64,000 bases of DNA from Parcubacteria group bacterium (GTDB lineage: Bacteria > Patescibacteriota > Minisyncoccia > Moranbacterales > UBA2206): contig JBAYWF010000001.1 in assembly GCA_041674205.1 (NCBI GenBank), forward strand, positions 37,449-101,448. The letters are read 5' to 3'. Positions 1 through 64,000 of the stretch are shown here, in pieces. A program made the translations under genes and the position numbers. The notes under the pieces were generated by a model. It made no database searches, was not told the DNA's origin, and saw only the letters and a program-made list of their open reading frames with translations. Position 1 is the stretch's first letter; each line of letters starts with the position of its first letter.

Positions 1-743
1 AATCCCTTTTTTTCCATATATCGCTGCTGCAAAATCATAAATACCGTTGAAACCAGCCAATAGAGCGCCAGCCCGGCCGGGAATTTGATTCCGATAAAAA
101 GCGTCAGCAATGGCCCAAGAAACAACATCTGTTTTGTCATTATCTCGGAAAAATCAGGTTCGCCCTGGGATGCCTCTTTTACTGGCTGCTTAGCCATCAT
201 CATTTTTGTCTGTATGAATTGCGCTCCGGCAGCCATTATAACCAACAGGATATGCGGAAAACTACTCCAAGTGATCTGGCTGAATTCGATAGCGGAAGCC
301 AAATCCACGATACCGACGAACATTTTATTGATTTGTCCCGGATTGGCGATGAAAGAATATAAATCAGCCTGGTTGATGATGAGCCCGGCTTGGGAAATAT
401 TGAACAAAACCCGGTAAATAGCGATTAAAAAGACCAATTGGGCTATCATCGGCAAGCATCCGGAGAATGGATTAGAGCCGCTTTCCTTGTATAGTTCCAT
501 CATAGCCCGGCTTTGCTTCTCCTTGTCATTTTTATGTTTACCCTGGATCGCCTTTATCTTAGGCTGCAATTCTTGCATTTTTTTTTGCGATTCGATCTGT
601 TTCTTGCTTAGCGGAAACAGTAAAAACTTGATCAATACCGTCAAAATAATGATAGCTACGCCAAAATCAGGGACTATATTGTAAATAAAAATCAGCAGGT
701 TATAAATCGGGTAATAAACGAATGTATCGAATAAAAATGACAT
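1..743 (-). CDS. yidC: Membrane protein insertase YidC/Oxa1 family, short form; 3-prime end of gene runs past window start
   Basis: Minus-strand translation from ATG (complement of 741-743) gives MSFLFDTFVYYPIYNLL...multi-TM protein with YidC-like conserved core (CLPMIAQLVFLIAIY..., FPAGLALYWLVST). Start overlaps the rnpA stop (TAATG). Canonical rpmH-rnpA-yidC synteny. Not in the ORF track because the ORF is open at the window edge. Confidence 0.8.
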   Translation of the reverse strand, partial: MSFLFDTFVYYPIYNLLIFIYNIVPDFGVAIIILTVLIKFLLFPLSKKQIESQKKMQELQPKIKAIQGKHKNDKEKQSRAMMELYKESGSNPFSGCLPMIAQLVFLIAIYRVLFNISQAGLIINQADLYSFIANPGQINKMFVGIVDLASAIEFSQITWSSFPHILLVIMAAGAQFIQTKMMMAKQPVKEASQGEPDFSEIMTKQMLFLGPLLTLFIGIKFPAGLALYWLVSTVFMILQQRYMEKKG

Positions 744-1123
744 TATTTTATTTTTATTGAAGATTTCTCTTCTTTTATATTTGTTATCAATTGCCCTAGA
801 GCCAAAACCTCCATTATATTCTTCTTGAAATCGATGCTTCTGGTTTTTTCTTCTTCCCGCTTACGGGCCATAATGACTATATCCAAGCCTTTTTTGATGT
901 TTTTCAGCTCAGGTTGGATGATTCCTCGGATTTCTTTCTTAACCTGGTTCCTTTCAATCGCTTTTTTTGAATATTTGAGACCCACCACTATCCCTATCCG
1001 CGTGTCCCGCGTGCCATTTTCCATAATTTTGATAGCAATATTCTTTGCAGAAACAAAAGTCCCGAATTTTTGGACCTTTTCGTGATCTTTTTTTCTAGTT
1101 AACCGGTTTTTGAATGGGAGCAT
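743..1123 (-). CDS. rnpA: Ribonuclease P protein component
   Basis: 126 aa basic protein (MLPFKNRLTRKKDHEKVQKFG...) placed between rpmH and yidC as in most bacteria. Confidence 0.8.
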   Translation of the reverse strand: MLPFKNRLTRKKDHEKVQKFGTFVSAKNIAIKIMENGTRDTRIGIVVGLKYSKKAIERNQVKKEIRGIIQPELKNIKKGLDIVIMARKREEEKTRSIDFKKNIMEVLALGQLITNIKEEKSSIKIK

Positions 1124-1142
1124 CTTGGAAATATTAGGCTAA

Positions 1143-1280
1143 TTAAGCCGTTGTAAGCCGTTTCCTGCCCTTAGTCCGCCGTCTTTTCAATACGGCTTGC
1201 CCGGTGGCGGTTTCATTCCTTTTGCGAAAACCGTGCCTGTTTTTTCTTCTTGTGCTGGATGGTTGGTATGTCTGGCTCAT
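1143..1280 (-). CDS. rpmH: 50S ribosomal protein L34
   Basis: Own translation of the minus strand: [45 protein letters not shown] (45 aa), matching the L34 consensus. Too short for the ORF track. Confidence 0.8.
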
Positions 1281-1589
1281 AAGATTAGATTTTTATATAT
1301 ATTATCCTTTAATTAGTCGATATTGACTGATTCCAAGTTTATCAACTATCCTAGTTAAAGTCAACCTAATAGCCCTTTTGCCAAGCGTCGATCGGTCCGC
1401 TTGCGGCGGCACTGAGGAAGCGCAGGCTCTTGATTTATTTATAATTTCATAATATACAGTAATTAGGGTTTTTTATGACTTGCCAACAACTTATCAACAG
1501 ACTTATCCCCACTCTTTCCTTAGACATTCGATTTTCGGCGTGATATACTTCAGTTTACACAATTCTTATTTTTAATCTCAACCTTCCAT
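1281..1589. promoter_or_regulatory. Divergent rpmH / dnaA promoter region with degenerate DnaA boxes (origin region, part 1)
   Basis: AT-rich spacer between divergent rpmH and dnaA. TTATCAACA and TTATCCCCA near 1489-1510 are each one mismatch from TTATCCACA. Confidence 0.45.
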
Positions 1590-2966
1590 ATGACCAATGA
1601 GGAACTTTGGCGGGCCGCTTTAGGGGAAATAGAGCTTTCGATTTCGAAGGCGAATTTCATCACGTGGTTTAAAAACACCTCTATTCTGTCAAATAATGAC
1701 GGCCGCGTCATAATCGGCGTCCCCAACGGATTTGCCAAAGAATGGCTTGAAAACAAATACAATCTCTACATACTCAAGGCGTTGCGAAATATCCAGCCTT
1801 CTATAAAAGAGGTTTCCTGCGCCATAGGCTCCGAAAAAGAAAATGCCTTCCGGGAAAACCAAGTTGACGCGATTATCCCTCCAAAAAGAGTGGTTTTTGA
1901 AAAACCACCGGTCGAAAAAAGCTTTCAAATAAGCCAAGAAAATAACTTGAATTCTAAATATATTTTTGAGAACTTTATCGTAGGTTCCAGTAATGAATTA
2001 GCTCGAGCGGCGTGTTATGCCGTATCGCAAAATTTAGGCCGTATTTATAATCCGCTTTTCATTTATGGCGGCGTAGGTCTAGGAAAGACCCACCTATTAC
2101 AATCCATCGGCAATGAGATTCTTAAAAAAAATCCCTCTAAGAAAGTAAAATACATCACTTCCGAACGCTTCACTAACGAATTGATCGATTCTATCCGGAC
2201 CCAAAAAATAAACGAATTTAAAGAACATTACCAAAAAATCGACCTCTTAATAATCGATGATGTACAATTCCTGTCCGGCAAAGAAAAGACGCAGGAGGAA
2301 TTTTTCCATATATTCAACTATTTATACCAACTAAACAAGCAGATCGTTTTAAGCAGCGACCGCGCACCGAAAGCTATTCCAACCTTGGAAGAGAGGCTTC
2401 GTTCACGTTTTGAGGGCGGAATGATCGCGGATGTTTCAAAAGCTGATTTTGAGACAAGAATGGCTATCTTAAGCAAAAAAGCGGTTGACGAGGGCTTGGC
2501 AATCTCCACTACCGCCCTTGATTTTATCGCCCAAAACATCACTAATAATATCCGCGAATTGGAAGGTGCCTTAAATCGTGTCATTGTGTCATCACAACTT
2601 ACTAATCGGGAACCCACTTTGGATTATGTTTCCGCCCTCTTGTCGGATATCATCGCCAGTGGCAAAAAAAAGGGCATAACCCATAAACACATCATTGACG
2701 CCGTTTCCTCCTTCTATGACATAGACACTGCCGACCTTATTATGAAGAATAGAAAAAAAGAGGTCGTAAAGCCCCGACAGGTGGCGATGTATCTTATGCG
2801 CACCGAGCTCCAATACTCCTACCCGGGGATCGGGGAAAAATTAGGTGGCAGAGATCACACCACCGCCATCCATGCTTATGATAAAATATCTAAAGAATTA
2901 GAATCCAATAAGAAGCTGCTTGAAGAAGTCGCTTCTATTAAGGAGCAACTTTACAATATATCCTAA
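1590..2966 (+). CDS. dnaA: Chromosomal replication initiator protein DnaA
   Basis: 458 aa, AAA+ Walker A GGVGLGKTHLL, and C-terminal DnaA-box-binding domain (RTELQYSYPGIGEKLGGRDHTTAIHAYDKI). Confidence 0.95.
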   Translation: MTNEELWRAALGEIELSISKANFITWFKNTSILSNNDGRVIIGVPNGFAKEWLENKYNLYILKALRNIQPSIKEVSCAIGSEKENAFRENQVDAIIPPKRVVFEKPPVEKSFQISQENNLNSKYIFENFIVGSSNELARAACYAVSQNLGRIYNPLFIYGGVGLGKTHLLQSIGNEILKKNPSKKVKYITSERFTNELIDSIRTQKINEFKEHYQKIDLLIIDDVQFLSGKEKTQEEFFHIFNYLYQLNKQIVLSSDRAPKAIPTLEERLRSRFEGGMIADVSKADFETRMAILSKKAVDEGLAISTTALDFIAQNITNNIRELEGALNRVIVSSQLTNREPTLDYVSALLSDIIASGKKKGITHKHIIDAVSSFYDIDTADLIMKNRKKEVVKPRQVAMYLMRTELQYSYPGIGEKLGGRDHTTAIHAYDKISKELESNKKLLEEVASIKEQLYNIS

Positions 2967-3241
2967 TAACCTGTGGATAAGTTGTATTCCAACCCTTATT
3001 TATCCCTGTGCATATCCTTGGAATTACCCATACCCAGTATGTGCATCTAAAAACAAATGATCAAACCTATTGACTTATTCCACAGACATAAAATTCAGTG
3101 ATAAAATATCAACCTATCAACTTATCCACAGAAAATTTACTTTATATAAGCCCTAAATAACACATATCCCCAGAAATCTAATCCCTATATAATAAACAAT
3201 AAACTTATAAATATTTAAAGATAAATTATTATATTAATACT
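2967..3241. promoter_or_regulatory. DnaA-box cluster plus AT-rich unwinding element (candidate oriC, part 2)
   Basis: Perfect TTATCCACA at 3123-3131 (+) and its reverse complement TGTGGATAA at 2972-2980. Additional near-boxes at 3000-3008 and 3077-3085. Extremely AT-rich stretch 3180-3240 immediately upstream of dnaN. Confidence 0.6.
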
Positions 3242-4396
3242 ATGAAACTAACTTGTACCCAAGAAAATTTTAAAAAAGCTGTCTTTAATTCAGAACGGAT
3301 GGTTTCTAGACAAAATACCCTACCGATTTTAAATAACATCTTATTTGAAACTGAAAATGGAGGATTGAAACTTTCCGCCACTAATTTGGAAATTGGGGTT
3401 TCCGTCCAAATTGGGGCAAAAATAGAAAAAGAGGGAAAAATAACTATTCCAGCTAAGTTTATCAGTAATTTTGTGAATAATCTACCAGCTGGAGAAAATA
3501 TATCATTGGAGGTTATCGATCAAAGCCTTAAAATAAAGAGCGGCTCCTCTAAAGCGATGATAAAAGGCTTATCGGCGGATGATTTTCCTTTAATACCTAA
3601 AAAACAAACTGATTTCGTATTGAATATACCGAGTTTGAAGTTGAAAAATATGATTTCCAAGGTCATCACTTGCGTGGCTTTTAATGAAACTAGACAGGAA
3701 TTGACCGGGGTTAATCTTGTTTTAAAAGAAAAAGAGATTTTATTCGCCTCTACGGATAGTTTTCGTTTGGTCGAAGGCAGTTTGAAATTAAATGAGAATA
3801 ATGTAAGTACTAATTATAAAGATTTTTTAGAAAAAAAAGACACCTTTATTATTCCGGCGAATACTTTTGTCGAATTGGCACGGATTATTTCAAATGACAC
3901 CGAGGATGATATTAAAATCGCCTTTGAAGAGGGGCAAGCCTTTTTTGAAATAGATGGGACAAATGTGGTTTCTCGATTGATTAATGGTAAATATCCGGAT
4001 TACAAACATATCATACCGGTAGAATTTAAGACCAGGGTAGTGGGGGAGAAAAATATCTTCCAAGGAGCGCTTAAAATGTCGAGTGTTTTTTCAAGCGGGA
4101 AGACGAATGAAGTGGCGCTTAAAATTGACGCAGAGGAAAATAAATTCCTAATTGAAGCCAGGAGTGTCGAAGTGGGAGAAAACTCTTCAGAACTCGCTGT
4201 GGATATCACAGGGCTGTCTCAAGAAGTGGTTTTTAATTCCAAATATCTTTTAGATGGGATAAATACGGTCGCGACATCAAAAATCGCTATTCTTGTGAAT
4301 AATGCGTCCTCGCCGGTGGCAATCAAAGAGATTGATGAAAAAACCGGCGAAGTATTGGAAGGATATGTCTATATCGTGATGCCGATAAAAAATTAA
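3242..4396 (+). CDS. dnaN: DNA polymerase III beta sliding clamp
   Basis: 384 aa directly after dnaA with typical DnaN N-terminus (MKLTCTQENFKKAV...) and three-domain length. Confidence 0.95.
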   Translation: MKLTCTQENFKKAVFNSERMVSRQNTLPILNNILFETENGGLKLSATNLEIGVSVQIGAKIEKEGKITIPAKFISNFVNNLPAGENISLEVIDQSLKIKSGSSKAMIKGLSADDFPLIPKKQTDFVLNIPSLKLKNMISKVITCVAFNETRQELTGVNLVLKEKEILFASTDSFRLVEGSLKLNENNVSTNYKDFLEKKDTFIIPANTFVELARIISNDTEDDIKIAFEEGQAFFEIDGTNVVSRLINGKYPDYKHIIPVEFKTRVVGEKNIFQGALKMSSVFSSGKTNEVALKIDAEENKFLIEARSVEVGENSSELAVDITGLSQEVVFNSKYLLDGINTVATSKIAILVNNASSPVAIKEIDEKTGEVLEGYVYIVMPIKN

Positions 4397-4406
4397 AAAC
4401 ATTTTT

Positions 4407-5642
4407 ATGGAAAACGCTTATGGAAACTTTTTGAATTCGCTGAAAATAGTGCGAAATTTAATTTCACTGGAAGATAATATTTATAACCAATTATTGGAGC
4501 CCAAGAGGCTTTTGGAAGTCAATATCCCAGTTAAAATGGATAATGGCAAGATAAAAGTGTTCAAGGGGTTCAGGTCTCACTTTAATGATGCCCGGGGTCC
4601 GTTCAAGGGCGGTATCCGGTTCCATCCCGATGTTTCGTATGATGAAGTGCGGGCGCTTTCCGCTTGGATGTCTATTAAAACCGCCGTAGTCAATATTCCA
4701 TTAGGAGGTGGCAAAGGAGGAGTTATTGTTGATCCAAAAGAGTTATCAGAAAATGAACTGGAAAAACTTTCCCGGGGATATATCAGTGCGATTTATAAAT
4801 TTGTCGGACCGGAATTGGACATCCCGGCGCCGGATATGTATACTGATCCGCGCATAATGGGTTGGATGCTGGATGAATATGAAAAATTGGCCGGACGCCA
4901 TTTGCCCGGAGTGATTACAGGTAAGCCGCTAAGTATCGGCGGTTCGGCGGCGCGTTCATATTCCACGGCGCAAGGCGGATTATATGTTTTGTGGGAAGCG
5001 GTTAAAAAGCTTGGTTTGCCGGATCAGTCTACCGTGGCAATCCAAGGCTTTGGCAATGCCGGATATAATATGGCACAGATTCTTCAAACCAACGGCTATA
5101 AGATTGTCGCAGTCAGTGACTCAAAAGGCACCGTGGTTAATCGTATGGGACTGGATGTGGATGAATTATATAAACATAAACAGAAAACCGGCTCCGTGGC
5201 GAATTATATGGGCGCCGAAGAAGTGGGAATCGCGCATTGTTTCGAGCAGGAAGTGGATATTTTGATTCCGGCGGCTTTGGAAAATTCGATTCACAAGGAC
5301 AATGCCCGCGAAATAAAAGCCAAGCTTATAGTGGAATTGGCTAATGGTCCGATCACGCCCGAGGCGGATGAGATATTAGTTGATATGGGTGTTTTGGTGG
5401 TGCCGGATATTTTGGCGAATGCCGGCGGGGTGACGGTCAGTTATTTCGAGCAAGTGCAGAATGCGTACGGATATTATTGGAGCGAAGAAGATGTTTTGCA
5501 AAAATTGGAAAAGACGATGAGAATCGCCTTTGATGAAATTTGGGCTAAAAAAGAAGAATACAAAACCGATATGCGCATAGCAGCCTACATTTTGGCGGTT
5601 GAACGGATCGCGCAGGCGATGAAAGATCGGGGGATGGCGTAA
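4407..5642 (+). CDS. gdhA: Glutamate dehydrogenase (Glu/Leu/Phe/Val dehydrogenase family)
   Basis: 411 aa with the glycine-rich catalytic motif NIPLGGGKGGV and an NAD(P)-binding Rossmann segment GFGNAG. Confidence 0.9.
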   Translation: MENAYGNFLNSLKIVRNLISLEDNIYNQLLEPKRLLEVNIPVKMDNGKIKVFKGFRSHFNDARGPFKGGIRFHPDVSYDEVRALSAWMSIKTAVVNIPLGGGKGGVIVDPKELSENELEKLSRGYISAIYKFVGPELDIPAPDMYTDPRIMGWMLDEYEKLAGRHLPGVITGKPLSIGGSAARSYSTAQGGLYVLWEAVKKLGLPDQSTVAIQGFGNAGYNMAQILQTNGYKIVAVSDSKGTVVNRMGLDVDELYKHKQKTGSVANYMGAEEVGIAHCFEQEVDILIPAALENSIHKDNAREIKAKLIVELANGPITPEADEILVDMGVLVVPDILANAGGVTVSYFEQVQNAYGYYWSEEDVLQKLEKTMRIAFDEIWAKKEEYKTDMRIAAYILAVERIAQAMKDRGMA

Positions 5643-5662
5643 AACTGACATTTTTAATAAAA

Positions 5663-5696
5663 AATTCCGGTTAAAAAACAGCCGGAATTTTTTTAT
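5663..5696 (+). terminator. Rho-independent terminator after gdh
   Basis: AATTCCGG-loop-CCGGAATT hairpin followed by a T7 run. Confidence 0.7.
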
Positions 5697-5838
5697 CACT
5701 ACAAAATATTAAAAAAGTGCGCGGAATTAAATTTTCGGTAAATTATTCCATAAATTTATATCTTTCTTTATCCATTTGATTTGTTATATAATATAAACAT
5801 ACTGGAAAATTGGATAATTTTAAAGTATATTTTTTAAA

Positions 5839-6567
5839 ATGCTCGCAAAGACTTTGCAAAAACTCGGTCTGAATGAAAAAGAAGCCAAGGCGTATCTGGC
5901 AGCTTTGGAATTGGGTGAAACCACCTTGCAACGGATAGTTGCGAAATCTGGCATCAGCCGCACCACTATATATGATGTTCTCGAGTCATTAAAACAGCGA
6001 GGCTTGGTCAGTACCGTGAAAAAAAGTAAAAAACTTTATTATTATGCCGAAGAGCCTGATTCTTTGCAGAATGAATTGGACGAAAAACAGGATCTTTTGA
6101 AAAAAGCGATGCCGCAACTTTTGGCGATGGCTAATCTGATCGATTGCAAGCCGAAAATAAAATATTACGAAGGATTGGAAGGACTCAAGGAGGTGTATAT
6201 GGATTCTTTGCATTATCCGGAAAAAGAAATTTTGTCCTGGGTGGCGGAGGAGGCTTTCTATGAATTTGACAAGGACTTTTTATTGAATTTTTATCATCCG
6301 CGCCGCATCAAGCAAAAAATATGGTCGCGTGAAATCGCCTCCGACCATCCTTTGACGCGCGAATATCAGCAAGAGGAAATCAGCGGTTTGCGCAAAACCA
6401 AGATTTTACCCGCGAAGGAATTTCCGATGGATGTCAGCATCAATCTTTATGGCAAAAACAAAATCGGTATTATGTCATTCGAGGAGGAAATCGGTTTGAC
6501 TATGGAAAGTGAAAAAATCCACATTACGCTCAAAAGCTTATTCGAATTTATGTGGGGGAAAATCTAA
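5839..6567 (+). CDS. TrmB-family HTH transcriptional regulator (paralog 1 of 3)
   Basis: N-terminal LGLNEKEAKAYLAALELGETTLQRIVAKSGISRTTIYDVLESLKQRGLV winged-helix. Same architecture as the ORFs at 21366-22109 and 38053-38802. Confidence 0.75.
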   Translation: MLAKTLQKLGLNEKEAKAYLAALELGETTLQRIVAKSGISRTTIYDVLESLKQRGLVSTVKKSKKLYYYAEEPDSLQNELDEKQDLLKKAMPQLLAMANLIDCKPKIKYYEGLEGLKEVYMDSLHYPEKEILSWVAEEAFYEFDKDFLLNFYHPRRIKQKIWSREIASDHPLTREYQQEEISGLRKTKILPAKEFPMDVSINLYGKNKIGIMSFEEEIGLTMESEKIHITLKSLFEFMWGKI

Positions 6568-6592
6568 ATCAATGCGTTATTTGCAAAATAAA

Positions 6593-6621
6593 AATAATTG
6601 ACGGCTAAAAGGCCGTTTTTT
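6593..6621 (+). terminator. Terminator hairpin, copy 1 of an identical 29-nt repeat
   Basis: AATAATTGACGGCTAAAAGGCCGTTTTTT (stem ACGGC/GCCGT, T6). An identical 29-mer recurs at 10750-10778. Confidence 0.7.
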
Positions 6622-6634
6622 ATTAACCAGAAAA

Positions 6635-7200
6635 ACCACCGGCGCTAGCCGGTGTGTCCGTTTAGAACGTAGCTCTTGGGTTACAATAAAATCACCAATC
6701 TAGAAAGGAGGTGATTTTTATTATGGTAACTCACAAAGTCTACCAACTTAGTCACTGCACATATATTTGCCAATATCACATAGTTTGAGCTTCGCGATAC
6801 CGGGGCAAAGTACTGGGTGACAATTACACTAAACAAGAACTTAAAAGAATATTCAAGTTCATTGCCAATTAGAAAGGCCTAATGCTTGTCCAGTGGCACA
6901 TAGGAGACGAGCATAGGCATCTGTATTTGATAATACCTCCAAAATATTCAGTTTCATATATCATTTGTATTCTCAAAACTAAGTCGTCCACTTGGATAAA
7001 GAAAAAGATTAAGAAGTTTCCCAAAGGCTTTCTTTGGGGCAGAGGATACTTCGTTTCTACGATCGGTATCAATGAATTTGCCATCCGAGCGTATATCTAA
7101 AACCAAGATCATCGAAAAGTAGAGTTGGATAACCTTCAATTGTTTTAGCCGTCGTTAGACGGCAGGACAGAAACCACTAGTGGTTGAGCTGGCGGTTTTC
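6635..7200 (+). mobile_element. Decayed IS200/IS605-family insertion sequence (tnpA-only type)
   Basis: Subterminal hairpins at both ends: CCGGCGCTAGCCGG at 6639-6652, GCCGTCGTTAGACGGC at 7148-7163, and the palindrome AACCACTAGTGGTT at 7172-7185. RBS AAAGGAGGTGAT (6704-6715) lies inside an ATCACC...GGTGAT inverted repeat, as in the RBS-occluding hairpin of IS200. Internal tnpA is disrupted. Confidence 0.6.
6723..7100 (+). pseudogene. tnpA: IS200-like TnpA (HuH Y1 transposase) pseudogene with stop and frameshifts
   Basis: Fragments in three frames match IS200 TnpA in order: HCTYICQYHIV(stop), RYRGKVL...LKRIFKFIAN(stop), then MLVQWHIGDEHRHLYLIIPPKYSVS...KTKSS...GRGYFVSTIG. These cover the HuH and catalytic-Tyr regions but are not in one reading frame. 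Confidence 0.65.
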
Positions 7201-7236
7201 ATTTTGTATTTGCTATAATGAAATTAACAAGCGTAA

Positions 7237-8877
7237 ATGGAACTTATGAAAGAAAAAATACAATCATATAATCTAGAGAAAGCAGAAAATGAGGCCGCAG
7301 AAATACATGGTCTTATTAATGATGATTTGGCGGTGGATTATGAAAATGCTGGTGCGGTGATTGAAATTAATAAAGATATTCAGGCAGAGGTTGTTGAGGC
7401 ATCTCGGGAAAATCTTGGGGTGACTAAAAAAGAGACGTCGCCGAAGAGCTATTTGGTAATTCAAGAAAAACCTGCACAAAAGCATAATTATTCACCAGAA
7501 GCATTAAATGAGATAGTTAATATTCAAAGAGAAGACATTAGCAAGAAGTATAGTAGTCAATTAAAACAGAGCGAGGATCTTTATGCGGAACTTTTATTTC
7601 AAGCAGAGAACATGAGTGAATGGCAAAAAAGGCAAGAAAAAAAGACTATTCATAAATTAAAAAAAATATTCAGAATAAGGAGTGCTGATACTACTAAAAT
7701 CAAAGAAGAGTTAATTCAAATTAATAATAAGATTAAAGAGGCTTATATTGAAATCGAAATTATTAAAATAAAAATAAAAGCCGAAGAGGTTCTGGGGGAT
7801 ATTTTGAAAATTAGAGCAGACTTACCGGTTTTGTCAGAACAAGATTTTAGATATAATCCATATAAGGCAAAAAAATATACCGATTTTAACGTGTTTGAGC
7901 ATAATATGGAAATAATAAATAGAATGAGTAAAATAATATTGGCAATGAAGCAACTTGACGTCAGTACTGATGAAATAGAAGCAGAATATAATTCGTTTCA
8001 AAATTATTACCAGAAAATAAATATTATAAGCGAAGCTGTAAAATTAGCAATTGCTCAAATCGAACGTGAGTTGTGGAATTGTGAAATTTCACCCGAAAGA
8101 AATATATCTGTAGATGAAACAAGACAGAATATGCTAAGTATCTGCAGGAAATCTGAGCAGTATGCAGACGGACTGTGGAATTTGGATGAAATTGCCAAGA
8201 GCACAGCTGATGAATTAGTAGTACATATTAACACAAATGGATCAGGGCGGTGCTTTTTACACAGTTTTCCGGAGATCAGTATTGAAAATGGTTACATAAC
8301 GACTAGCATGGGTGCTGGTGAAAATTTTAAACATGTTAGGGGTGACTCACGCTGCTGGATAAATTTTTCGTGCGAATCAAGCGTTTCAGGGTATGATAAA
8401 TCGTTTTATGGCACTTTAAATACAAAACTGTCCGGAGGGGTTTATTATCCAGCTGAGGTGATTTTGGAAAACTACCCTTTTATAAATTTGCCGTATGATG
8501 ATGGAAAAGATCATGCAAAAATTTGGACATCTTCGGAATGGCGATCTTATGCGCCACGTGATAATGCAAAGAGTAAATTTCACCGTATACCATTGAATTT
8601 GGGCATATGTTTTTTTTCGTTAGACGATAGGGATACAGTCGAAAAATACATTAATGCCTTGCCCGATAGTCAAAAACCAAATAAAATAATTTGGTATAGC
8701 GGTCAGGAGGAAGTGGAAGCTTTGACGAGCTTGTTGAAAAAAATTAAGACCCCGGATGACTTGCCACATCTCACAAGTCCAATTAAAATAATTCAAGTTG
8801 ATGATGGCTTGACGATGTTTGGTACCGATAAAACAAAACGAATTTTTGACGAAGAAATGGCGGAAGTTAAAGCATAA
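7237..8877 (+). CDS. Large hypothetical protein, coiled-coil N-terminal half plus Cys/His-containing C-terminal globular domain (paralog A)
   Basis: 546 aa ORF, no recognisable family. C-terminal region shares short motifs with the next ORF (KPNKIIWYSG vs KPNKIVYYEGS; ELVVHINTNGSG vs EMVTHVTRQG). Confidence 0.6.
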   Translation: MELMKEKIQSYNLEKAENEAAEIHGLINDDLAVDYENAGAVIEINKDIQAEVVEASRENLGVTKKETSPKSYLVIQEKPAQKHNYSPEALNEIVNIQREDISKKYSSQLKQSEDLYAELLFQAENMSEWQKRQEKKTIHKLKKIFRIRSADTTKIKEELIQINNKIKEAYIEIEIIKIKIKAEEVLGDILKIRADLPVLSEQDFRYNPYKAKKYTDFNVFEHNMEIINRMSKIILAMKQLDVSTDEIEAEYNSFQNYYQKINIISEAVKLAIAQIERELWNCEISPERNISVDETRQNMLSICRKSEQYADGLWNLDEIAKSTADELVVHINTNGSGRCFLHSFPEISIENGYITTSMGAGENFKHVRGDSRCWINFSCESSVSGYDKSFYGTLNTKLSGGVYYPAEVILENYPFINLPYDDGKDHAKIWTSSEWRSYAPRDNAKSKFHRIPLNLGICFFSLDDRDTVEKYINALPDSQKPNKIIWYSGQEEVEALTSLLKKIKTPDDLPHLTSPIKIIQVDDGLTMFGTDKTKRIFDEEMAEVKA

Positions 8878-8953
8878 AAAGGATTTACCGGATTTTGAAT
8901 AATAGTCGCTCAATCTCCCTAAAATTAGCATAAGTTAATAAAGCAGACTTAGT

Positions 8954-10732
8954 ATGGAGAAAATACCCCGATTTATAAAAGAATTTTCTAAAAAAGAATC
9001 TTCAGAAGAAAGAAATGAAGCTGCTCGCGCGATAAAAGAAAAGCGAGCCAATCATTTTGATAAAAAAAATGCTCTGACTGACGAGTCTAAAAAAATAAAG
9101 GAAGTTGTAGGTATTAATGATCAAAAAATGAGTGAGCAACTTGAATTAATTCAGGGCTTAGAAAACACACTTGTCGAATTATCAAATTCTGGACTGAAAA
9201 AATTGATGAATTATTTTCATCTCAAGAAATTGCAGGCCGACATTGCTGTTGGAGAGAAAACATTTGAAGAACTAAAACAAAGACAGGAGGTGGTGAATTT
9301 GCAACTGCAAAAAACATACGTCGAAGTTGAATCGCAAAAAAGGGCACCGGAGCTAGAGGAGTCAAAGGTAATACTACAAAGCTTTTATAAAGGACAAAAT
9401 GAAAAATGGGCGGAAAGTGATTATTTAAAAGAGGATATAAAAAAATATTTCTCTGAAGAACATCTTGCCTCTCTCTCTATCGAGGACTATGCTTTGTTGT
9501 TGCGACGGTTTCCAGGTGAGATGGTGACACATGTGACTCGTCAGGGTATTCGAGATCATGTTGGACATATATATCACACTGCGGGCGATGGCGCTTATTC
9601 TAATGGTTTTATGAGAATGGTTGATGATGGAAGACTTCGTTCGCCACTGGGTCTATGCTTGACAGAAGTCGAGAAGGAACAATCTATTGCCAAATATTTG
9701 AATCTCGCTAAATATAAAGACAAAAACGAAGCACTTGATGTTTTAAATACAATAACGACTGAGAAACAAGGCGAGCCCGGAAGTTTTTCAGATAGAATGG
9801 CAATTCATTTTGCTACCGAAGAAGTAGCTGACTGTTATTATGGTTCTGAGAAGGGTAACGAAATCTTTATTATATTTCCTTCGGCACATGTGGCCTCTCA
9901 ATATTATTTTAGTGGACAAAGTGGAAGCTTGAATCGTTCGGGTGGAGGATATTGGAACGATCAGTGGGTTTGGGCAAATGAAGAGAGAGGGATGGATTTA
10001 AATGCTGGGCTAGTGTTTATACCCAAAGAAGTGCGGGTAAATAGAATAACTGGCTCGAGATACGAACTTGATGAAAATAAAACACCCAAACAAAATCGAT
10101 TATTCCATTCTATTATTGAAAAATTTACGTGCCTACCTGATTTTCATTTAATTGCGAGGCAAATAATGGAAATCACAGGAAAGTTTACTCAAGAATTAAA
10201 TATATCTGATATTTCGCCAAGTGATCAAGAATTATATAAAAAATTAAAACCGTTAATTGATTCACTTGAAAAATGCGGTATTCTAGATACCAGGATGCAA
10301 CTTTTATTACTCGACTATCGCAATATTTGTTCACTTGATATATACAAAGATGTGGAAGAGCGAGGCATAAGAGAGCCAATTCATACGATGGATGTCGTAA
10401 TAGGTAGTGTTCTTAAAAAGGGCGGCATTTTATTGTCGGAAGCGAAAGATACTTGTAGCTCTAAAGAATTCTGGGAGTCCTATTTTGCCAAAAATGTAGG
10501 GAAAAAACCAAATAAAATTGTGTACTATGAAGGTAGTAGTCCGACATATGCTTTCTTGAAATGGAGGAAGGAGCAAAATATAACTAAAAAAACTAAAGAC
10601 GAAAATATTGGTTTTCCAGATCATCATATTCAACGTGATCATGCGCAAGCTATTGCTGGGATGGATCGATTTAGGTTGCTTGCTGAGGAAGTGATTGAAA
10701 AATATTTTGCAAAAAAGAAGAGAAAAAAATAA
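8954..10732 (+). CDS. Large hypothetical protein, coiled-coil N-terminal half plus C-terminal globular domain (paralog B)
   Basis: 592 aa ORF in tandem with paralog A, K/E-rich coiled-coil N-terminus, lysine-rich tail, no recognisable domain. Confidence 0.6.
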   Translation: MEKIPRFIKEFSKKESSEERNEAARAIKEKRANHFDKKNALTDESKKIKEVVGINDQKMSEQLELIQGLENTLVELSNSGLKKLMNYFHLKKLQADIAVGEKTFEELKQRQEVVNLQLQKTYVEVESQKRAPELEESKVILQSFYKGQNEKWAESDYLKEDIKKYFSEEHLASLSIEDYALLLRRFPGEMVTHVTRQGIRDHVGHIYHTAGDGAYSNGFMRMVDDGRLRSPLGLCLTEVEKEQSIAKYLNLAKYKDKNEALDVLNTITTEKQGEPGSFSDRMAIHFATEEVADCYYGSEKGNEIFIIFPSAHVASQYYFSGQSGSLNRSGGGYWNDQWVWANEERGMDLNAGLVFIPKEVRVNRITGSRYELDENKTPKQNRLFHSIIEKFTCLPDFHLIARQIMEITGKFTQELNISDISPSDQELYKKLKPLIDSLEKCGILDTRMQLLLLDYRNICSLDIYKDVEERGIREPIHTMDVVIGSVLKKGGILLSEAKDTCSSKEFWESYFAKNVGKKPNKIVYYEGSSPTYAFLKWRKEQNITKKTKDENIGFPDHHIQRDHAQAIAGMDRFRLLAEEVIEKYFAKKKRKK

Positions 10733-10749
10733 AAAAATTATGCAAATCC

Positions 10750-10778
10750 AATAATTGACGGCTAAAAGGCCGTTTTTT
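10750..10778 (+). terminator. Terminator hairpin, copy 2 of the identical 29-nt repeat
   Basis: Identical to 6593-6621, also preceded by TGCAAA. Confidence 0.7.
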
Positions 10779-10935
10779 GCTATTGAAAATAATGCCTATG
10801 ATTAGCCAAATAATAGTAATATGAAACCTGTAATTAACTTAATTTACATAATTTAGGACTTTTTATTCGGATTGTGCTAGTATGCACTGTTGCGATGGAG
10901 ACGAAAGTTCTTTAAAAACACAACGAGGTGCTGGT

Positions 10936-11109
10936 ATGCCAAATAAATGCCGTTTTTCCGATCAGGAATGTGTGGGTGTTGCAAGCGAACGCGGCGAGAT
11001 GATTTGCAAGGATTGTAAAATATTGCGAGTGAAAGCGCGGAAGGTAGAAGTCTTTATTCGGCAATGGAAACCGAGTAATCTCGCAATCGCGGCGGCGAAA
11101 GAGAAATAA
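10936..11109 (+). CDS. Small Cys-containing hypothetical protein (possible zinc-ribbon)
   Basis: ATG at 10936 preceded by GAGGTG. MPNKCRFSDQECVGV...ICKDCKILRV has a Cys-x7-Cys...Cys-x2-Cys arrangement. Weak evidence. Confidence 0.3.
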   Translation: MPNKCRFSDQECVGVASERGEMICKDCKILRVKARKVEVFIRQWKPSNLAIAAAKEK

Positions 11110-11249
11110 ATCAAATACTGACCACCTCATGTCATAAAACGGAGTCGTAATATCACGGGGTAGCTCCGTGACGCCATTTCAGAGCGGACACCTGAAAACT
11201 TGCGTTGGAGGCCGATAAGACGCGAGATAATGTTTCGGCGAGGAGGAAG

Positions 11250-11580
11250 TATGAGAAAAATAGCCACTATTATTGGGTTAGCAGTGCTTACGGGCTGGCT
11301 GATGGTTATGGTGTCGAGTTATTTGATTAACATGTCGGCGGATGATATGCAAAAATGTGAGAATTTTGTAAGCGGTAGGAGGTGGGTAATTGTGTCCAAA
11401 GATTTTGTTGGACACAAGTATAGCACCTCGGTCGTATTCGTAATGAAGGAAGGGGCTGACAGTATCTCAGTTGAAACGAGTTCAGAAAAAGACTTCGTCT
11501 TCTTTCCAGGAGAATATGTCCAGCTTGAAATGAAGAAGGGTATGAAGGAATCATGCGTGTATGAAATAACGCATGAATAG
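11250..11580 (+). CDS. Small membrane-anchored hypothetical protein
   Basis: MRKIATIIGLAVLTGWLMVMVSS N-terminal TM/signal segment, strong RBS GAGGAGGAAGT upstream, terminator downstream. Confidence 0.45.
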
Positions 11581-11590
11581 TATTTAGCAA

Positions 11591-11624
11591 AGCGGGAAGC
11601 TCATTGCAGTTCCCGCTTTTTTTA
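11591..11624 (+). terminator. Rho-independent terminator
   Basis: AGCGGGAA-loop-TTCCCGCT followed by a T7 run. Confidence 0.7.
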
Positions 11625-11804
11625 TTTGTCGAAAAGGGATTTTTAGAGAGTAAGTAGTAATCGGTGAGTATTTCACCCTATGATATTGGCTTGCGGATAA
11701 AAAGTAGAGAGATAATAAAAATTATCAGATATGCAGTTATTGGCAGCTTCAAAGGATCTGATATTGTCAGTGAGGTTTAATATGTCAGCAAAGGAGCATT
11801 ACTT

Positions 11805-12143
11805 TTGTTCGAACGGAATTTTGGCTTGCTTAAACCTCGGTTTTTTACTATGCTAGATAGCATGAAATCCCTCAAAAACTATCTGGCTAAAAGGAACGTT
11901 TTCCAACCCAAGACGCTGGATGACCAGACGGTTTTTTATGTTTTCCGCAAGGTCATCAAGGAGGAATTCGGCAATGTGGGGATCGAGAAGCTGATCCCGG
12001 ATTATTACAATAACAAAACTATCTTTATTAAATCGGACAGCTCGGCTTGGTCCGCCGAGATGTGGTTGCAAAAGGATCGGATCGTCCGCAAGATGAACGT
12101 CGAATTGGGCGAAGGATCAATCGAGAAGATAAAAGTCAAATAA
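11805..12143 (+). CDS. DUF721 / DciA-like protein (replication-associated family)
   Basis: TTG start with AAGGAG RBS 8 nt upstream. C-terminal SDSSAWSAEMWLQKDRIVRKMNVELGEGSIEKIKV matches the DUF721 pattern (SSxWxxEL...LGxxxIxxIxF). The family is typically found near dnaA/dnaN. Confidence 0.55.
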   Translation: MFERNFGLLKPRFFTMLDSMKSLKNYLAKRNVFQPKTLDDQTVFYVFRKVIKEEFGNVGIEKLIPDYYNNKTIFIKSDSSAWSAEMWLQKDRIVRKMNVELGEGSIEKIKVK

Positions 12144-12175
12144 AAAAAGCCTTGGACAATCCAAGGCTTTTTTTG
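12143..12175. terminator. Bidirectional terminator between convergent genes
   Basis: GCCTTGGA-loop-TCCAAGGC flanked by an A-run upstream and a T-run downstream. Confidence 0.7.
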
Positions 12176-12181
12176 GGCATA

Positions 12182-14761
12182 TCAGGGAATTGAAACGATG
12201 TTGGTATGGATCGTGATGTTCGTACTTTTTGACTTGTCGTTTTTATCGACGGCGACAGCCTTGATTTCCAGGTCGGACGTCTTTTTGTCATCAGGTATGG
12301 AATAAGTGTAGCTTAAAGATGAGTCATCCTTGGAAGATACTTCGTCACCGTCGATATAGAGGGTTATCTTGTCTATATCGAAGGCGGAGGAAGCTGCGGC
12401 TTTGATCGTGACAGTGTTGGAAGTTACGGTTGCTCCGTTGGAGGGAGAGGTTATTTTTACTTTCGGAGTGATGTCGGAAAAATCATCAGATTCGCATTTT
12501 TTGGTAGGCGCGGGGTCATTGGAAAGGTCCTTGTCTTTCTCGGCATATTTTTGGACGGCCTTTTCCCAATTTTTAAATTGCGGATCGTCTTCCGGGTCTT
12601 TAGGGTAGTCTCCGCGCGGGTCATCCTTTTTGACATACCACAGGATGGAATGGGCAGAAAAGAATTTTTTCTTAGTTTTAAGACTGTCCGGGCAAGCGTC
12701 GGTGGCTAGGCAGTAATCATCGTTTTTATCAGGTATTTCGCAGACCTCGATTTTTTCTTCCGGGTCGAGTTTGCCGTTCAAGATCGGCTTGCCGGCATCT
12801 TCCGGTTCGTATTTCGGAAATTGCTCCACATTGTAGTTTTTTAAGGCGCCATCCATAAATTTCCGCCAAATCGGAGCGGCTACGAAAATTCCATCCGCAC
12901 CTTTGGCCATCGTGGAATTGTCGTTGTTGCCCGCCCAAACACCGACTACGAGAGACGGGGTATATCCCATCGCCCAACCGTCACGCCATTCATTGGTAGT
13001 TCCGGTTTTGGCGGCTACGGATCGGTCGGTGAAATTGAAGGGATTGTTGGTTCCAAAAACCGGAGCGCGCAATGAGTTGGTGGACATCACGTAATCAAGC
13101 ATAGACACATATTTTTCGTCGATGACTCTTTGGCCCGGGTCATTTTGGTATTCCTCGAGGATTTTTCCGGAGGAATCGGTTATTTTCAGGATGGCGGTCT
13201 TGTCATGGTGGATTCCTCCGGTTGCCAGGGAACCATAGGCATTCGTATGGTCAAGTAGTGTCACTTCGCCGCCGCCCAATACCAATGAGAGTCCATAATC
13301 GAAAGACTTGTCCAGAGTGGTTATGCCAAGAGCCTTGGCGGTCGTGATGGAATCCTGGACTCCGGCTAGATAGAGCGTTTGGACAGCGGGAACGTTCAGT
13401 GACATCGCCAGCGCATCTTTCATTTGGAGTAGCCCGTGGTTTTTCCCGTCATAGTTTTTCGGATTATAGCTTTTTCCCGAATCGGTTGAAAAATCGGTGT
13501 CTACGTCCCACATCTGGGTTTCTGGAGTGTAGCCTTTTTTGAAAGCTGTCAGATAGACATATGGCTTGAAAGATGATCCAGGCTGGCGGTTCCGGATAGT
13601 GACATTGACTTGGCCGTCGATGGATTTGTCGAAATAATCCTTGCTGCCTACCATCGCCAATATTTGTCCGGTACGCGGATCCATCGCGACCATCGCGGCA
13701 TTCTCAGCTCCGTATTTTGCCGTATTGGACGTCGCGCCTTCTTTGACCGCTTGTTCGGCTAATTGTTGTTTATCCCAATCGAGAGTGGTGTAAACCTTGA
13801 GGCCACCCTGTTCCAATGCTTGCTGGCCATAGGTTTTTTCCAGATATTCCTTGATGTACATCACGAAGTGCGGTGCGGAAATATTTTCCGAAGAGGGCCG
13901 TATTTTTGCCAGGATGTCGACCTCTTTGGCCGCCGCGGCTTGTTCCTGGGAAATATAGCCTAATTTTTCCATTTGGGTCAGCGCATACACCTGTCTGCCT
14001 CGCAAGGCGTCGGAGTTATTCCCATAAGGGGAATAGTAAGAGGGTGCTTGGGGCAGGGCAGCTAAAAGGGCCGCTTCGTCAAGGGAAAGTTCTGAGGCGT
14101 GTTTGCCGAAAAAAGTTTGCGCGGCCGCTTCGATGCCATAGGCGTTGGAGCCGTAGGGGATTTCATTGAGGTACATTGCTAATATTTCATCCTTGGAAAA
14201 TTTAAGCTCTATTTCGATAGCCAGAATCAGTTCCTTGATCTTGCGGGAAAGCGATCTTTCGTCGGTAAGGATGGAATTTTTAACGAATTGCTGGGTAATC
14301 GTCGAGCCGCCCCGTCCGCCTCCTCGGCGCAAGACGTTTGAAATTACGGCATTGGCCAAACCGCGCACATCAAATCCAGGATGGTGGTAGAAGTTCTGGT
14401 CTTCCAGGGAGATGGTGGCATATTTGATGGCGTCCGGCATATCCGTGAATTGGATTTGCGTTCTCTTTTCTTCGCCGTGGATGTCATAGAGCAGGTGGTC
14501 GCCGGTGCGGTCGTAAATCTTGGTTGATTCCGTCACGACCCGTTTGCTGATTCCGTTGGCACTGGGCAAGTCTTTGGCGAAATAGGCGAAAATGCCTAAA
14601 ACCAGAAGCGCGGAAAAGCCCGCCGCATAGGCGCTGATTTTGCCAGCCATCCGCCAGCGGTTTTTGCTGGAGGCATATTTGAAATTTCTTAGGGGGGAGA
14701 ATATCTTGTCCATAAAATATGATATTTTAAAATATGGCCAAATAAGGCCTTTTGCAACCAT
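12182..14761 (-). CDS. Bifunctional class A penicillin-binding protein (PBP1A; transglycosylase + transpeptidase) with C-terminal Ig-like extension
   Basis: GT51 motif EDQNFYHHPGFDVRG, transpeptidase SSFKP and KTGT motifs, N-terminal TM anchor. True start may be the internal ATG (MDKIFSPL, about 14713). Confidence 0.9.
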   Translation of the reverse strand: MVAKGLIWPYFKISYFMDKIFSPLRNFKYASSKNRWRMAGKISAYAAGFSALLVLGIFAYFAKDLPSANGISKRVVTESTKIYDRTGDHLLYDIHGEEKRTQIQFTDMPDAIKYATISLEDQNFYHHPGFDVRGLANAVISNVLRRGGGRGGSTITQQFVKNSILTDERSLSRKIKELILAIEIELKFSKDEILAMYLNEIPYGSNAYGIEAAAQTFFGKHASELSLDEAALLAALPQAPSYYSPYGNNSDALRGRQVYALTQMEKLGYISQEQAAAAKEVDILAKIRPSSENISAPHFVMYIKEYLEKTYGQQALEQGGLKVYTTLDWDKQQLAEQAVKEGATSNTAKYGAENAAMVAMDPRTGQILAMVGSKDYFDKSIDGQVNVTIRNRQPGSSFKPYVYLTAFKKGYTPETQMWDVDTDFSTDSGKSYNPKNYDGKNHGLLQMKDALAMSLNVPAVQTLYLAGVQDSITTAKALGITTLDKSFDYGLSLVLGGGEVTLLDHTNAYGSLATGGIHHDKTAILKITDSSGKILEEYQNDPGQRVIDEKYVSMLDYVMSTNSLRAPVFGTNNPFNFTDRSVAAKTGTTNEWRDGWAMGYTPSLVVGVWAGNNDNSTMAKGADGIFVAAPIWRKFMDGALKNYNVEQFPKYEPEDAGKPILNGKLDPEEKIEVCEIPDKNDDYCLATDACPDSLKTKKKFFSAHSILWYVKKDDPRGDYPKDPEDDPQFKNWEKAVQKYAEKDKDLSNDPAPTKKCESDDFSDITPKVKITSPSNGATVTSNTVTIKAAASSAFDIDKITLYIDGDEVSSKDDSSLSYTYSIPDDKKTSDLEIKAVAVDKNDKSKSTNITIHTNIVSIP

Positions 14762-14992
14762 AAGCTGGATGCTGTGAAGTCAGTTAGTATTCTACGATAA
14801 TTCCGGGTTTTTATCAAGCCCGCCGGCAGGGATGTTTTCTGGTGTCTGAATCTTGCAGGCATCTTTGATTTTATCCAAAAACTTCAAAGTTTATGAGGTT
14901 CAGACTAAAATCAAGCAATTAAAGCGATATATTTTTCCAATAAAAAATGAGCTTGTGAAAGCCCATTGATATTGCGGATAAAAAAACTAACA

Positions 14993-15937
14993 CTAAGCGT
15001 CCGCCAAACGCTCAAGGGAATCGAGCACTGACTCTATGAAAATGGGAGAATTTTTCATTTTTTCCGACGGGAAACCGATTTGGTCATTCAACTCAAAAAC
15101 AAAAAGTTCGCTCTTGTTCTGGATGCCAAGGTCGATGGAATAGATTGGACGGTTGAATTTTTTATCGATGCGCGCTTGTATTTTTTTCACGCTATCAAGG
15201 ATGGATGCCGGGATATTTTCAAGTGGGATTTCCCTGATCGATCCGCCTTGGGCGACGTTGGCCAGAAGCGATCCTTCTTTGGGCGCGCGTACATGGCTCA
15301 AGACGATTTTGCCGTCCACGATTATTATCCGCAGATCATGGTGTCCGTCGATGATTCCGGGGATTCCGGCGGACGTGTCGACGAATTCTTGCAAAATATA
15401 TTCGCGGCCGTTTTTGATTTCCTCGCGCATTATTTTTTCCGGATAATCAATCACGATTCCTTGGCCACACATCCCGTTGGCAGGCTTGAGCACGGTCAGT
15501 GCGGACGGAGAAAACGATTCCAATTGCCGCGATAGGCTGGCCTTATCTTTGATCCGTGCGCTTTTAGGCATAAAATCGCCGATAAATTCCTGGGTCGCGT
15601 TCTTATTGTTGCACAATCTTTTGAAACGGATGTTGTTTAAAACTTTGGAGCTGATGTCTTCAATCGGGAAAGACATCCCGCCGCTCCGATCGAAAACGGC
15701 GTCCGCTTGTATGTCTTCCTTTTCCGGTTCAAAGAACTCCCCGGTGTAGTGATAGGCGCCGGAAAAAGTCAGCAGTCCCGTTTGTGTGTTTTTCCCGCTG
15801 GCGATATACATATCGAAACCTCTTTTCAGACCGCGTTTAAAAAAGTCGTGATAGACGGCTCTTTTTGGGCCGAAGGTGGAAAAAGGATCGCTTTCCATCT
15901 TGCGCCTGCTGAAATACATGACTATTTTTTTTCGCAT
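14993..15937 (-). CDS. ATP-grasp superfamily amidoligase (RimK / glutathione-synthetase-like), paralog 4 of the cluster
   Basis: 314 aa. ATP-grasp C-terminal half: LKPANGMCGQGIVI, ILQEFVD, HDLRIIIVDGKIV, FVFELNDQIGFP. 16-nt overlap with the upstream gene. Confidence 0.7.
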   Translation of the reverse strand: MRKKIVMYFSRRKMESDPFSTFGPKRAVYHDFFKRGLKRGFDMYIASGKNTQTGLLTFSGAYHYTGEFFEPEKEDIQADAVFDRSGGMSFPIEDISSKVLNNIRFKRLCNNKNATQEFIGDFMPKSARIKDKASLSRQLESFSPSALTVLKPANGMCGQGIVIDYPEKIMREEIKNGREYILQEFVDTSAGIPGIIDGHHDLRIIIVDGKIVLSHVRAPKEGSLLANVAQGGSIREIPLENIPASILDSVKKIQARIDKKFNRPIYSIDLGIQNKSELFVFELNDQIGFPSEKMKNSPIFIESVLDSLERLADA

Positions 15938-16833
15938 CCGGTTAAATATTCAGCTAATTTTTTAATTTCAGGTGAGATCTTGGTATCTAGCGTGAGAGTC
16001 GGACAGCTATTAACCTCGAATATTACGGGACTTCCATCCGGCCGTTCGATGATGTCCACGCCGGCGACTTGGATATGCGTCGTTCGGGCTGCCAAAACAG
16101 CTTCTTTTTTAAGGTGGCTGCCGACCGTGGAGATATCTACGAATTCTTCAGTCGCTCCCAGATGCACGTTGTTCCGGAAAGCTTCTTTTTCAGAGCGGAT
16201 TTTTTTCTCAGTTACGGCCACTTTGCTTCCGGTCACAAGGATCCGATATTCAAAATCATTGGGGATGAATTCTTGCAGGAAAATTTCCTTGCGGTCATCC
16301 TGGCTGGATCTTTCCAAAATGATTTTTTCCAGCTCGCTGATATTCTTGGCCAAAAAAACGCCCGCCCCTTGCGAAGAGTTGCATTCCTTGATCACGATCG
16401 GCAGCTTCAGATATGCTATGGCATTGCGCAGATGTTTTTTCGGATAGGAGCCCGCGAAATAAGTTTTAGGGATGGAGATTCCTGCCGATGCCAGACGGAA
16501 CATCTGGATTATCTTGGCGGCATCGGACGCGTCCTTGTTTTGTTCATGGTAGCGGTCGATCAGATTGACTCCGGACTCTTTCGATACGTGGGCCAGCATA
16601 TGGGCGACACCTCGGTTCCTGCCAACCTTCCTGATATAAATAGTGCTCCAAGCCGTCACCGGTTTCCCGCAAATCGACAATCCGATCTTGTTTTTTTCTA
16701 TTTGAATTTCGGTCTCTTCCAAACTGGAAACGGAAAAATCCACTCCTTTCCGGGCGAGTTCGGCGCCGGTCAGGCGTAAAAATTTTTTCATTTTCGGTCC
16801 GGTCTTCTTCTTGTTTTTTAATATCAGTAACAT
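15922..16833 (-). CDS. RimK-like ATP-grasp (alpha-L-glutamate ligase family)
   Basis: 303 aa. LPIVIKECNSSQGAGVFL, LQEFIPNDFEYRILVTGSKV, EVNSCPTL, typical of the RimK/LysX group. Confidence 0.75.
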   Translation of the reverse strand: MLLILKNKKKTGPKMKKFLRLTGAELARKGVDFSVSSLEETEIQIEKNKIGLSICGKPVTAWSTIYIRKVGRNRGVAHMLAHVSKESGVNLIDRYHEQNKDASDAAKIIQMFRLASAGISIPKTYFAGSYPKKHLRNAIAYLKLPIVIKECNSSQGAGVFLAKNISELEKIILERSSQDDRKEIFLQEFIPNDFEYRILVTGSKVAVTEKKIRSEKEAFRNNVHLGATEEFVDISTVGSHLKKEAVLAARTTHIQVAGVDIIERPDGSPVIFEVNSCPTLTLDTKISPEIKKLAEYLTGCEKK

Positions 16834-16926
16834 AAGCGTTTCCGGTTACTTATTATAAATTATAAAAACGGCTGGCAAATGGGGCGCTTGGCAAAATATC
16901 CGATGGATTTTTCAGGGTGGCAGCGT

Positions 16927-17904
16927 TTATGGGATCTGCTTGTCATCGGAAACCGTCGTATTCAATTTCAGGATGAAATTTATGATATCCTTGATGACAT
17001 TCCTGGATCTTCCGTGAGTCGGGTTGTAGTGGATATAAATGTCGGGCTTCCCGTTTATTTCCAGGATTCCGAATGTTTGGTCGGCGGGGTCCTTGGATAT
17101 ATTTTCGCAGATTATATCGATGCCGGCAAGATAATAGCCGACCGCATCCGCGGCCTTGACGCAAATGGAAATAATCGCCTCATTGACTGAATCCGTGGCA
17201 TCCCGGGTTTCTCCGCCTTCAGCTAAGGAAGAGCTTTTTTTAATGGAAACGATTTTTCCGGTATCCAGCACTGAATCAAGTGAAAACCCTTGTTCTGCTA
17301 AAATCCTTATCAGGGCCTGGTCAATCGGGGTTTTCCGGCGGGTATGCTTCTGTTTTTCCTGGATAAGGGCGGCTATCGTGGACTTCCCGTCGCCGATGAT
17401 TCTTGGCGGAATCATTTCCAACGCCCCGATAACCTTTTTATCCAGGATGAGGACGCGGTATTCTTTGCCAAAAATCATTTCTTGGGCGATAAGCGACCTG
17501 AAATTTAAAATCTCTTTGGTTATGATGGCCTTGGCTTCCTGCGCGTTTTTTATGTAAGGGAAAATGCCTTGGCTGTTTGAACCGGCGGAATCCTTGATGA
17601 TTATGGGAAATTTGAGGTTGCTTAATTTTTTTTCAACCTCTTCGGGTGTGAAATTTTTTCTGAAAAAAAAGACCGTGGTCGGCGTGGGAAGCGACTGGCG
17701 CCGGAGTAGCGTATAAGTTAAGTCTTTATAGGCCGTTGCGCCAGCGATGCTGATAAAATTTTTGGCGATTCTGAATTTTCTCGTGATAAGAAAAGTCTTG
17801 CCACGCACGTGGATATAATAACAGCGCCTTTCAGGGATGACTTCCTCGAATGTCCCTCCCATTTCTTCGACGACCTTCCGGATCAATAAAGTGTTTTTTA
17901 TCAT
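16927..17904 (-). CDS. ATP-grasp enzyme resembling the N-terminal ATP-grasp domain of cyanophycin synthetase
   Basis: 325 aa. GKEYRVLILDKKVIGALEMIPPRIIGDGKSTIAALI, then SLAEGGETRDATDSV and ILEINGKPDIYIH, the pattern of CphA-type ATP-grasp domains. 4-nt start/stop overlap with the upstream gene. Confidence 0.7.
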   Translation of the reverse strand: MIKNTLLIRKVVEEMGGTFEEVIPERRCYYIHVRGKTFLITRKFRIAKNFISIAGATAYKDLTYTLLRRQSLPTPTTVFFFRKNFTPEEVEKKLSNLKFPIIIKDSAGSNSQGIFPYIKNAQEAKAIITKEILNFRSLIAQEMIFGKEYRVLILDKKVIGALEMIPPRIIGDGKSTIAALIQEKQKHTRRKTPIDQALIRILAEQGFSLDSVLDTGKIVSIKKSSSLAEGGETRDATDSVNEAIISICVKAADAVGYYLAGIDIICENISKDPADQTFGILEINGKPDIYIHYNPTHGRSRNVIKDIINFILKLNTTVSDDKQIP

Positions 17905-19295
17905 TTTTTCACGTCGATTAAGAATTTGTTCAAATTTATTTTCCCGATAATCACCGGATATTTCATATGCGACCGGTCGACCAGCGTTATTTTTGTGGGA
18001 ATGGTTATCGTGTCCATCGTAAATTCGATGTTGATCATCGGGCGGTAAGTGTAGCCGTTGGATGATTTTACGGGAATGGTGGAGATGATATCGGGAACGT
18101 CCTTGTAAATTTCCCAGCGTTCTTTTTTATCCAATTTTTTCAAATTTTCATAAGGCATTTTTAATTTTTCAAATTCCTCGATTGTTTTTTCAAAGCCCAG
18201 CGCTTTAGCCAGACCATCATCGATGGACGACCAATCGGCGCCCGTGTCAATCTTGGCCTCCACTTCTATCGTCTTGCCGTCTTTTCCGACCAATTTGATT
18301 TTTTCCACGGTGCCGATGACTTTACGGCCGGAAATTTCCTCGACTTCTTCTTCGATTTCCCCTCCAAACAGATCCATACCCATCCGCACTCCCCGGGCGA
18401 TCGTTTTTATTTTGAGTCCGGAAACGCGCCTGAGCCTTTCCGCCAAGCCGGCCAGGTTGGCGACTTGGATGGAAAGTCCCGGGCGGGCATTGAGTTCCAA
18501 GATGACCGGTCCGTGGTTTTTATCGATAGCCACATCCACACCTAGGAATCCCAGGTTGGAAATTTCTTGTGATTTCGAAGCCAGGAGCAGGATATCTTTC
18601 CAATGAGGGATGCGGATGCCGCTAACAGGGAAATTCGTGCCGGGAATTTTTTCAATAAACTTATTTTTCCCCTGGATGGCTGTCGTAGTCACTCCGGTGG
18701 CCATATCGATTCCGACGCCGACGGCGCCTTGTTGCAAATTGGCTTTGCCTCCGGATTCCCGGGTGGGTAGGCGCAGCATCGCCATCACCGGAACCTTGTT
18801 GAAGACGATGACGCGGATATCAGGGATGCCTTTGTAGGAATAGGGTTTGAATAATTTCAAAAGTTGCAGACGCTCTTCAAAAAAAGCGATATCCGGCGTA
18901 TTGGACAAGGAAAAAGAGCCGTCCAAGATGTTGCGGATGTGGCTGCGCAAATCTTCAATAGTGATGAGCGAGCGGTCGGCTTTGACCCACGCGTCATCCC
19001 GTCCTTTCTTTTTCCCATAAACCACGACAATGCCTTCGCCGCCAAAACCGCGGTTGGGTTTCAGGGCGAAACTTGAAGGCAGGGATTGCCAATCAAAATT
19101 TTCTAAATCTTCAACCGTTTTTATTTTAGCGATCAAGCTCGGCACCGCTATGGCGTTTTTTTTAAGGACTCTTTTGCTGAGCAGTTTGTCGTCAGCCAGC
19201 CGTTTGGCCCGGAGCCGATTGTATGGGCGAATGAACTCAAGATTCCTTGAGTTCATACCGAGAAGCTTTTGGCTGTTTTTGAAAAATTCAAACAT
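17901..19295 (-). CDS. Fusion protein: alpha-L-glutamate-ligase-related ATP-grasp (sugar-transfer-associated type) + C-terminal retropepsin-like aspartic peptidase (DUF785, so-called ATP-dependent zinc protease)
   Basis: 464 aa. N-terminal 300 aa resemble RimK-related ATP-grasp (GFGGEGIVVV, GFLGVDVAIDKNHGPVILELNARPGL). C-terminal about 130 aa carry the aspartic peptidase signature KIDTGADWSSID. Confidence 0.75.
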   Translation of the reverse strand: MFEFFKNSQKLLGMNSRNLEFIRPYNRLRAKRLADDKLLSKRVLKKNAIAVPSLIAKIKTVEDLENFDWQSLPSSFALKPNRGFGGEGIVVVYGKKKGRDDAWVKADRSLITIEDLRSHIRNILDGSFSLSNTPDIAFFEERLQLLKLFKPYSYKGIPDIRVIVFNKVPVMAMLRLPTRESGGKANLQQGAVGVGIDMATGVTTTAIQGKNKFIEKIPGTNFPVSGIRIPHWKDILLLASKSQEISNLGFLGVDVAIDKNHGPVILELNARPGLSIQVANLAGLAERLRRVSGLKIKTIARGVRMGMDLFGGEIEEEVEEISGRKVIGTVEKIKLVGKDGKTIEVEAKIDTGADWSSIDDGLAKALGFEKTIEEFEKLKMPYENLKKLDKKERWEIYKDVPDIISTIPVKSSNGYTYRPMINIEFTMDTITIPTKITLVDRSHMKYPVIIGKINLNKFLIDVKK

Positions 19296-19298
19296 CGG

Positions 19299-19955
19299 CT
19301 AGATTTTTTTAATAATATCTTTGAAACGGATATATTCGCTTACCCGCAATCCTGTCCAGCGGCCGATTATGACATTGAAAGGAATGGTAAGCAGGATGAC
19401 CCAAGGGTAGGCGACCAAAAGCCGTATCAGCGCTTCCCAGCTGGCGATATAGAAACCTGCTACGGAAATGACCAAGGTTTCAAACGCCAAGATGAGAGCG
19501 GTCTTATTTCCTTTTTCAATTTGCACGGCGACGAATTTCTCTACCAGCGTGATCATAATGAGAATCGGGAAGATTGAGACGGAAGCCAGTCCGGTCCTGT
19601 GCAGGTTGCCGCCAAAAACAAGCAATAGCAAGATTAAAACGGCAACGATGGTTAGCATTATGGCTACGCGCGGCAAATAGAGGAGCCGGAAGGGTTTCAA
19701 AATGAAGCGCATCAGCATCCCGATGAAAATGACCGCCAAAAAAATCGCCACGCCGTAGCGTAGGCCGTTGGTAGCCAGAAAGGCGAAAGTGATGATAAGC
19801 GGCGTGTAGATGCCAAAGGCTTTGATGCCGACGACCTGGCGCAAGAAAGCGATCAGTGTCGCGATGATCGGCAGCATCAGGATTAGGATGATTGTTTCAA
19901 AAGGCACGCCCTCAATAAGGAAAAAACGGATTATGGGGCTGATATTGAGATCCAT
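19299..19955 (-). CDS. Polytopic (about 7TM) membrane protein of the type found with RimK-like ATP-grasp operons
   Basis: 218 aa almost entirely hydrophobic helices. First gene of the minus-strand operon, 3 nt from the next gene. Confidence 0.65.
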   Translation of the reverse strand: MDLNISPIIRFFLIEGVPFETIILILMLPIIATLIAFLRQVVGIKAFGIYTPLIITFAFLATNGLRYGVAIFLAVIFIGMLMRFILKPFRLLYLPRVAIMLTIVAVLILLLLVFGGNLHRTGLASVSIFPILIMITLVEKFVAVQIEKGNKTALILAFETLVISVAGFYIASWEALIRLLVAYPWVILLTIPFNVIIGRWTGLRVSEYIRFKDIIKKI

Positions 19956-19958
19956 TGA

Positions 19959-19986
19959 ATTTCTAATTTCTAATTTCTAATTTCTA
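19959..19986 (-). repeat. Tandem heptamer repeat (ATTTCTA x4 on plus; TAGAAAT x4 on the coding strand) abutting the start codon of the 7TM gene
   Basis: Four perfect 7-nt units, 3 nt upstream of the ATG at 19955. A 16-nt direct repeat TTAAAAATTATAAAAC x2 lies at about 20010-20051. Confidence 0.9.
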
Positions 19987-20043
19987 ACCAATGTCGGGAT
20001 GACAAAAAATTTAAAAATTATAAAACAAAAACGTATTTAAAAA

Positions 20044-20577
20044 TTATAAAACCCGGTTTAACTTCCGGCTATTGATATGGCAAATGGCGATTGCTAGGGC
20101 ATCGGCCGTATCATCCGGCTTAGGCACGGCTTTTAGGCCTAAAATGCTTTTGACCATCAGTTGGACTTGCTTTTTCTCCGCTTTGCCATAACCCGTAACG
20201 GCTTGCTTCACTTGCAGGGGTGTGTAGCTAGCTATCTTGACACCTTTTTGCTCCAGTGTCAAGAGGATGCCCCCTCTGGATTGGCCGACGCTGATTATAG
20301 TCTTTTTGTTTTTAAAGAAGAAGAGCTGTTCCACGGCCGCTTCGCTGGGATGGTACTTTTCAATGATGCTGGCAAGGTCTTGGGATATCTCAGCTAATCG
20401 ATTTTCTTCTGAGTTGCCTTTGTCGGTGCTGATATGTCCAAAAGCCACCGGAACAAGCGTTCCGGCATTTTCTTCAAGAATGGCCCAGCCTACGGTCGCC
20501 GTGCCGGGATCGATTCCGAGCACCCGCAACCCGGCATCGGCAGGTCGTGATTTGATTTCCCCCATTTTTAATTTCAC
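20044..20577 (-). CDS. ruvC: Holliday junction resolvase RuvC
   Basis: VLGIDPGTATVGWAIL N-terminal catalytic Asp, C-terminal DTADALAIAICH. Confidence 0.85.
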   Translation of the reverse strand: MKLKMGEIKSRPADAGLRVLGIDPGTATVGWAILEENAGTLVPVAFGHISTDKGNSEENRLAEISQDLASIIEKYHPSEAAVEQLFFFKNKKTIISVGQSRGGILLTLEQKGVKIASYTPLQVKQAVTGYGKAEKKQVQLMVKSILGLKAVPKPDDTADALAIAICHINSRKLNRVL

Positions 20578-21296
20578 TCTAAATTATCGAAAATTTCTTG
20601 GACATCGTCTTGGTCATCCAAGGTTTCCAGAAGTTTTTCATAATCAAGCTGGTCATCGGCCGAAAGCGCGGTTTTTTGCAGGGAAATATAGGATAGGCCG
20701 GCGTCCTCTATCTTGAGGCCCGCCTTTTCCAAGTTTTCCTGTACGGTTTTCAGATTTTCCGGCGCCGTATAGACAGTCAAGGTGTTGTCGGAATAGACCG
20801 TATCTTCCGCTCCGGCATCGATAGCTTTTTCTTCCAGCGCGTAGGGATCGGCACCTTCGGCAACGGCCAGATTGATGTTACCGACTTTTTTGAAATTCCA
20901 CATCACGCTGCCCATCTCGCCCAGTTTGCCGCCGTTCTTAGTAAAGATACTTTTGACTTCGCTGACGGTGCGATTCCGATTGTCAGTGGCGGTTTTGACT
21001 AACATCATCACATTGCCCGGTCCCATGCCTTCATAGATGATTTCGACGATTTCCGCGCCGTCTTTAAGCTCTCCGGTGCCTTTTTTGATGGCACGTTCGA
21101 TATTTTCCCGCGGCATATTGTCCAGGCGGGCCCGGTCGATCGCCAAACGCAACTGGAAGTTGGTTTCCGGATTGCCGCCGCCATCGCGCGCCATAATGGT
21201 GATCATCGTCGCGTGCTTGGTGAATACCTTGCCTTTTTTAGCGTCGTTAAGTCCTTTTCTGTGTTTGATTCCGGCCCAATGCGAATGTCCTGACAT
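20574..21296 (-). CDS. yebC: YebC/PmpR-family transcriptional regulatory protein
   Basis: MSGHSHWAGIKHRKG...NFQLRLAIDRAR canonical YebC N-terminus, upstream of ruvC as in many bacteria. Confidence 0.9.
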   Translation of the reverse strand: MSGHSHWAGIKHRKGLNDAKKGKVFTKHATMITIMARDGGGNPETNFQLRLAIDRARLDNMPRENIERAIKKGTGELKDGAEIVEIIYEGMGPGNVMMLVKTATDNRNRTVSEVKSIFTKNGGKLGEMGSVMWNFKKVGNINLAVAEGADPYALEEKAIDAGAEDTVYSDNTLTVYTAPENLKTVQENLEKAGLKIEDAGLSYISLQKTALSADDQLDYEKLLETLDDQDDVQEIFDNLE

Positions 21297-21365
21297 ATGT
21301 TTATCTTAAGAGTTAATATCCTATTATATTACAATGGTAGCACTCTGAAATTTTAATTTCAAGAA

Positions 21366-22109
21366 TTATCTGACTTCTTTCCCGTTATCCCAAGCTATTT
21401 CAAATAGCGGGCGGATGGATCGGGCCAGCTCTTCCGATTCGATGACGACAATGAACGGCTCATCTTCGAGGGAAGTGATGGCCAGTTTATTTTCACATAG
21501 GGAAAAATCCATATTGAAAGCGGGGATTCCCGGCAGATAGCGCGCTTGCTGGCCATTGGCGGAAAGTTGTTTGGCGACTTGCAATTCAAATGGGTTATGG
21601 GGGACCAAATGTTTGCCCCTGATTGGAATCAGTTTTTTGCGGTAATCTTCCAGCCATTTTTCGATAGCGCCAGGAAAATGCTTGCCGATTCTTTCATAGG
21701 ATGAAATAAAAAACGCTTCAGACGACAGATTGAATGATTCATATGTTTTCCAGATGCCTTCCTTCGTTTCATGGTAGGTTATTTTCGGCCGCTTCTTGCC
21801 TTTATTGCACAAGGTGCGAAAAATCGGGAGCATCTCGGAGAAATTTTTCGTGGTGGTTTTGAGTTGGAATAAAATAAGGGAAGGATCAATGGCTTGGAAA
21901 ACGCTGATTTTTTTGTCCGGCAACTCGCTGGCATAGCCTCGCTTGATCAATCCTTCCAAAAGCACATAAATAATCGAGCGTTTCAGTGCGGTTGTTTTGG
22001 CGATTTCCGTCACCGTGCCCCGGCCCAATTCTAAAAGTGCCAAATATACCTCGGCCTCTTTTTGGGTGAAGCCGGTTTGTTCCAAAAGTTTTACTAAATC
22101 AGTGTCCAT
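21366..22109 (-). CDS. TrmB-family HTH transcriptional regulator (paralog 2 of 3)
   Basis: TQKEAEVYLALLELGRGTVTEIAKTTALKRSIIYVLLEGLIKRGY winged-helix. Confidence 0.75.
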   Translation of the reverse strand: MDTDLVKLLEQTGFTQKEAEVYLALLELGRGTVTEIAKTTALKRSIIYVLLEGLIKRGYASELPDKKISVFQAIDPSLILFQLKTTTKNFSEMLPIFRTLCNKGKKRPKITYHETKEGIWKTYESFNLSSEAFFISSYERIGKHFPGAIEKWLEDYRKKLIPIRGKHLVPHNPFELQVAKQLSANGQQARYLPGIPAFNMDFSLCENKLAITSLEDEPFIVVIESEELARSIRPLFEIAWDNGKEVR

Positions 22110-22260
22110 ATAAAAAAGCGTAGCATAACGGCATAATTTGTCAATATTTTTGATAAAAAAATAATAAAAGCGGTAAATTCAAGCCAAAAAATAGGCAAAT
22201 ATAAATACAAATATCTTGATAAATTTTTAATAATATGTCAGTATCAAGCGTTGTTTTGAT

Positions 22261-22524
22261 GTGAAGTTGTTTAAAAACTTAACCGAGGACAGTACTATGC
22301 CAAAACTAAAAAGATATCTAAAAAATTTTGCAAACACTTTGGTGGTAATAGGCGGTTTGTTGGTAGTTGCAGTGTGTTTTTCAAGAATATTTTTAGGTGA
22401 GTTAACTGTCTTGGCTTTTGTAGCATTGTTTTTTGCCGCATGTTGTCCAGTGGCATGGATATGGGCTGTGTTTTCGCAAGGCACATACTTAGCGGGACAA
22501 ATGGAGGAGAAAGATGAACAATAA
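22261..22524 (+). CDS. Small integral membrane protein, hypothetical
   Basis: 87 aa with two predicted TM helices. Confidence 0.4.
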   Translation: MKLFKNLTEDSTMPKLKRYLKNFANTLVVIGGLLVVAVCFSRIFLGELTVLAFVALFFAACCPVAWIWAVFSQGTYLAGQMEEKDEQ

Positions 22525-22930
22525 TTGCAATCACCAAAATGAGCCGGGCAATTTTTGCAACCGATGCGGTATCGCACTGTTGATGTTTTTGATCGTTAGT
22601 TGCTCGGACGTGCCAAAAGAAAAAACAATCAATGAACAATTGGATTACTTCCAGAAAAATAAGATATATTTTCTGGAGAAAAGTGAGCGAGAAACAAAAA
22701 AAATCTTCGTTCGTTCCGAGCCACAAACAATTCCTGAGTTAGGCGTGCAGATCGTTTTATTGGAACGCGAGAAGGGAGGGTTGTTATTCAGTGCTTTTGT
22801 TGCAGCTGATGCCAAAATTAAACTGGGAGATGAGGTCGAACTCTATAATTTTATTCAAAGACTGAATAAATATCAGTATGGTCAAATGTTTCTTGTGGCT
22901 AGGTCTAAACGAAGCGAGCTTTTAAAATAA
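22514..22930 (+). CDS. Putative lipoprotein, hypothetical
   Basis: Signal peptide with lipobox-like LIVSCSD. Overlaps the previous ORF by 11 nt. Confidence 0.5.
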   Translation: MNNNCNHQNEPGNFCNRCGIALLMFLIVSCSDVPKEKTINEQLDYFQKNKIYFLEKSERETKKIFVRSEPQTIPELGVQIVLLEREKGGLLFSAFVAADAKIKLGDEVELYNFIQRLNKYQYGQMFLVARSKRSELLK

Positions 22931-22936
22931 ACGAAA

Positions 22937-22972
22937 ATGCCCCAATCCTGAAACAGGAGCGGGGCATTTAAT
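22937..22972 (+). terminator. Terminator-like hairpin
   Basis: ATGCCCC-loop-GGGGCAT with a weak T-run. Confidence 0.5.
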
Positions 22973-23061
22973 TTCTGCCAAATTAAAAATACAAAGTACT
23001 CAGCATATGGCAATTGCAATTATATTAAGTATGTTGGGCTGATATTTGAATCGGGACTAGA

Positions 23062-25116
23062 CTAGAAAGGTTTATTTAAAAAATAATTTATTTTCACATT
23101 TAGATTTTCCAATAAAACAAGGAACCAATGTTTTTGGGCTGGAAAATTCTGCGCGGAAAAATAATTTTTAACGGATGGATGGTTTTCTTCGGAAAATGCT
23201 TGCGCGGTTTTGATGCCGAGGCCGAAATTCAAAAGTGAAAAGCGGGTTTCTTTCTTGCTTTGCCAGGTGGGCGAGGGTGTGGAGCGGCCGAGATCCTTTT
23301 CGCTGAGGACCGGAGCCGGTTTTGGTTGCGCGGGCGTATTTTCTTGCGGCAAGATTACGGCTGTGATTTCCGTCGCATCCGCCGGCTTTTCAGTGGCCGC
23401 GGTTTTTACAAACGGAAGATTCCATTTCCAGCCGGACTTGGTTTTCTCATAAGTTGCGCCTTCGGCGATGGATTTTTTCTTGTTGCCGTAGCTGACATGC
23501 GAGGCGACCTTGCCGTTGGGATAGCGCAATTCGATTTTGCCTTTGGTGTTGGGCAAAGTGAATTTGGAAACCGCGTAAGTGATCCTGGCGGTTTTGCCGG
23601 GCTTGATGAAAAAATCTTCCGTGATCGGATGGTTGGCTAATTTTTTGGTGCCACTCCCGACACTCCAATTTTTAAGGTTGATTTTTTTCTTGGTAGCGTT
23701 TTTGATTTCCAGATATTCCTTGCCGGTATCGGCGCCTGCCGGATTGGGCGAAAGGCCGGTTATTTTGACGGATAATTCGGGAAACTTTTCCACTTCGATT
23801 TTGAAAGTTTCCAATTTATCCTCGCTGCCGTCATCCACTTTCAAGGTTACGGTATATTCTCCGGTTTTCAGATATTTGTGGCGGGTTTTTTGCAGGTAGC
23901 TTTTATGTCCGTCGCCGAAATCCCAGGTGTATTTCAATTTATCCTTGTCTTTATCGGAACCTTTGGCGGAAAAATCAGCGTAAGTGCCGACGTAAATTTT
24001 TTCAGGCACATCATTTTTGACTTGAGGCAAGTTGTTAAAAACATTTTCCGCGCCAGGCGTCAGGAATTTGCTCCAGCGCCAATTTTTGCCAGCGAAGCTA
24101 TAGGATAATCCCTTTTTGGCACTGCCGTCATAACCGGCCGTAGATATCGGCTCAGCGTTTCCGGGGTTATAGAGACTCAGGAGTTCCCCCTGCGTATCAT
24201 TGAGAGCCAGGGTGCATTTTTCAGCCGTATTATTTTTGACAACCAAGAAGCTTTCCGGCCCGATGGTTTTTCCTGAAAGATCACAGACTTTGCCGGAGCG
24301 GTCCTGCAGGAACCATTTATCAAGTTTTTCCGATTCATCGCTCGGATTGTATAATTCAACGAATTCATTTTTGTCTTCGCTATTTTCCGTATCAGGCTTG
24401 GGCAGGAGCTCACTGATCCATATTTTATTCGAATAAACGGTGGGAGGTGGCGGAGGCGGTTCTTTTGAATTTTGCGCTCCTGGCGTGGCGCAATCAGGCG
24501 CATCGGCATCTAAATTCATTGGTGAAAAACAGCTATGCCAATTTTCCTTGGCGGTTCCGTCCCCGGGAGCGTCATTCCGTTCCATTGATTTTTTGGTCGT
24601 CCCATTTTCACCGGCCAATGGCGTTCCGGTTCCATCGTCTGCCACATCGATCAAGCCGCCCGTATCCAGGGGCATATCATAAAGTTTATATCGGGCTGAG
24701 GAATTGGAAAGGGAGATGTCGGTATTCGCGATATCCGGATCGGTATCCAGGATCGATTTTCCGCCAGTGAAGGAATGGTCTTTAGAATTGTTGGAAATTA
24801 AAAAGTAACCGTTTTTTGCTAGGATGCCTTTATCTATGACAATCATCAAAGAATCGTTTTTATACAAGGACCAAGGAGTAAGGTTGAAATCGATAGAATC
24901 GGAAGTTAAGTTTTTCAGCTCTATCCATTCATCGGCAGTGGAAGCGGAGGAACCCATCCACATCAGTTCATTTATGATCACTTTGGGTTTTTCCGCATAA
25001 ATATTTTTTGAAAAAACAAAAAGCCCTGCCAATAAACAGGGTAAAAATGCGCAAAAATAAAATTTGTGCTTGTTTTTCACCCGGATTTTTAATTTCCTGT
25101 TTTTGTTAAAAACCAA
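23062..25116 (-). CDS. Secreted multi-domain surface protein with lamin-tail domains (LTD) and a PKD domain
   Basis: Signal/TM, then LTD signatures (VIINELMWMG...DEWIELKN; WISELLPKPD...EFVELYN; LEIKNAT) and PKD motif YTWDFGDGHKSYLQ...GEYTVTLKVDDG. Confidence 0.75.
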   Translation of the reverse strand: MVFNKNRKLKIRVKNKHKFYFCAFLPCLLAGLFVFSKNIYAEKPKVIINELMWMGSSASTADEWIELKNLTSDSIDFNLTPWSLYKNDSLMIVIDKGILAKNGYFLISNNSKDHSFTGGKSILDTDPDIANTDISLSNSSARYKLYDMPLDTGGLIDVADDGTGTPLAGENGTTKKSMERNDAPGDGTAKENWHSCFSPMNLDADAPDCATPGAQNSKEPPPPPPTVYSNKIWISELLPKPDTENSEDKNEFVELYNPSDESEKLDKWFLQDRSGKVCDLSGKTIGPESFLVVKNNTAEKCTLALNDTQGELLSLYNPGNAEPISTAGYDGSAKKGLSYSFAGKNWRWSKFLTPGAENVFNNLPQVKNDVPEKIYVGTYADFSAKGSDKDKDKLKYTWDFGDGHKSYLQKTRHKYLKTGEYTVTLKVDDGSEDKLETFKIEVEKFPELSVKITGLSPNPAGADTGKEYLEIKNATKKKINLKNWSVGSGTKKLANHPITEDFFIKPGKTARITYAVSKFTLPNTKGKIELRYPNGKVASHVSYGNKKKSIAEGATYEKTKSGWKWNLPFVKTAATEKPADATEITAVILPQENTPAQPKPAPVLSEKDLGRSTPSPTWQSKKETRFSLLNFGLGIKTAQAFSEENHPSVKNYFSAQNFPAQKHWFLVLLENLNVKINYFLNKPF

Positions 25117-25128
25117 TAAAAAAAGGGA

Positions 25129-25740
25129 CTATTGGGAGTCCCTTTTTTCAAGCGCGGATTTGATTGCGGCAGCCTCCGCTTCGGCCTTCTCTCCCTCAGC
25201 CCGTTTCTCGCCGGATTTTTCCAAATTCATAATGATATTTTTCAAAGCATATGGGTCGGCTACTTTTTCAAAAAGGAATTTTTCCTGTTCAGCCGCGGTC
25301 TGGATCTGGACGTCGCCGTAATTGAGGAATGTCGGGATGATGCCCAGGACCTCGGCCGAAACATCCTGGATTTTGTCTAATTCGACTTCGCTGACTTCGC
25401 GCGAAAAAAGTCCGCGCTGGGTGATATTGACAATCCTTTTGCTGGTGATGATCCAGACGTCGAAATAATAATCGATCCAAACCAGGAAAAACAGGACCCA
25501 GATGAGCATCGCGAAAAGGCTTTCAGAAAAAACAAGCAGGAGCTGGTAATCCGAGTCCGCCAAGATGGGGAATAAGGCTGGTAAAACGGCATAACTGCCG
25601 AACAGCAGCAGGAGCATCGTGAAAATCAAAAATAAATTTTGCAGGATGTTGAACCAATGTCGGTGGATGACGGTAATTATTTCCTCGTCCTCGCGCTTAT
25701 CGGCAAAATGGTAGGGGTTTGAATTGAGCATGGGTTTCAA
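25129..25740 (-). CDS. Membrane protein with bacterial PH (bPH_2 / YdbT-like) domain
   Basis: Two TM helices followed by a PH-like segment (DVWIITSKRIV...) and an acidic/Ala-rich tail. Confidence 0.6.
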   Translation of the reverse strand: MKPMLNSNPYHFADKREDEEIITVIHRHWFNILQNLFLIFTMLLLLFGSYAVLPALFPILADSDYQLLLVFSESLFAMLIWVLFFLVWIDYYFDVWIITSKRIVNITQRGLFSREVSEVELDKIQDVSAEVLGIIPTFLNYGDVQIQTAAEQEKFLFEKVADPYALKNIIMNLEKSGEKRAEGEKAEAEAAAIKSALEKRDSQ

Positions 25741-25965
25741 TTAGAAGGTTAGTTTGTAAAACAAGGAACTCCAGTCAATCGAGAAAAAAAGCAGCAGATT
25801 GGAGAATAATAGCCCGGCAGACACGGTTATGAATAGGATCAAGATGACGGTTTTTATTTCCGAAGCCGCCGAATATTTGACCAAATGGTACGCGATAAAA
25901 AGAGAGGCGAGCGTATAAATGGATATTATGGCCAGATATAGGATTAAAATAAGAAGAGAAAGCAT
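25741..25965 (-). CDS. Small hydrophobic membrane protein, hypothetical
   Basis: 74 aa, two TM helices, abuts the neighbouring genes. Confidence 0.4.
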   Translation of the reverse strand: MLSLLILILYLAIISIYTLASLFIAYHLVKYSAASEIKTVILILFITVSAGLLFSNLLLFFSIDWSSLFYKLTF

Positions 25966-25973
25966 CGTAGTGG

Positions 25974-27020
25974 TCAGATTAGTTTGTTATTATTCGAATA
26001 TTTTATGCCTAGGTGGTTGTAAGCGTGTTCGGTCACCATCCGGCCGCGCGGAGTCCTGGTCATAAAGCCGATTTGCAAGAGATATGGTTCATAGACATCC
26101 TCGATGGTTTTGATTTCTTCGCTGGTCGCCGCGGCAATCGTGCTGAGTCCGACCGGTCCGCCGTTGAATTTTTCGATGATGGTGCGCAGGATGTGGCGAT
26201 CGGCCGGTTCCAATCCGATCGGGTCGACATCGATCATTTCCAGGGCTTCCTCGGCGATGGCGCTATCTACGAATGGATGGTTTTTGATTTGTGAGAAGTC
26301 GCGCACGCGTTTCAGAAGGCGGTTGGCGACGCGGGGGGTTTGGCGGGCGCAACTGGCGATTTTGGCCAGTCCGGTGTCGTGGATATCCACGCCTAAAATC
26401 CGGCTGGATCTTTTGATGATATCCTTCACTTCTTCGTTCCCATAGAATTCCAGCCGGTAGGTGGCGCCGAAACGGTTGCGCAAGGGATTGGTGAGCGATC
26501 CGAGTTTGGTCGTTGCGCCGATAAGGGTGAATTTAGGCAGATCCAGTTGGATGGTACGGGCCGAGGGGCCTTTGCCGATGATGATGTCCAATTTGAAATC
26601 TTCCATCGCCGGATAGAGGATTTCTTCGATGGATTTGTTGAGGCGATGGATCTCATCGATAAACAGGATGTCTCCGTCTTGCAGATTGGTCAGGATCGAA
26701 CCGAAGTCGCCGACGCGTTCGATAGCCGGACCGGACGTGGTTTTGATATTGACGCCCATTTCTTTAGCGATTATATTGGCCAGGGTCGTTTTGCCGAGTC
26801 CTGCGGGTCCGTAGAGAAGGATATGTTCGATAGGTTCTTGGCGTTTTTTGGCGGCGCGAAGCAGGAAGTCCAGATTTTTTTTGACTTTCTCCTGGCCGAT
26901 ATATTCGGAAAAGCTCTGGGGACGCAAGGTATTGTCCAAATTATTATCTTCGGAGGTCGCCTTGGGCTGGGTAGCGGAGGCCGCCAGATCGGTGAATTGT
27001 TCGGAAGAATCGACTAACAT
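25974..27020 (-). CDS. ruvB: Holliday junction branch-migration helicase RuvB
   Basis: [22 protein letters not shown]alker A, FIDEIHRL Walker B, RuvB C-terminal winged helix. Confidence 0.95.
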
Positions 27021-27078
27021 CTGGTAATTTTAAAATTTATAATTTAAAATTAGGTACCTTAGCCCAGTATAGCATTGC

Positions 27079-27107
27079 TTGACAAAAAATAAAAGGTATG
27101 CTAAGAT
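27079..27107 (+). promoter_or_regulatory. Sigma70-like promoter TTGACA-17-TAAGAT
   Basis: Consensus -35 with 17-nt spacer. Faces a 230-nt ORF-poor stretch that ends at a terminator. Confidence 0.4.
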
Positions 27108-27112
27108 GCCTA

Positions 27113-27345
27113 GTCATATGATTTTGGCTGGAATATGCCTTTCGTATGGCTAGCAGTAAGCTGTAGGCAATTGGTGATTTCTATCTTTTGTCATCAATTT
27201 TGGGAACTTTTTATCAAGATATGGGCGGATTGGTGCAAGCTGGGCCGTGCCTCGATACTGTTCCTTCCCCGGGGGCCTAGCTCTTGGGACTTGCCTGCAG
27301 ATTATTGATTGATAGAAAAAAGCTCGGTTTATCCCGAGTTTTTTG
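27113..27345 (+). ncRNA. Candidate small non-coding RNA (unclassified)
   Basis: Bounded by the promoter above and the terminator AGCTCGG-TTTAT-CCGAGTTTTTTG (27320-27345). GC-rich structured core (GGGCCGUGCCUCG...CCCCGGGGGCCUAGCUCUUGGG). Only an 83-aa antisense ORF without features. Confidence 0.25.
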
Positions 27346-27404
27346 TTTGGGAAAAAAGAAAGGGCGGAAGCTCCAATGTGATGGAATTTCCGCCCCGGCA
27401 AAGG

Positions 27405-28526
27405 TTATTTTTTGTGGCGAGAGCATAACAATGCCCTGATCTCATAATCGAGAGCGAGGACGCTGCTTCTCAGGAACGAAGCGCACTCGTCGATCTCCGT
27501 GATTTCCGCGATCTCAAACTGGAAATCATCATGCGATGCGGCTATGTCACAAGAATGCAACAAGCTGTATTTTTTGATTATCATCCGGTATAGTTCGCTG
27601 GAAATGTTCGATCTTAGGCGGTTTATCCGTTCCGCTTCATGCAGGCGGATGGCGGATTCCTGGTCCGCCGTTCCGCGTGTTATCAGTAAGGCCTGCAAAT
27701 TATTTGCGGGACAGGCCGATTCCCAAAGTTTTTCTTTGAGGATGATTTTCCTTTGGGTGACTAGGTCTCCGGAGATATTTTCCACCATCCCCATCAACGT
27801 ATCTCCCAGGGTTTTTTTTGAAAAAACTTTGTTTTTTTCGTTTAGGAACGGAGTGATGATATCCCAGAAAACGCATTCCCCGGCCGTAACGGACGGAGTG
27901 AAATGGAATTTCCCCAATGATCGTTCCGCTTTTTCCAATAGGCGCTGGCCATATTCCCCAAGCCGATCGTTTATTTCCGGATTATGGAAATCCAAATTGG
28001 GAAAAGGAACTTTTGAGACTTCGGAAATGACCAGGTCCCTTAAACCGAGATGCAATGGTCGGCAGGCCGATCCGCCAATCGCGCAAGGCATCATCTCATC
28101 GACGCTGCCAATACTTCTTTTAACCAGTACATCGAATTCGTCTCCGCCTGCCCGATCGATTTCCATAGTCAGCGAATGCTTTTTGCAAAAAGCATAGACC
28201 GCTTGATTATGGAGAACTCCGGCGACCAGATCGAGCAAAGCATCTCCCAGCCTATGGTTGCCGATATCATTGACCGTTTTCAGACCATCCAGATCGAAAC
28301 GGATCTTGGCGACCTGTTTCAGTCGCGTTTTGATTTCGGCTATCGGGTAGCCGTTGAAAAGAGTTTGGATAAAAATGTTGCGAATCTCGTTTTTTATCCA
28401 AGCTCCGCCCTCGTGGAAGCCATGTTTGGCTGCCAAATTCTCGTAATTTTGAGGGGGGTGAATCTTCCCATCGTCATTTAGCGCTACGTTACTTATCAAT
28501 TCTTGTAATTCGCTTTCCGCAGACAT
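27405..28526 (-). CDS. GGDEF-domain protein (putative diguanylate cyclase) with unknown C-terminal domain
   Basis: RFDLDGLKTVNDIGNHRLGDALL and intact active-site RAGGDEFDVLV. Two hairpin terminators downstream (27363-27395 and 27320-27345). Confidence 0.75.
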   Translation of the reverse strand: MSAESELQELISNVALNDDGKIHPPQNYENLAAKHGFHEGGAWIKNEIRNIFIQTLFNGYPIAEIKTRLKQVAKIRFDLDGLKTVNDIGNHRLGDALLDLVAGVLHNQAVYAFCKKHSLTMEIDRAGGDEFDVLVKRSIGSVDEMMPCAIGGSACRPLHLGLRDLVISEVSKVPFPNLDFHNPEINDRLGEYGQRLLEKAERSLGKFHFTPSVTAGECVFWDIITPFLNEKNKVFSKKTLGDTLMGMVENISGDLVTQRKIILKEKLWESACPANNLQALLITRGTADQESAIRLHEAERINRLRSNISSELYRMIIKKYSLLHSCDIAASHDDFQFEIAEITEIDECASFLRSSVLALDYEIRALLCSRHKK

Positions 28527-28653
28527 ACGTTATTTCTCCTGTCGAATTTTAAGATTGATACTTAAGTCCACCTAGCTGTCGGCCAAAGTGCGGCCTTTGG
28601 TTTCCAAATAGGCGGACTTAAATTTTTAAAAGAATCCGCGTTGCTGAAGGATA

Positions 28654-31600
28654 TTATAAATCAGTCACCCGTTCGATTTCTTCGAGGGTGGTTTCGCCCT
28701 CCAGGACTTTCAATACGCCGTCTTGGGCCATAGTGAGCATTCCGTTTTCAATGGCCTTGTCGGCGAGTTCGGAAGTGATGGCGCCCTGCGTGATGAGAGC
28801 CTGGATGTCCTTATCGATGACGAACACCTCGCTGACCGTAGTGCGGCCCTTATAGCCGAGATAGTTGCATTTCTCGCAGCCTTTAGGTTTGCATATTTTT
28901 TCAATCGGCGGAATTTCCACTCCTGATTTCGGCGAAATCGTTTTGATGACCATGGTGATTTTTTCTTTCTCTTCGAATGTCGGCACGTTTTTTTCTTTGC
29001 AGCTACATAGTTTGCGCACCAGGCGTTGCGCCATAAAGGCATTCACGCCGGATGCGATGTCAGAAGGCGAGACGTCCATATTGAGCATCCTTTGGACCGC
29101 TCCAGCCGCGTTGTTGGTATGGATGGTCGAAAGCACCAGGTGTCCGGTAAGCGCGGCCTGCACGGCGACCTCGGCGGTTTCATTGTCACGGATTTCGCCT
29201 ATCATCATAATGTCCGGATTCTGGCGCAAGAGTGAGCGCAGGGCGGTCGGGAAAGTGTAGCCTTCCTTGTCGTTCACGGGAGTTTGCAACAGGCCTTCGA
29301 TTTGGTATTCGATTGGATCTTCCACGGTGATGATTTTCACTTCGGGTTTATTGAGGATATTCAAGAGACTGTAGAGAGTGGTGGTTTTTCCGGAGCCGGT
29401 CGGTCCGGTATTGAGGAAAACCCCATTCGGTTTGGAAATTTCATGCAGGATTTTTTTCTTATTCTGTTCGCGGATGCCGAGCTTGTTGATATCCAATTCT
29501 TGCGAGGCTTTGCTCAGGAGCCGCATTACCACGGTTTCTCCGTAGCCGCCAAGGATGATGGAGATGCGTACGTCAAGCGATTTTTCCTTGATGTCGGCGA
29601 TCTCGTCGGCGAAACGGATTGTAAAACGGCTGTCGACGACGCCTTCGCGTACTTGGGATTTGACGCCGCTCAGGATCTTTATTTCACCGAGGATCGCCGG
29701 ATATTCGTTGAGCGGCAAAGCCACGACGGTTTGTAGGATGCCGTCGATGCGGAACCGGAATTTGACATCGCTTTGTCCCGGCTCGATATGGATGTCGCCG
29801 ACACCGAGCAATGAGGCGGCCGCGAAGATGATTTTGTTGATGTCGGTGACTTTGGCGAGATAGATGGCGGCTTGGAGTTTTTTGAAATCACTGATGTTTT
29901 CTTGGGCTTTGGCGAAGGAGTCTTCATCGACTAGGATATTGCGGCCGAGCGATTGTGACATCAGTTTTTCATAGACACCTTCCAAGAAATCACCTTCGCC
30001 CGTGACACGCTTCACTTCATCGATGGAGGTTATGCCGCTTAACGCTTTTAAAATCCCGTCTTGCAACATCGTGATCATCCCGGCTTCCAGCGCGGCCACG
30101 GTCAATTCGGTTTCTCCGGCTAAATTGAGAATCAGACCCTCCAAATCTTCATTGAGGGTGAGTACTTCAAAGATGCCGATGCGACCCTTATAACCGAGGT
30201 TGTTGCACTTAGGGCAGCCTTTCGGCCGGTAGAGCTTGGTGATTTCTTTGGGCACTTCGACTTTGGCCTTAGGGGATATGATGGATAATATTTTTTTAAT
30301 GGAAGCGAGGGATTCGTTGGCCGGCACATATTCCTCCTTGCAATCGCACAATTTGCGCACCAATCTTTGGCCGATGATCGCGTTGACGGCGGGAACAATG
30401 AGCGAGGGTTTTACGCCCATCTCGATGAGGCGGGGGATGGTTCCGATAGCATTGTTGGTATGGATGGTGGAAAGGACTAAATGCCCGGTCAGCGCCGAGT
30501 TGACGGCGATGTCGGCCGTTTCCTCATCGCGGATTTCTCCTACTAGGATGACATCCGGATCTTGCCTGACGATGGCGCGCAAGCCGTTGGCGAAAGTATA
30601 GCCGCGGGATCTTTCGATTTGGGTCTGGGAAATGCCGGCGACTTCATATTCGATCGGATCTTCGATAGTGATGATTTTCGTTTCCGGATCATTGAGCTTG
30701 TTGATGAAGGAATAGAGGGTGGTGGTTTTGCCGGAACCGGTCGGCCCGGTCGTAAGGATCATCCCATTAGGCGCGGAAATCTGTTTTTGTAATTCCTCAT
30801 ATGCCAGGCCTTGCAATCCCAGGCTTTCCACATCGGTTTGGATGGATGAAGGATCAAGAAGGCGCATAACCACGCTTTCTCCGAAACTGCCTGGAATGAT
30901 GGAAACGCGGATGGCGATTTTTTTAGCCTCGATGTTGACTTCGAAAGTCCCATCCTGGGCGATGTCGCGCAGGTTTATTTTCATACCGGACATCATCTTT
31001 ATCCTGGAAATGATGGTCTTGAAGATGTTCAGGGGCAAAAAAGCTACGTCATGCAGGACGCCGTCGATCCGATAGCGCAGGCGGAACTCTTTTTCCTGCG
31101 GTTCGATGTGGATATCGCTCGCGCCAAGTTTGTAGGCGCCGCCCATGACGATGTTCAAGACCTGGGTGGTCGGCAGTTCATTGATCCGTTGCTTCAGGGT
31201 GATAAGGTCTTTCAGATATTCATCGAATTTTTCCAGATCGTCCCCGGTAAGGTTGACGCTCAGTTGGGAGAGGATATCGGTGAAGACGATTTTCTTATAT
31301 TTCTCCAAGACCTTGCCCATATTGTATTGGGAAATCACGAAAATCTGGGTATCCCAACCTCTGGTTTCGGAAAGATTTTTCAAATACCCGATAGTTTTCA
31401 ATTGTATCGGATCGGGCGAAACTATCGTAGCTTTCTTGCCGACTTTCTGGATGATGGCGACATTATAGAGTCTCGCGTCTTCCTCGGATAGCAACTTTAG
31501 GCTTTCGGTGCTAATCGGTACGAGGTTGGTGTCAAGATAGGGAAGTCCGAGCGCTGCTGCGAAAGCCGCCGCTTGCTCTTCCTCGGATTGATGGCGCAAG

Positions 31601-31689
31601 TTGGACAGGACTTTGGCGGTGTCGGTTTCTTTTTGGGAAGCCCCGACGGTTCCCAGGGAAGATGAATGGTCTCTTAATATTTTTATCAT
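28654..31689 (-). CDS. Tandem-duplicated, fused type II/IV secretion-system ATPase (two complete GspE/PilB modules in one 1011-aa protein)
   Basis: N-terminal T2SE_Nter-like domain, then two full modules each with Walker A GPTGSGKTTTLYS, Asp box, Walker B VGEIRD, His box GHLVLSTIHTN and a tetra-Cys motif (CxC...CxKC). The two halves are also similar at DNA level (about 29100-29240 vs 30440-30580). Confidence 0.85.
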   Translation of the reverse strand: MIKILRDHSSSLGTVGASQKETDTAKVLSNLRHQSEEEQAAAFAAALGLPYLDTNLVPISTESLKLLSEEDARLYNVAIIQKVGKKATIVSPDPIQLKTIGYLKNLSETRGWDTQIFVISQYNMGKVLEKYKKIVFTDILSQLSVNLTGDDLEKFDEYLKDLITLKQRINELPTTQVLNIVMGGAYKLGASDIHIEPQEKEFRLRYRIDGVLHDVAFLPLNIFKTIISRIKMMSGMKINLRDIAQDGTFEVNIEAKKIAIRVSIIPGSFGESVVMRLLDPSSIQTDVESLGLQGLAYEELQKQISAPNGMILTTGPTGSGKTTTLYSFINKLNDPETKIITIEDPIEYEVAGISQTQIERSRGYTFANGLRAIVRQDPDVILVGEIRDEETADIAVNSALTGHLVLSTIHTNNAIGTIPRLIEMGVKPSLIVPAVNAIIGQRLVRKLCDCKEEYVPANESLASIKKILSIISPKAKVEVPKEITKLYRPKGCPKCNNLGYKGRIGIFEVLTLNEDLEGLILNLAGETELTVAALEAGMITMLQDGILKALSGITSIDEVKRVTGEGDFLEGVYEKLMSQSLGRNILVDEDSFAKAQENISDFKKLQAAIYLAKVTDINKIIFAAASLLGVGDIHIEPGQSDVKFRFRIDGILQTVVALPLNEYPAILGEIKILSGVKSQVREGVVDSRFTIRFADEIADIKEKSLDVRISIILGGYGETVVMRLLSKASQELDINKLGIREQNKKKILHEISKPNGVFLNTGPTGSGKTTTLYSLLNILNKPEVKIITVEDPIEYQIEGLLQTPVNDKEGYTFPTALRSLLRQNPDIMMIGEIRDNETAEVAVQAALTGHLVLSTIHTNNAAGAVQRMLNMDVSPSDIASGVNAFMAQRLVRKLCSCKEKNVPTFEEKEKITMVIKTISPKSGVEIPPIEKICKPKGCEKCNYLGYKGRTTVSEVFVIDKDIQALITQGAITSELADKAIENGMLTMAQDGVLKVLEGETTLEEIERVTDL

Positions 31690-31763
31690 AAGGATGCGGC
31701 TTCAGTTTTTGTTTATTTTACTTCATTTTACTTCATTTTCCGCTATCCTACAAATCGCAGGCA

Positions 31764-31789
31764 CAAAAAAACTCCCATTGCAGGAGTTT
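31764..31789 (-). terminator. Terminator downstream of the DHH gene (minus strand)
   Basis: AACTCC-CATTGC-AGGAGTT hairpin with an A-run on plus (T-run on minus). Confidence 0.6.
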
Positions 31790-31852
31790 ATCCGGGGGAT
31801 GTTTTTCAAAGCCGGTTTCTGATAATTTTCCAAGGCCGGGTCCGGAGGAAAA

Positions 31853-32983
31853 TCAATGGCTGATTTCTTTCATTTTCTTGGCGATGGATTCTCCGGCTTC
31901 CGCCAAGTTCGGCGTCGCCAGCCGTATTTCAAGCGTATCGCGCTTGAGTGTGCCGTTGAAAAAAGGATTTATTTTTTTGAGCAAATTTTGGTCGGGTGAT
32001 TTCAATTTTGCCACGGTCGAAGCGGTCGTGTCGTTGTAGAGGGCCATAAAAATCTTGCCGTCGCTGTAATTTTCCTGCAGTTTTTCCAAAATCAGCGAAA
32101 CATCGGTCGGATTGGAGCGGCTTTGCACGAAATCTTCCACGCTGAGGATCGTCCAGACCAGCTTGGTCTGTTCGTCCAGGTTAAGGTTGGACATCGCGCG
32201 TCCCCAGAGCTTCAGGATATGGAGCGGCTGGGTTTTGTATAGCCAGCGAATGATGGTTTGCTGATCGGCTTGTTTATCCATCAGGGCGGCGGCGGTCAGG
32301 AGAGCCCGGGGCGTGGTATTTTTCTTCTGGAAGCTTTCGGTGGCGCTGATGATACCGGTCAGGAGACAGTTGGCGATATTTTTGTCGATGAGATCCGCTC
32401 CCATATCATTGAGGGCGGCGCCCAAGATCTCGCTGCAGGAGGAGGCGGTGATGTCGACCAGGTTGATTTGGCCGAAATTGTCATTGTCGCTCCGGTGGTC
32501 AATGTTGACGATTGGCACTTCGAAAAACAGATCGGGATTGTTCTCATAGATTTTGCCGAGCCTTTCCAGGTCCGGGCTGTCGATGATCACGATCAGATCA
32601 TATTTGAATTTGGCCAGGATGAAAGAAAAATCTTTCGGATTAAGGGCGCCTTTTTCCGGAGTGAGATAGACATTGAATTTATCATCGGTTTTTTCGGTGC
32701 GGACATTTTGGATTTTGTTGTAAGTCGTATTGAAAGAAAGCACGAAATCCCGGGCGCCGGAAATTTCCGTCAGGATTTTTTCCGGTTTGGGTAGGAAGTC
32801 ATATTTGGCGGAAAGATGGTTGGAAAAAGCGATTGAAGCCTGGACATTTTTTTTCTGCAGGAAAAAATAGAGCGCCCAGGCGCTGCCGACCGCGTCCCCG
32901 CTGGGATTTTCTGGAATCAAAATCAGGACATCTTGCGCTTTGTCCAAAAATTGCTTGAATTGTTCTTGTGGGGTGAGACTCAT
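31853..32983 (-). CDS. DHH-family phosphoesterase (NrnA-like oligoribonuclease / pAp phosphatase)
   Basis: DHH motif (IVNIDHRSDN), DHHA1-like C-terminal region (GGGH-type). Confidence 0.75.
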   Translation of the reverse strand: MSLTPQEQFKQFLDKAQDVLILIPENPSGDAVGSAWALYFFLQKKNVQASIAFSNHLSAKYDFLPKPEKILTEISGARDFVLSFNTTYNKIQNVRTEKTDDKFNVYLTPEKGALNPKDFSFILAKFKYDLIVIIDSPDLERLGKIYENNPDLFFEVPIVNIDHRSDNDNFGQINLVDITASSCSEILGAALNDMGADLIDKNIANCLLTGIISATESFQKKNTTPRALLTAAALMDKQADQQTIIRWLYKTQPLHILKLWGRAMSNLNLDEQTKLVWTILSVEDFVQSRSNPTDVSLILEKLQENYSDGKIFMALYNDTTASTVAKLKSPDQNLLKKINPFFNGTLKRDTLEIRLATPNLAEAGESIAKKMKEISH

Positions 32984-33119
32984 AATTTAAAAACCGTTGA
33001 TTTTAAGGCAGTATTACAAGATAACAGGATGGAAAGCGCGTGTCAAATGAAATGAAAAAACAGCGGATGGAAGCATGCAACCCCTTTTCTTTTTGGCAAA
33101 TTGTAGCTAACATAGATAT

Positions 33120-33593
33120 ATGACACCAAAAGAATCCATCACCGATAATTTCCAAGAAACGCGCAAGCTGGGCGGGCTTTTGGCTTTGGAGATTGAAAGC
33201 GGACGCCAACAAAATCCGGCATCTGGGAAAGCCCAAATATTTTGTCTGGAAGGGGATTTGGGCGCCGGCAAGACCACTTTCACCCAAGGGCTTTTGGAGG
33301 GCTTGGGCGCCGAAGGGCCGTACACTAGTCCGACTTTTTTGATAATGAAACACTACGAAGTAAAAATCCAAAATCCAAAAACAAAAGTTCAAAATATATA
33401 CCACCTTGACGCATACCGGGTGGGCGAGGAGGATATTTTGAGTTTGGGTTGGGAGGAACTGGTTTCCGATCCGAAAAACGTCATAATCGTGGAATGGCCG
33501 GAACGCATCGAAAAAATCCTGCCGGAGCAAGCGGTCAGGATGCGATTCGAATGGCTGGATGAAAATCGGAGGAAAATAACTTTTGGAAAATAA
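33120..33593 (+). CDS. tsaE: tRNA threonylcarbamoyladenosine biosynthesis protein TsaE (YjeE)
   Basis: P-loop GDLGAGKTTFTQGLL and overall 157-aa TsaE architecture. Confidence 0.85.
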   Translation: MTPKESITDNFQETRKLGGLLALEIESGRQQNPASGKAQIFCLEGDLGAGKTTFTQGLLEGLGAEGPYTSPTFLIMKHYEVKIQNPKTKVQNIYHLDAYRVGEEDILSLGWEELVSDPKNVIIVEWPERIEKILPEQAVRMRFEWLDENRRKITFGK

Positions 33594-33630
33594 AAAAAAT
33601 CTTGCCGATGCGGCAAGATTTTTTTAACGG

Positions 33631-34635
33631 TCAGTTTATTTCAATGTCCACGTGGATGATTTCCGGCACTTTTTGCTGGATCTTTTTTTCAATCTTGTCG
33701 ATTTTATTGCCGATGAGACGCGGCACCCGGTCGATGTAGTCTACGCAAAAACGCAAGAATTCCTCATAATCATCTTTGATGTATTCGTATTCATCCTTCA
33801 GCACACCATCGCGGTAGGCTTCTTTCATAAGCGCCGGGCCGTTGAATTCGACTTCGCACTTGATGCGGTATTTGCCATAATCCAAAACCGATGATTTGAA
33901 ATCGATGACTTTTTCAATAGCGGGCTCCTTGGCAAGGATTTTCAATACGGCTTTTTTGAGTTCTTCCGGGATGGCCTTGCCCATCAGATATTGATGGTTT
34001 TTGCTGATAAGCAGGATCGCTACGACACCCAACAAGACGCCGATTATGATTGATCCGATGGCATCCCAATAATAATTTCCGGTCACTTCAGCCATGATAA
34101 TGCTGACGAAAGCCACGAGGATTCCTAAGACCGCTACGCCATCCTCATAGAGCACGGCGACTGAGGACGGGTCGCTATCTTCCAATGATTCGAATAATCC
34201 TTTGTCTTTCTTTTTTATTTCCCGTAGGGCTATGAAAAAAGTGGCTGTTTCAATCAGCAGGGAAATGAGCAGGATGATGAAAATCACGGGTGAGATGTGG
34301 GATTCTTGTTTATGCAATAGGCTGTCGACGCCTTTGTATATCGTGACTCCGGCACCTAAAAAGAAAATCCCACAAGCGGAAATGAGCGCCCAAAAAAATC
34401 TTTCATTGCCGTAACCATAGGAAAATTCATCGTTAGCCTTTTTGGTGGAGCGGCTGATGCCGACTAGAAGCAATCCTTGGTTGGCGGTGTCAGCCAGGCT
34501 GTGGACCGCTTCGGAAAAAAGCGCGCCGGATCCGGATAGGAAAAACCCCGTGAATTTTAAAATCGTTATTATGAAATTGCCGCCCAAAGCGGATGCGACT
34601 GGCCAAAAACCGGAGATTTTTTCAGGATGAACCAT
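33631..34635 (-). CDS. Cation diffusion facilitator (CDF) family metal efflux transporter
   Basis: Six TM helices, HSLADTANQ and AILLIS signature region, cytoplasmic C-terminal domain. Confidence 0.85.
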   Translation of the reverse strand: MVHPEKISGFWPVASALGGNFIITILKFTGFFLSGSGALFSEAVHSLADTANQGLLLVGISRSTKKANDEFSYGYGNERFFWALISACGIFFLGAGVTIYKGVDSLLHKQESHISPVIFIILLISLLIETATFFIALREIKKKDKGLFESLEDSDPSSVAVLYEDGVAVLGILVAFVSIIMAEVTGNYYWDAIGSIIIGVLLGVVAILLISKNHQYLMGKAIPEELKKAVLKILAKEPAIEKVIDFKSSVLDYGKYRIKCEVEFNGPALMKEAYRDGVLKDEYEYIKDDYEEFLRFCVDYIDRVPRLIGNKIDKIEKKIQQKVPEIIHVDIEIN

Positions 34636-34792
34636 CGGATGAAATAGTGATTATAACTACGATTATAGCTTAAAAAGCGGGAATTGACGAGGGATGTTTC
34701 AATGGAAAAGAAAACAAAAAAAATGGAAAGCAATGATGAGTAGTGCGGCACGTAACAGCGATTATGTGCCGTTTTTTTGTTCCCAGAAAACC

Positions 34793-34933
34793 GAAAACCG
34801 CCCCGTTTCCGCAGAACATCAAGAGAATCTGAGTTGATTCCCAAGAGAGAGATTTGGGTAAATCGCTCAAATTCTCTCTTTTTGTCCGTCTGATAAAACA
34901 GGCGGATCGCTCTGCGGAAGCGGGGCGGTTTTT
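34793..34933 (-). other. Highly structured element: 22-nt inverted repeat (1 mismatch) enclosing three internal hairpins. Candidate riboswitch-like leader, compound terminator, or miniature inverted-repeat element
   Basis: GAAAACCGCCCCGTTTCCGCAGA (34793-34815) pairs with TCTGCGGAAGCGGGGCGGTTTTT (34911-34933). The loop contains hairpins ATCAAGAGAATCTGAGTTGAT, GAGAGAGATTTGG...CAAATTCTCTC and CCGTCTG...CAGGCGG. Sits between an unknown gene and the CDF transporter start. Confidence 0.35.
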
Positions 34934-35036
34934 CGGGAAAGCTTCCGTCTAAAACTACTATCGGAAAAGAATAATAATTTTGGAAGAAGCGGGAATCGCG
35001 CCGGCATTGCCAGGCGATTCCCAATCCAGGTGAGTT

Positions 35037-35660
35037 TTATTGGGTGTGGTCTCCCACGCCGATAACCAAGCCATCTTGGGTATCGGACTCGATCAGGAGC
35101 AATCTCTTGGATGAGGCCAAATCGCCCAGGACCCGGTTAAAAATCTCGTCTTCTGACTCTCCATTTTCGGCGATGTAGGTTTTATTAAGAAACTTTATGG
35201 GCCTGTTTTCCTGGATTGCGTATGCGACTCGGGCTTCGAATTCGAAGCTGAACGCATAGTTCATCTCCTCTTCCGAAGCCAGCGAATAGTCGCATTCCCA
35301 GTGCCATCCGTGCTCGATGATGCTGGCGAAAAGTTCATCCAGTTCGAGTTCTCCTGGCCAAATCAGCCGCTCTGATCCCGTATACGGGCCGTCAAGCAGG
35401 GTCATATACACTCCCCGGCCTGCCCTTTGCCAATGTCCAGCCGGAACCCCCAATTTAGCCAGCAGGCCTTCTTGGTTTTGCGGACGTTCAATTCTGATAT
35501 GGACAACTAGATCGCCGCTTTCCTCTTCCTCGGCCCAAATCTCCGGTTCGCCTAGGTCTAGAGTTTCCGAGGTCATTTTGATTTTTTCAAGCAAATCGCT
35601 CAATATTCCTAATGCTTCGGTGGTGAATATCAAGCTTTCCAACTGGATTTTTTCTCCCAT
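35037..35660 (-). CDS. Acidic hypothetical protein
   Basis: 207 aa ORF, no recognisable motif. Confidence 0.5.
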   Translation of the reverse strand: MGEKIQLESLIFTTEALGILSDLLEKIKMTSETLDLGEPEIWAEEEESGDLVVHIRIERPQNQEGLLAKLGVPAGHWQRAGRGVYMTLLDGPYTGSERLIWPGELELDELFASIIEHGWHWECDYSLASEEEMNYAFSFEFEARVAYAIQENRPIKFLNKTYIAENGESEDEIFNRVLGDLASSKRLLLIESDTQDGLVIGVGDHTQ

Positions 35661-35858
35661 TTCCCTTTCCTCCCCTGCGAAATTTATTTTGCGGAACGAT
35701 TTCCGCTTTTTTAAAGAGTGCGTTCTTTTGAGTCCGGCAGTCTCCTGCTGAACTTACTATTCTAGCGTAAATAATAAATTCGGCAAGAGGGGGTTTTGCA
35801 TTATGACTTCTTGGGATATAATGGACGAAGCGGAATAATTTTTTTAAAAATAAGGAAT

Positions 35859-36614
35859 ATGCGCAAAACCAAAATAATCCTGCTTTCGCTGGGCGTGCTG
35901 GTGCTGACTGGGTGTTCCCAGGAGGAGGTCAGGCAAAATACGGTGGACAATCCGGTTTTGAATCCGGCGGCCAACACGAAAGAGATGCTGGATTTGAAAA
36001 ATCAGGCCCAGAAGAATATCCAAGACTCGGTTAATAAGGGAAATGAGAAATTAAATAACGCACTTAATGAAAACGGTATGAATGACGCACAAAACGCGCT
36101 CGGGGACAACTCGGCCCTGGTGAAACAATATGCTTTCGCGACGGTCAAAACCAGCTTGGGAGACATCAAGGTGAAGCTCAACAGCGACAAGACGCCGGTG
36201 ACGGCGGGCAATTTTTTGAAATTGTCCAAGGCTGGGTTTTATGACGGCACCAAATTCCACCGCGTGATCAAAGGATTTATGATCCAGGGCGGCGACCCGA
36301 ATTCCAAAGGGACGAACAAGGCGACCTGGGGAACAGGTGGACCGAATTATCGCTTTGATGACGAACTGACCGGCCAGGAAAAATATCCGCAAGGGACCCT
36401 GGCGATGGCCAACGCCGGACCGGACACCAACGGATCGCAGTTTTTCATCGTGACGGCCAGCCCTGAGGCGCCGTTGCCGCCAAGCTACACCGTTTTCGGT
36501 TCCGTGGTATCCGGCCTGGATACCGCGCTCAAGATCGAGAACGTCAAAACCGGAGCCAATGATCGGCCGGTGGAGGACGTGGTCATCAAGAGCATCGAAC
36601 CGTTAGAAAAATAG
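35859..36614 (+). CDS. Cyclophilin-type peptidyl-prolyl cis-trans isomerase, lipoprotein form
   Basis: Lipoprotein signal MRKTKIILLSLGVLVLTGCS, cyclophilin core FHRVIKGFMIQGGDP...GTLAMANAGPDTNGSQFFI. The ORF track extends to 35796, but the signal peptide favours the 35859 start. Confidence 0.85.
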   Translation: MRKTKIILLSLGVLVLTGCSQEEVRQNTVDNPVLNPAANTKEMLDLKNQAQKNIQDSVNKGNEKLNNALNENGMNDAQNALGDNSALVKQYAFATVKTSLGDIKVKLNSDKTPVTAGNFLKLSKAGFYDGTKFHRVIKGFMIQGGDPNSKGTNKATWGTGGPNYRFDDELTGQEKYPQGTLAMANAGPDTNGSQFFIVTASPEAPLPPSYTVFGSVVSGLDTALKIENVKTGANDRPVEDVVIKSIEPLEK

Positions 36615-36668
36615 TAAAGATATACTTTTGCAAGAGCCCGCTGTATGGCGGGTTTTTGTTTGAGAGAA

Positions 36669-36698
36669 TTGACGGGGGAGTAATTATAGTGATATAAT
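36669..36698 (+). promoter_or_regulatory. Sigma70-like promoter TTGACG-18-TATAAT
   Basis: 30 nt upstream of the ORF6N gene, just after the cyclophilin terminator (GCCCGC-TGTATG-GCGGGTTTTT). Confidence 0.5.
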
Positions 36699-36727
36699 AA
36701 CACTGTAAGTTATTAAAACAAAAACAA

Positions 36728-37237
36728 ATGGAAAAAATAATGCCTATTTCTCCGGAAATAATCCAACAAAAGATTTATTTTATCCGCGGCGAGAAAGTGA
36801 TGTTTGACCGCGATTTAGCGGAACTTTATGGCGTAGAAACAAAAGCTTTGAATAGGGCGGTCAGAAGGAATGTCGATCGATTTCCTGCGGATTTTATGTT
36901 TCAAGTGAATGAGAAAGAAGCGAAAATTCTAAGGTACCAATTTGGCACCTTAGAAATGGGAAAATATTCAAAATATTTACCATATGTTTTTACAGAGCAG
37001 GGCGTAGCGATGCTTTCGAGCGTGTTGAAAAGCGAGCGGGCCATCAAAGTCAATATCCAAATCATCCGCACATTCACGCAAATCAGAAAAATGTTGGTTT
37101 CGCACAAGGATTTGCGGGGAAAATTGGAAATTATGGAGCAAAAATATGACAAACAATTTCGAGTCGTCTTTGAAACTTTGAAATTGCTACTCAAAGAAGA
37201 TGAAAAACCCAAGAAACGCATTGGTTTTGGCGGATAG
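36728..37237 (+). CDS. ORF6N-domain protein (KilA-N-related, often phage/mobile-element associated)
   Basis: IRGEKVMFDRDLAELYGVETKALNRAVRRNVDRFPADFMFQ matches the ORF6N domain pattern. Confidence 0.7.
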   Translation: MEKIMPISPEIIQQKIYFIRGEKVMFDRDLAELYGVETKALNRAVRRNVDRFPADFMFQVNEKEAKILRYQFGTLEMGKYSKYLPYVFTEQGVAMLSSVLKSERAIKVNIQIIRTFTQIRKMLVSHKDLRGKLEIMEQKYDKQFRVVFETLKLLLKEDEKPKKRIGFGG

Positions 37238-37299
37238 GATAAGGGAAAGAAAAAATAAGAATTTGAGGTTCCAAATTGGAACTTCAAGTTGCGGATAAA

Positions 37300-37342
37300 A
37301 AAGAAAAAAGCCACGCAAAGTCCGATATCGGACCGCGTGGCT
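37300..37342. terminator. Nested-palindrome hairpin, probable terminator for the minus-strand gene (and possibly ORF6N)
   Basis: AGCCACGC...GCGTGGCT stem enclosing the perfect palindrome GTCCGATATCGGAC. A-run on plus (T-run on minus). Confidence 0.5.
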
Positions 37343-37452
37343 CGGCCAGGAACCGCGATGGGTTGCTGGCTTTTGGATTGTTTCGTCAGCTTTTTTAATG
37401 TGGGCTTTCTCCACTTTAAAGTTGGTGATGTAATCAAATTCCGACTCGAAGC

Positions 37453-37761
37453 TCAAATTTGTTCTATTTTTTCAAGCAAACTATTTGCTTCTTTTTTCAT
37501 CTCTTCATAATGCTCAGAGAGAATTTTCCTGTTTTCTTTCATTACCAGAAAGGGGAATTCTTCAAAGTTGTGTAAATAGAGACCCTCTATTCGCCCACTC
37601 TTGGTAATGCATGAGAGAAATCCTCCACCACAGCTACCATTTGAGAGGCTAATACCAATCTCAATACGATGCTGATGATAATAATGTTCGTGAGTCGTTA
37701 CTCTCACGCGCAGAGAGATTTTGACATTTGACGGTTGATTTTTTAGGGTTATGTTTCTCAT
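37453..37761 (-). CDS. Hypothetical protein
   Basis: 102 aa ORF with His-rich segment HEHYYHQH. No recognisable domain. Confidence 0.4.
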   Translation of the reverse strand: MRNITLKNQPSNVKISLRVRVTTHEHYYHQHRIEIGISLSNGSCGGGFLSCITKSGRIEGLYLHNFEEFPFLVMKENRKILSEHYEEMKKEANSLLEKIEQI

Positions 37762-37983
37762 CGCGTCCTCCTTCCAAGGGTTTTTTTTGTTAAGTTTCTA
37801 GTTATGCTTTCGACTGGAGAGCATAACTTTTAACCTCAGAAAACTTATCAAGTTGTTAAAGATCTGGCGTTAAGCGAGTATCTCAGCTTAACAACACAGT
37901 ATATCGCAAATTTGGCTAAATGTCAATAATTACGATAGTGCTTGCAAGTAAATTTATAATACAACCTAAATTAAGGCTTATTA

Positions 37984-38018
37984 TTGACAAAATATCCCAC
38001 AAATGCTATACTGATACT
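37984..38018 (+). promoter_or_regulatory. Sigma70 promoter TTGACA-17-TATACT
   Basis: Consensus -35 and near-consensus -10, about 35 nt upstream of the TrmB-paralog start codon. Confidence 0.55.
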
Positions 38019-38052
38019 AGTGACGCAATCCGCGTCAGTAAGTGTAAAAACT

Positions 38053-38802
38053 ATGATTTTACCTAAACTATTACAAGTTGGATTGAGCGAACGGGAAGCG
38101 AAAATATATATCGCTATTTTGGAGTTGGGCGAGGCGACGATTGCGGATATCGTCAAAAAAGCCCAAATCAAACGCTCGACGGTCTATGACATGCTCGAGC
38201 TTTTGAAGCAGAAAGGTTTGATCAGCCGGTTCTATCGCCAGAAGCGACAGGTTTTTTGTGCGGAAGATCCGAAAAAAATCATCGAGGATTTGGAAAAAAA
38301 GAAAAAAGGTATGGAGGAAGTGATGCCGGAATTGGTTTCTATTATGAATGTGCTGGATAAAAAGCCGAAATTGCGCTATTTCGAAGGGGCCAGCGGGGTG
38401 CAAGAGATTTTTGAAGACACCTTGCGCTATCCGGACAGTGAAATTCTGACTTGGATTCCGTTTCCCTATCTGAATTTGGGTGAAGACTATTTTTGGGAGC
38501 AGTATAATCCGGAAAGAACCAAGAAAAAGATTTGGATGCGGGCTTTGCTGCCGCAAACGGCAGAAAACAGGGTTCTGGCCGACAGAATGAAATCATATCT
38601 GGTCACCAGCAAAATGTTGGCCGGCAAGGCTTTTGCTGATTTTGACATTGAAATCAAAATTTATGGCAAAACTAAAATCGGCATTATTTCATATTCGGAA
38701 GACCTGGGTGTGATAATCGAAAGCAAAAAAATATTTAATGGCTTTAAAGCGATATTTGAAGGGATGTGGGAAATGGCGAATAACGAAAAAACTAATTTGT
38801 AA
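38053..38802 (+). CDS. TrmB-family HTH transcriptional regulator (paralog 3 of 3)
   Basis: MILPKLLQVGLSEREAKIYIAILELGEATIADIVKKAQIKRSTVYDMLELLKQKGLI. The ORF track starts at 37984, but that region is the promoter, so ATG 38053 is chosen. Confidence 0.75.
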   Translation: MILPKLLQVGLSEREAKIYIAILELGEATIADIVKKAQIKRSTVYDMLELLKQKGLISRFYRQKRQVFCAEDPKKIIEDLEKKKKGMEEVMPELVSIMNVLDKKPKLRYFEGASGVQEIFEDTLRYPDSEILTWIPFPYLNLGEDYFWEQYNPERTKKKIWMRALLPQTAENRVLADRMKSYLVTSKMLAGKAFADFDIEIKIYGKTKIGIISYSEDLGVIIESKKIFNGFKAIFEGMWEMANNEKTNL

Positions 38803-38831
38803 TATGCATATCTTCTCGATATACTAAATAT

Positions 38832-41546
38832 ATGAGTGAAAAAGCTAAAAAACTGGTAGTTATCGACGGGAACGCGATCATCCACCGCTCGTTCCACGCG
38901 CTTCCGCCGCTTTCGACCAAATCGGGGGAGTTGGTGAACGCGGTCTATGGCTTTGCTTCGACTTTGCTTTCGGTGATTGAGAAATTCCAGCCGGACTATA
39001 TCCTGGCGACTTTTGATTTGAAAGAGCCGACTTTCCGGCACAAGGAATATGCGGAATACAAAGCGACGCGCGTGAAAGCGCCGGATGAATTGTACGCGCA
39101 GATTGAGCGGGTCAAAGAGCTGGTGCGGGCTTTCAATATTCCGATTTATGAGAAAGAGGGATTCGAAGCGGATGATGTTATTGGCACGATTGTCACGCAG
39201 TCAGAAAAGCTAGGAGTGGACATTGAAAATATCATCGTCACAGGCGATTTGGATACATTGCAATTGGTGACGGACAAAACCAAAGTTTATGCTTTGCGCC
39301 GGGGAATTACGGATACGGTTTTGTACGGTTATCCGGAAGTGATGGAGCGCTTCGGCCTCAGGCCGGACCAGATGATCGATTATAAAAGTTTGCGCGGGGA
39401 CGCGTCGGACAATATCCCCGGCGTCAAAGGCATCGGCGAAAAAACTGCCACCGAACTTTTGAAAAAATACGACACCGTGGAGAAGGTCTATGAAAACATC
39501 GCGGAAATCAAAGGGGCGGTGAAAGACAAATTGGAAAAAGATAAGGCCCAGGCTTTCAAAAGTAAATGGCTGGCGACGATCGTGATCGACGCGCCGGTAG
39601 AATTGGATTTGGACAAAGCCGTTACGCGGGAATTCGATCGGCAAGCCGTGGTGAAATTTTTTCAAGAAATGAATTTCTTTTCATTGATTAAGAGGCTTCC
39701 CGGGCAGGATGGGCTCAAAGGTCAGACCTCTGATGCGCTTTCAGGATCTTCGAGGTCGGACCTTGGCGGAGTCAAGGATTTCAAATTCGAATTGATAGCT
39801 CCGGAAAAATTGGATGGGTTTGTGGAAAATTTGAAAAACCAAGAAGAGATCTCAATTGCTTTGAAAACCATCGGGGAAAAATATTTCGATAGCACTATTA
39901 AAGGCGTGGCAATCTGCTACAAAACCGGGCGCGCGGGCTATATGGAATATTCCGAAAAGAATTTTGAAAAGTTGAAAGTGGTTTTCGAGCAGGACGGCAT
40001 CAAAAAAACCGGCTACGATTTGAAATATGATTTGGAAGTTTTGGAAAAATACGGCATCAAGCTCAAAGGCATCGATTGGGACGTGATGATTTCCGCGTAT
40101 GCTTTGAATCCGGGTGGAAAAGTCGGGCTTGAGAACCTTGTTTTGGAAGAATTGGGCGAAGAATTGGAAGGAGCGGATAAGAAAGGCCAATTGGGTTTGG
40201 AAATCGAATCAGCCGAGGATATCGCGCGGAAAATATGCCGCCGGGCGGACTATGTTTTCAAGTTGAAAAATATCCATCAGAAAAAAATCCAGGAAATCAG
40301 CGGACAACAGCAAAGCGGACATAACTTGGAAAATGTTTTTTCAAAAATCGAAATGCCCTTGGTCGGAATCTTAGCTGGCATCGAAATGAACGGCATCCGT
40401 TTGAACAAGATTATTTTCGCGGGTATTTCCGCCAAAATCGAAAAGCGCATCGAGAGTTTGGAAAAAAGCATCTTCGGGCTGGCGGGAACGGATTTCAATA
40501 TCAATTCCCCTAGGCAAGTGGCGGAAATCCTTTTCGACACGCTGAAGATCCCAGCGGGCAACATCAAAAAATTGAAAACCGGCTATTCGACCGCTTCTTC
40601 CGAATTGGAAAAATTGCGCGGGGAGCATAAGATTATTGAAAAAATCGAGGAATATCGCGAAATTTTCAAATTGAAAACCACGTATTTAGATACGCTTCCG
40701 AAATTGGCGGATGAAAATTCCCGGATCCACACGACCTTTAATCAGGCTGTGGCGGCGACCGGACGGTTGTCATCATCAGATCCGAATTTGCAAAACATCC
40801 CGATCAGGACGGACGTCGGTCAATTGTTGCGCACGGCTTTTGAAGCGGAAAAGGGTTTCCGTCTGGTGAGCGCCGACTATTCCCAGATCGACTTGCGGGT
40901 GGTGGCCCATGTTTCGGGCGACAAAAATATGATTGAGGCTTTCACCAAAGGGGAAGATATCCACCGGGCGACGGCGGCCATCATCAACAAGGTCGCGCCC
41001 TCGCAAGTGACGGAGAAGATGCGCAGCAAGGCTAAGGCTTTGAATTTCGGCATTATCTACGGGATGGGCGCATTCGGTTTTGCCGCTTCGGCCGGCATCG
41101 ACCGTGAAGAAGCTAAGAAATTCATCGCGGAATATATGGAAAAGTTTTCCGGCGTGGCGGAATATATGCGTAAGACCAAGGAAGAAGCTAAAAAGAACTT
41201 GTTTGTGGAAACGCCGTTAGGCAGAAGGCGCTATATTCCCGAAATAAATTCAGCCAATTTCCAAGTGCAGTCCGGCGCCGAGCGGATGGCCATCAATATG
41301 CCGATCCAGGGGATGGCAGCGGACATTATGAAATTAGCGATGATAGAGGCGGAAAAAGTGGTGGCGGAATATGCGGATCAAGCCCGCACGGTCCTGCAGG
41401 TGCATGATGAACTTTTGTTCGAAGTCAGGGAGGAAGTCGCGGAAGATTTTATGCGGAAAATAAAAACCGCGATGGAGCAGGTCTATAGGCTCAAAGTCCC
41501 GCTGGTGGTGGATGTGGAAGCGGGGGATAATTGGGGGGAGATATAA
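38832..41546 (+). CDS. polA: DNA polymerase I
   Basis: 904 aa. 5-prime nuclease N-domain (VIDGNAIIHRSFHA), polymerase motifs A (LVSADYSQIDLRV), B (RSKAKALNFGIIYG) and C (VHDELLFEV). Confidence 0.95.
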   Translation: MSEKAKKLVVIDGNAIIHRSFHALPPLSTKSGELVNAVYGFASTLLSVIEKFQPDYILATFDLKEPTFRHKEYAEYKATRVKAPDELYAQIERVKELVRAFNIPIYEKEGFEADDVIGTIVTQSEKLGVDIENIIVTGDLDTLQLVTDKTKVYALRRGITDTVLYGYPEVMERFGLRPDQMIDYKSLRGDASDNIPGVKGIGEKTATELLKKYDTVEKVYENIAEIKGAVKDKLEKDKAQAFKSKWLATIVIDAPVELDLDKAVTREFDRQAVVKFFQEMNFFSLIKRLPGQDGLKGQTSDALSGSSRSDLGGVKDFKFELIAPEKLDGFVENLKNQEEISIALKTIGEKYFDSTIKGVAICYKTGRAGYMEYSEKNFEKLKVVFEQDGIKKTGYDLKYDLEVLEKYGIKLKGIDWDVMISAYALNPGGKVGLENLVLEELGEELEGADKKGQLGLEIESAEDIARKICRRADYVFKLKNIHQKKIQEISGQQQSGHNLENVFSKIEMPLVGILAGIEMNGIRLNKIIFAGISAKIEKRIESLEKSIFGLAGTDFNINSPRQVAEILFDTLKIPAGNIKKLKTGYSTASSELEKLRGEHKIIEKIEEYREIFKLKTTYLDTLPKLADENSRIHTTFNQAVAATGRLSSSDPNLQNIPIRTDVGQLLRTAFEAEKGFRLVSADYSQIDLRVVAHVSGDKNMIEAFTKGEDIHRATAAIINKVAPSQVTEKMRSKAKALNFGIIYGMGAFGFAASAGIDREEAKKFIAEYMEKFSGVAEYMRKTKEEAKKNLFVETPLGRRRYIPEINSANFQVQSGAERMAINMPIQGMAADIMKLAMIEAEKVVAEYADQARTVLQVHDELLFEVREEVAEDFMRKIKTAMEQVYRLKVPLVVDVEAGDNWGEI

Positions 41547-41770
41547 AAAAATAAGAACTAAAAATGGGAGAAAATTAATCCTTGGATTGAATTTATGTTT
41601 ATTTGAAAACCGGCTAAATCCGGTTTTTGTGTTTGCTGGTTCCTTTTGACTTTTCGGCCGGGATATGTTACCGTCCTCTGATGTGTCGAACATCGCGTTT
41701 TTGGGAAAATTCCCGAAAAACGGGGTTATTTTCCAATTAAATACCAATCAATAAGAAAGGAGACGGGAAG

Positions 41771-42928
41771 ATGAAAAGGATCGAGTCTTTTCTAAATGAA
41801 TATTCCTGGCTCTTCAAGTCAGGAATCTGGGTACTGCTCATTCTGTGGGCGGCGCAGGCGAATTTTGTTTTTGTCGACGCTTATAATGACATTAAAAACC
41901 AACCTCCGCGGAATTTTGAGCTGGAGAAGAAATTGACGAAGGAATTGTCCACTTTGTATGAGCAGCAGCTCAGAGAAGCGAAGGAAATGGGCAAATTGTA
42001 CGGCCCATATGATTACTTCGAGGATTACAAAGAAAGGGAATCGATAGGATACAGGGCGGGAATGAAGTATCCATTCAGTCTTCCGCTGGATAATACCCTG
42101 AATGAACTGCAAGCTCTGGCCCGGAACAATACAGGTGACGGGAAAAGGTTTAGCTATGAAGACTTTAACAATGCGGCTGGAATCTTCCGGGAGTGGATCG
42201 ATAGGGGAGGCTCTTGCCGGGATGAATTCTATTCGCATTTGGAAGATATGGGATTGGAAGCGGTTCTTCTGAAGATTTGTGGCTGGGTGTCATCCTTATA
42301 TTTTCGAGGCTTCGGATTGGCATTGTTCCTCTATTTGGTCAGGATGTCTGACTACCTGTCGAAAGGAATCCTGGAAACCGTCCTGGCGGATAAGAAGAGG
42401 TTTCTGGCAGCCGTCTTCCTTTGGCCGTTTTTCTTGATGAAGTATCCAAGTAACGTGGTCAGGGAAATCGTGGTCGAAGCCGAATTGCGGCGGATGGGGA
42501 ATCTTTTTCGGAAATTTACCTTCGAGGAAAGGAAGCTTGTCCGTAGCGTGGCGGAAAGTGCGGATTTCTGGAGTTGGATATTCAGATTCCACTCTGAAAA
42601 TCGAGGCAAATTCCAAAGGTCGCTCGTGGCGGCGCTGGCTGTTACGATATTCATCAATCTTATCCCGTTTCAAGCCAAAGCCGGAGAACTTGACCGGCAA
42701 GAACTGACAAGAGACGGTCCGGAAATCGTGTCGGTTGCTGATTATCATCACCAAGATTCCCATCAGGAACACATTACAGAAGCGATTGCTCCTAATGTTT
42801 CCTCTGGAATTATCGTGATATTCTCGACAATCCCATCATTTTTCCGCCAGATTCTTTCCATGGCGAAAGGAGCGGTCAGAAGCATCGACCATGTTCCGAT
42901 TACGACTGTTTGTTTGAGCGTGATTTGA
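41771..42928 (+). CDS. Hypothetical integral membrane protein
   Basis: 385 aa with several TM segments and a Trp-rich region. Strong RBS AAGGAGACGGGAAG. Confidence 0.5.
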   Translation: MKRIESFLNEYSWLFKSGIWVLLILWAAQANFVFVDAYNDIKNQPPRNFELEKKLTKELSTLYEQQLREAKEMGKLYGPYDYFEDYKERESIGYRAGMKYPFSLPLDNTLNELQALARNNTGDGKRFSYEDFNNAAGIFREWIDRGGSCRDEFYSHLEDMGLEAVLLKICGWVSSLYFRGFGLALFLYLVRMSDYLSKGILETVLADKKRFLAAVFLWPFFLMKYPSNVVREIVVEAELRRMGNLFRKFTFEERKLVRSVAESADFWSWIFRFHSENRGKFQRSLVAALAVTIFINLIPFQAKAGELDRQELTRDGPEIVSVADYHHQDSHQEHITEAIAPNVSSGIIVIFSTIPSFFRQILSMAKGAVRSIDHVPITTVCLSVI

Positions 42929-42990
42929 CCAGCAAAAACAAATAGTCGGAGAAAAGAAGTTCTCCGGCAATAACACAACGGAGAATAGCC

Positions 42991-43650
42991 ATGAAAAGAA
43001 TAGTTCTGTCAGTTATCGTAGTCATCTCCTTGTCCTTATCCTCAATGGTCTGGGCAGGGGATCAAGGTGTTGAGACCAATGTTGATGGTCTCGTCATCTA
43101 CCGGGCGAATTTTATCCATCTGGATGGCGGGGAAAGCTTCGTGTCATATGACTTGAATTCGTATTTTCTTGTCAACAAGAAATATGGATTAGGTCTGGAC
43201 GCGACTTCCTGCCCCGAGGATGACTATGCTAAACTGAAGCCTTTCGCGACCATCCGGGTCGCTGAAGGGCTGGATCTGGTCAGTGGTCTCTCGACCAACA
43301 GCGCCGGTGCGGATTATGTCCATGCCGGAGTCTGGTATTTCGGTCCGGTGGCCGGGCAGGTGAAGGTCTTCCTTGACCCGAGGTTTTATTTTAAGGCCAG
43401 TGATGAAGCGAGCAACTATTTTGACGGGCTCGCTGAAATCAGCTATCCGCTGGACGAGAGATTTACGCTGGCTTTCGACCTGGTATACGACCATTGGTGG
43501 GAGAACGGCGCAGATTGGGTGCTCGCCGGCCCGGTCCTTTACTACAAGGTCAATGAATCGACTTCAATCTTTGTCCGCGCTGCACGCGAGACAAATTTTG
43601 AGGGCGAGGAAGGGACCGACATAAGATTAGCCGTCCGGTGGACGTTCTGA
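42991..43650 (+). CDS. Secreted hypothetical protein with beta-barrel-like (outer-membrane-protein-like) features
   Basis: Signal peptide MKRIVLSVIVVISLSLSSMVWA, alternating hydrophobic beta-strand pattern, C-terminal ...RLAVRWTF ending in Phe. Confidence 0.55.
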   Translation: MKRIVLSVIVVISLSLSSMVWAGDQGVETNVDGLVIYRANFIHLDGGESFVSYDLNSYFLVNKKYGLGLDATSCPEDDYAKLKPFATIRVAEGLDLVSGLSTNSAGADYVHAGVWYFGPVAGQVKVFLDPRFYFKASDEASNYFDGLAEISYPLDERFTLAFDLVYDHWWENGADWVLAGPVLYYKVNESTSIFVRAARETNFEGEEGTDIRLAVRWTF

Positions 43651-43673
43651 TCGTCGGTTGATATCAATCATTC

Positions 43674-43713
43674 CAGGCGGATCGCAATTGCGATCCGCCT
43701 GCTTTTATTTTTT
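43674..43713 (+). terminator. Strong rho-independent terminator
   Basis: CAGGCGGATCGCAATTGCGATCCGCCTG perfect hairpin followed by CTTTTATTTTTT. Confidence 0.75.
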
Positions 43714-43847
43714 GCTTCCTTGTAAGAATATGGATTTTTCGCAAGCCGTTCTTGAATTGGGATAAATTCGAACCGAAAAGACCATTTTTTGGGAGCGATC
43801 CGGCATCCGATGGGGCGGAAACGGAATCTGAATCGCGGACAGTAAAA

Positions 43848-43876
43848 TTGACAGGAAATATTTTTCGTGCTAGAAT
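43848..43876 (+). promoter_or_regulatory. Sigma70 promoter TTGACA-17-TAGAAT
   Basis: Consensus -35, 17-nt spacer, -10 TAGAAT. A 5-prime hairpin CCGCCAAAAATTTGGCGG (43909-43928) follows. Confidence 0.55.
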
Positions 43877-43921
43877 TTCTTGATTACGAAGTTGTTTTTT
43901 TAAAAAAGGCCCGCCAAAAAT

Positions 43922-44263
43922 TTGGCGGAAAGAATAATTTTACCTAGGGGAATCCATATGCCCGAAGATAGCTTGCGCTGGTTCAAGGCTAAACGGACGA
44001 GCGGAAATTGTAGCAGGCCGGACAGGGATGTAGCATTGTCCCAGTCATTCACGAATGGAATGCTTATAACCAAGCAGATGAACAAAAGCGCCAAAAGGCG
44101 CTTAGCGGATATTGAATCAAGGGGGATATCGGAGGGTTGTTTAGTTCGTATGAATAATACGGACAGGCTAAGAAAAGTAAAAAATATTACGGCAGATGGC
44201 AGGATATTAATGGAAGGCGCTGAAAGGGTTTGCAGTCCCAGTGATTGCACGCTAGCTGAATGA
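43922..44263 (+). CDS. Hypothetical small protein (TTG start) or alternatively a non-coding transcript of about 440 nt
   Basis: 113-codon ORF with non-ATG start and no SD. Bounded by the strong promoter and a terminator-like hairpin AAGGGCTTG...CAAGCCCTT (about 44277-44306). No family resemblance. Confidence 0.25.
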   Translation: MAERIILPRGIHMPEDSLRWFKAKRTSGNCSRPDRDVALSQSFTNGMLITKQMNKSAKRRLADIESRGISEGCLVRMNNTDRLRKVKNITADGRILMEGAERVCSPSDCTLAE

Positions 44264-44384
44264 TATAGGAGGACAAAGGGCTTGCGCGTATTCCGCCAAG
44301 CCCTTTAAAAATGTCAGACTTTATTTTTTATGGAAAAATCACTATACTCGATACAGCGTTAAATATTTTTTTAAGATCAATTTT

Positions 44385-45242
44385 ATGCCGGAATTGCCCG
44401 AAGTCCAAACGGTCGTCAACGACCTGGATAAAAAGATCAAAGGTGATACCATCACCGATTTTTGGAGTGAGTGGCCGAAAGCCATCAAAGGCAAATCTTT
44501 AGCGGTTTTCAAGAAAGAGATCGTAGGACGGAAAATCATGGGCGCGCGCCGCATCGGGAAAAACATTTTCATCGATTTGTCAGGCGGGAAAACTTTATAT
44601 CTGCATCTAAAAATGACGGGGCACCTATTGGTGAAATCACAAAATTCAAAATTAAAAACACAAAATTATTTTGAAGATAGGGTCAACCAATACATCAGGC
44701 ACAAATTTTTTCTAGGCCAAGACAAAGTTATGGAGTTTTCCGATGTGCGGAAGTTCGCCAAGATTATGCTGGTGGATACGGACAAGGTTGGGGAATTGCC
44801 GGAAATCAAGGCGTTGGGAATCGATGCGATGAGCCCGGAATTCACCTCGCAAAAATTCAATGAAATTCTGGACAGGAAAAAAAATACGCCTGTAGGGATT
44901 TTATTGATGGACCAAAATTTAATTGCAGGTATCGGCAATATCTACCGCAGTGAAATTTTGTTTGAGGCCCGGATTTTGCCGACCCGGAAAGCGCAGGATT
45001 TGTCAGCGGAAGAAAGAAAAAAGCTTTTTCAGGCAATCAAAAAGATCCTAAAAAAAGCCATCAAAATGCGCGGGACATCCGATTCGGATTATCGCGACAC
45101 TTCGGGAGCGCCGGGCGGATTCCAAAAAGTCCTGCAAGTCTACCGGAAGGCCGGGGCAAAATGTCTGGAATGTGATACAATGGTGGTGCGTGGCCGGATG
45201 GGACAGAGGAGCGTTTTCTATTGTCCGGGTTGCCAGAAATGA
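44385..45242 (+). CDS. mutM: Formamidopyrimidine-DNA glycosylase (Fpg/MutM)
   Basis: N-terminal MPELPEV catalytic Pro, H2TH region, C-terminal zinc finger CLECDTMVVRGRMGQRSVFYCPGCQ. Confidence 0.9.
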   Translation: MPELPEVQTVVNDLDKKIKGDTITDFWSEWPKAIKGKSLAVFKKEIVGRKIMGARRIGKNIFIDLSGGKTLYLHLKMTGHLLVKSQNSKLKTQNYFEDRVNQYIRHKFFLGQDKVMEFSDVRKFAKIMLVDTDKVGELPEIKALGIDAMSPEFTSQKFNEILDRKKNTPVGILLMDQNLIAGIGNIYRSEILFEARILPTRKAQDLSAEERKKLFQAIKKILKKAIKMRGTSDSDYRDTSGAPGGFQKVLQVYRKAGAKCLECDTMVVRGRMGQRSVFYCPGCQK

Positions 45243-45292
45243 AGAAGGCTTAAAAAACTGAAATCGTAATTTTTTAAATAAAGACAATAAGT

Positions 45293-46444
45293 ATGAAACA
45301 AAAAGTCATTATTGCCATCGTCGCAATAATCATCGTAGGCGGGGGATTTTATTTTTTCTCAGGCCCGGAAAAGGCCACCAAGCAGATCGATCTGGATACT
45401 AAGGAGAAATCGCAGAGCTATCCGATCGTCAATGACGGTCCGGTCAGTCCGGTTTCAGGGCTTTCTTGTGAAAATTGGAACCGGCGGGCAGTGGCGGTTA
45501 TGCAGCCGTCCGATGTCCAGGCCCGACCGGCGGCCGGATTTTCCGAAGCGGATATGGTGATCGAGATGCCGGCCTACACCGGATCGGTAACCCGCTTGAT
45601 GGGAGTTTATATCTGCAATATTCCTGAGGAAATCGGCGCCATCAGAAGTTCCAGGCATGATTATATCGCTTTGGCCAAGGGGTTGGATGCGATTTTCATC
45701 TACTGGGGAGGTTCACATTTTTCCCTGGATCTATTGAAGGATAAGATTATCGACAACTATGATTGTATGACCGGATCATATTGCGAGCGTTGGGCGGTAA
45801 GCGGGAAAATGCGCCTGGAAGACACCGGACACATCACGAAAGCGAACGTGCTTAAGATGATCGAGAATTTCAAATACCGCACGGAAAACAAATTCGCCGG
45901 CTATGCGCATCAAGGCGAGGCACCGCTAGACCAGCGGCCGGAAAAGGGGCATTTGCGGGTGTCCTTCAAGGATCCATATGACGTTTCATTCGACTATGAC
46001 AAACAGACAAATACGTATCTGAGGACTTGGAATAACGAAGCGGATACGGACCGTAATAACAAGCAACGGATAGCGCCGAAAAACGTAGTTGTCCTGACGG
46101 CCCAGTCGGAGCAGATCACGCTGGATCAGAATTATGTCGGACAAGGCTTGCAGGATCCTTGGAAAAATGTCGAGGAAATCAAGAAGACCGGAGTCGAAAG
46201 CATAAGCGGCCGTTATAACAATATGCAAATCGGAGACCCGTGGTATGATTCGGTCGATTCCGGCGAAGCGCACTATTATATGAACGGCCAGGAAACCATC
46301 GGCACTTGGAAGAAAGATAAGTCCAGCTTGGACAGTAAGTTGTTCTTCTATGACCAGTCCGGACAAGAGATCAAATTCGTACCTGGACAAATCTGGGTGG
46401 ACATACTGCAACCAGGGCAGGTGTTGCGTTGGACGGTTGAATAG
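45293..46444 (+). CDS. DUF3048-domain protein (YerB-like), membrane-anchored
   Basis: N-terminal TM anchor. RRAVAVMQPSDVQARPAAGFSEADMVIEMPAYTGSVTRLMGVY matches the DUF3048 N-domain pattern. Confidence 0.6.
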   Translation: MKQKVIIAIVAIIIVGGGFYFFSGPEKATKQIDLDTKEKSQSYPIVNDGPVSPVSGLSCENWNRRAVAVMQPSDVQARPAAGFSEADMVIEMPAYTGSVTRLMGVYICNIPEEIGAIRSSRHDYIALAKGLDAIFIYWGGSHFSLDLLKDKIIDNYDCMTGSYCERWAVSGKMRLEDTGHITKANVLKMIENFKYRTENKFAGYAHQGEAPLDQRPEKGHLRVSFKDPYDVSFDYDKQTNTYLRTWNNEADTDRNNKQRIAPKNVVVLTAQSEQITLDQNYVGQGLQDPWKNVEEIKKTGVESISGRYNNMQIGDPWYDSVDSGEAHYYMNGQETIGTWKKDKSSLDSKLFFYDQSGQEIKFVPGQIWVDILQPGQVLRWTVE

Positions 46445-46509
46445 GAATCTTCAAAAAATCCCCTTTTTAGGGGATTTTTTTATTTCCAGGGGTATGCTAG
46501 AATGGTCCT

Positions 46510-47478
46510 ATGATACTTTTTCTTTATGGCGAGGACTCTTTCCGGTCGCGCCAAAAAATAGCGGAAATAAAAAAAAGGCTCCTGGCTTTCGACGCGGTCG
46601 GATCGGGACTTTCCATTTTTAATTGGATGGAAAAAAATCCTAAACGTCGCTTGTTGGATGTGCTGGGCACTTCCAATCTTTTGGCACCCAAAAGATTGGT
46701 CATCGTGCGGGATATGTTGGAAGTCGCGACGGACGGCGAGAAGGACGAGCTGATTGATTATCTGAAAAAATATGAAAAACAGATCCAGGCCGATCAGGAC
46801 TTGGTGGTTATTTTTTGGGAAGACGGCCAGCCGAAGAAAAACGGCAAACTGTACAAAGCACTCTTTAAGATGGCCAAATCCCAGAATTTTGAAAGATTGT
46901 CCGGAAGCAAATTGAATCAGTGGCTCGTGCAGCGGACAAAGGAGTTGGATCCGGTCGGCAGTATTTCAGGGGCGGCTTTGGAAAAACTGATCCTGTTCGC
47001 GGGCAGCGATACGGAATATCTGGACAAGGAATTGCGCAAGCTTGTCGATTTTGCCGACGGACGGATCATCCAAGCGGATGATGTGGAAATTTTGGTGCGG
47101 GCGAATTCGGATGCTAATATCTTCGATACGATCGACGCGTTAAGCGCGAATAATAAGAAAAAAGCTTTATATCTGGTGCAAGAACATCTTAAAAAAGGCG
47201 ATGATCCTTTTTATGTTTTTTCGATGTATGTCTACCAATTCAGGAATATTTTGAAGGTGGCCGATCTGGACGGGCAATATCGCGGCAATGATTATGCGAT
47301 TGCCAAGGCCAGCGGTTTGCATCCTTTCGTAGTGAAAAAAAGCCTGAGTCAAGTGCGGAATTTTCCTATGGCGAAGCTCAAGGCGGTCTATCAGAAATTA
47401 AGCGCTTTGGATACCCAGATCAAAACCGGCCAAATCGATATCCGGGTGGCGCTGGATAAGTTTATTGTGGAATTGTAA
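46510..47478 (+). CDS. holA: DNA polymerase III delta subunit
   Basis: MILFLYGEDSFRSRQKIAEIKKR N-terminus and about 320 aa length typical of HolA. Confidence 0.75.
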   Translation: MILFLYGEDSFRSRQKIAEIKKRLLAFDAVGSGLSIFNWMEKNPKRRLLDVLGTSNLLAPKRLVIVRDMLEVATDGEKDELIDYLKKYEKQIQADQDLVVIFWEDGQPKKNGKLYKALFKMAKSQNFERLSGSKLNQWLVQRTKELDPVGSISGAALEKLILFAGSDTEYLDKELRKLVDFADGRIIQADDVEILVRANSDANIFDTIDALSANNKKKALYLVQEHLKKGDDPFYVFSMYVYQFRNILKVADLDGQYRGNDYAIAKASGLHPFVVKKSLSQVRNFPMAKLKAVYQKLSALDTQIKTGQIDIRVALDKFIVEL

Positions 47479-47676
47479 GCGTGTTACTTTCTTTTGGCAG
47501 CAAAAGAAAGTAACCAAAGAAAACTGCCGACACCGGGCTTGTGCTGTCTAAATTCTCAGCGTACTCGCTAAAATTCCCGAAAAGTCTAAAAAGATTGTTA
47601 GCAGGTAATTTTTTAACGCTCGTGTGCTGGAATTTAGAAACGCACTACGCCAAGGTGCGGATTTATTTTAAACAAA

Positions 47677-47709
47677 TCAAAAAGAACGCCTCATAGGACG
47701 TTCTTTTTA
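47677..47709. terminator. Bidirectional terminator between holA and rpsT
   Basis: AAGAACG-CCTCATAGGA-CGTTCTT flanked by A/T runs. A second perfect 14-bp hairpin GTTACTTTCTTTTG...CAAAAGAAAGTAAC lies at 47483-47514. Confidence 0.65.
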
Positions 47710-47720
47710 GATATTGAAGC

Positions 47721-47993
47721 TTATTTCTTTATCGCGATAGCTTTAACTCTCTTGTTAAGCCTGGATTTCTTGCGGGCGGCCGTATTTTTGCTGATAACTT
47801 CCTTTTGGGCGGCCTTATCCAATGTTTGGAAAGCTTTTTTAGCCCATTCCTGAGCCGTCTTGGCGTCATTTTTGGCTATGGCTTCGGTGGCTTTTTTGAT
47901 AGCGCTCCGGAAAAGGCCCTTGATCCGTTTGTTTATCTCGGTTTTCCTGTCGGTGACGCGCATGTATTTCTTGGCTGATGCTTTGATTGGCAT
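47721..47993 (-). CDS. rpsT: 30S ribosomal protein S20
   Basis: MPIKASAKKYMRVTDRKTEINKRIKG...typical S20, 90 aa. Confidence 0.9.
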   Translation of the reverse strand: MPIKASAKKYMRVTDRKTEINKRIKGLFRSAIKKATEAIAKNDAKTAQEWAKKAFQTLDKAAQKEVISKNTAARKKSRLNKRVKAIAIKK

Positions 47994-48108
47994 ATTGTTT
48001 TCTTAAGTTAATTCCTTTTAGTTACCTAGTATTTTTAGCACAGTCTGGAAATTTATGCAAGGATTTATTGGAAAAACCGCGCGGAGATGTTAGAATGGCA
48101 ACATACAT

Positions 48109-48681
48109 ATGATAGCTAAAATCAAAGGCAAAATAGAATACAGCAAAGACCGGTTCGTAGTGGTGGATGTCAATGGCGTGGGTTATAAGGTCCATTTGAC
48201 GAGTTATGCGCTGGGCAAGGTCGCCGGGATGGGGCAGGTCGACTTTTTCATACATACTTCCGTCCGGGAAGATGCCTTGGATTTGTACGGCTTCCTGACT
48301 TTGGATGAGTTGGATATGTTCGAGCTGCTAATTTCCATTTCAGGCATCGGACCTAAAGCCGGTTTAGGCATCCTTTCCATCGCTACGCCCAAAACTATCA
48401 AAACAGCTATCCTGAATGAGGATTCATCCATATTGACCAAAGTGTCGGGGGTGGGCAAAAAAACCGCCGAGAGGGTCATTTTGGAGCTCAGGAACAAAGT
48501 GGCTGATCTGGCGGTCGGGGAAAAAGAAGAGGCGGTTTCCGATTCGGACGCGATCGAAGCCTTGATTTCGATGGGATATTCCGTGACCGAGGCGCGCGAC
48601 GCCTTGAAGCTGGTGCCGAAGGATATCTCGGATATCGGCCTGAGGGTCAGCTCGGCCTTGAGGAGCTTGGGTAAGAAATAA
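48109..48681 (+). CDS. ruvA: Holliday junction branch-migration complex subunit RuvA
   Basis: MIAKIKGKIEYSKDRFVVVDVNGVGYKV, HhH motifs (ISGIGPKAG, VSGVGKKTAERV). Confidence 0.9.
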   Translation: MIAKIKGKIEYSKDRFVVVDVNGVGYKVHLTSYALGKVAGMGQVDFFIHTSVREDALDLYGFLTLDELDMFELLISISGIGPKAGLGILSIATPKTIKTAILNEDSSILTKVSGVGKKTAERVILELRNKVADLAVGEKEEAVSDSDAIEALISMGYSVTEARDALKLVPKDISDIGLRVSSALRSLGKK

Positions 48682-48707
48682 AATAAATCGTAAAAACAAA
48701 CCATATT

Positions 48708-49685
48708 ATGCGGGATGATAAAGGCAGTTTCATAGCTAAGAATTCTCCGGATGGGGGATTTTTGCAATCGGATTGGTGGAAAAATTTCCAATCGGCGGTC
48801 GGCAGGAAAAATTTGAATATCAAAGGCGAGACATTTTGGAATAATATTTTCGAACACAAACTTCCCATCGTCGGTAAATATTTTTATATACCGCGCGGGA
48901 ACATATTGAAAATCAGGGATAAAAACGTCAAGAATTATTTCGATAATCTGATCGGTTTGGCTAGGGATAATGGCGCCGGTTGGATACGCATCGAACCGGC
49001 TTCGCAGGAAATTTTGGAATTGACCAGGAAAAACGTGGACCTGCCGATAGTGAAAGCGCCTCATGAGATGCAGCCTAAGGAGCTTTTTATCATCGATTGC
49101 ACCAAGAGTGAGGCGGAATTGCTGACACTGATGAAACCGAAAACGCGCTATAACATCAAGGTGGCTGAAAAGAAAGGCGTCAAAGTCTTCGTTTCCAATG
49201 GGAAAGAATGTATGGACCGGTTTTGCGATTTGGTTGAAATCACGAGCAAACGGCAGGGGATCAGGCCGCATCCGCGGGACTACTACCAGAAGATGCTTGA
49301 AATCATTCCGGGCGAAAATATAAAATTATATTGCGCGGAGCTTGAGGGTGAAGTGATCGCGGCTAATATCGTCATATTCTTCGGCAATACGGTGACTTAT
49401 CTGCATGGCGCGTCGGATGATCGGTTCCGCAATGTGATGGCGCCCTATCTTCTGCAATGGCGGCAGATCCAGGACGCGAAAAAAGCCGGAGCTGCCGGTT
49501 ATGACTTCGGCGGCGTAAAGACAGGATCGGACGATAATGATTGGGCCGGTATCACCAGATTCAAACAGGGTTTTTCACCGGCTACGGAAACTAGCAAATT
49601 CCCGGGAAATTATGACATCATCCTGAATCCACTCAAATACCGGACCTATAACTTAATTCGGAAAATTAAAAGTTTTTTGCGGTGA
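48708..49685 (+). CDS. FemAB-family peptidoglycan interpeptide-bridge aminoacyltransferase
   Basis: 325 aa with FemAB/GNAT-fold pattern (FLQSDWW...YLHGASDD...). Adjacent to a Mur ligase. Confidence 0.7.
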   Translation: MRDDKGSFIAKNSPDGGFLQSDWWKNFQSAVGRKNLNIKGETFWNNIFEHKLPIVGKYFYIPRGNILKIRDKNVKNYFDNLIGLARDNGAGWIRIEPASQEILELTRKNVDLPIVKAPHEMQPKELFIIDCTKSEAELLTLMKPKTRYNIKVAEKKGVKVFVSNGKECMDRFCDLVEITSKRQGIRPHPRDYYQKMLEIIPGENIKLYCAELEGEVIAANIVIFFGNTVTYLHGASDDRFRNVMAPYLLQWRQIQDAKKAGAAGYDFGGVKTGSDDNDWAGITRFKQGFSPATETSKFPGNYDIILNPLKYRTYNLIRKIKSFLR

Positions 49686-49779
49686 GTGGAGTGTGTGGAT
49701 CAACCTTAGGAAGGGTTGATTTTTCCCATAGCTTGACATAGACTAGATCTCAATAAAAAATAGCGTTTACCGCAAAGAT

Positions 49780-51072
49780 ATGAAAAAACTTATTCCCCAG
49801 CCGATCAAGAATATCTACCATCTGCTCCAAGCCGTCTTGGCGAATTTGCGGTTCGGTTTCCCGACCAGAAGATTGAAAGTCATCGGTGTCACCGGCACGG
49901 ACGGCAAAACCACCACCTGCCAGATGGTCACTAGAGTTTTGGAGGAGGCGGGAAAAAAAGTCGCAATGGCTTCGACCATCAATTTCCGCATCGATGGCGA
50001 AGAGGAAAAAAACTTGTCCCATTTCACGACCCTTTCGGCTTTTGCGGTGCAGCGGTTCGCAAAAAAAGCAGCGGCTGCCGGTTGCGAGTATCTGGTTCTG
50101 GAAACATCTTCCCATTCCCTTGATCAATACCGGGTGTGGGGAATAAATTATAAGACGGCAGTCATCACGAATGTGACGCGCGAACATTTGGACTATCACA
50201 AGACGATGGAAAGATACCGCCGGGCGAAAGCGAAGCTTTTTCAAAACGCTGGAATCGCGATCGTGAATCTGGATATGGAAAAACCGGAAGAGTATCTTGA
50301 TTGCAAAGCGGAAAATATTTTCGGATACGGTCTAAAAATCCTAAATCCTAAATTTCAAATCCTAAATAAATTCAAAATTCAAAATCAAAATTTCAAAACT
50401 ATTATTGCGGAAAATGTCGAGTTGGGAATTGATAAGTCTGCATTCGCAGTTGATGGACAAAATTTAACTTTAAATTTAATCGGGGATTTCAATATTGAAA
50501 ATGCGCTGGCGGCGATCAGCGTGGGAGTTTCGGAAAATATTTCTCTCGATATTTGCGCCAGGGCTTTGGCAAAAATCATGGGCGTGCCGGGAAGGATGGA
50601 ATATGTGCCGAACGATAAAAATCTGAATATTTTGGTGGATTTCGCGTTGACGCCGATCGCTTTGGAAAAATTGTATTCGTTGCTGGTAAGAATAAAGAAA
50701 CCGCAGGCGCGCGTCATCGCCGTCTTCGGTTCCTGCGGCGAGCGGGATCGCGGCAAACGGCCGATCATCGGGGAAATAGTTTCCCGTTACGCGGATTTCG
50801 TGATCATTACTAATGACGAGCCCTATCACGAAGAGCCGATGCAAATTATCAATGAGATCGTGGCAGGCATTGAAGATAAAAAAGAAAACGAAAACTTTTG
50901 GATAATTCCCGATCGTCGCGCGGCCATCGCCAAGGCGCTGCAACTCGCCCAGCCTGATGACATAATCGCTGTGACCGGCATGGGGGCGGAAGAATCGATG
51001 ATAGTGGGGGATGAAAAAATTCCGTGGAACGACCGGCAGGTGATTTTGGAGGAGCTGGGAAGGATACAATAA
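49780..51072 (+). CDS. Mur ligase family protein (MurE-like) with an in-frame low-complexity insertion
   Basis: VIGVTGTDGKTTT P-loop, Mur ligase middle and C-terminal domains. Insertion LKILNPKFQILNKFKIQNQNFK is encoded by the AT-rich repeats at 50337-50405. Confidence 0.8.
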   Translation: MKKLIPQPIKNIYHLLQAVLANLRFGFPTRRLKVIGVTGTDGKTTTCQMVTRVLEEAGKKVAMASTINFRIDGEEEKNLSHFTTLSAFAVQRFAKKAAAAGCEYLVLETSSHSLDQYRVWGINYKTAVITNVTREHLDYHKTMERYRRAKAKLFQNAGIAIVNLDMEKPEEYLDCKAENIFGYGLKILNPKFQILNKFKIQNQNFKTIIAENVELGIDKSAFAVDGQNLTLNLIGDFNIENALAAISVGVSENISLDICARALAKIMGVPGRMEYVPNDKNLNILVDFALTPIALEKLYSLLVRIKKPQARVIAVFGSCGERDRGKRPIIGEIVSRYADFVIITNDEPYHEEPMQIINEIVAGIEDKKENENFWIIPDRRAAIAKALQLAQPDDIIAVTGMGAEESMIVGDEKIPWNDRQVILEELGRIQ

Positions 51073-51216
51073 AATAATTTCTGCAAAAATAAAAAAAACG
51101 GTGCCAGTTAGCGCTGTTTTTTGTTTAAAGTCACCAATTTGAGCCAAAAAATCCGGTATTGACTCATTCACCAAAATGATATATAATTAGGATAGTTAAT
51201 TCACCAAAATAATAAT

Positions 51217-52347
51217 ATGTTGATACAAAGAATAATCCAAAAAAAAGTAGAAAAAGCTTTATTTAAGGGTAAAATAATCATAATTTATGGACCTCGCCAG
51301 GTAGGCAAGACGACTTTGGTCAAACAAGTCAGGGAGAAATATTCAGGAAAGTCTGCTTATTTCAATTGTGACGAACCGGATATCCGTGAAGCGTTAACCA
51401 GCAAAACCTCGACCGAGCTGGATAATTTCCTGGGCTTAGCCCAGAAAAAATTGATTATTTTGGATGAGGCTCAAAGAGTGAAAAATATCGGGGTGACACT
51501 GAAATTGATCGTGGATAATTTCCCCGATACGCAAGTCATAGCCACCGGTTCATCATCTTTTGATTTGGCCAATGAAATTTCCGAGCCGCTCACTGGAAGA
51601 AAGAATGAGTTTTTTCTTTATCCCTTTTCATTGGAAGAGCTTAAGCAAATTTATTCCGAGATTGAGAGCGATAGGCTTTTGGAAAATCGGATGGTTTTTG
51701 GAATGTATCCGGAAATAATTTTAAAAAAAGATGACTTGGAGAAGAGTTTGAAAAGCTTGGCGCAAAGTTATTTGTATAAAGACGTTTTGCAATACCAGAA
51801 TATAAAAAATCCGGAAATTTTGGAAAAACTGTTGCAGGCCCTGGCTTTGCAAGTCGGATCGGAAGTTTCTTACAATGAATTGGCTGGAATGACAGGGGTG
51901 GATAAGAATACGGTTTCCAATTACATCCAGCTCCTAGAAAAAGCCTTTGTCATTTTCCGCTTGAATCCATATAGCCGGAACTTGCGCAAAGAAATAAAAA
52001 AAATGCGTAAGATTTATTTTTATGATAACGGAGTCCGCAATGCGCTGATCAATAATCTGAATCCATTGAATTTGCGACAGGACAAAGGTGCTCTTTGGGA
52101 AAATTTTATGCTTAGCGAAAGAGTGAAATATAACAATAACCATGCGCTGGATAAAAATTTATATTTTTGGAGAACGCAACAAAAACAAGAGATAGATTTT
52201 TTGGAAGAAAGTGGCGGTAAAATCGCAGCTTTTGAATTCAAGTGGCAAAAGGACAAGTTTAATATCCCGAAAGCCTTTGCGGATGCGTATCCGGAAGCCG
52301 AAGCGGAATTGGTCAATAGGAAAAATTATAGGAAATTCGTAATGTAG
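51217..52347 (+). CDS. AAA-family ATPase (AAA_14 + DUF4143-type architecture)
   Basis: Walker A IYGPRQVGKTTLV, Walker B LIILDEAQ, C-terminal DUF4143-like region. Confidence 0.75.
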   Translation: MLIQRIIQKKVEKALFKGKIIIIYGPRQVGKTTLVKQVREKYSGKSAYFNCDEPDIREALTSKTSTELDNFLGLAQKKLIILDEAQRVKNIGVTLKLIVDNFPDTQVIATGSSSFDLANEISEPLTGRKNEFFLYPFSLEELKQIYSEIESDRLLENRMVFGMYPEIILKKDDLEKSLKSLAQSYLYKDVLQYQNIKNPEILEKLLQALALQVGSEVSYNELAGMTGVDKNTVSNYIQLLEKAFVIFRLNPYSRNLRKEIKKMRKIYFYDNGVRNALINNLNPLNLRQDKGALWENFMLSERVKYNNNHALDKNLYFWRTQQKQEIDFLEESGGKIAAFEFKWQKDKFNIPKAFADAYPEAEAELVNRKNYRKFVM

Positions 52348-52411
52348 TTTTCTGCCAGAATATAAAAAAAGAGGCAGTGCCATCGGGCGCCGCCTTTGTC
52401 AGTTGTCAGAT

Positions 52412-52861
52412 TCAGAGAAGCGCGATCAGGAAAACCGTCAGGGCGAAACCGAGGATGCCGCCGGCCAGGGCTTCGGAAGGTTTGTGGCCCATCCTTTCTT
52501 TGAGGCGCGGATAGTCCGCTTCAGCCGCGTCTATTTTGTGGACGATCATATTGATGTAGCGGCTGTGCTCGCCCATATAGACGCGCAGCCGCGTGGCGTC
52601 GTCGATAATCAGGATCGCCATCGTGAGGGCGATGGCGAAGGCTCCGGAAGAGAGGCCTTCGAAATAGCCGACCGAAGTCACCAGGGAAGCCATCAGGGCG
52701 GAGTGGACGCTCGGCATATGGCCATAGGTCATTCCGTGGCGGAGGGTGTATTTGAAATCGCGGTTATGCCGGAAATAGAAAATGACGAATTTAAAAATTC
52801 TGACCAGGATAAGGACGATAAGCGGAATCAGGACGACATAATAGGCGGATAGGTTTGCCAT
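52412..52861 (-). CDS. Divergent PAP2 / acid-phosphatase-related membrane protein
   Basis: 149 aa, TM helices, conserved PSxHSA-like motif (MPSVHSALMASL). Confidence 0.65.
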   Translation of the reverse strand: MANLSAYYVVLIPLIVLILVRIFKFVIFYFRHNRDFKYTLRHGMTYGHMPSVHSALMASLVTSVGYFEGLSSGAFAIALTMAILIIDDATRLRVYMGEHSRYINMIVHKIDAAEADYPRLKERMGHKPSEALAGGILGFALTVFLIALL

Positions 52862-52924
52862 AGTTTTTTATTAGGGGTTTATTATCTGAATTATAGCATA
52901 TCCGGGGGAAATCCGCTGACGCCC

Positions 52925-52953
52925 TTGACCGGGAAAAGGTTTTGCTGTAGAGT
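52925..52953 (+). promoter_or_regulatory. Sigma70-like promoter TTGACC-17-TAGAGT
   Basis: Near-consensus -35, 17-nt spacer. Drives a short transcript that ends at the terminator at 53061-53088. Confidence 0.4.
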
Positions 52954-52959
52954 GGAAAT

Positions 52960-53088
52960 ATGAAAATGATAGCGCAAAGAAATTTCTGGTTTTATTTTTA
53001 CGGCTTTAGTCGGAGGTCGTTTCTTTGTGGATTTTAGGAAATAGTCAAAAATCACAAGAAAACGGCCTCGGAAGAAGGCCGCTTTTTA
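52960..53088 (+). ncRNA. Candidate small RNA, or mRNA for a 25-aa hydrophobic peptide
   Basis: About 130-nt unit between the promoter and terminator CGGCCTCGGAAGAAGGCCG + T-run. Contains the tiny ORF MKMIAQRNFWFYFYGFSRRSFLCGF. Confidence 0.25.
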
Positions 53089-53145
53089 TTTCGGTTTTTT
53101 TATCAAATCAAGGGCACAATGTGCCAAAACTAAAGAGGAGATAGT

Positions 53146-53331
53146 ATGTCCAGTCAAGAAGCTTGCAGTAAAAAGGATGAAACGGGTTGCTCCGTGCAGA
53201 GTCACGATCAGCTCGACGAAAGCGGAAGAAGTAAGATGCAAAGTTATCCGACAACGGTGCTGGATAGTCGCGGGAAACCAACTGGCAGAATCGTGCAGGT
53301 GGTTCCCGGCATCAATGATGCTGACTTTTAA
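53146..53331 (+). CDS. Small hypothetical protein (61 aa)
   Basis: Strong RBS AAAGAGGAG 6 nt upstream of the ATG. Followed by a terminator-like hairpin and T-run (53352-53395). Confidence 0.45.
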   Translation: MSSQEACSKKDETGCSVQSHDQLDESGRSKMQSYPTTVLDSRGKPTGRIVQVVPGINDADF

Positions 53332-53444
53332 AAACTACCCTTTCGGGTCAAAGGTGGCGTTGGGAGAATTTTCTCTTGGCGCCACTTTTATTTTCCTCTG
53401 AAAAATGCTAAAATACGGATATTAATTACTTAAGTGAAAATATT

Positions 53445-53996
53445 ATGGGAAGCGGATTGATATTATTAATTATCCTGGCGGTAATCGCCCTGTGGGTGAT
53501 CGCGGTCTATAACGGCCTGATCAAGCTGAAAAACCGGGTGGATGAGGCTTGGAGCGACATCGACGTGCAACTGAAACGGCGTTATGACTTGATTCCGAAC
53601 CTGATCAATACGGTCAAGGGTTATGCGGCGCACGAGAAAGACGTTTTTGAAAAAGTGACTGAGGCGCGCACCCGCGCGATGGGAGCCGATTCGGCCCATG
53701 ACAAAGCGGAAGCGGAAAATATGCTGAGCGGGACTTTGAAGACGTTGTTCGCCGTGTCGGAAAATTATCCGGATTTGAAGGCTAATCAGAATTTCTTGGA
53801 ATTGCAACGGGAATTGACCGACACCGAAGACAAGATCCAGGCTTCCCGCCGGTTCTACAACGGCAATGCGCGGGATTTCAACATCAAAATCGAAGTCTTC
53901 CCGAACAACCTGATTGCCGGAATGCTGCATTTCACCAAGCGGGAATTTTTCGAAGCCGATGAAGCAGAAAAGGAAAATGTACAGGTGTCGTTCTAG
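53445..53996 (+). CDS. lemA: LemA-family membrane protein
   Basis: N-terminal TM then YNGLIKLKNRVDEAWSDIDVQLKRRYDLIPNL, canonical LemA. Confidence 0.85.
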   Translation: MGSGLILLIILAVIALWVIAVYNGLIKLKNRVDEAWSDIDVQLKRRYDLIPNLINTVKGYAAHEKDVFEKVTEARTRAMGADSAHDKAEAENMLSGTLKTLFAVSENYPDLKANQNFLELQRELTDTEDKIQASRRFYNGNARDFNIKIEVFPNNLIAGMLHFTKREFFEADEAEKENVQVSF

Positions 53997-54029
53997 TTGT
54001 CTTAATCGTTCAAATGTTCTAAATGATTT

Positions 54030-54401
54030 ATGGGCAAAGTTGAGTTCGGTTTTTATAGGTTGGATGTTTGGAAGTTGGGAATGGAACTTGTTAATGAAAT
54101 CTATATAGTCACAAAAAAACTTCCCCCTGAAGAAAAATTTTCTTTAGTATCGCAAATCAGGAGAGCTGCCGTTTCTATCCCCTTGAATATTGCCGAAGGC
54201 AGCGCTAAAAGAACAAAAAAGGATTTCGCGTCTTTTGTGAGGATCGCGTTGGGGTCGTTGATGGAAACGATGACCTGTTTGGAAATATCCTTAAATCAAA
54301 AATACATAAGCGATATTGAACATGAAAAATTTAAAAAATTAATCCAGGAATTATATTTTAAATTGATTTCTTTGGATAAATTCTTAACAAAAAACAATTG
54401 A
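54030..54401 (+). CDS. Four-helix-bundle protein (23S rRNA intervening-sequence protein family)
   Basis: FYRLDVWKLGMELVNEIY...LVSQIRRAAVSIPLNIAEGSAKRTKKDF matches that family. Confidence 0.7.
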   Translation: MGKVEFGFYRLDVWKLGMELVNEIYIVTKKLPPEEKFSLVSQIRRAAVSIPLNIAEGSAKRTKKDFASFVRIALGSLMETMTCLEISLNQKYISDIEHEKFKKLIQELYFKLISLDKFLTKNN

Positions 54402-54451
54402 TCATTTATGGTGTTTAGAACAGTTATAACACTTAGAACAAATAGAACATT

Positions 54452-55354
54452 ATGACAATCTATACGCAAGCGGATAAAAATACGCGCCTGACTTGGGTTT
54501 ATATCACGGGTTTTTTGGTTTTCGTAATAGGGGTGGGTTATGTCTTCGCGGGAGCGATGCGGAACAGCCTGATTCTCTATATCGCAGTGGCTTTTTCCAT
54601 CGGGATGAGCTTCGTTTCCTATTGGTGGAGTGACAAGATCGTCCTGGCGATGAGCAACGCCAAGGAAGTGACGCACGACAACGCCCGTGAAATCTACCAT
54701 CTGGTGGAAAACCTTTGCATCACCGCAGGATTGCCGGTGCCCAAGATTTATATTATTGAAGATAGCGCGCCTAACGCTTTCGCGACCGGTCGCGATCCGG
54801 AACACGGAGTGATTTGTTTGACGACCGGCATCATCGCAAAATTAGAAAAAACTGAATTGGAAGGCGTGATCGCCCATGAATTGTCGCATATCGGCAATCG
54901 GGATATCTTGCTTTCAACGGTCGTGGTGGTTTTGGTGGGCTTTGTCACTCTATTGGCGGACTGGTTCCGCAATTGGACGTTTTGGGGCGGCGGCCGGAAT
55001 CGCGACAATAACAATGAGGGTGGCGGGCAATTGCAACTTATCTTGTTCATCTTGGCGATCGTGCTTTCTATCTTGGCGCCGATTGCCGCCATCTTGATGC
55101 AGATGGCGATTTCCCGGAAAAGGGAATTTTTAGCTGATGCTTCCGCGGCACTTCTGACGCGCTATCCGGAAGGCCTGGCACGGGCGTTGGAAAAAATTTC
55201 TGCCGATAAAGAACCGCTGGAAGCCGCCAATCGGGCGACGGCGCATCTCTACATCACCAATCCTTTCAAGGGCAAAAAAGTCTCGTCGCTTTTTATGACC
55301 CATCCGCCGATTGAAGAAAGAATCGCGGCTTTGCGGGGGATAAATATCAAATAG
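54452..55354 (+). CDS. htpX: Zinc metalloprotease HtpX (M48 family)
   Basis: HEXXH as HELSHIGNRD, four TM helices, C-terminal MTHPPIEERI. Confidence 0.9.
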   Translation: MTIYTQADKNTRLTWVYITGFLVFVIGVGYVFAGAMRNSLILYIAVAFSIGMSFVSYWWSDKIVLAMSNAKEVTHDNAREIYHLVENLCITAGLPVPKIYIIEDSAPNAFATGRDPEHGVICLTTGIIAKLEKTELEGVIAHELSHIGNRDILLSTVVVVLVGFVTLLADWFRNWTFWGGGRNRDNNNEGGGQLQLILFILAIVLSILAPIAAILMQMAISRKREFLADASAALLTRYPEGLARALEKISADKEPLEAANRATAHLYITNPFKGKKVSSLFMTHPPIEERIAALRGINIK

Positions 55355-55438
55355 TTTCCCGGAAATAACCAGGCGGGATATCCGTCCTCTGTTGAAGGAC
55401 GGATCAAAAAATTTACGGAATTAAATTTCTAACAAAGT

Positions 55439-55834
55439 ATGAAAAATAATTTGGAAAAAGTCCATATCCCGGACGCGGGCCGCTACGTTCTCGGCGGCTA
55501 TTTCGGCAGCGCCCAAGAATTCGGTTCATTGGTATTGAAAAAAATCAGGAACAAGGAGTTGGATCCGGAGGAGATGGAGCGGAACCGGTCGCGGTTTTTG
55601 GGCGGACTGATCGGAGCGGACAGGGCGGATAGGCTATCCGCGGAAGAAACGGAAGTTTTTTTGACTGAAGCGAGGCGGGTGATTTTGGAAAACAAAAAAA
55701 TTATAGATGGCGCGAAGGAACACTGGCAAGAAGAAGCCAAGCGGGTGGGATTTGTCGGCGTGTCCCGCGATAAAGAGGGGAAATCGATTTTGGAGGGGGA
55801 CCTTGAGGCTGTTATAGACGATATAAACGATTAG
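55439..55834 (+). CDS. Hypothetical protein
   Basis: 131 aa ORF with no recognisable domain. Co-directional with and 13 nt from the next ORF. Confidence 0.45.
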   Translation: MKNNLEKVHIPDAGRYVLGGYFGSAQEFGSLVLKKIRNKELDPEEMERNRSRFLGGLIGADRADRLSAEETEVFLTEARRVILENKKIIDGAKEHWQEEAKRVGFVGVSRDKEGKSILEGDLEAVIDDIND

Positions 55835-55847
55835 CCTGTTTTTCAAT

Positions 55848-56249
55848 ATGATGCAATTCAAACTTCCGAAAAATAATGAGCGCTATCAATGGACACTTCA
55901 TTCGATCGAGAAGATGAAGTTTTATGGCTTGAGCGAACAAAAAATTTTAGGCATCATCAAAAGGCCCCAGCGGAAAGAGGAGGGTATCGTGAAAAACACG
56001 ATCGCGGTGATGCAGCCGGTTTCTCCGAAGCTCGATGCGGGAGGCAAGCCGGTTTGGAAGACTGAAATCTGGGCGATGTACCAAATTAAGAAGAATAAGA
56101 ACAGGAAAAATTTATCCGAACTTCAAAAATTGCTTTTCAGGGATCAGAAAAAAATCATCAGCGCTTGGCGATATCCGGGCGTCAGTCCGGAGCATAATCC
56201 GATTCCGGAAGATATCTTGCGGGAAATCTCTGAAAGTGGCTTGAAATAG
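55848..56249 (+). CDS. Hypothetical protein, weak DUF4258-like N-terminal pattern
   Basis: 133 aa. YQWTLHSIEKMKFYGLSEQKILGIIKRP resembles DUF4258 N-termini. Weak evidence. Confidence 0.4.
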   Translation: MMQFKLPKNNERYQWTLHSIEKMKFYGLSEQKILGIIKRPQRKEEGIVKNTIAVMQPVSPKLDAGGKPVWKTEIWAMYQIKKNKNRKNLSELQKLLFRDQKKIISAWRYPGVSPEHNPIPEDILREISESGLK

Positions 56250-56345
56250 CTGGTTTTAGTAATTGTACTATATGCACATAAAATAAATGTGTGGTATAAT
56301 GCAATAAAGGAAATTAAATATTTCAACTAGAAGGGCAGGTGTAAT

Positions 56346-56708
56346 ATGGAAGAACAAAAAAACACGCAGCCGGCCGTTGAACCGAGCGCTGGCAATAAGG
56401 ACGTGGAATCCAACAAGGCGATGGCGATCGTGGGCTACATCATACCGATTCTTTTCTTCGTGCCATTGTTGTCCGATGCTAAAAACAGTCCGTTTGCCAA
56501 ATTCCATGCCAACCAGCAGTTGAACCTGCTTTTGGCGGCTATCGCCGTCAATATCGTCGGATCGATCATTCCGTTCCTGGGTTGGTTCATAATTTTGCCG
56601 TTTGGATCGATAGCGTTGATCGTAATCGCTATTATGGGAATCATCAATGCCGTCAAGGGAGAGATGAAAGCTTTGCCGTTGATCGGAGGATTTTCTTTGA
56701 TCAAATAA
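56346..56708 (+). CDS. DUF4870-family membrane protein
   Basis: KAMAIVGYIIPILFFVPLL...FAKFHANQQLNLLL, the typical DUF4870 pattern. Confidence 0.65.
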   Translation: MEEQKNTQPAVEPSAGNKDVESNKAMAIVGYIIPILFFVPLLSDAKNSPFAKFHANQQLNLLLAAIAVNIVGSIIPFLGWFIILPFGSIALIVIAIMGIINAVKGEMKALPLIGGFSLIK

Positions 56709-56803
56709 ACCTTCGTTTTAGGAAAAACAAAACAGGCGCCTCCGGGTTGCCTGTTTTGTTTTTTTGTGAGATTATAAGGATTGTTAAAGTGTAAGAAAAC
56801 TAT

Positions 56804-58213
56804 ATGAAAAAAACAAGGATAGTGGCTACTGTCGGTCCGGCTTCGGATAGCAAGGAAAATATGAAAAAGCTTGTGGAGGCGGGAGTGAACGTTTTCCGTT
56901 TGAATTTTTCCCATGGCACGCACGGATCGCATCAGGAAATAATCAATAAGGCCAAGGAGGTCAGGGAGGAAATCAAACGGCCTTTGGGAATCTTAGCTGA
57001 TTTGCAAGGTCCGCGTATCAGAGTAGGCAATGCCGAACCTTTTGAGATTGAAAAGGGCGAAATGATTTTTGTCAGTGATAGGAAAACGATGGATAATAAG
57101 GAATTAATCATCGATTCGGACGGCGTAGCCTCCGCGTTGCAGGTCGGAGAACGGATTTTAGTGGAGGATGGCGTGATGCGTTTGGAAGTCGTGGAAAAAT
57201 CGGAAGGCTTGGTGAAGGCTAGGGTGATAAACGGCGGTACGATCAAACCGCGCAAGGGGATAAACGTGCCGGATACCAAATTAGCTTTCGGTGCGGTTAC
57301 GGAAAAGGACAGGACGGATTTGGAATTCGTCTTGGGCAACGAAGTTGATTTTGTGGCTTTGTCATTCGTGAGCAATGCGCAGGAAGTGATTGAGACGCGC
57401 GACGCCATAAGGAAGATATTGGGCCGGAAAGACAGTCTGCCGCAAATCGTGGTCAAAATCGAGAGGAAAGAAGCGATTGACAATATCGATGAGATAATCG
57501 AGGCGGCGGATGTCGTGATGGTGGCGCGTGGCGACCTTGGCATCGAGTTGGCGGAAAGCAAAGTCATCATCTATCAGAAAGAAATCATCGCCAAATGTTT
57601 GCGCTCGGCTAAAACGGTCATCGTAGCTACCCAGATGCTGGATTCGATGATCAATAATCCGATTCCGACCCGGGCGGAGGTGTCGGACGTGACCAATGCC
57701 GTCATCGACCATACGGACGCGGTGATGCTTTCCGGAGAAAGCGCCAATGGGAAATATCCGGTTGAAGCGGTGGAAACGATGACGCAAATCATCAAGGATA
57801 CGGAAGAATCACCTTTTGATGATGTCAATGAACATTTCGAAGGATGTTGCGTCTATAGCGACTACGCCTCAATTATGCATAGCGCCCATGAGATGGCGAT
57901 AAATGCCGAGGCTAAAGCTATCGTGCTGTTCAGTGAGTCGGGAATTTCAGCCCGGATGCTGGCGCACCATCGGCCGGAACAGCTGATATTGGTAGGCACG
58001 CATAATCCTAAGACCTACCAACAGATGTCCATCGTTTGGGGGGCTAGGGCATATCTGCTGGAAAAACAGAACCGTGAGGAATTGATAGATGAGATGATCA
58101 GCATCAATAAGAATGCTGGGCGGCTGGCAACCGGGGATAAAGTTATCGTCATTTTGGGACGGGTTCCGGGCGGAAAGGATATCGCTTTGACGGGAATCCG
58201 GATAGTTGAATAA
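56804..58213 (+). CDS. pyk: Pyruvate kinase
   Basis: MKKTRIVATVGPAS...VFRLNFSHGTH, MVARGDLGIE, 469 aa. Confidence 0.9.
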   Translation: MKKTRIVATVGPASDSKENMKKLVEAGVNVFRLNFSHGTHGSHQEIINKAKEVREEIKRPLGILADLQGPRIRVGNAEPFEIEKGEMIFVSDRKTMDNKELIIDSDGVASALQVGERILVEDGVMRLEVVEKSEGLVKARVINGGTIKPRKGINVPDTKLAFGAVTEKDRTDLEFVLGNEVDFVALSFVSNAQEVIETRDAIRKILGRKDSLPQIVVKIERKEAIDNIDEIIEAADVVMVARGDLGIELAESKVIIYQKEIIAKCLRSAKTVIVATQMLDSMINNPIPTRAEVSDVTNAVIDHTDAVMLSGESANGKYPVEAVETMTQIIKDTEESPFDDVNEHFEGCCVYSDYASIMHSAHEMAINAEAKAIVLFSESGISARMLAHHRPEQLILVGTHNPKTYQQMSIVWGARAYLLEKQNREELIDEMISINKNAGRLATGDKVIVILGRVPGGKDIALTGIRIVE

Positions 58214-58240
58214 ATCCTGGTTACTTGCTAGGATTAAAGC

Positions 58241-58262
58241 GAGGCTGGTTTGCCTCATTTTT
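58241..58262 (+). terminator. Terminator after pyk
   Basis: GAGGC-TGGTTT-GCCTC followed by ATTTTT, ending at the tRNA 5-prime end. Confidence 0.55.
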
Positions 58263-58349
58263 GGAAGGATCGCATAGTGGTCGAGTGCGCCGCCTTGGAA
58301 AGGCGGTAAGTCTTAACGGGCTTCGAGGGTTCAAATCCCTCTCCTTCCG
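58263..58349 (+). tRNA. tRNA-Ser (anticodon GGA), class II with long variable arm
   Basis: Acceptor stem GGAAGGA/TCCTTCC, anticodon stem CCGCC/GGCGG with loop TTGGAAA, long variable arm, T-arm GAGGG-TTCAAAT-CCCTC, discriminator G. No encoded CCA. Confidence 0.8.
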
Positions 58350-58492
58350 CCCTTGATCCGCTGAAGCACCGTTTCGGCGTGACGCATCCGTAAAAAAAGA
58401 CAGCGATGGCTGTATTTTGCTGAAGCAGGTTTTTTAGCGTGATTTTGATACTTTTTGCCTTATCTTGTGTAGTAATATAGTATATACATACT

Positions 58493-60307
58493 ATGGGGAC
58501 AGATTTAGAGGAAATCAAAGCGAAATTGAATATCGTGGATGTGCTTGGGGAGTATATCCGGTTGGAAAGGGCAGGCGCCAATTATCGCGCCAGATGCCCT
58601 TTTCATAATGAAAAAAGCCCCTCTTTTATGGTCAGTGAGGATAAACAGATCTGGCATTGTTTCGGATGTCAGAAAGGCGGGGATATTTTCGGGTTCGTGA
58701 TGGAGATGGAGGGCTTGGAATTCCGCGATGCCTTGAAATTGCTAGCCGAAAAAGCTGGAATAGAGCTCAAAAAAACAGATCCAAGGCGGGCGGAACAAAA
58801 AAACAAAACCTCGGATATTTTGGAAATGGCTACGAAATTCTATCAAGCCCATTTGTTGCAAACCGCCGGAGGTAAGAAGATTCTGGACTATTTGCGCGAG
58901 AGAGGCATAAATGACCAATCGATCAAGGATTTCCGCTTGGGCTATGCCCCGGATGGCTGGAAGAATGTGTTGGGTTTTTTGGTCAAGCACGGTTTCGCGC
59001 CAGATGAGATCGCTAAGACCGGTTTGTTGGTGGAGAGCCAAAAAAATCCAGCGGATAAATATTATGATCGCTTCCGCGATCGGATAATGTTTCCGATTGC
59101 GGATACTAACGGAAAGGTCGTAGGCTATAGCGCACGGGTGGCGCCGGGCGGAGACGAGTCGCAAGCCAAATACGTGAATACGCCGGAAACCGAAGTTTAC
59201 CATAAAAGCCGGATTTTATACGGTATCAACCGGGCTAAGGGCGAAATCAGGCAGTCTGGCGACGTGCTTCTGGTAGAGGGTAATATGGACGTGATTGCGG
59301 CGCACCAAGCCGGATTGAAAAATACCGTCGCGGTGTCCGGCACCGCGCTGACTCCGGAACACCTCGCCATCATCAAACGGTATACGGATAATATAAGGAT
59401 GTGTTTCGATATGGATAATGCCGGGGAATTGGCGACGAAAAAAAGCATCAAACTGTGTTTTGAAAAAGAAGCCAATGTGCAAGTAGTGCAATTGCCTGGC
59501 GAAAAGGATGCAGCCGATTTGGCCAAAAACAGCCCGGAAGTTCTACGCGGGGCGGTGGAAGAGGCTAAGCCGGCGATGGAATATTTTTTCAATAATATCT
59601 TCGCTAAATATGACAAGGAAAAAGTGGAGGATAAAAAAATAATCACGGAAGAGTTGTTGGATATGATCGGTTGCCTGGCAAACGATATTGAGAAAAACCA
59701 CTGGCTGAAAAAATTGGCGAATGAGCTTGATATCGAAGACAGTATATTGACGGATATGTTAAAAAAAGCTAGTCTTAGGGAAAGAGCGATGAAAACTTCA
59801 CGAGACTTGCTGCCTGAACGCCAAGTCTTCGCCCCTTTGGGGAAAATTGAAACTCTTACGAGAGACCTGACCGGATTGATGCTTATCTATGGCGATGTTT
59901 GGAAGGAACTGGTAGAAACGGAAGATTTATCATATCTTCCGAAAGATAGCCTTCTAAATACTATGATCCAAAAGGGTCCGGATTTTAATTTTAGCTTTGA
60001 CGGATTGGTTAAAGATATCGATTCGCGGTCTGACGCGGTCAGTGCTGAGAAGATATATTTTGAAAACCGCTACCGGGTCGGATTGGACAATGGATTGGAA
60101 GAAGTCGTTTTTGAAAAGCCGGCAGTGGAAGCGAGAAACAGGCTGCGCAAGATCAAATACGAAATCAATAAGGATTGGCTGGACAAGATTTCCAAAAATC
60201 TGGATATCGCCAAAAAAAATAATGACGCGGGCGCGGTAAAATTTTTAACGGAAGAATATTCCAAAATCAATGTCGAACAGTCCGCGCTAAACAAGGAACT
60301 AAATTAA
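58493..60307 (+). CDS. dnaG: DNA primase DnaG
   Basis: Zinc-binding [11 protein letters not shown]...HCFGC, TOPRIM region ([11 protein letters not shown]). Confidence 0.9.
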
Positions 60308-60317
60308 TATTTATAAT

Positions 60318-61769
60318 ATGGCCAATAAGAAAAACAGCAAAAAACTCGTGACTAGTAAAATAAAAAAAATGACGGTCAAGAAAACCGCCAAGTCCGTCCA
60401 TCCGGTAAAAAATGCCAAATCAGTCCGTGTGGTAAAAACTTCGTCCAAAAAACAAACCGCCAATCATAAGCCGGTCCGGATTAAAAAAGCTGTTAAGAAA
60501 TCCGTCAAAAAGGAAGTGAAACCGGTGCATATCAAAAAGCCGGCCGCGGCCAAAAAAACCGTCAGCTCCGCCACGCCGGTCCATTCGGGAAAAGCCAAAG
60601 TCGGGATGAGCCGTGCCGAGAAAAAAATCAGCCAGGGCGGTAAAGTCGTGCCGTTCAAGCCGAAAGAAGAAAAGAAAAAAAGCGTCGTCGAGGAATTGGT
60701 TTATCGGGGCAAGCAAAGGGGATTCATAACTGAAGACGAGATTTTGCATGCTTTCCCGGACGCGGAAAAAAATATCGAAGAGCTGGGAAGTTTGTATGAA
60801 AAATTGGAGGAAGTCGGCGTGCGGGTCTTGGGATCGGACGATATGCTGAAGATGGAAACCGACAAGATCGTCGAGGATATTGAAGAAGAAAAGGCTGGCA
60901 AGAAAAAGAAGCGGAGGGAAATCGACGTGCCGGAGGAGGCCTCTTCCGATTTGGTGCAGATGTATCTGCGCGAAATCGGCCGGGTGGAACTTTTGAAGTC
61001 GGAAGAAGAAATCGCCCTGGCCAAGAGGATCGAAAAAGGCGACCCGGTAGCCAAACAGAAATTGACCGAAGCCAACTTGCGTCTGGTGGTGAGCATCGCC
61101 AAGAAATATGTCGGCCGCTCGCACAACCTTTCCCTGCTCGATCTGATCCAGGAAGGCAATATCGGTTTGTTCCGCGCCGTGGAGAAATTTGACTATACCA
61201 AGGGTTATAAGTTTTCCACCTACGCGACCTGGTGGATCCGCCAGGCTATCACGCGGGCTTTGGCCGACCAGTCCCGCACGATCCGCATCCCGGTGCATAT
61301 GGTGGAAACGATCAATAAATATACGCAAATAACCCGGCGGCTGGTCCAGGATCTGGGACGCGAGCCGTTGCCGGAAGAGGTGGCGGTGGAAATGGGCATC
61401 GAAGTGGACAAAATCCGCCACATTATGAAAATCTCGCAGGAAACGGTGTCGCTGGAAACTTCGGTCGGCGACAGCGATGACGACAGCGTGCTGGGGGATT
61501 TCATCGAAGATACGGAAACGGTGATGCCGCACCATGTCGCTTCGCGGAAACTTCTGCGCGACCACGTGACGGAAATCCTGGATTCCTTGACGCCGCGCGA
61601 ACAGAAAATCTTGAAAATCCGGTTCGGCTTGGAAGACGGGGTGGTGCACACATTGGAAGAAGTGGGGCAGGAATTTGGTGTGACGCGCGAGCGTATCCGC
61701 CAGATCGAATCGAAAGCCTTGGAAAAAATCCGGGAGCACAAAGGTGTCAAAAAACTGAAGGATTATTAA
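60318..61769 (+). CDS. rpoD: RNA polymerase sigma-70 factor RpoD with about 120-aa lysine/alanine-rich histone-H1-like N-terminal extension
   Basis: Regions 1.2-4 ([56 protein letters not shown]). N-terminal KKxVKK repeats. Confidence 0.9.
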
Positions 61770-61785
61770 AATCCCTTAAATATAC

Positions 61786-61817
61786 TAAAAAAGCCCTGAT
61801 TCGCAGGGCTTTTTTCG
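61786..61817 (+). terminator. Rho-independent terminator after rpoD
   Basis: AGCCCTG-ATTCG-CAGGGCT followed by a T6 run. Confidence 0.75.
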
Positions 61818-61903
61818 TGCCTGCGAGCCCTTGCCAGTCGAAAAAATACTTGCTATACTGGTTTTGTTGCTTGTTTCAGGCAATTTTTAAAAACTGAATA
61901 CAT

Positions 61904-61975
61904 TCCGCGATAGCTCAATGGTAGAGCAGTTGACTGTTAATCAATTGGTTCCAGGTTCGAATCCTGGTCGCGGAG
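61904..61975 (+). tRNA. tRNA-Asn (anticodon GTT)
   Basis: Acceptor TCCGCGA/TCGCGGA, D-arm GCTC-AATGGTA-GAGC, anticodon loop CTGTTAA, T-arm CCAGG-TTCGAAT-CCTGG, discriminator G. Confidence 0.85.
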
Positions 61976-61986
61976 CTTTGACATAA

Positions 61987-62013
61987 AACCACCTTCACAA
62001 TAGGTGGTTTTTG
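61987..62013 (+). terminator. Terminator hairpin after tRNA-Asn
   Basis: ACCACCT-TCACAAT-AGGTGGT followed by TTTTT. Confidence 0.6.
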
Positions 62014-62036
62014 CTTTATATAAGCACAATTCAGGA

Positions 62037-62139
62037 GGTTCGAACCTACTGAAAAATGGGGTAGACCCGAATTGGAATGATAACGACTCAAAAGTGCATT
62101 TACCCCTGTGTTTATGGGCTTTGAGAGAGGTTCGAACCT
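62037..62139. repeat. Two copies of GAGGTTCGAACCTA with a perfect 10-bp palindrome GGTTCGAACC, 92 nt apart, between tRNA-Asn and the serine recombinase
   Basis: Copies at 62033-62047 and 62125-62139. Candidate recombinase-site-like palindromes or tRNA-fragment relics. Confidence 0.5.
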
Positions 62140-62157
62140 AAATCTTGAAAGACCAAT

Positions 62158-62197
62158 AAAAAAACTCCTCGCTGTTTTTTTGCGAGGAGCTATTTTA
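62158..62197. terminator. Bidirectional terminator at the 3-prime end of the recombinase gene
   Basis: ACTCCTCGC-TGTTTTTTT-GCGAGGAG with A/T runs on both sides. Confidence 0.6.
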
Positions 62198-63854
62198 TTT
62201 TGGCTAGTTCTTTTAGTCCTGCTTGAAGTTTCGGAGAAGTGGAGTATGCAATCTCTAATTTTTTCTTATCCGGCTTCAAGGGTTCCATTTTCTTGTAAAT
62301 CGCGCTAGATACCTCGGCTACTTTTTTGATGCGTAGTATTGGGTTTTCGGTTCCGATTGTGAATTGGCTATTCTTCAGTATCAGATCTGTTCCTAAACTT
62401 GCGACTACTTGCTTTTTATTTCGCAGGTCGCCACCCTTAAATCTTTTGCAAATCTCCTCGGCAACATTTAGTGTTTTTTCTAACTTTTCCAGCCAAGTTT
62501 CTTGAGGAGTTTTTTCACTAGTTAAGGCTCTAGTCAGGAGTTCTTGTTCTTTGTGTAGTTCTGCCTGCTTAAAGCTGAAATCTGCTTCAGAAAGCTCGCC
62601 GTTGAGCTTCATGTCTATAAGTCGGCTAAGCTTCTTCTTGCTGGACTCAAGGGCTCTGCTTTGGCCTTCACGAATCCTATTGTCAGATTCGAGTTCCTCA
62701 GAGTAGTTTTGTCTGAGATGGTGGATTGCGAAATCCTTGAACCCAGGTGGTATATCGATTGTTTTCATAAGTTGCTGAATTTGGTCTTCTAGCACCTTCT
62801 CTTCTACATTTTTTCTTTCTGGGCAATTCGGATCTCTTCTTTTTGTACAATGATAGTAGATGTAATGGTGTTTATTACCATTTAAATTCTTTTTAGTTTT
62901 ATTTTCAGCTGTGATCATTGCGCCACAATTTGCACATTGTATTATTCCGGTATAGGCGAAGGTGTAACTCTTTGGGCGAGTGGTTCCTTTTTTGCTCAGC
63001 AAGTCTTGAATTTTTTCAAAATCTTCTCGACTGATCATGGCTTCATGTTTGCCTTGAATCCAATTGCTGCTACCCTTAGGAAATTCAAACCATCCGTAGT
63101 AAAAGGGGTTGTGAAGCATTGCATACCAGGAAGCAATCGCAACTTTGCCACCATTTTTATTCGTGAGCCCCCATTCTTTTGTCGCTAGGTCGTAAGTTTC
63201 TTTGACTGAGTATTTTCCTGATAAAACCATCTGCCACATTTTTTTGACCAGGTCGAAGCTTGCCGGATCGTTCATTATCTCTTTTTCTCCTTTGCGCTTC
63301 ATTGGGTTATATGTGTAGCCTAAGGCGCCCATATTAGGGCACCATCCCATCTGAGCTTTTTGTGCTAAGCCTCTTTTTACATTGACACCCTTGTGGTCAT
63401 TCTCAAGTTTAGCTTGGCTAAAAAAGAGGTTGAGCATGAACTTATCATTAGGTGTGTTTCTGAATATTTGCCCAGGCGTTGCAATCTCTTGAAGCTTCCC
63501 GGAGTCCACAAGATGTATTATTCTTCCTGAGTCTATGGAATTTCTTGATAATCGATCAATATTCCACACGAGAAGTTTCTGAATTCGTCCGCTTTCTATA
63601 TCAAGAAGAATCTGATTAAATATGGGACGCCCTTCCGGATTTTTGGCAGAGTGTGATTCCTCTCTAATTTCTCCAATTTCAAATCCACTCCTATCCGCTA
63701 CCGCCTTCATTTCACGGATTTGAGATTCAATAGAAAGAGCCTGCCTCTCCGCGCTCTCACTTGATTTGCGTGCATAAAGCAGATAGTTATTCAATTGTGC
63801 AATTTTTTGATTCATTTCTTTTTGTTTGGGTTTTGTAACAACACAATACCCCAA
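62190..63854 (-). CDS. Large serine recombinase (phage-integrase-type resolvase/invertase N-domain + recombinase domain + zinc ribbon + coiled coil)
   Basis: Catalytic region YARKSSESAERQALSIESQ with LLVWNIDRLSRN, recombinase domain, Cys cluster CANCGAMITA...YYHCTKRRDPNCPE, 554 aa. Confidence 0.85.
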   Translation of the reverse strand: MGYCVVTKPKQKEMNQKIAQLNNYLLYARKSSESAERQALSIESQIREMKAVADRSGFEIGEIREESHSAKNPEGRPIFNQILLDIESGRIQKLLVWNIDRLSRNSIDSGRIIHLVDSGKLQEIATPGQIFRNTPNDKFMLNLFFSQAKLENDHKGVNVKRGLAQKAQMGWCPNMGALGYTYNPMKRKGEKEIMNDPASFDLVKKMWQMVLSGKYSVKETYDLATKEWGLTNKNGGKVAIASWYAMLHNPFYYGWFEFPKGSSNWIQGKHEAMISREDFEKIQDLLSKKGTTRPKSYTFAYTGIIQCANCGAMITAENKTKKNLNGNKHHYIYYHCTKRRDPNCPERKNVEEKVLEDQIQQLMKTIDIPPGFKDFAIHHLRQNYSEELESDNRIREGQSRALESSKKKLSRLIDMKLNGELSEADFSFKQAELHKEQELLTRALTSEKTPQETWLEKLEKTLNVAEEICKRFKGGDLRNKKQVVASLGTDLILKNSQFTIGTENPILRIKKVAEVSSAIYKKMEPLKPDKKKLEIAYSTSPKLQAGLKELAKIK

Positions 63855-63867
63855 ACGCTAATAATAG

Positions 63868-64000
63868 CTAGTGCCTAATTTTGTCGAGCCCTCGATCTCT
63901 ACGAGCCTTTGCAATATCGGCACTCAAGTTGGCGATATTGTAGATGGTCCCTATATTTATGCTAGCGTCTGGCTTATCTTTTGGATCATAATATCCCGCC
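63868..64000 (-). CDS. 3-prime end of an unknown gene continuing beyond the window
   Basis: Own translation of the minus strand gives an open frame ...DPKDKPDASINIGTIYNIANLSADIAKARRDRGLDKIRH-stop, ending 13 nt before the recombinase start. Too short for the ORF track. Confidence 0.25.
   Translation of the reverse strand, partial: AGYYDPKDKPDASINIGTIYNIANLSADIAKARRDRGLDKIRH

Follow-up and report, generated by a model that had tools for sequence, protein, structure and literature searches.

The 64-kb window (the whole stretch of DNA analysed) is 100% identical to ENA contig k141_1326113, from a Moraniibacteriota (CPR) bacterium. Near its end, a tRNA-Asn(GTT) gene lies on the plus strand at 61904-61976 (ARAGORN; Rfam RF00005, 75.3 bits), and it was the sole match in an Rfam scan of 61700-64000. 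It is preceded by a promoter-like site at 61831-61859 on the same strand (TTGCCA-17-TATACT, TG-extended), a consensus match only, at 10 of 12 positions. The T-loop DNA of the gene, GGTTCGAATCC, occupies 61954-61964 (plus strand), and an intrinsic terminator hairpin follows at 61985-62011 (plus strand), so that the order of tRNA and terminator given in a preliminary description of this DNA was correct. The two palindromic copies which that description had placed 92 nt apart were found exactly at 62035 and 62127: GAGGTTCGAACCTA occurs only twice in the window, at 62035-62048 (copy 1, tRNA-proximal, core 62037-62046) and at 62127-62140 (copy 2, recombinase-proximal, core 62129-62138), 92 nt from start to start, a count reached by none of 100 dinucleotide-preserving shuffles. 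The perfect palindrome measures 12 nt (AGGTTCGAACCT), and its central CG is itself symmetric.

Convergent with the tRNA gene is that of a large serine recombinase (LSR; 62190-63815, minus strand), which encodes 541 aa from an ATG at 63815, a product called exactly on two public contigs. The preliminary description had an LSR gene of 554 aa, which is the length of the ORF if begun at the TTG at 63854 (62190-63854); the enzyme class stands, and we refined the strand to minus and the product to 541 aa. By its N-terminal catalytic and C-terminal recombinase/zinc-ribbon domains the protein is an LSR: it matches Pfam Resolvase (PF00239, 1.4e-22, residues 26-170 of the 554-aa ORF), Recombinase (PF07508, 2.9e-10) and Zn_ribbon_recom (PF13408, 4.5e-8), PHROG integrase phrog_95 (2.7e-66) and the solved integrases of SPbeta (E 2e-15) and A118 (E 4e-8). 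It has YARKSS and DRLSRN motifs, with R88, L89, R91 and N92 invariant in a protein alignment with its relatives. Directly after its stop codon we read from the sequence a terminator hairpin with an 8-bp stem and a 9-nt loop, then a T-run (62165-62189, minus strand), which the preliminary description had overlooked and our terminator scan skipped because the loop was one base over its limit. The tail of the gene (62280-62396, minus strand) retains degenerate in-frame counterparts of both palindromes, LGTDL (62382-62396) and KMEP (62280-62291), where aligned relatives have LGSNL and RFEP encoded by GGTTCGAACC. The further gene said to run off the window is indeed there, on the minus strand (63868-64000, stop codon 63868-63870); the window holds the 3' end of what on the source contig is a 152/162-aa ORF, upstream of the LSR gene in the same operon-like run, for which Pfam, PHROG and PADLOC gave no match.

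The closest sequenced relatives, L003 (DnaG 95% aa) and L004 (74%), have the same dnaG-rpoD-tRNA-Asn locus without the LSR gene, and provided the comparison with uninserted genomes that had been proposed: both carry the tRNA, identical in sequence in the alignment, and neither carries the DNA that follows it in the window. Homology with them ends ~4 nt past the tRNA, at ~61980 (blastn end point, L001rc 9791, equivalent to window 61980), and we place the junction (attL) at 61971-61980, where a CGGAGC core is common to the tRNA end and the far-end arm described below. The tRNA terminator hairpin is absent from L003 and L004 in the window's form, and many of the family junctions displayed have a hairpin of different sequence and a T-run where it sits; judging from these alignments, it is probably the element side of the junction that provides the hairpin.

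DNA beyond position 64000 was followed on the source contig, which was extended via a 666-aa protein and then a Fic protein. It forms an island with a GC content of 0.367, against 0.468 and 0.449 in the host flanks, and reaches a second junction ~17.35 kb away, where an arm ending in GGTTCGGACTTCTTCTAGACTTCGGAGC (window-equivalent 79298-79325), its last nucleotides TTCGGAGC, shares CGGAGC with the tRNA end and coincides with a GC step from 0.367 to 0.486. Three such non-tRNA arms occur, at window-equivalent 79326, 80470 and 81709, each with a hairpin terminator behind it, and none was found within the island. Past the second boundary come two short island remnants, each with a junction of this kind, and then host DNA, with a REP-like hairpin after the last junction, as after the tRNA in L003 and L004. 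Synteny with L003 restarts at an orthologous methyltransferase gene, ~22.3 kb past the tRNA here and 2.5 kb past it in L003. The empty site, the low-GC island, the second boundary and the resumed synteny all support the proposed edge of an integrated element at the tRNA. We infer that the first far-end arm belongs to the LSR element, with just 6 bp in common with the tRNA end, although it could be part of another stacked element. A 24-nt copy of the tRNA 3' end was sought without gaps and was found neither upstream of the integrase, in any of the loci, nor in 20 kb of the source contig; the actual far-end arms have ~6 bp in common with the tRNA plus a shifted motif. The ends of a 6.5-kb Logan contig (L002) were also considered as element boundaries and discarded, as they fall at the tRNA flank and at a conserved structured region (window-equivalent 68403-68600). 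A second contig of the same sample breaks in that region too; it is non-coding, and neither Rfam nor an exact-pattern scan of IMG/VR gave a match to it.

Besides the LSR, the island encodes a primase-type replication protein, DUF5659, a two-methylase type II restriction system (type II REase, PADLOC 1e-117) and RmuC, TIR-like and Mrr-like (Mrr_cat) proteins. No capsid, terminase, portal, tail or lysis genes emerged when the larger proteins of the island were scanned against PHROG and Pfam, or among the precomputed Pfam hits of its called genes (hitless small ORFs could escape), and no relaxase, coupling protein or type IV secretion Pfam family was present among the called genes of the island. 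Of what had been expected beyond the window, then, the second boundary was found and phage or conjugation genes were not, and among the proteins scanned the suggestion of a prophage finds no support.

In the distant MAGs L065, L066 and L069, too, rpoD is followed by tRNA-Asn and an LSR homologue convergent with it; L062 has another homologue 5.7 kb downstream, and metagenome loci L088, L094 and L096 have the same LSR/tRNA-Asn arrangement. This recurrence in several distant Moraniibacteriota, with a divergence similar to that of DnaG, would suit a resident, vertically inherited chromosomal gene (a domesticated invertase or resolvase) beside tRNA-Asn. We regard that as extremely improbable, given that the gene is missing from the two closest relatives, that it lies in a low-GC island with defence and replication cargo bounded by repeated arm junctions, and that the family is not tied to one tRNA: 30 of the 58 homologues with enough flanking sequence abut a tRNA, of ten kinds in all, and some relatives are on IMG/VR contigs. 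Mobility of the element would be our inference from this comparison alone; no excised circle, same-population empty site or recombination directionality factor was seen.

The palindrome pair has counterparts throughout the family. A motif pair was present in 46 LSR loci (31-49% identity), with a spacing of 103 nt in 24, 101 nt in 15 and 104 nt in 3, that is, in 42 of the 46. The proximal copy is consistently ~60 nt from the tRNA end, and in the 103-nt subfamily the tRNA 3' end is 68-70 nt past the start of motif 1 whichever the tRNA; members of the 101-nt subfamily are mostly without an adjoining detected tRNA. The copies usually lie within the integrase gene, in two different reading frames that are swapped between the subfamilies, and many of these in-ORF copies have one mismatch. 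Third-codon positions are conserved at 0.85-0.99 inside the motifs but at 0.50-0.54 in flanking codons: by this measure the copies are conserved at the DNA level even where they are inside integrase coding sequence. Such a family-wide module would strengthen the regulatory-site reading of the palindromes that had been offered at the outset. In most members the integrase ORF crosses the junction, ending antisense in the tRNA (with LLRRQDSNL before the stop) or continuing through the non-tRNA arm, and the protein tail therefore depends on the integration state. Partial tRNA-Asn sequences by the integrase in four loci (L087, L182, L185 and L060) were considered as an attP-borne tRNA 3' half, with crossover in the anticodon loop, and rejected: the DNA upstream of them is a group I intron (RF00028, 92 and 79 bits), which makes them intron-containing tRNA-Asn genes missed by ARAGORN. 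Taking these comparisons together, we consider it likely that window positions 61977-64000 are the tRNA-proximal (attL) end of a ~17.35-kb integrative element, with a conserved T-loop-like palindrome module, from a CPR family of LSRs directed at tRNA 3' ends. Our literature search, of incomplete coverage and hence no proof of absence, found no tRNA-targeting serine integrase family and no such motif pair.

Spacing that is conserved across the family might also be expected if the copies acted in RNA, pairing to close a ~90-nt domain in the 3' end of the integrase mRNA or in a read-through tRNA transcript and thereby affecting stability or translation. The plus-strand fold of 62020-62160 does pair both copies (-39.9 kcal/mol, z=-3.6), but for the minus strand, which is the mRNA sense, the fold is no better than that of shuffled sequences (z=-1.4), a common motif 1 variant (GGTTCTAACC in the tRNA sense) is not compensated in motif 2, and there is no Rfam match. 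The adjoining arm moreover has the motif again, shifted in register by 5 bp, which is better suited to protein-DNA recognition, and we find a role in RNA distinctly unlikely.

The palindromes themselves mimic the tRNA T-loop in sequence. This resemblance, by which the T-loop could serve as an attB core, and the presence of short perfect palindromes beside an LSR gene had made them candidates for the att core, with strand exchange inside GGTTCGAACC. Such exchange is very unlikely. The empty-site homology stops 57 nt before copy 1, so that the junction falls at the last tRNA nucleotides, 57-60 nt before the first palindrome. Likewise, three loci with integrases 81-90% identical (L183, L185 and L186) are alike from the tRNA end inward and have unrelated DNA outward. 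The tRNAs are intact, and exchange in the T-loop would need a matching 3' end borne by the element, which is absent from the non-tRNA arms; a symmetric central CG would, in addition, give no polarity. On these alignments the palindromes are probably not the crossover site.

The T-loop motif of tRNA arms begins 23 nt away from the junction, in the window as elsewhere; the corresponding distance for the GGTTCGAAC-like motif of non-tRNA arms is 28 nt. The proximal palindrome is 83 nt from the T-loop in the window, as in another 19 loci of the 103-nt subfamily, and the motif-to-palindrome distance in tRNA and non-tRNA arms is 83 versus 87-88 nt in this subfamily and 105 versus 110 nt in the 101-nt subfamily. 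A shift of 5 bp in the zinc-ribbon-domain motif, which is farther out in attP, distinguishes attB from attP half-sites (PMC3783163). The left arms show that shift in two subfamilies; the right (element-side) half-site lacks a T-loop-like motif at the mirror-image position, so that the reading as half-sites draws on the left arms alone. On this model, the LSR would recognise the tRNA T-loop as the outer (zinc-ribbon-domain) motif of the left half-site, and strands would be exchanged in the last ~5 nt of the tRNA, at the common GGAGC. The predicted circle junction joins GGTTCGGACTTCTTCTAGACTTCGGAGC to TTTGACATAAAACCACC, and the restored target would have the tRNA end GGTCGCGGAGC joined to ATAAAATAAAAAAAGAGTTACGC. 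The palindromes, ~60 and ~165 nt inside the element, would be extra predicted sites for the LSR or for an element-encoded dimeric regulator, and may serve to assemble or regulate the recombination complex or to control integrase expression; in the element of the window, the module would act from outside the integrase ORF, whose internal copies were presumably lost. The palindromes are, in short, probably accessory recombinase-binding or regulatory sites. A more specific proposal, which we make tentatively and hold to be doubtful, is that the GGTTCGAACC palindromes and the T-loop-like arm motif constitute three phased accessory integrase sites, resembling arm sites or res, on which a higher-order complex would form for direction or autoregulation. 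The family would then be specialised on the universal tRNA T-loop and therefore able to hop between tRNA species.

The module in the window is atypical in its 92-nt rather than 103-nt spacing and in lying outside the LSR ORF. An origin as a duplicate of the LSR gene's own 3' end was dismissed, there being no detectable similarity (score 18, under the shuffle mean of 20). The module is similar, though, to the coding tails found in other members (between the motifs, z=4.4 for L096; in the spacer, z=3-4), and it could therefore be the leftover of an earlier element, namely the final ~170 nt of an integrase gene from a previous family member at tRNA-Asn, left after replacement or recombination. 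The degenerate in-frame counterparts retained by the present LSR gene would fit such a relic, as would the stacking of elements at this hot spot, where three more junctions lie. Both copies are nevertheless perfect 14-mers, unlike many in-ORF copies, and copy 1 keeps the canonical family distances of 70 nt to the tRNA end and 83 nt to the T-loop. The 11-nt difference in spacing is about one helical turn, so that the relative phase of the sites is kept, and between the module and the present integrase gene there is no junction of the arm type. A relic is, on this evidence, rather unlikely, and we continue to view the palindromes as probable accessory or regulatory sites of the present element.

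The mobile elements of CPR/Patescibacteria have, to our knowledge, received little characterisation, and the locus contributes one with precise boundaries that carries genes for replication and defence, together with a family that can be recognised in dozens of members. Large DNA is inserted mainly with serine integrases, which as a rule target protein-coding genes. Enzymes that recognise the near-universal tRNA T-loop and recombine at the 3' end of the tRNA would, if confirmed, find conserved and predictable sites for insertion in nearly every genome. Motif copies that stay unchanged within integrase coding sequence, in two frames, present a clear, testable case of overlapping DNA and protein constraints, and they may point to a form of control that is new for serine integrases.

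In its Resolvase-Recombinase-zinc ribbon domain order the LSR agrees with the large serine integrases of phages and ICEs (SPbeta SprA/YokA, A118, phiC31 and Bxb1), as it does in having its gene at the element end beside the att site, and, as described for A118-type sites (PMC3783163), the outer motif of the left arms lies 5 bp farther from the junction where the arm is a non-tRNA one (putatively of the element side) than where it is the host's. Unlike them, the element has two extra palindromes ~60 and 165 nt inside, beyond any simple site of 40-50 bp, and, unlike phage serine-integrase elements, no phage genes were found in its island. We know of no accessory sites as a feature of large serine integrases. 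Phased motif copies beside the crossover recall Tn3/gamma-delta res and the arm sites of lambda attP, with three sites 83-89 and 101-104 bp apart; the spacings are much larger than in res, and here the sites are predicted from sequence only. Myxophage Mx8, whose Int is a tyrosine recombinase, has its attP within the int gene, and integration alters the Int C-terminus. Serine-integrase ICEs in rumA have a direct repeat within the integrase gene (PMC4701971). Most integrase ORFs of the family span the junction as in Mx8 and the rumA ICEs; unlike in Mx8, the ORF in the window stops before it and has its own terminator, and the enzyme is a serine and not a tyrosine recombinase. Targets at tRNA 3' ends have been treated as typical of tyrosine integrases (PMC4701971). 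Our literature search found no example of a serine integrase at a tRNA 3'-end target. Genomic islands with tyrosine integrases that target tRNA genes, P4-like and others, were reportedly described by Williams in 2002. The element differs from P4-like islands in its serine recombinase and in a flanking repeat of ~6 bp (CGGAGC) instead of a 15-50-bp copy of the tRNA end. It nonetheless shares with the tyrosine-integrase islands insertion at the tRNA 3' end with the tRNA left intact, a downstream terminator that probably comes from the element, and the stacking of several islands or remnants at one tRNA.

A tRNA-Asn(GTT) gene (61904-61976, + strand; called by ARAGORN and at 75.3 bits by Rfam, which detected nothing besides the tRNA family over 61700-64000) is preceded by a promoter-like site (61831-61859) and followed by a terminator-like hairpin (61985-62011) and by GAGGTTCGAACCTA, present in exactly two copies in the 64-kb window, at 62035 and 62127, a count reached by 0 of 100 shuffles. 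The 554-aa ORF beyond them is on the minus strand, convergent with tRNA-Asn, and from the ATG at 63815 gives a 541-aa recombinase, the product as called on two public contigs. Its Resolvase, Recombinase and zinc-ribbon domains are those of large serine recombinases (LSRs); it also hits the PHROG integrase family, and the integrases of SPbeta and A118, both of solved structure, are relatives. Directly past its stop codon is a minus-strand hairpin with a T-run (62165-62189), and a second minus-strand gene (stop codon at 63868-63870) continues past the window end. The preliminary description of tRNA-Asn, its terminator, two palindromes 92 nt apart, a 554-aa LSR ORF and a run-off gene is thus confirmed, with corrections only to the strand and start codon of the LSR gene. 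Upstream, RpoD (sigma-70; 60318-61769, + strand) has a lysine-rich N-terminal extension of ~125 residues before its conserved regions, and its relatives are alignable from residue 127 onward only.

Two contigs match the window at 100% identity, one of 322 kb from an ENA metagenome (L001) and the other a Logan contig of 6.5 kb. Against species-representative genomes, the matches to the DnaG of the window were all from Patescibacteria, chiefly Candidatus Moraniibacteriota, the nearest relatives by DnaG being the loci L003 (95% aa, ~87% nt identity) and then L004 (74%). Both have dnaG, rpoD and an identical tRNA-Asn, and their nucleotide homology to the window ends at ~61980, 4 nt past tRNA-Asn. 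The edge of an integrated element had been proposed here, and comparison with these relatives without the insertion upholds it, their tRNA-Asn site being empty. Past tRNA-Asn, L003 has a REP-like hairpin, a RayT-like ORF (231 aa, 13533-14228) and small metabolic genes, none of which was found in the window; the hairpin, GTCGAGGACCGTCCTCGAC, lies at 13540-13560 in L003 and at ~13120 in L004.

The source contig was extended in three steps (window-equivalent x = 73816 - L001 = 68541 + L243 = 70604 + L244). Outward from the tRNA, the recombinase gene is followed by a 152/162-aa ORF, a 755-aa Toprim primase-like protein (PHROG DNA primase, 1e-34), a 48-aa ORF, a DUF5659 protein and a 360-aa ORF; then by a non-coding stretch of strong structure, with six small membrane-type ORFs after it; then by a 666-aa type II restriction enzyme (PADLOC, 1e-117), a Dam-class methylase and a LexA/S24-N6_N4 methylase fusion; and outermost by RmuC, a weakly TIR-like protein and an Mrr_cat-hydrolase protein. 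One island protein bears an NCBI name from a Parcubacteria-group MAG. Phage structural or conjugation proteins were found neither among the larger island proteins scanned nor among genes with a precomputed Pfam hit, which speaks against the prophage first considered. GC content is 0.367 over x 61977-79319, compared to 0.468 ahead of the tRNA and 0.449 farther downstream.

Two features of this island recur elsewhere. The GC-rich non-coding stretch of ~200 nt (L001 5216-5413, x 68403-68600, sense strand as window +) folds as a long hairpin (-84.8 kcal/mol, z=-5.9) with a terminator after it and matches no Rfam family. It is 81% identical to L065 13478-13675, though the integrases of the two elements are only 49% identical; the run of small membrane-type ORFs comes after it in both loci, and two Logan contigs from one sample end inside it. 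The methylase fusion (490 aa, L244 2448-3920, minus strand, x ~73052-74524) has a DpnIIB-like N6_N4 methylase fused to a LexA DNA-binding domain and an S24 peptidase, and adjoins the Dam-class methylase (L244 1636-2442) and the restriction enzyme (L244 1-1639). It recurs in homologues P0006, P0008, P0011, P0018 and P0022, while P0017 has an S24 peptidase domain.

The second att-like boundary anticipated beyond 64000 was found at x 79298-79325 (+), in an arm that ends in CGGAGC at the GC step. Two further arm-type sites (x 80443-80469 and 81681-81708, both +) share its design, a T-loop-like motif (GGTTCGGAC or GTTCTGAAT) with CGGAGC at the end, and a hairpin terminator with a T-run comes after each of the three; the regular expression for such sites had no other plus-strand match between the tRNA and 79298. 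The segments between the three sites contain nothing but a pair of genes of 88 and 174 aa (GC 0.49) and a Fic gene (GC 0.33). Past the third are a degenerate copy of the proximal palindrome, exactly at the canonical +61, and a REP-like hairpin (L244 ~11195-11215) similar to that after the tRNA in L003 and L004. The only orthologous gene in common with L003, for a 268-aa methyltransferase (80% nt identity), is 22.3 kb past the tRNA, versus 2.5 kb in L003. We read this as a stack at a single tRNA of the present element (~17.35 kb), to which the first arm probably belongs, two decayed remnants and the relic of a fourth. Arm-type junctions or tRNA 3' remnants in series also occur in L156 (both copies of AACGTCCTCCACTAGGCGGAGC, at the junction) and L066 (13560-13660), and stacking of family members on one tRNA appears common. 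In L062 (14644-20441), an intact tRNA-Asn and a 5.7-kb segment precede a 27-nt copy of the tRNA 3' end (T-arm and acceptor) that directly adjoins the integrase module, which suggests that a second, different element later inserted in the same tRNA; the locus also has a tRNA-like fragment on the minus strand, at ~14830-14860.

LSR homologues with 40-49% identity are convergent to tRNA-Asn after rpoD in the distant MAGs L065, L066 and L069, and another of this set is in L062, 5.7 kb downstream of tRNA-Asn; a 33% homologue in L036 adjoins tRNA-Ser. Metagenome and IMG/VR scans with a six-member alignment yielded 160 further loci. Among 71 homologues (identity at least 28%, C-terminus aligned), 58 had enough flank, and 30 of these had a convergent tRNA within 350 nt: Asn in 14, Gln in 4, His and Ser in 3 each, and Met, Ala, Leu, Tyr, Val and Trp in 1 each. 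Four more adjoin tRNA-Asn genes or gene fragments that ARAGORN misses, two of them with a confirmed group I intron (RF00028, 92 and 79 bits) in the anticodon loop (L182 11618-11859, minus strand; L060 4206-4452, plus strand). Such introns split tRNA-Asn genes in some Patescibacteria, apparently also at the ends of L087 and L185, and the 3' exon with the intron end can be mistaken for attP. Primase and DUF5659 genes accompany the integrase in several loci.

The palindrome recurs as GGTTCGAACC, twice per locus in 46 loci (nearly every copy has no more than one mismatch, with up to two accepted per pair). The two copies are 103 nt apart in 24 of these loci, 101 nt in 15 and 104 nt in 3, the 92 nt of the window being unique. 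For the 103-nt subfamily, the distance from the start of the proximal copy to the tRNA 3' end is 68-70 nt, regardless of tRNA kind, and the T-loop of the tRNA itself (GGTTCGAATCC) constitutes a third site, 83 nt away. The palindromes had been candidates for the att core, but the junction maps elsewhere. L183, L185 and L186, whose integrases have 81-90% identity, share sequence from the tRNA end inward, whereas the outer side is tRNA-Trp, tRNA-Asn or AT-rich DNA with GGAGC at its end. Taken with the empty sites of L003 and L004, this pattern puts the junction at the final nucleotides of the tRNA, 57-60 nt from the first palindrome. The T-loop motif of tRNA arms begins 23 nt from the junction and the GGTTC(G/T)AAC of non-tRNA arms 28 nt from it, a 5-bp difference seen in both subfamilies (83 versus 87-88 nt, and 105 versus 110 nt). 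In A118-type integrases, a 9-bp zinc-ribbon-domain motif is at 16-24 in attP and 11-19 in attB half-sites (Rutherford et al.; PMC3783163); by this rule, the centre of exchange would fall in the GGAGC common to tRNA-Asn and the arms, ~4-5 nt in from the tRNA end. No mirrored motif was found in the element-side half-site of the junctions compared, which counts against the half-site reading.

Both palindrome copies are within the integrase ORF in every locus but the window and L097, and encode (L)GSN(L) and R(F/L)EP, with frames swapped between the 103-nt and 101-nt subfamilies. The major base at third codon positions has a frequency of 0.85-0.99 within the motifs versus 0.50-0.54 in adjacent codons, and hence DNA or RNA is under constraint beyond that on protein alone. 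In most members (e.g. L065 10348-11946, minus strand; L062, L069, L060, L036) the ORF continues antisense into the tRNA (..LLRRQDSNL*), in others through the non-tRNA arm, so that DNA across the junction sets the C-terminal residues and stop codon. A role in RNA pairing is less likely than protein binding, since the mRNA-sense strand folds no better than shuffles and a frequent variant of the proximal copy has no compensating change. Given their fixed distances from the junction, near-identity to the left half-site motif, strong DNA-level conservation in a coding region and presence beside tRNA and non-tRNA arms alike, the palindromes are consistent with being additional predicted sites bound by the integrase or by a dimeric protein that the element encodes. 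In that role they could help to assemble or control the recombination complex, or stop transcription from crossing the 3' end of the integrase gene.

The window is atypical in that its integrase ends 54 nt short of the module, retaining in its tail only degenerate in-frame counterparts (LGTDL, 62382-62396; KMEP, 62280-62291), and its module is unrelated to that tail but related to the coding tails of other members. It is either a 3' remnant of an earlier occupant or a module separated from coding sequence. With perfect motif copies, canonical 70-nt and 83-nt distances and a spacing shift of about one helical turn, functional retention is tentatively favoured.

In domain content, the 541-aa protein is an ordinary large serine integrase. 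Islands of tyrosine integrases are alike in their tRNA 3'-end target, stacking and element-supplied terminator. Overlap of an integrase ORF with the att site has a precedent in Mx8. Serine-integrase ICEs that target rumA provide another (PMC4701971). In the literature searched, whose coverage is incomplete, we came across neither a family of serine integrases that targets tRNA genes nor phased T-loop-like sites. In principle the element is of an ordinary kind, and the interest lies in the site architecture shared across the family.
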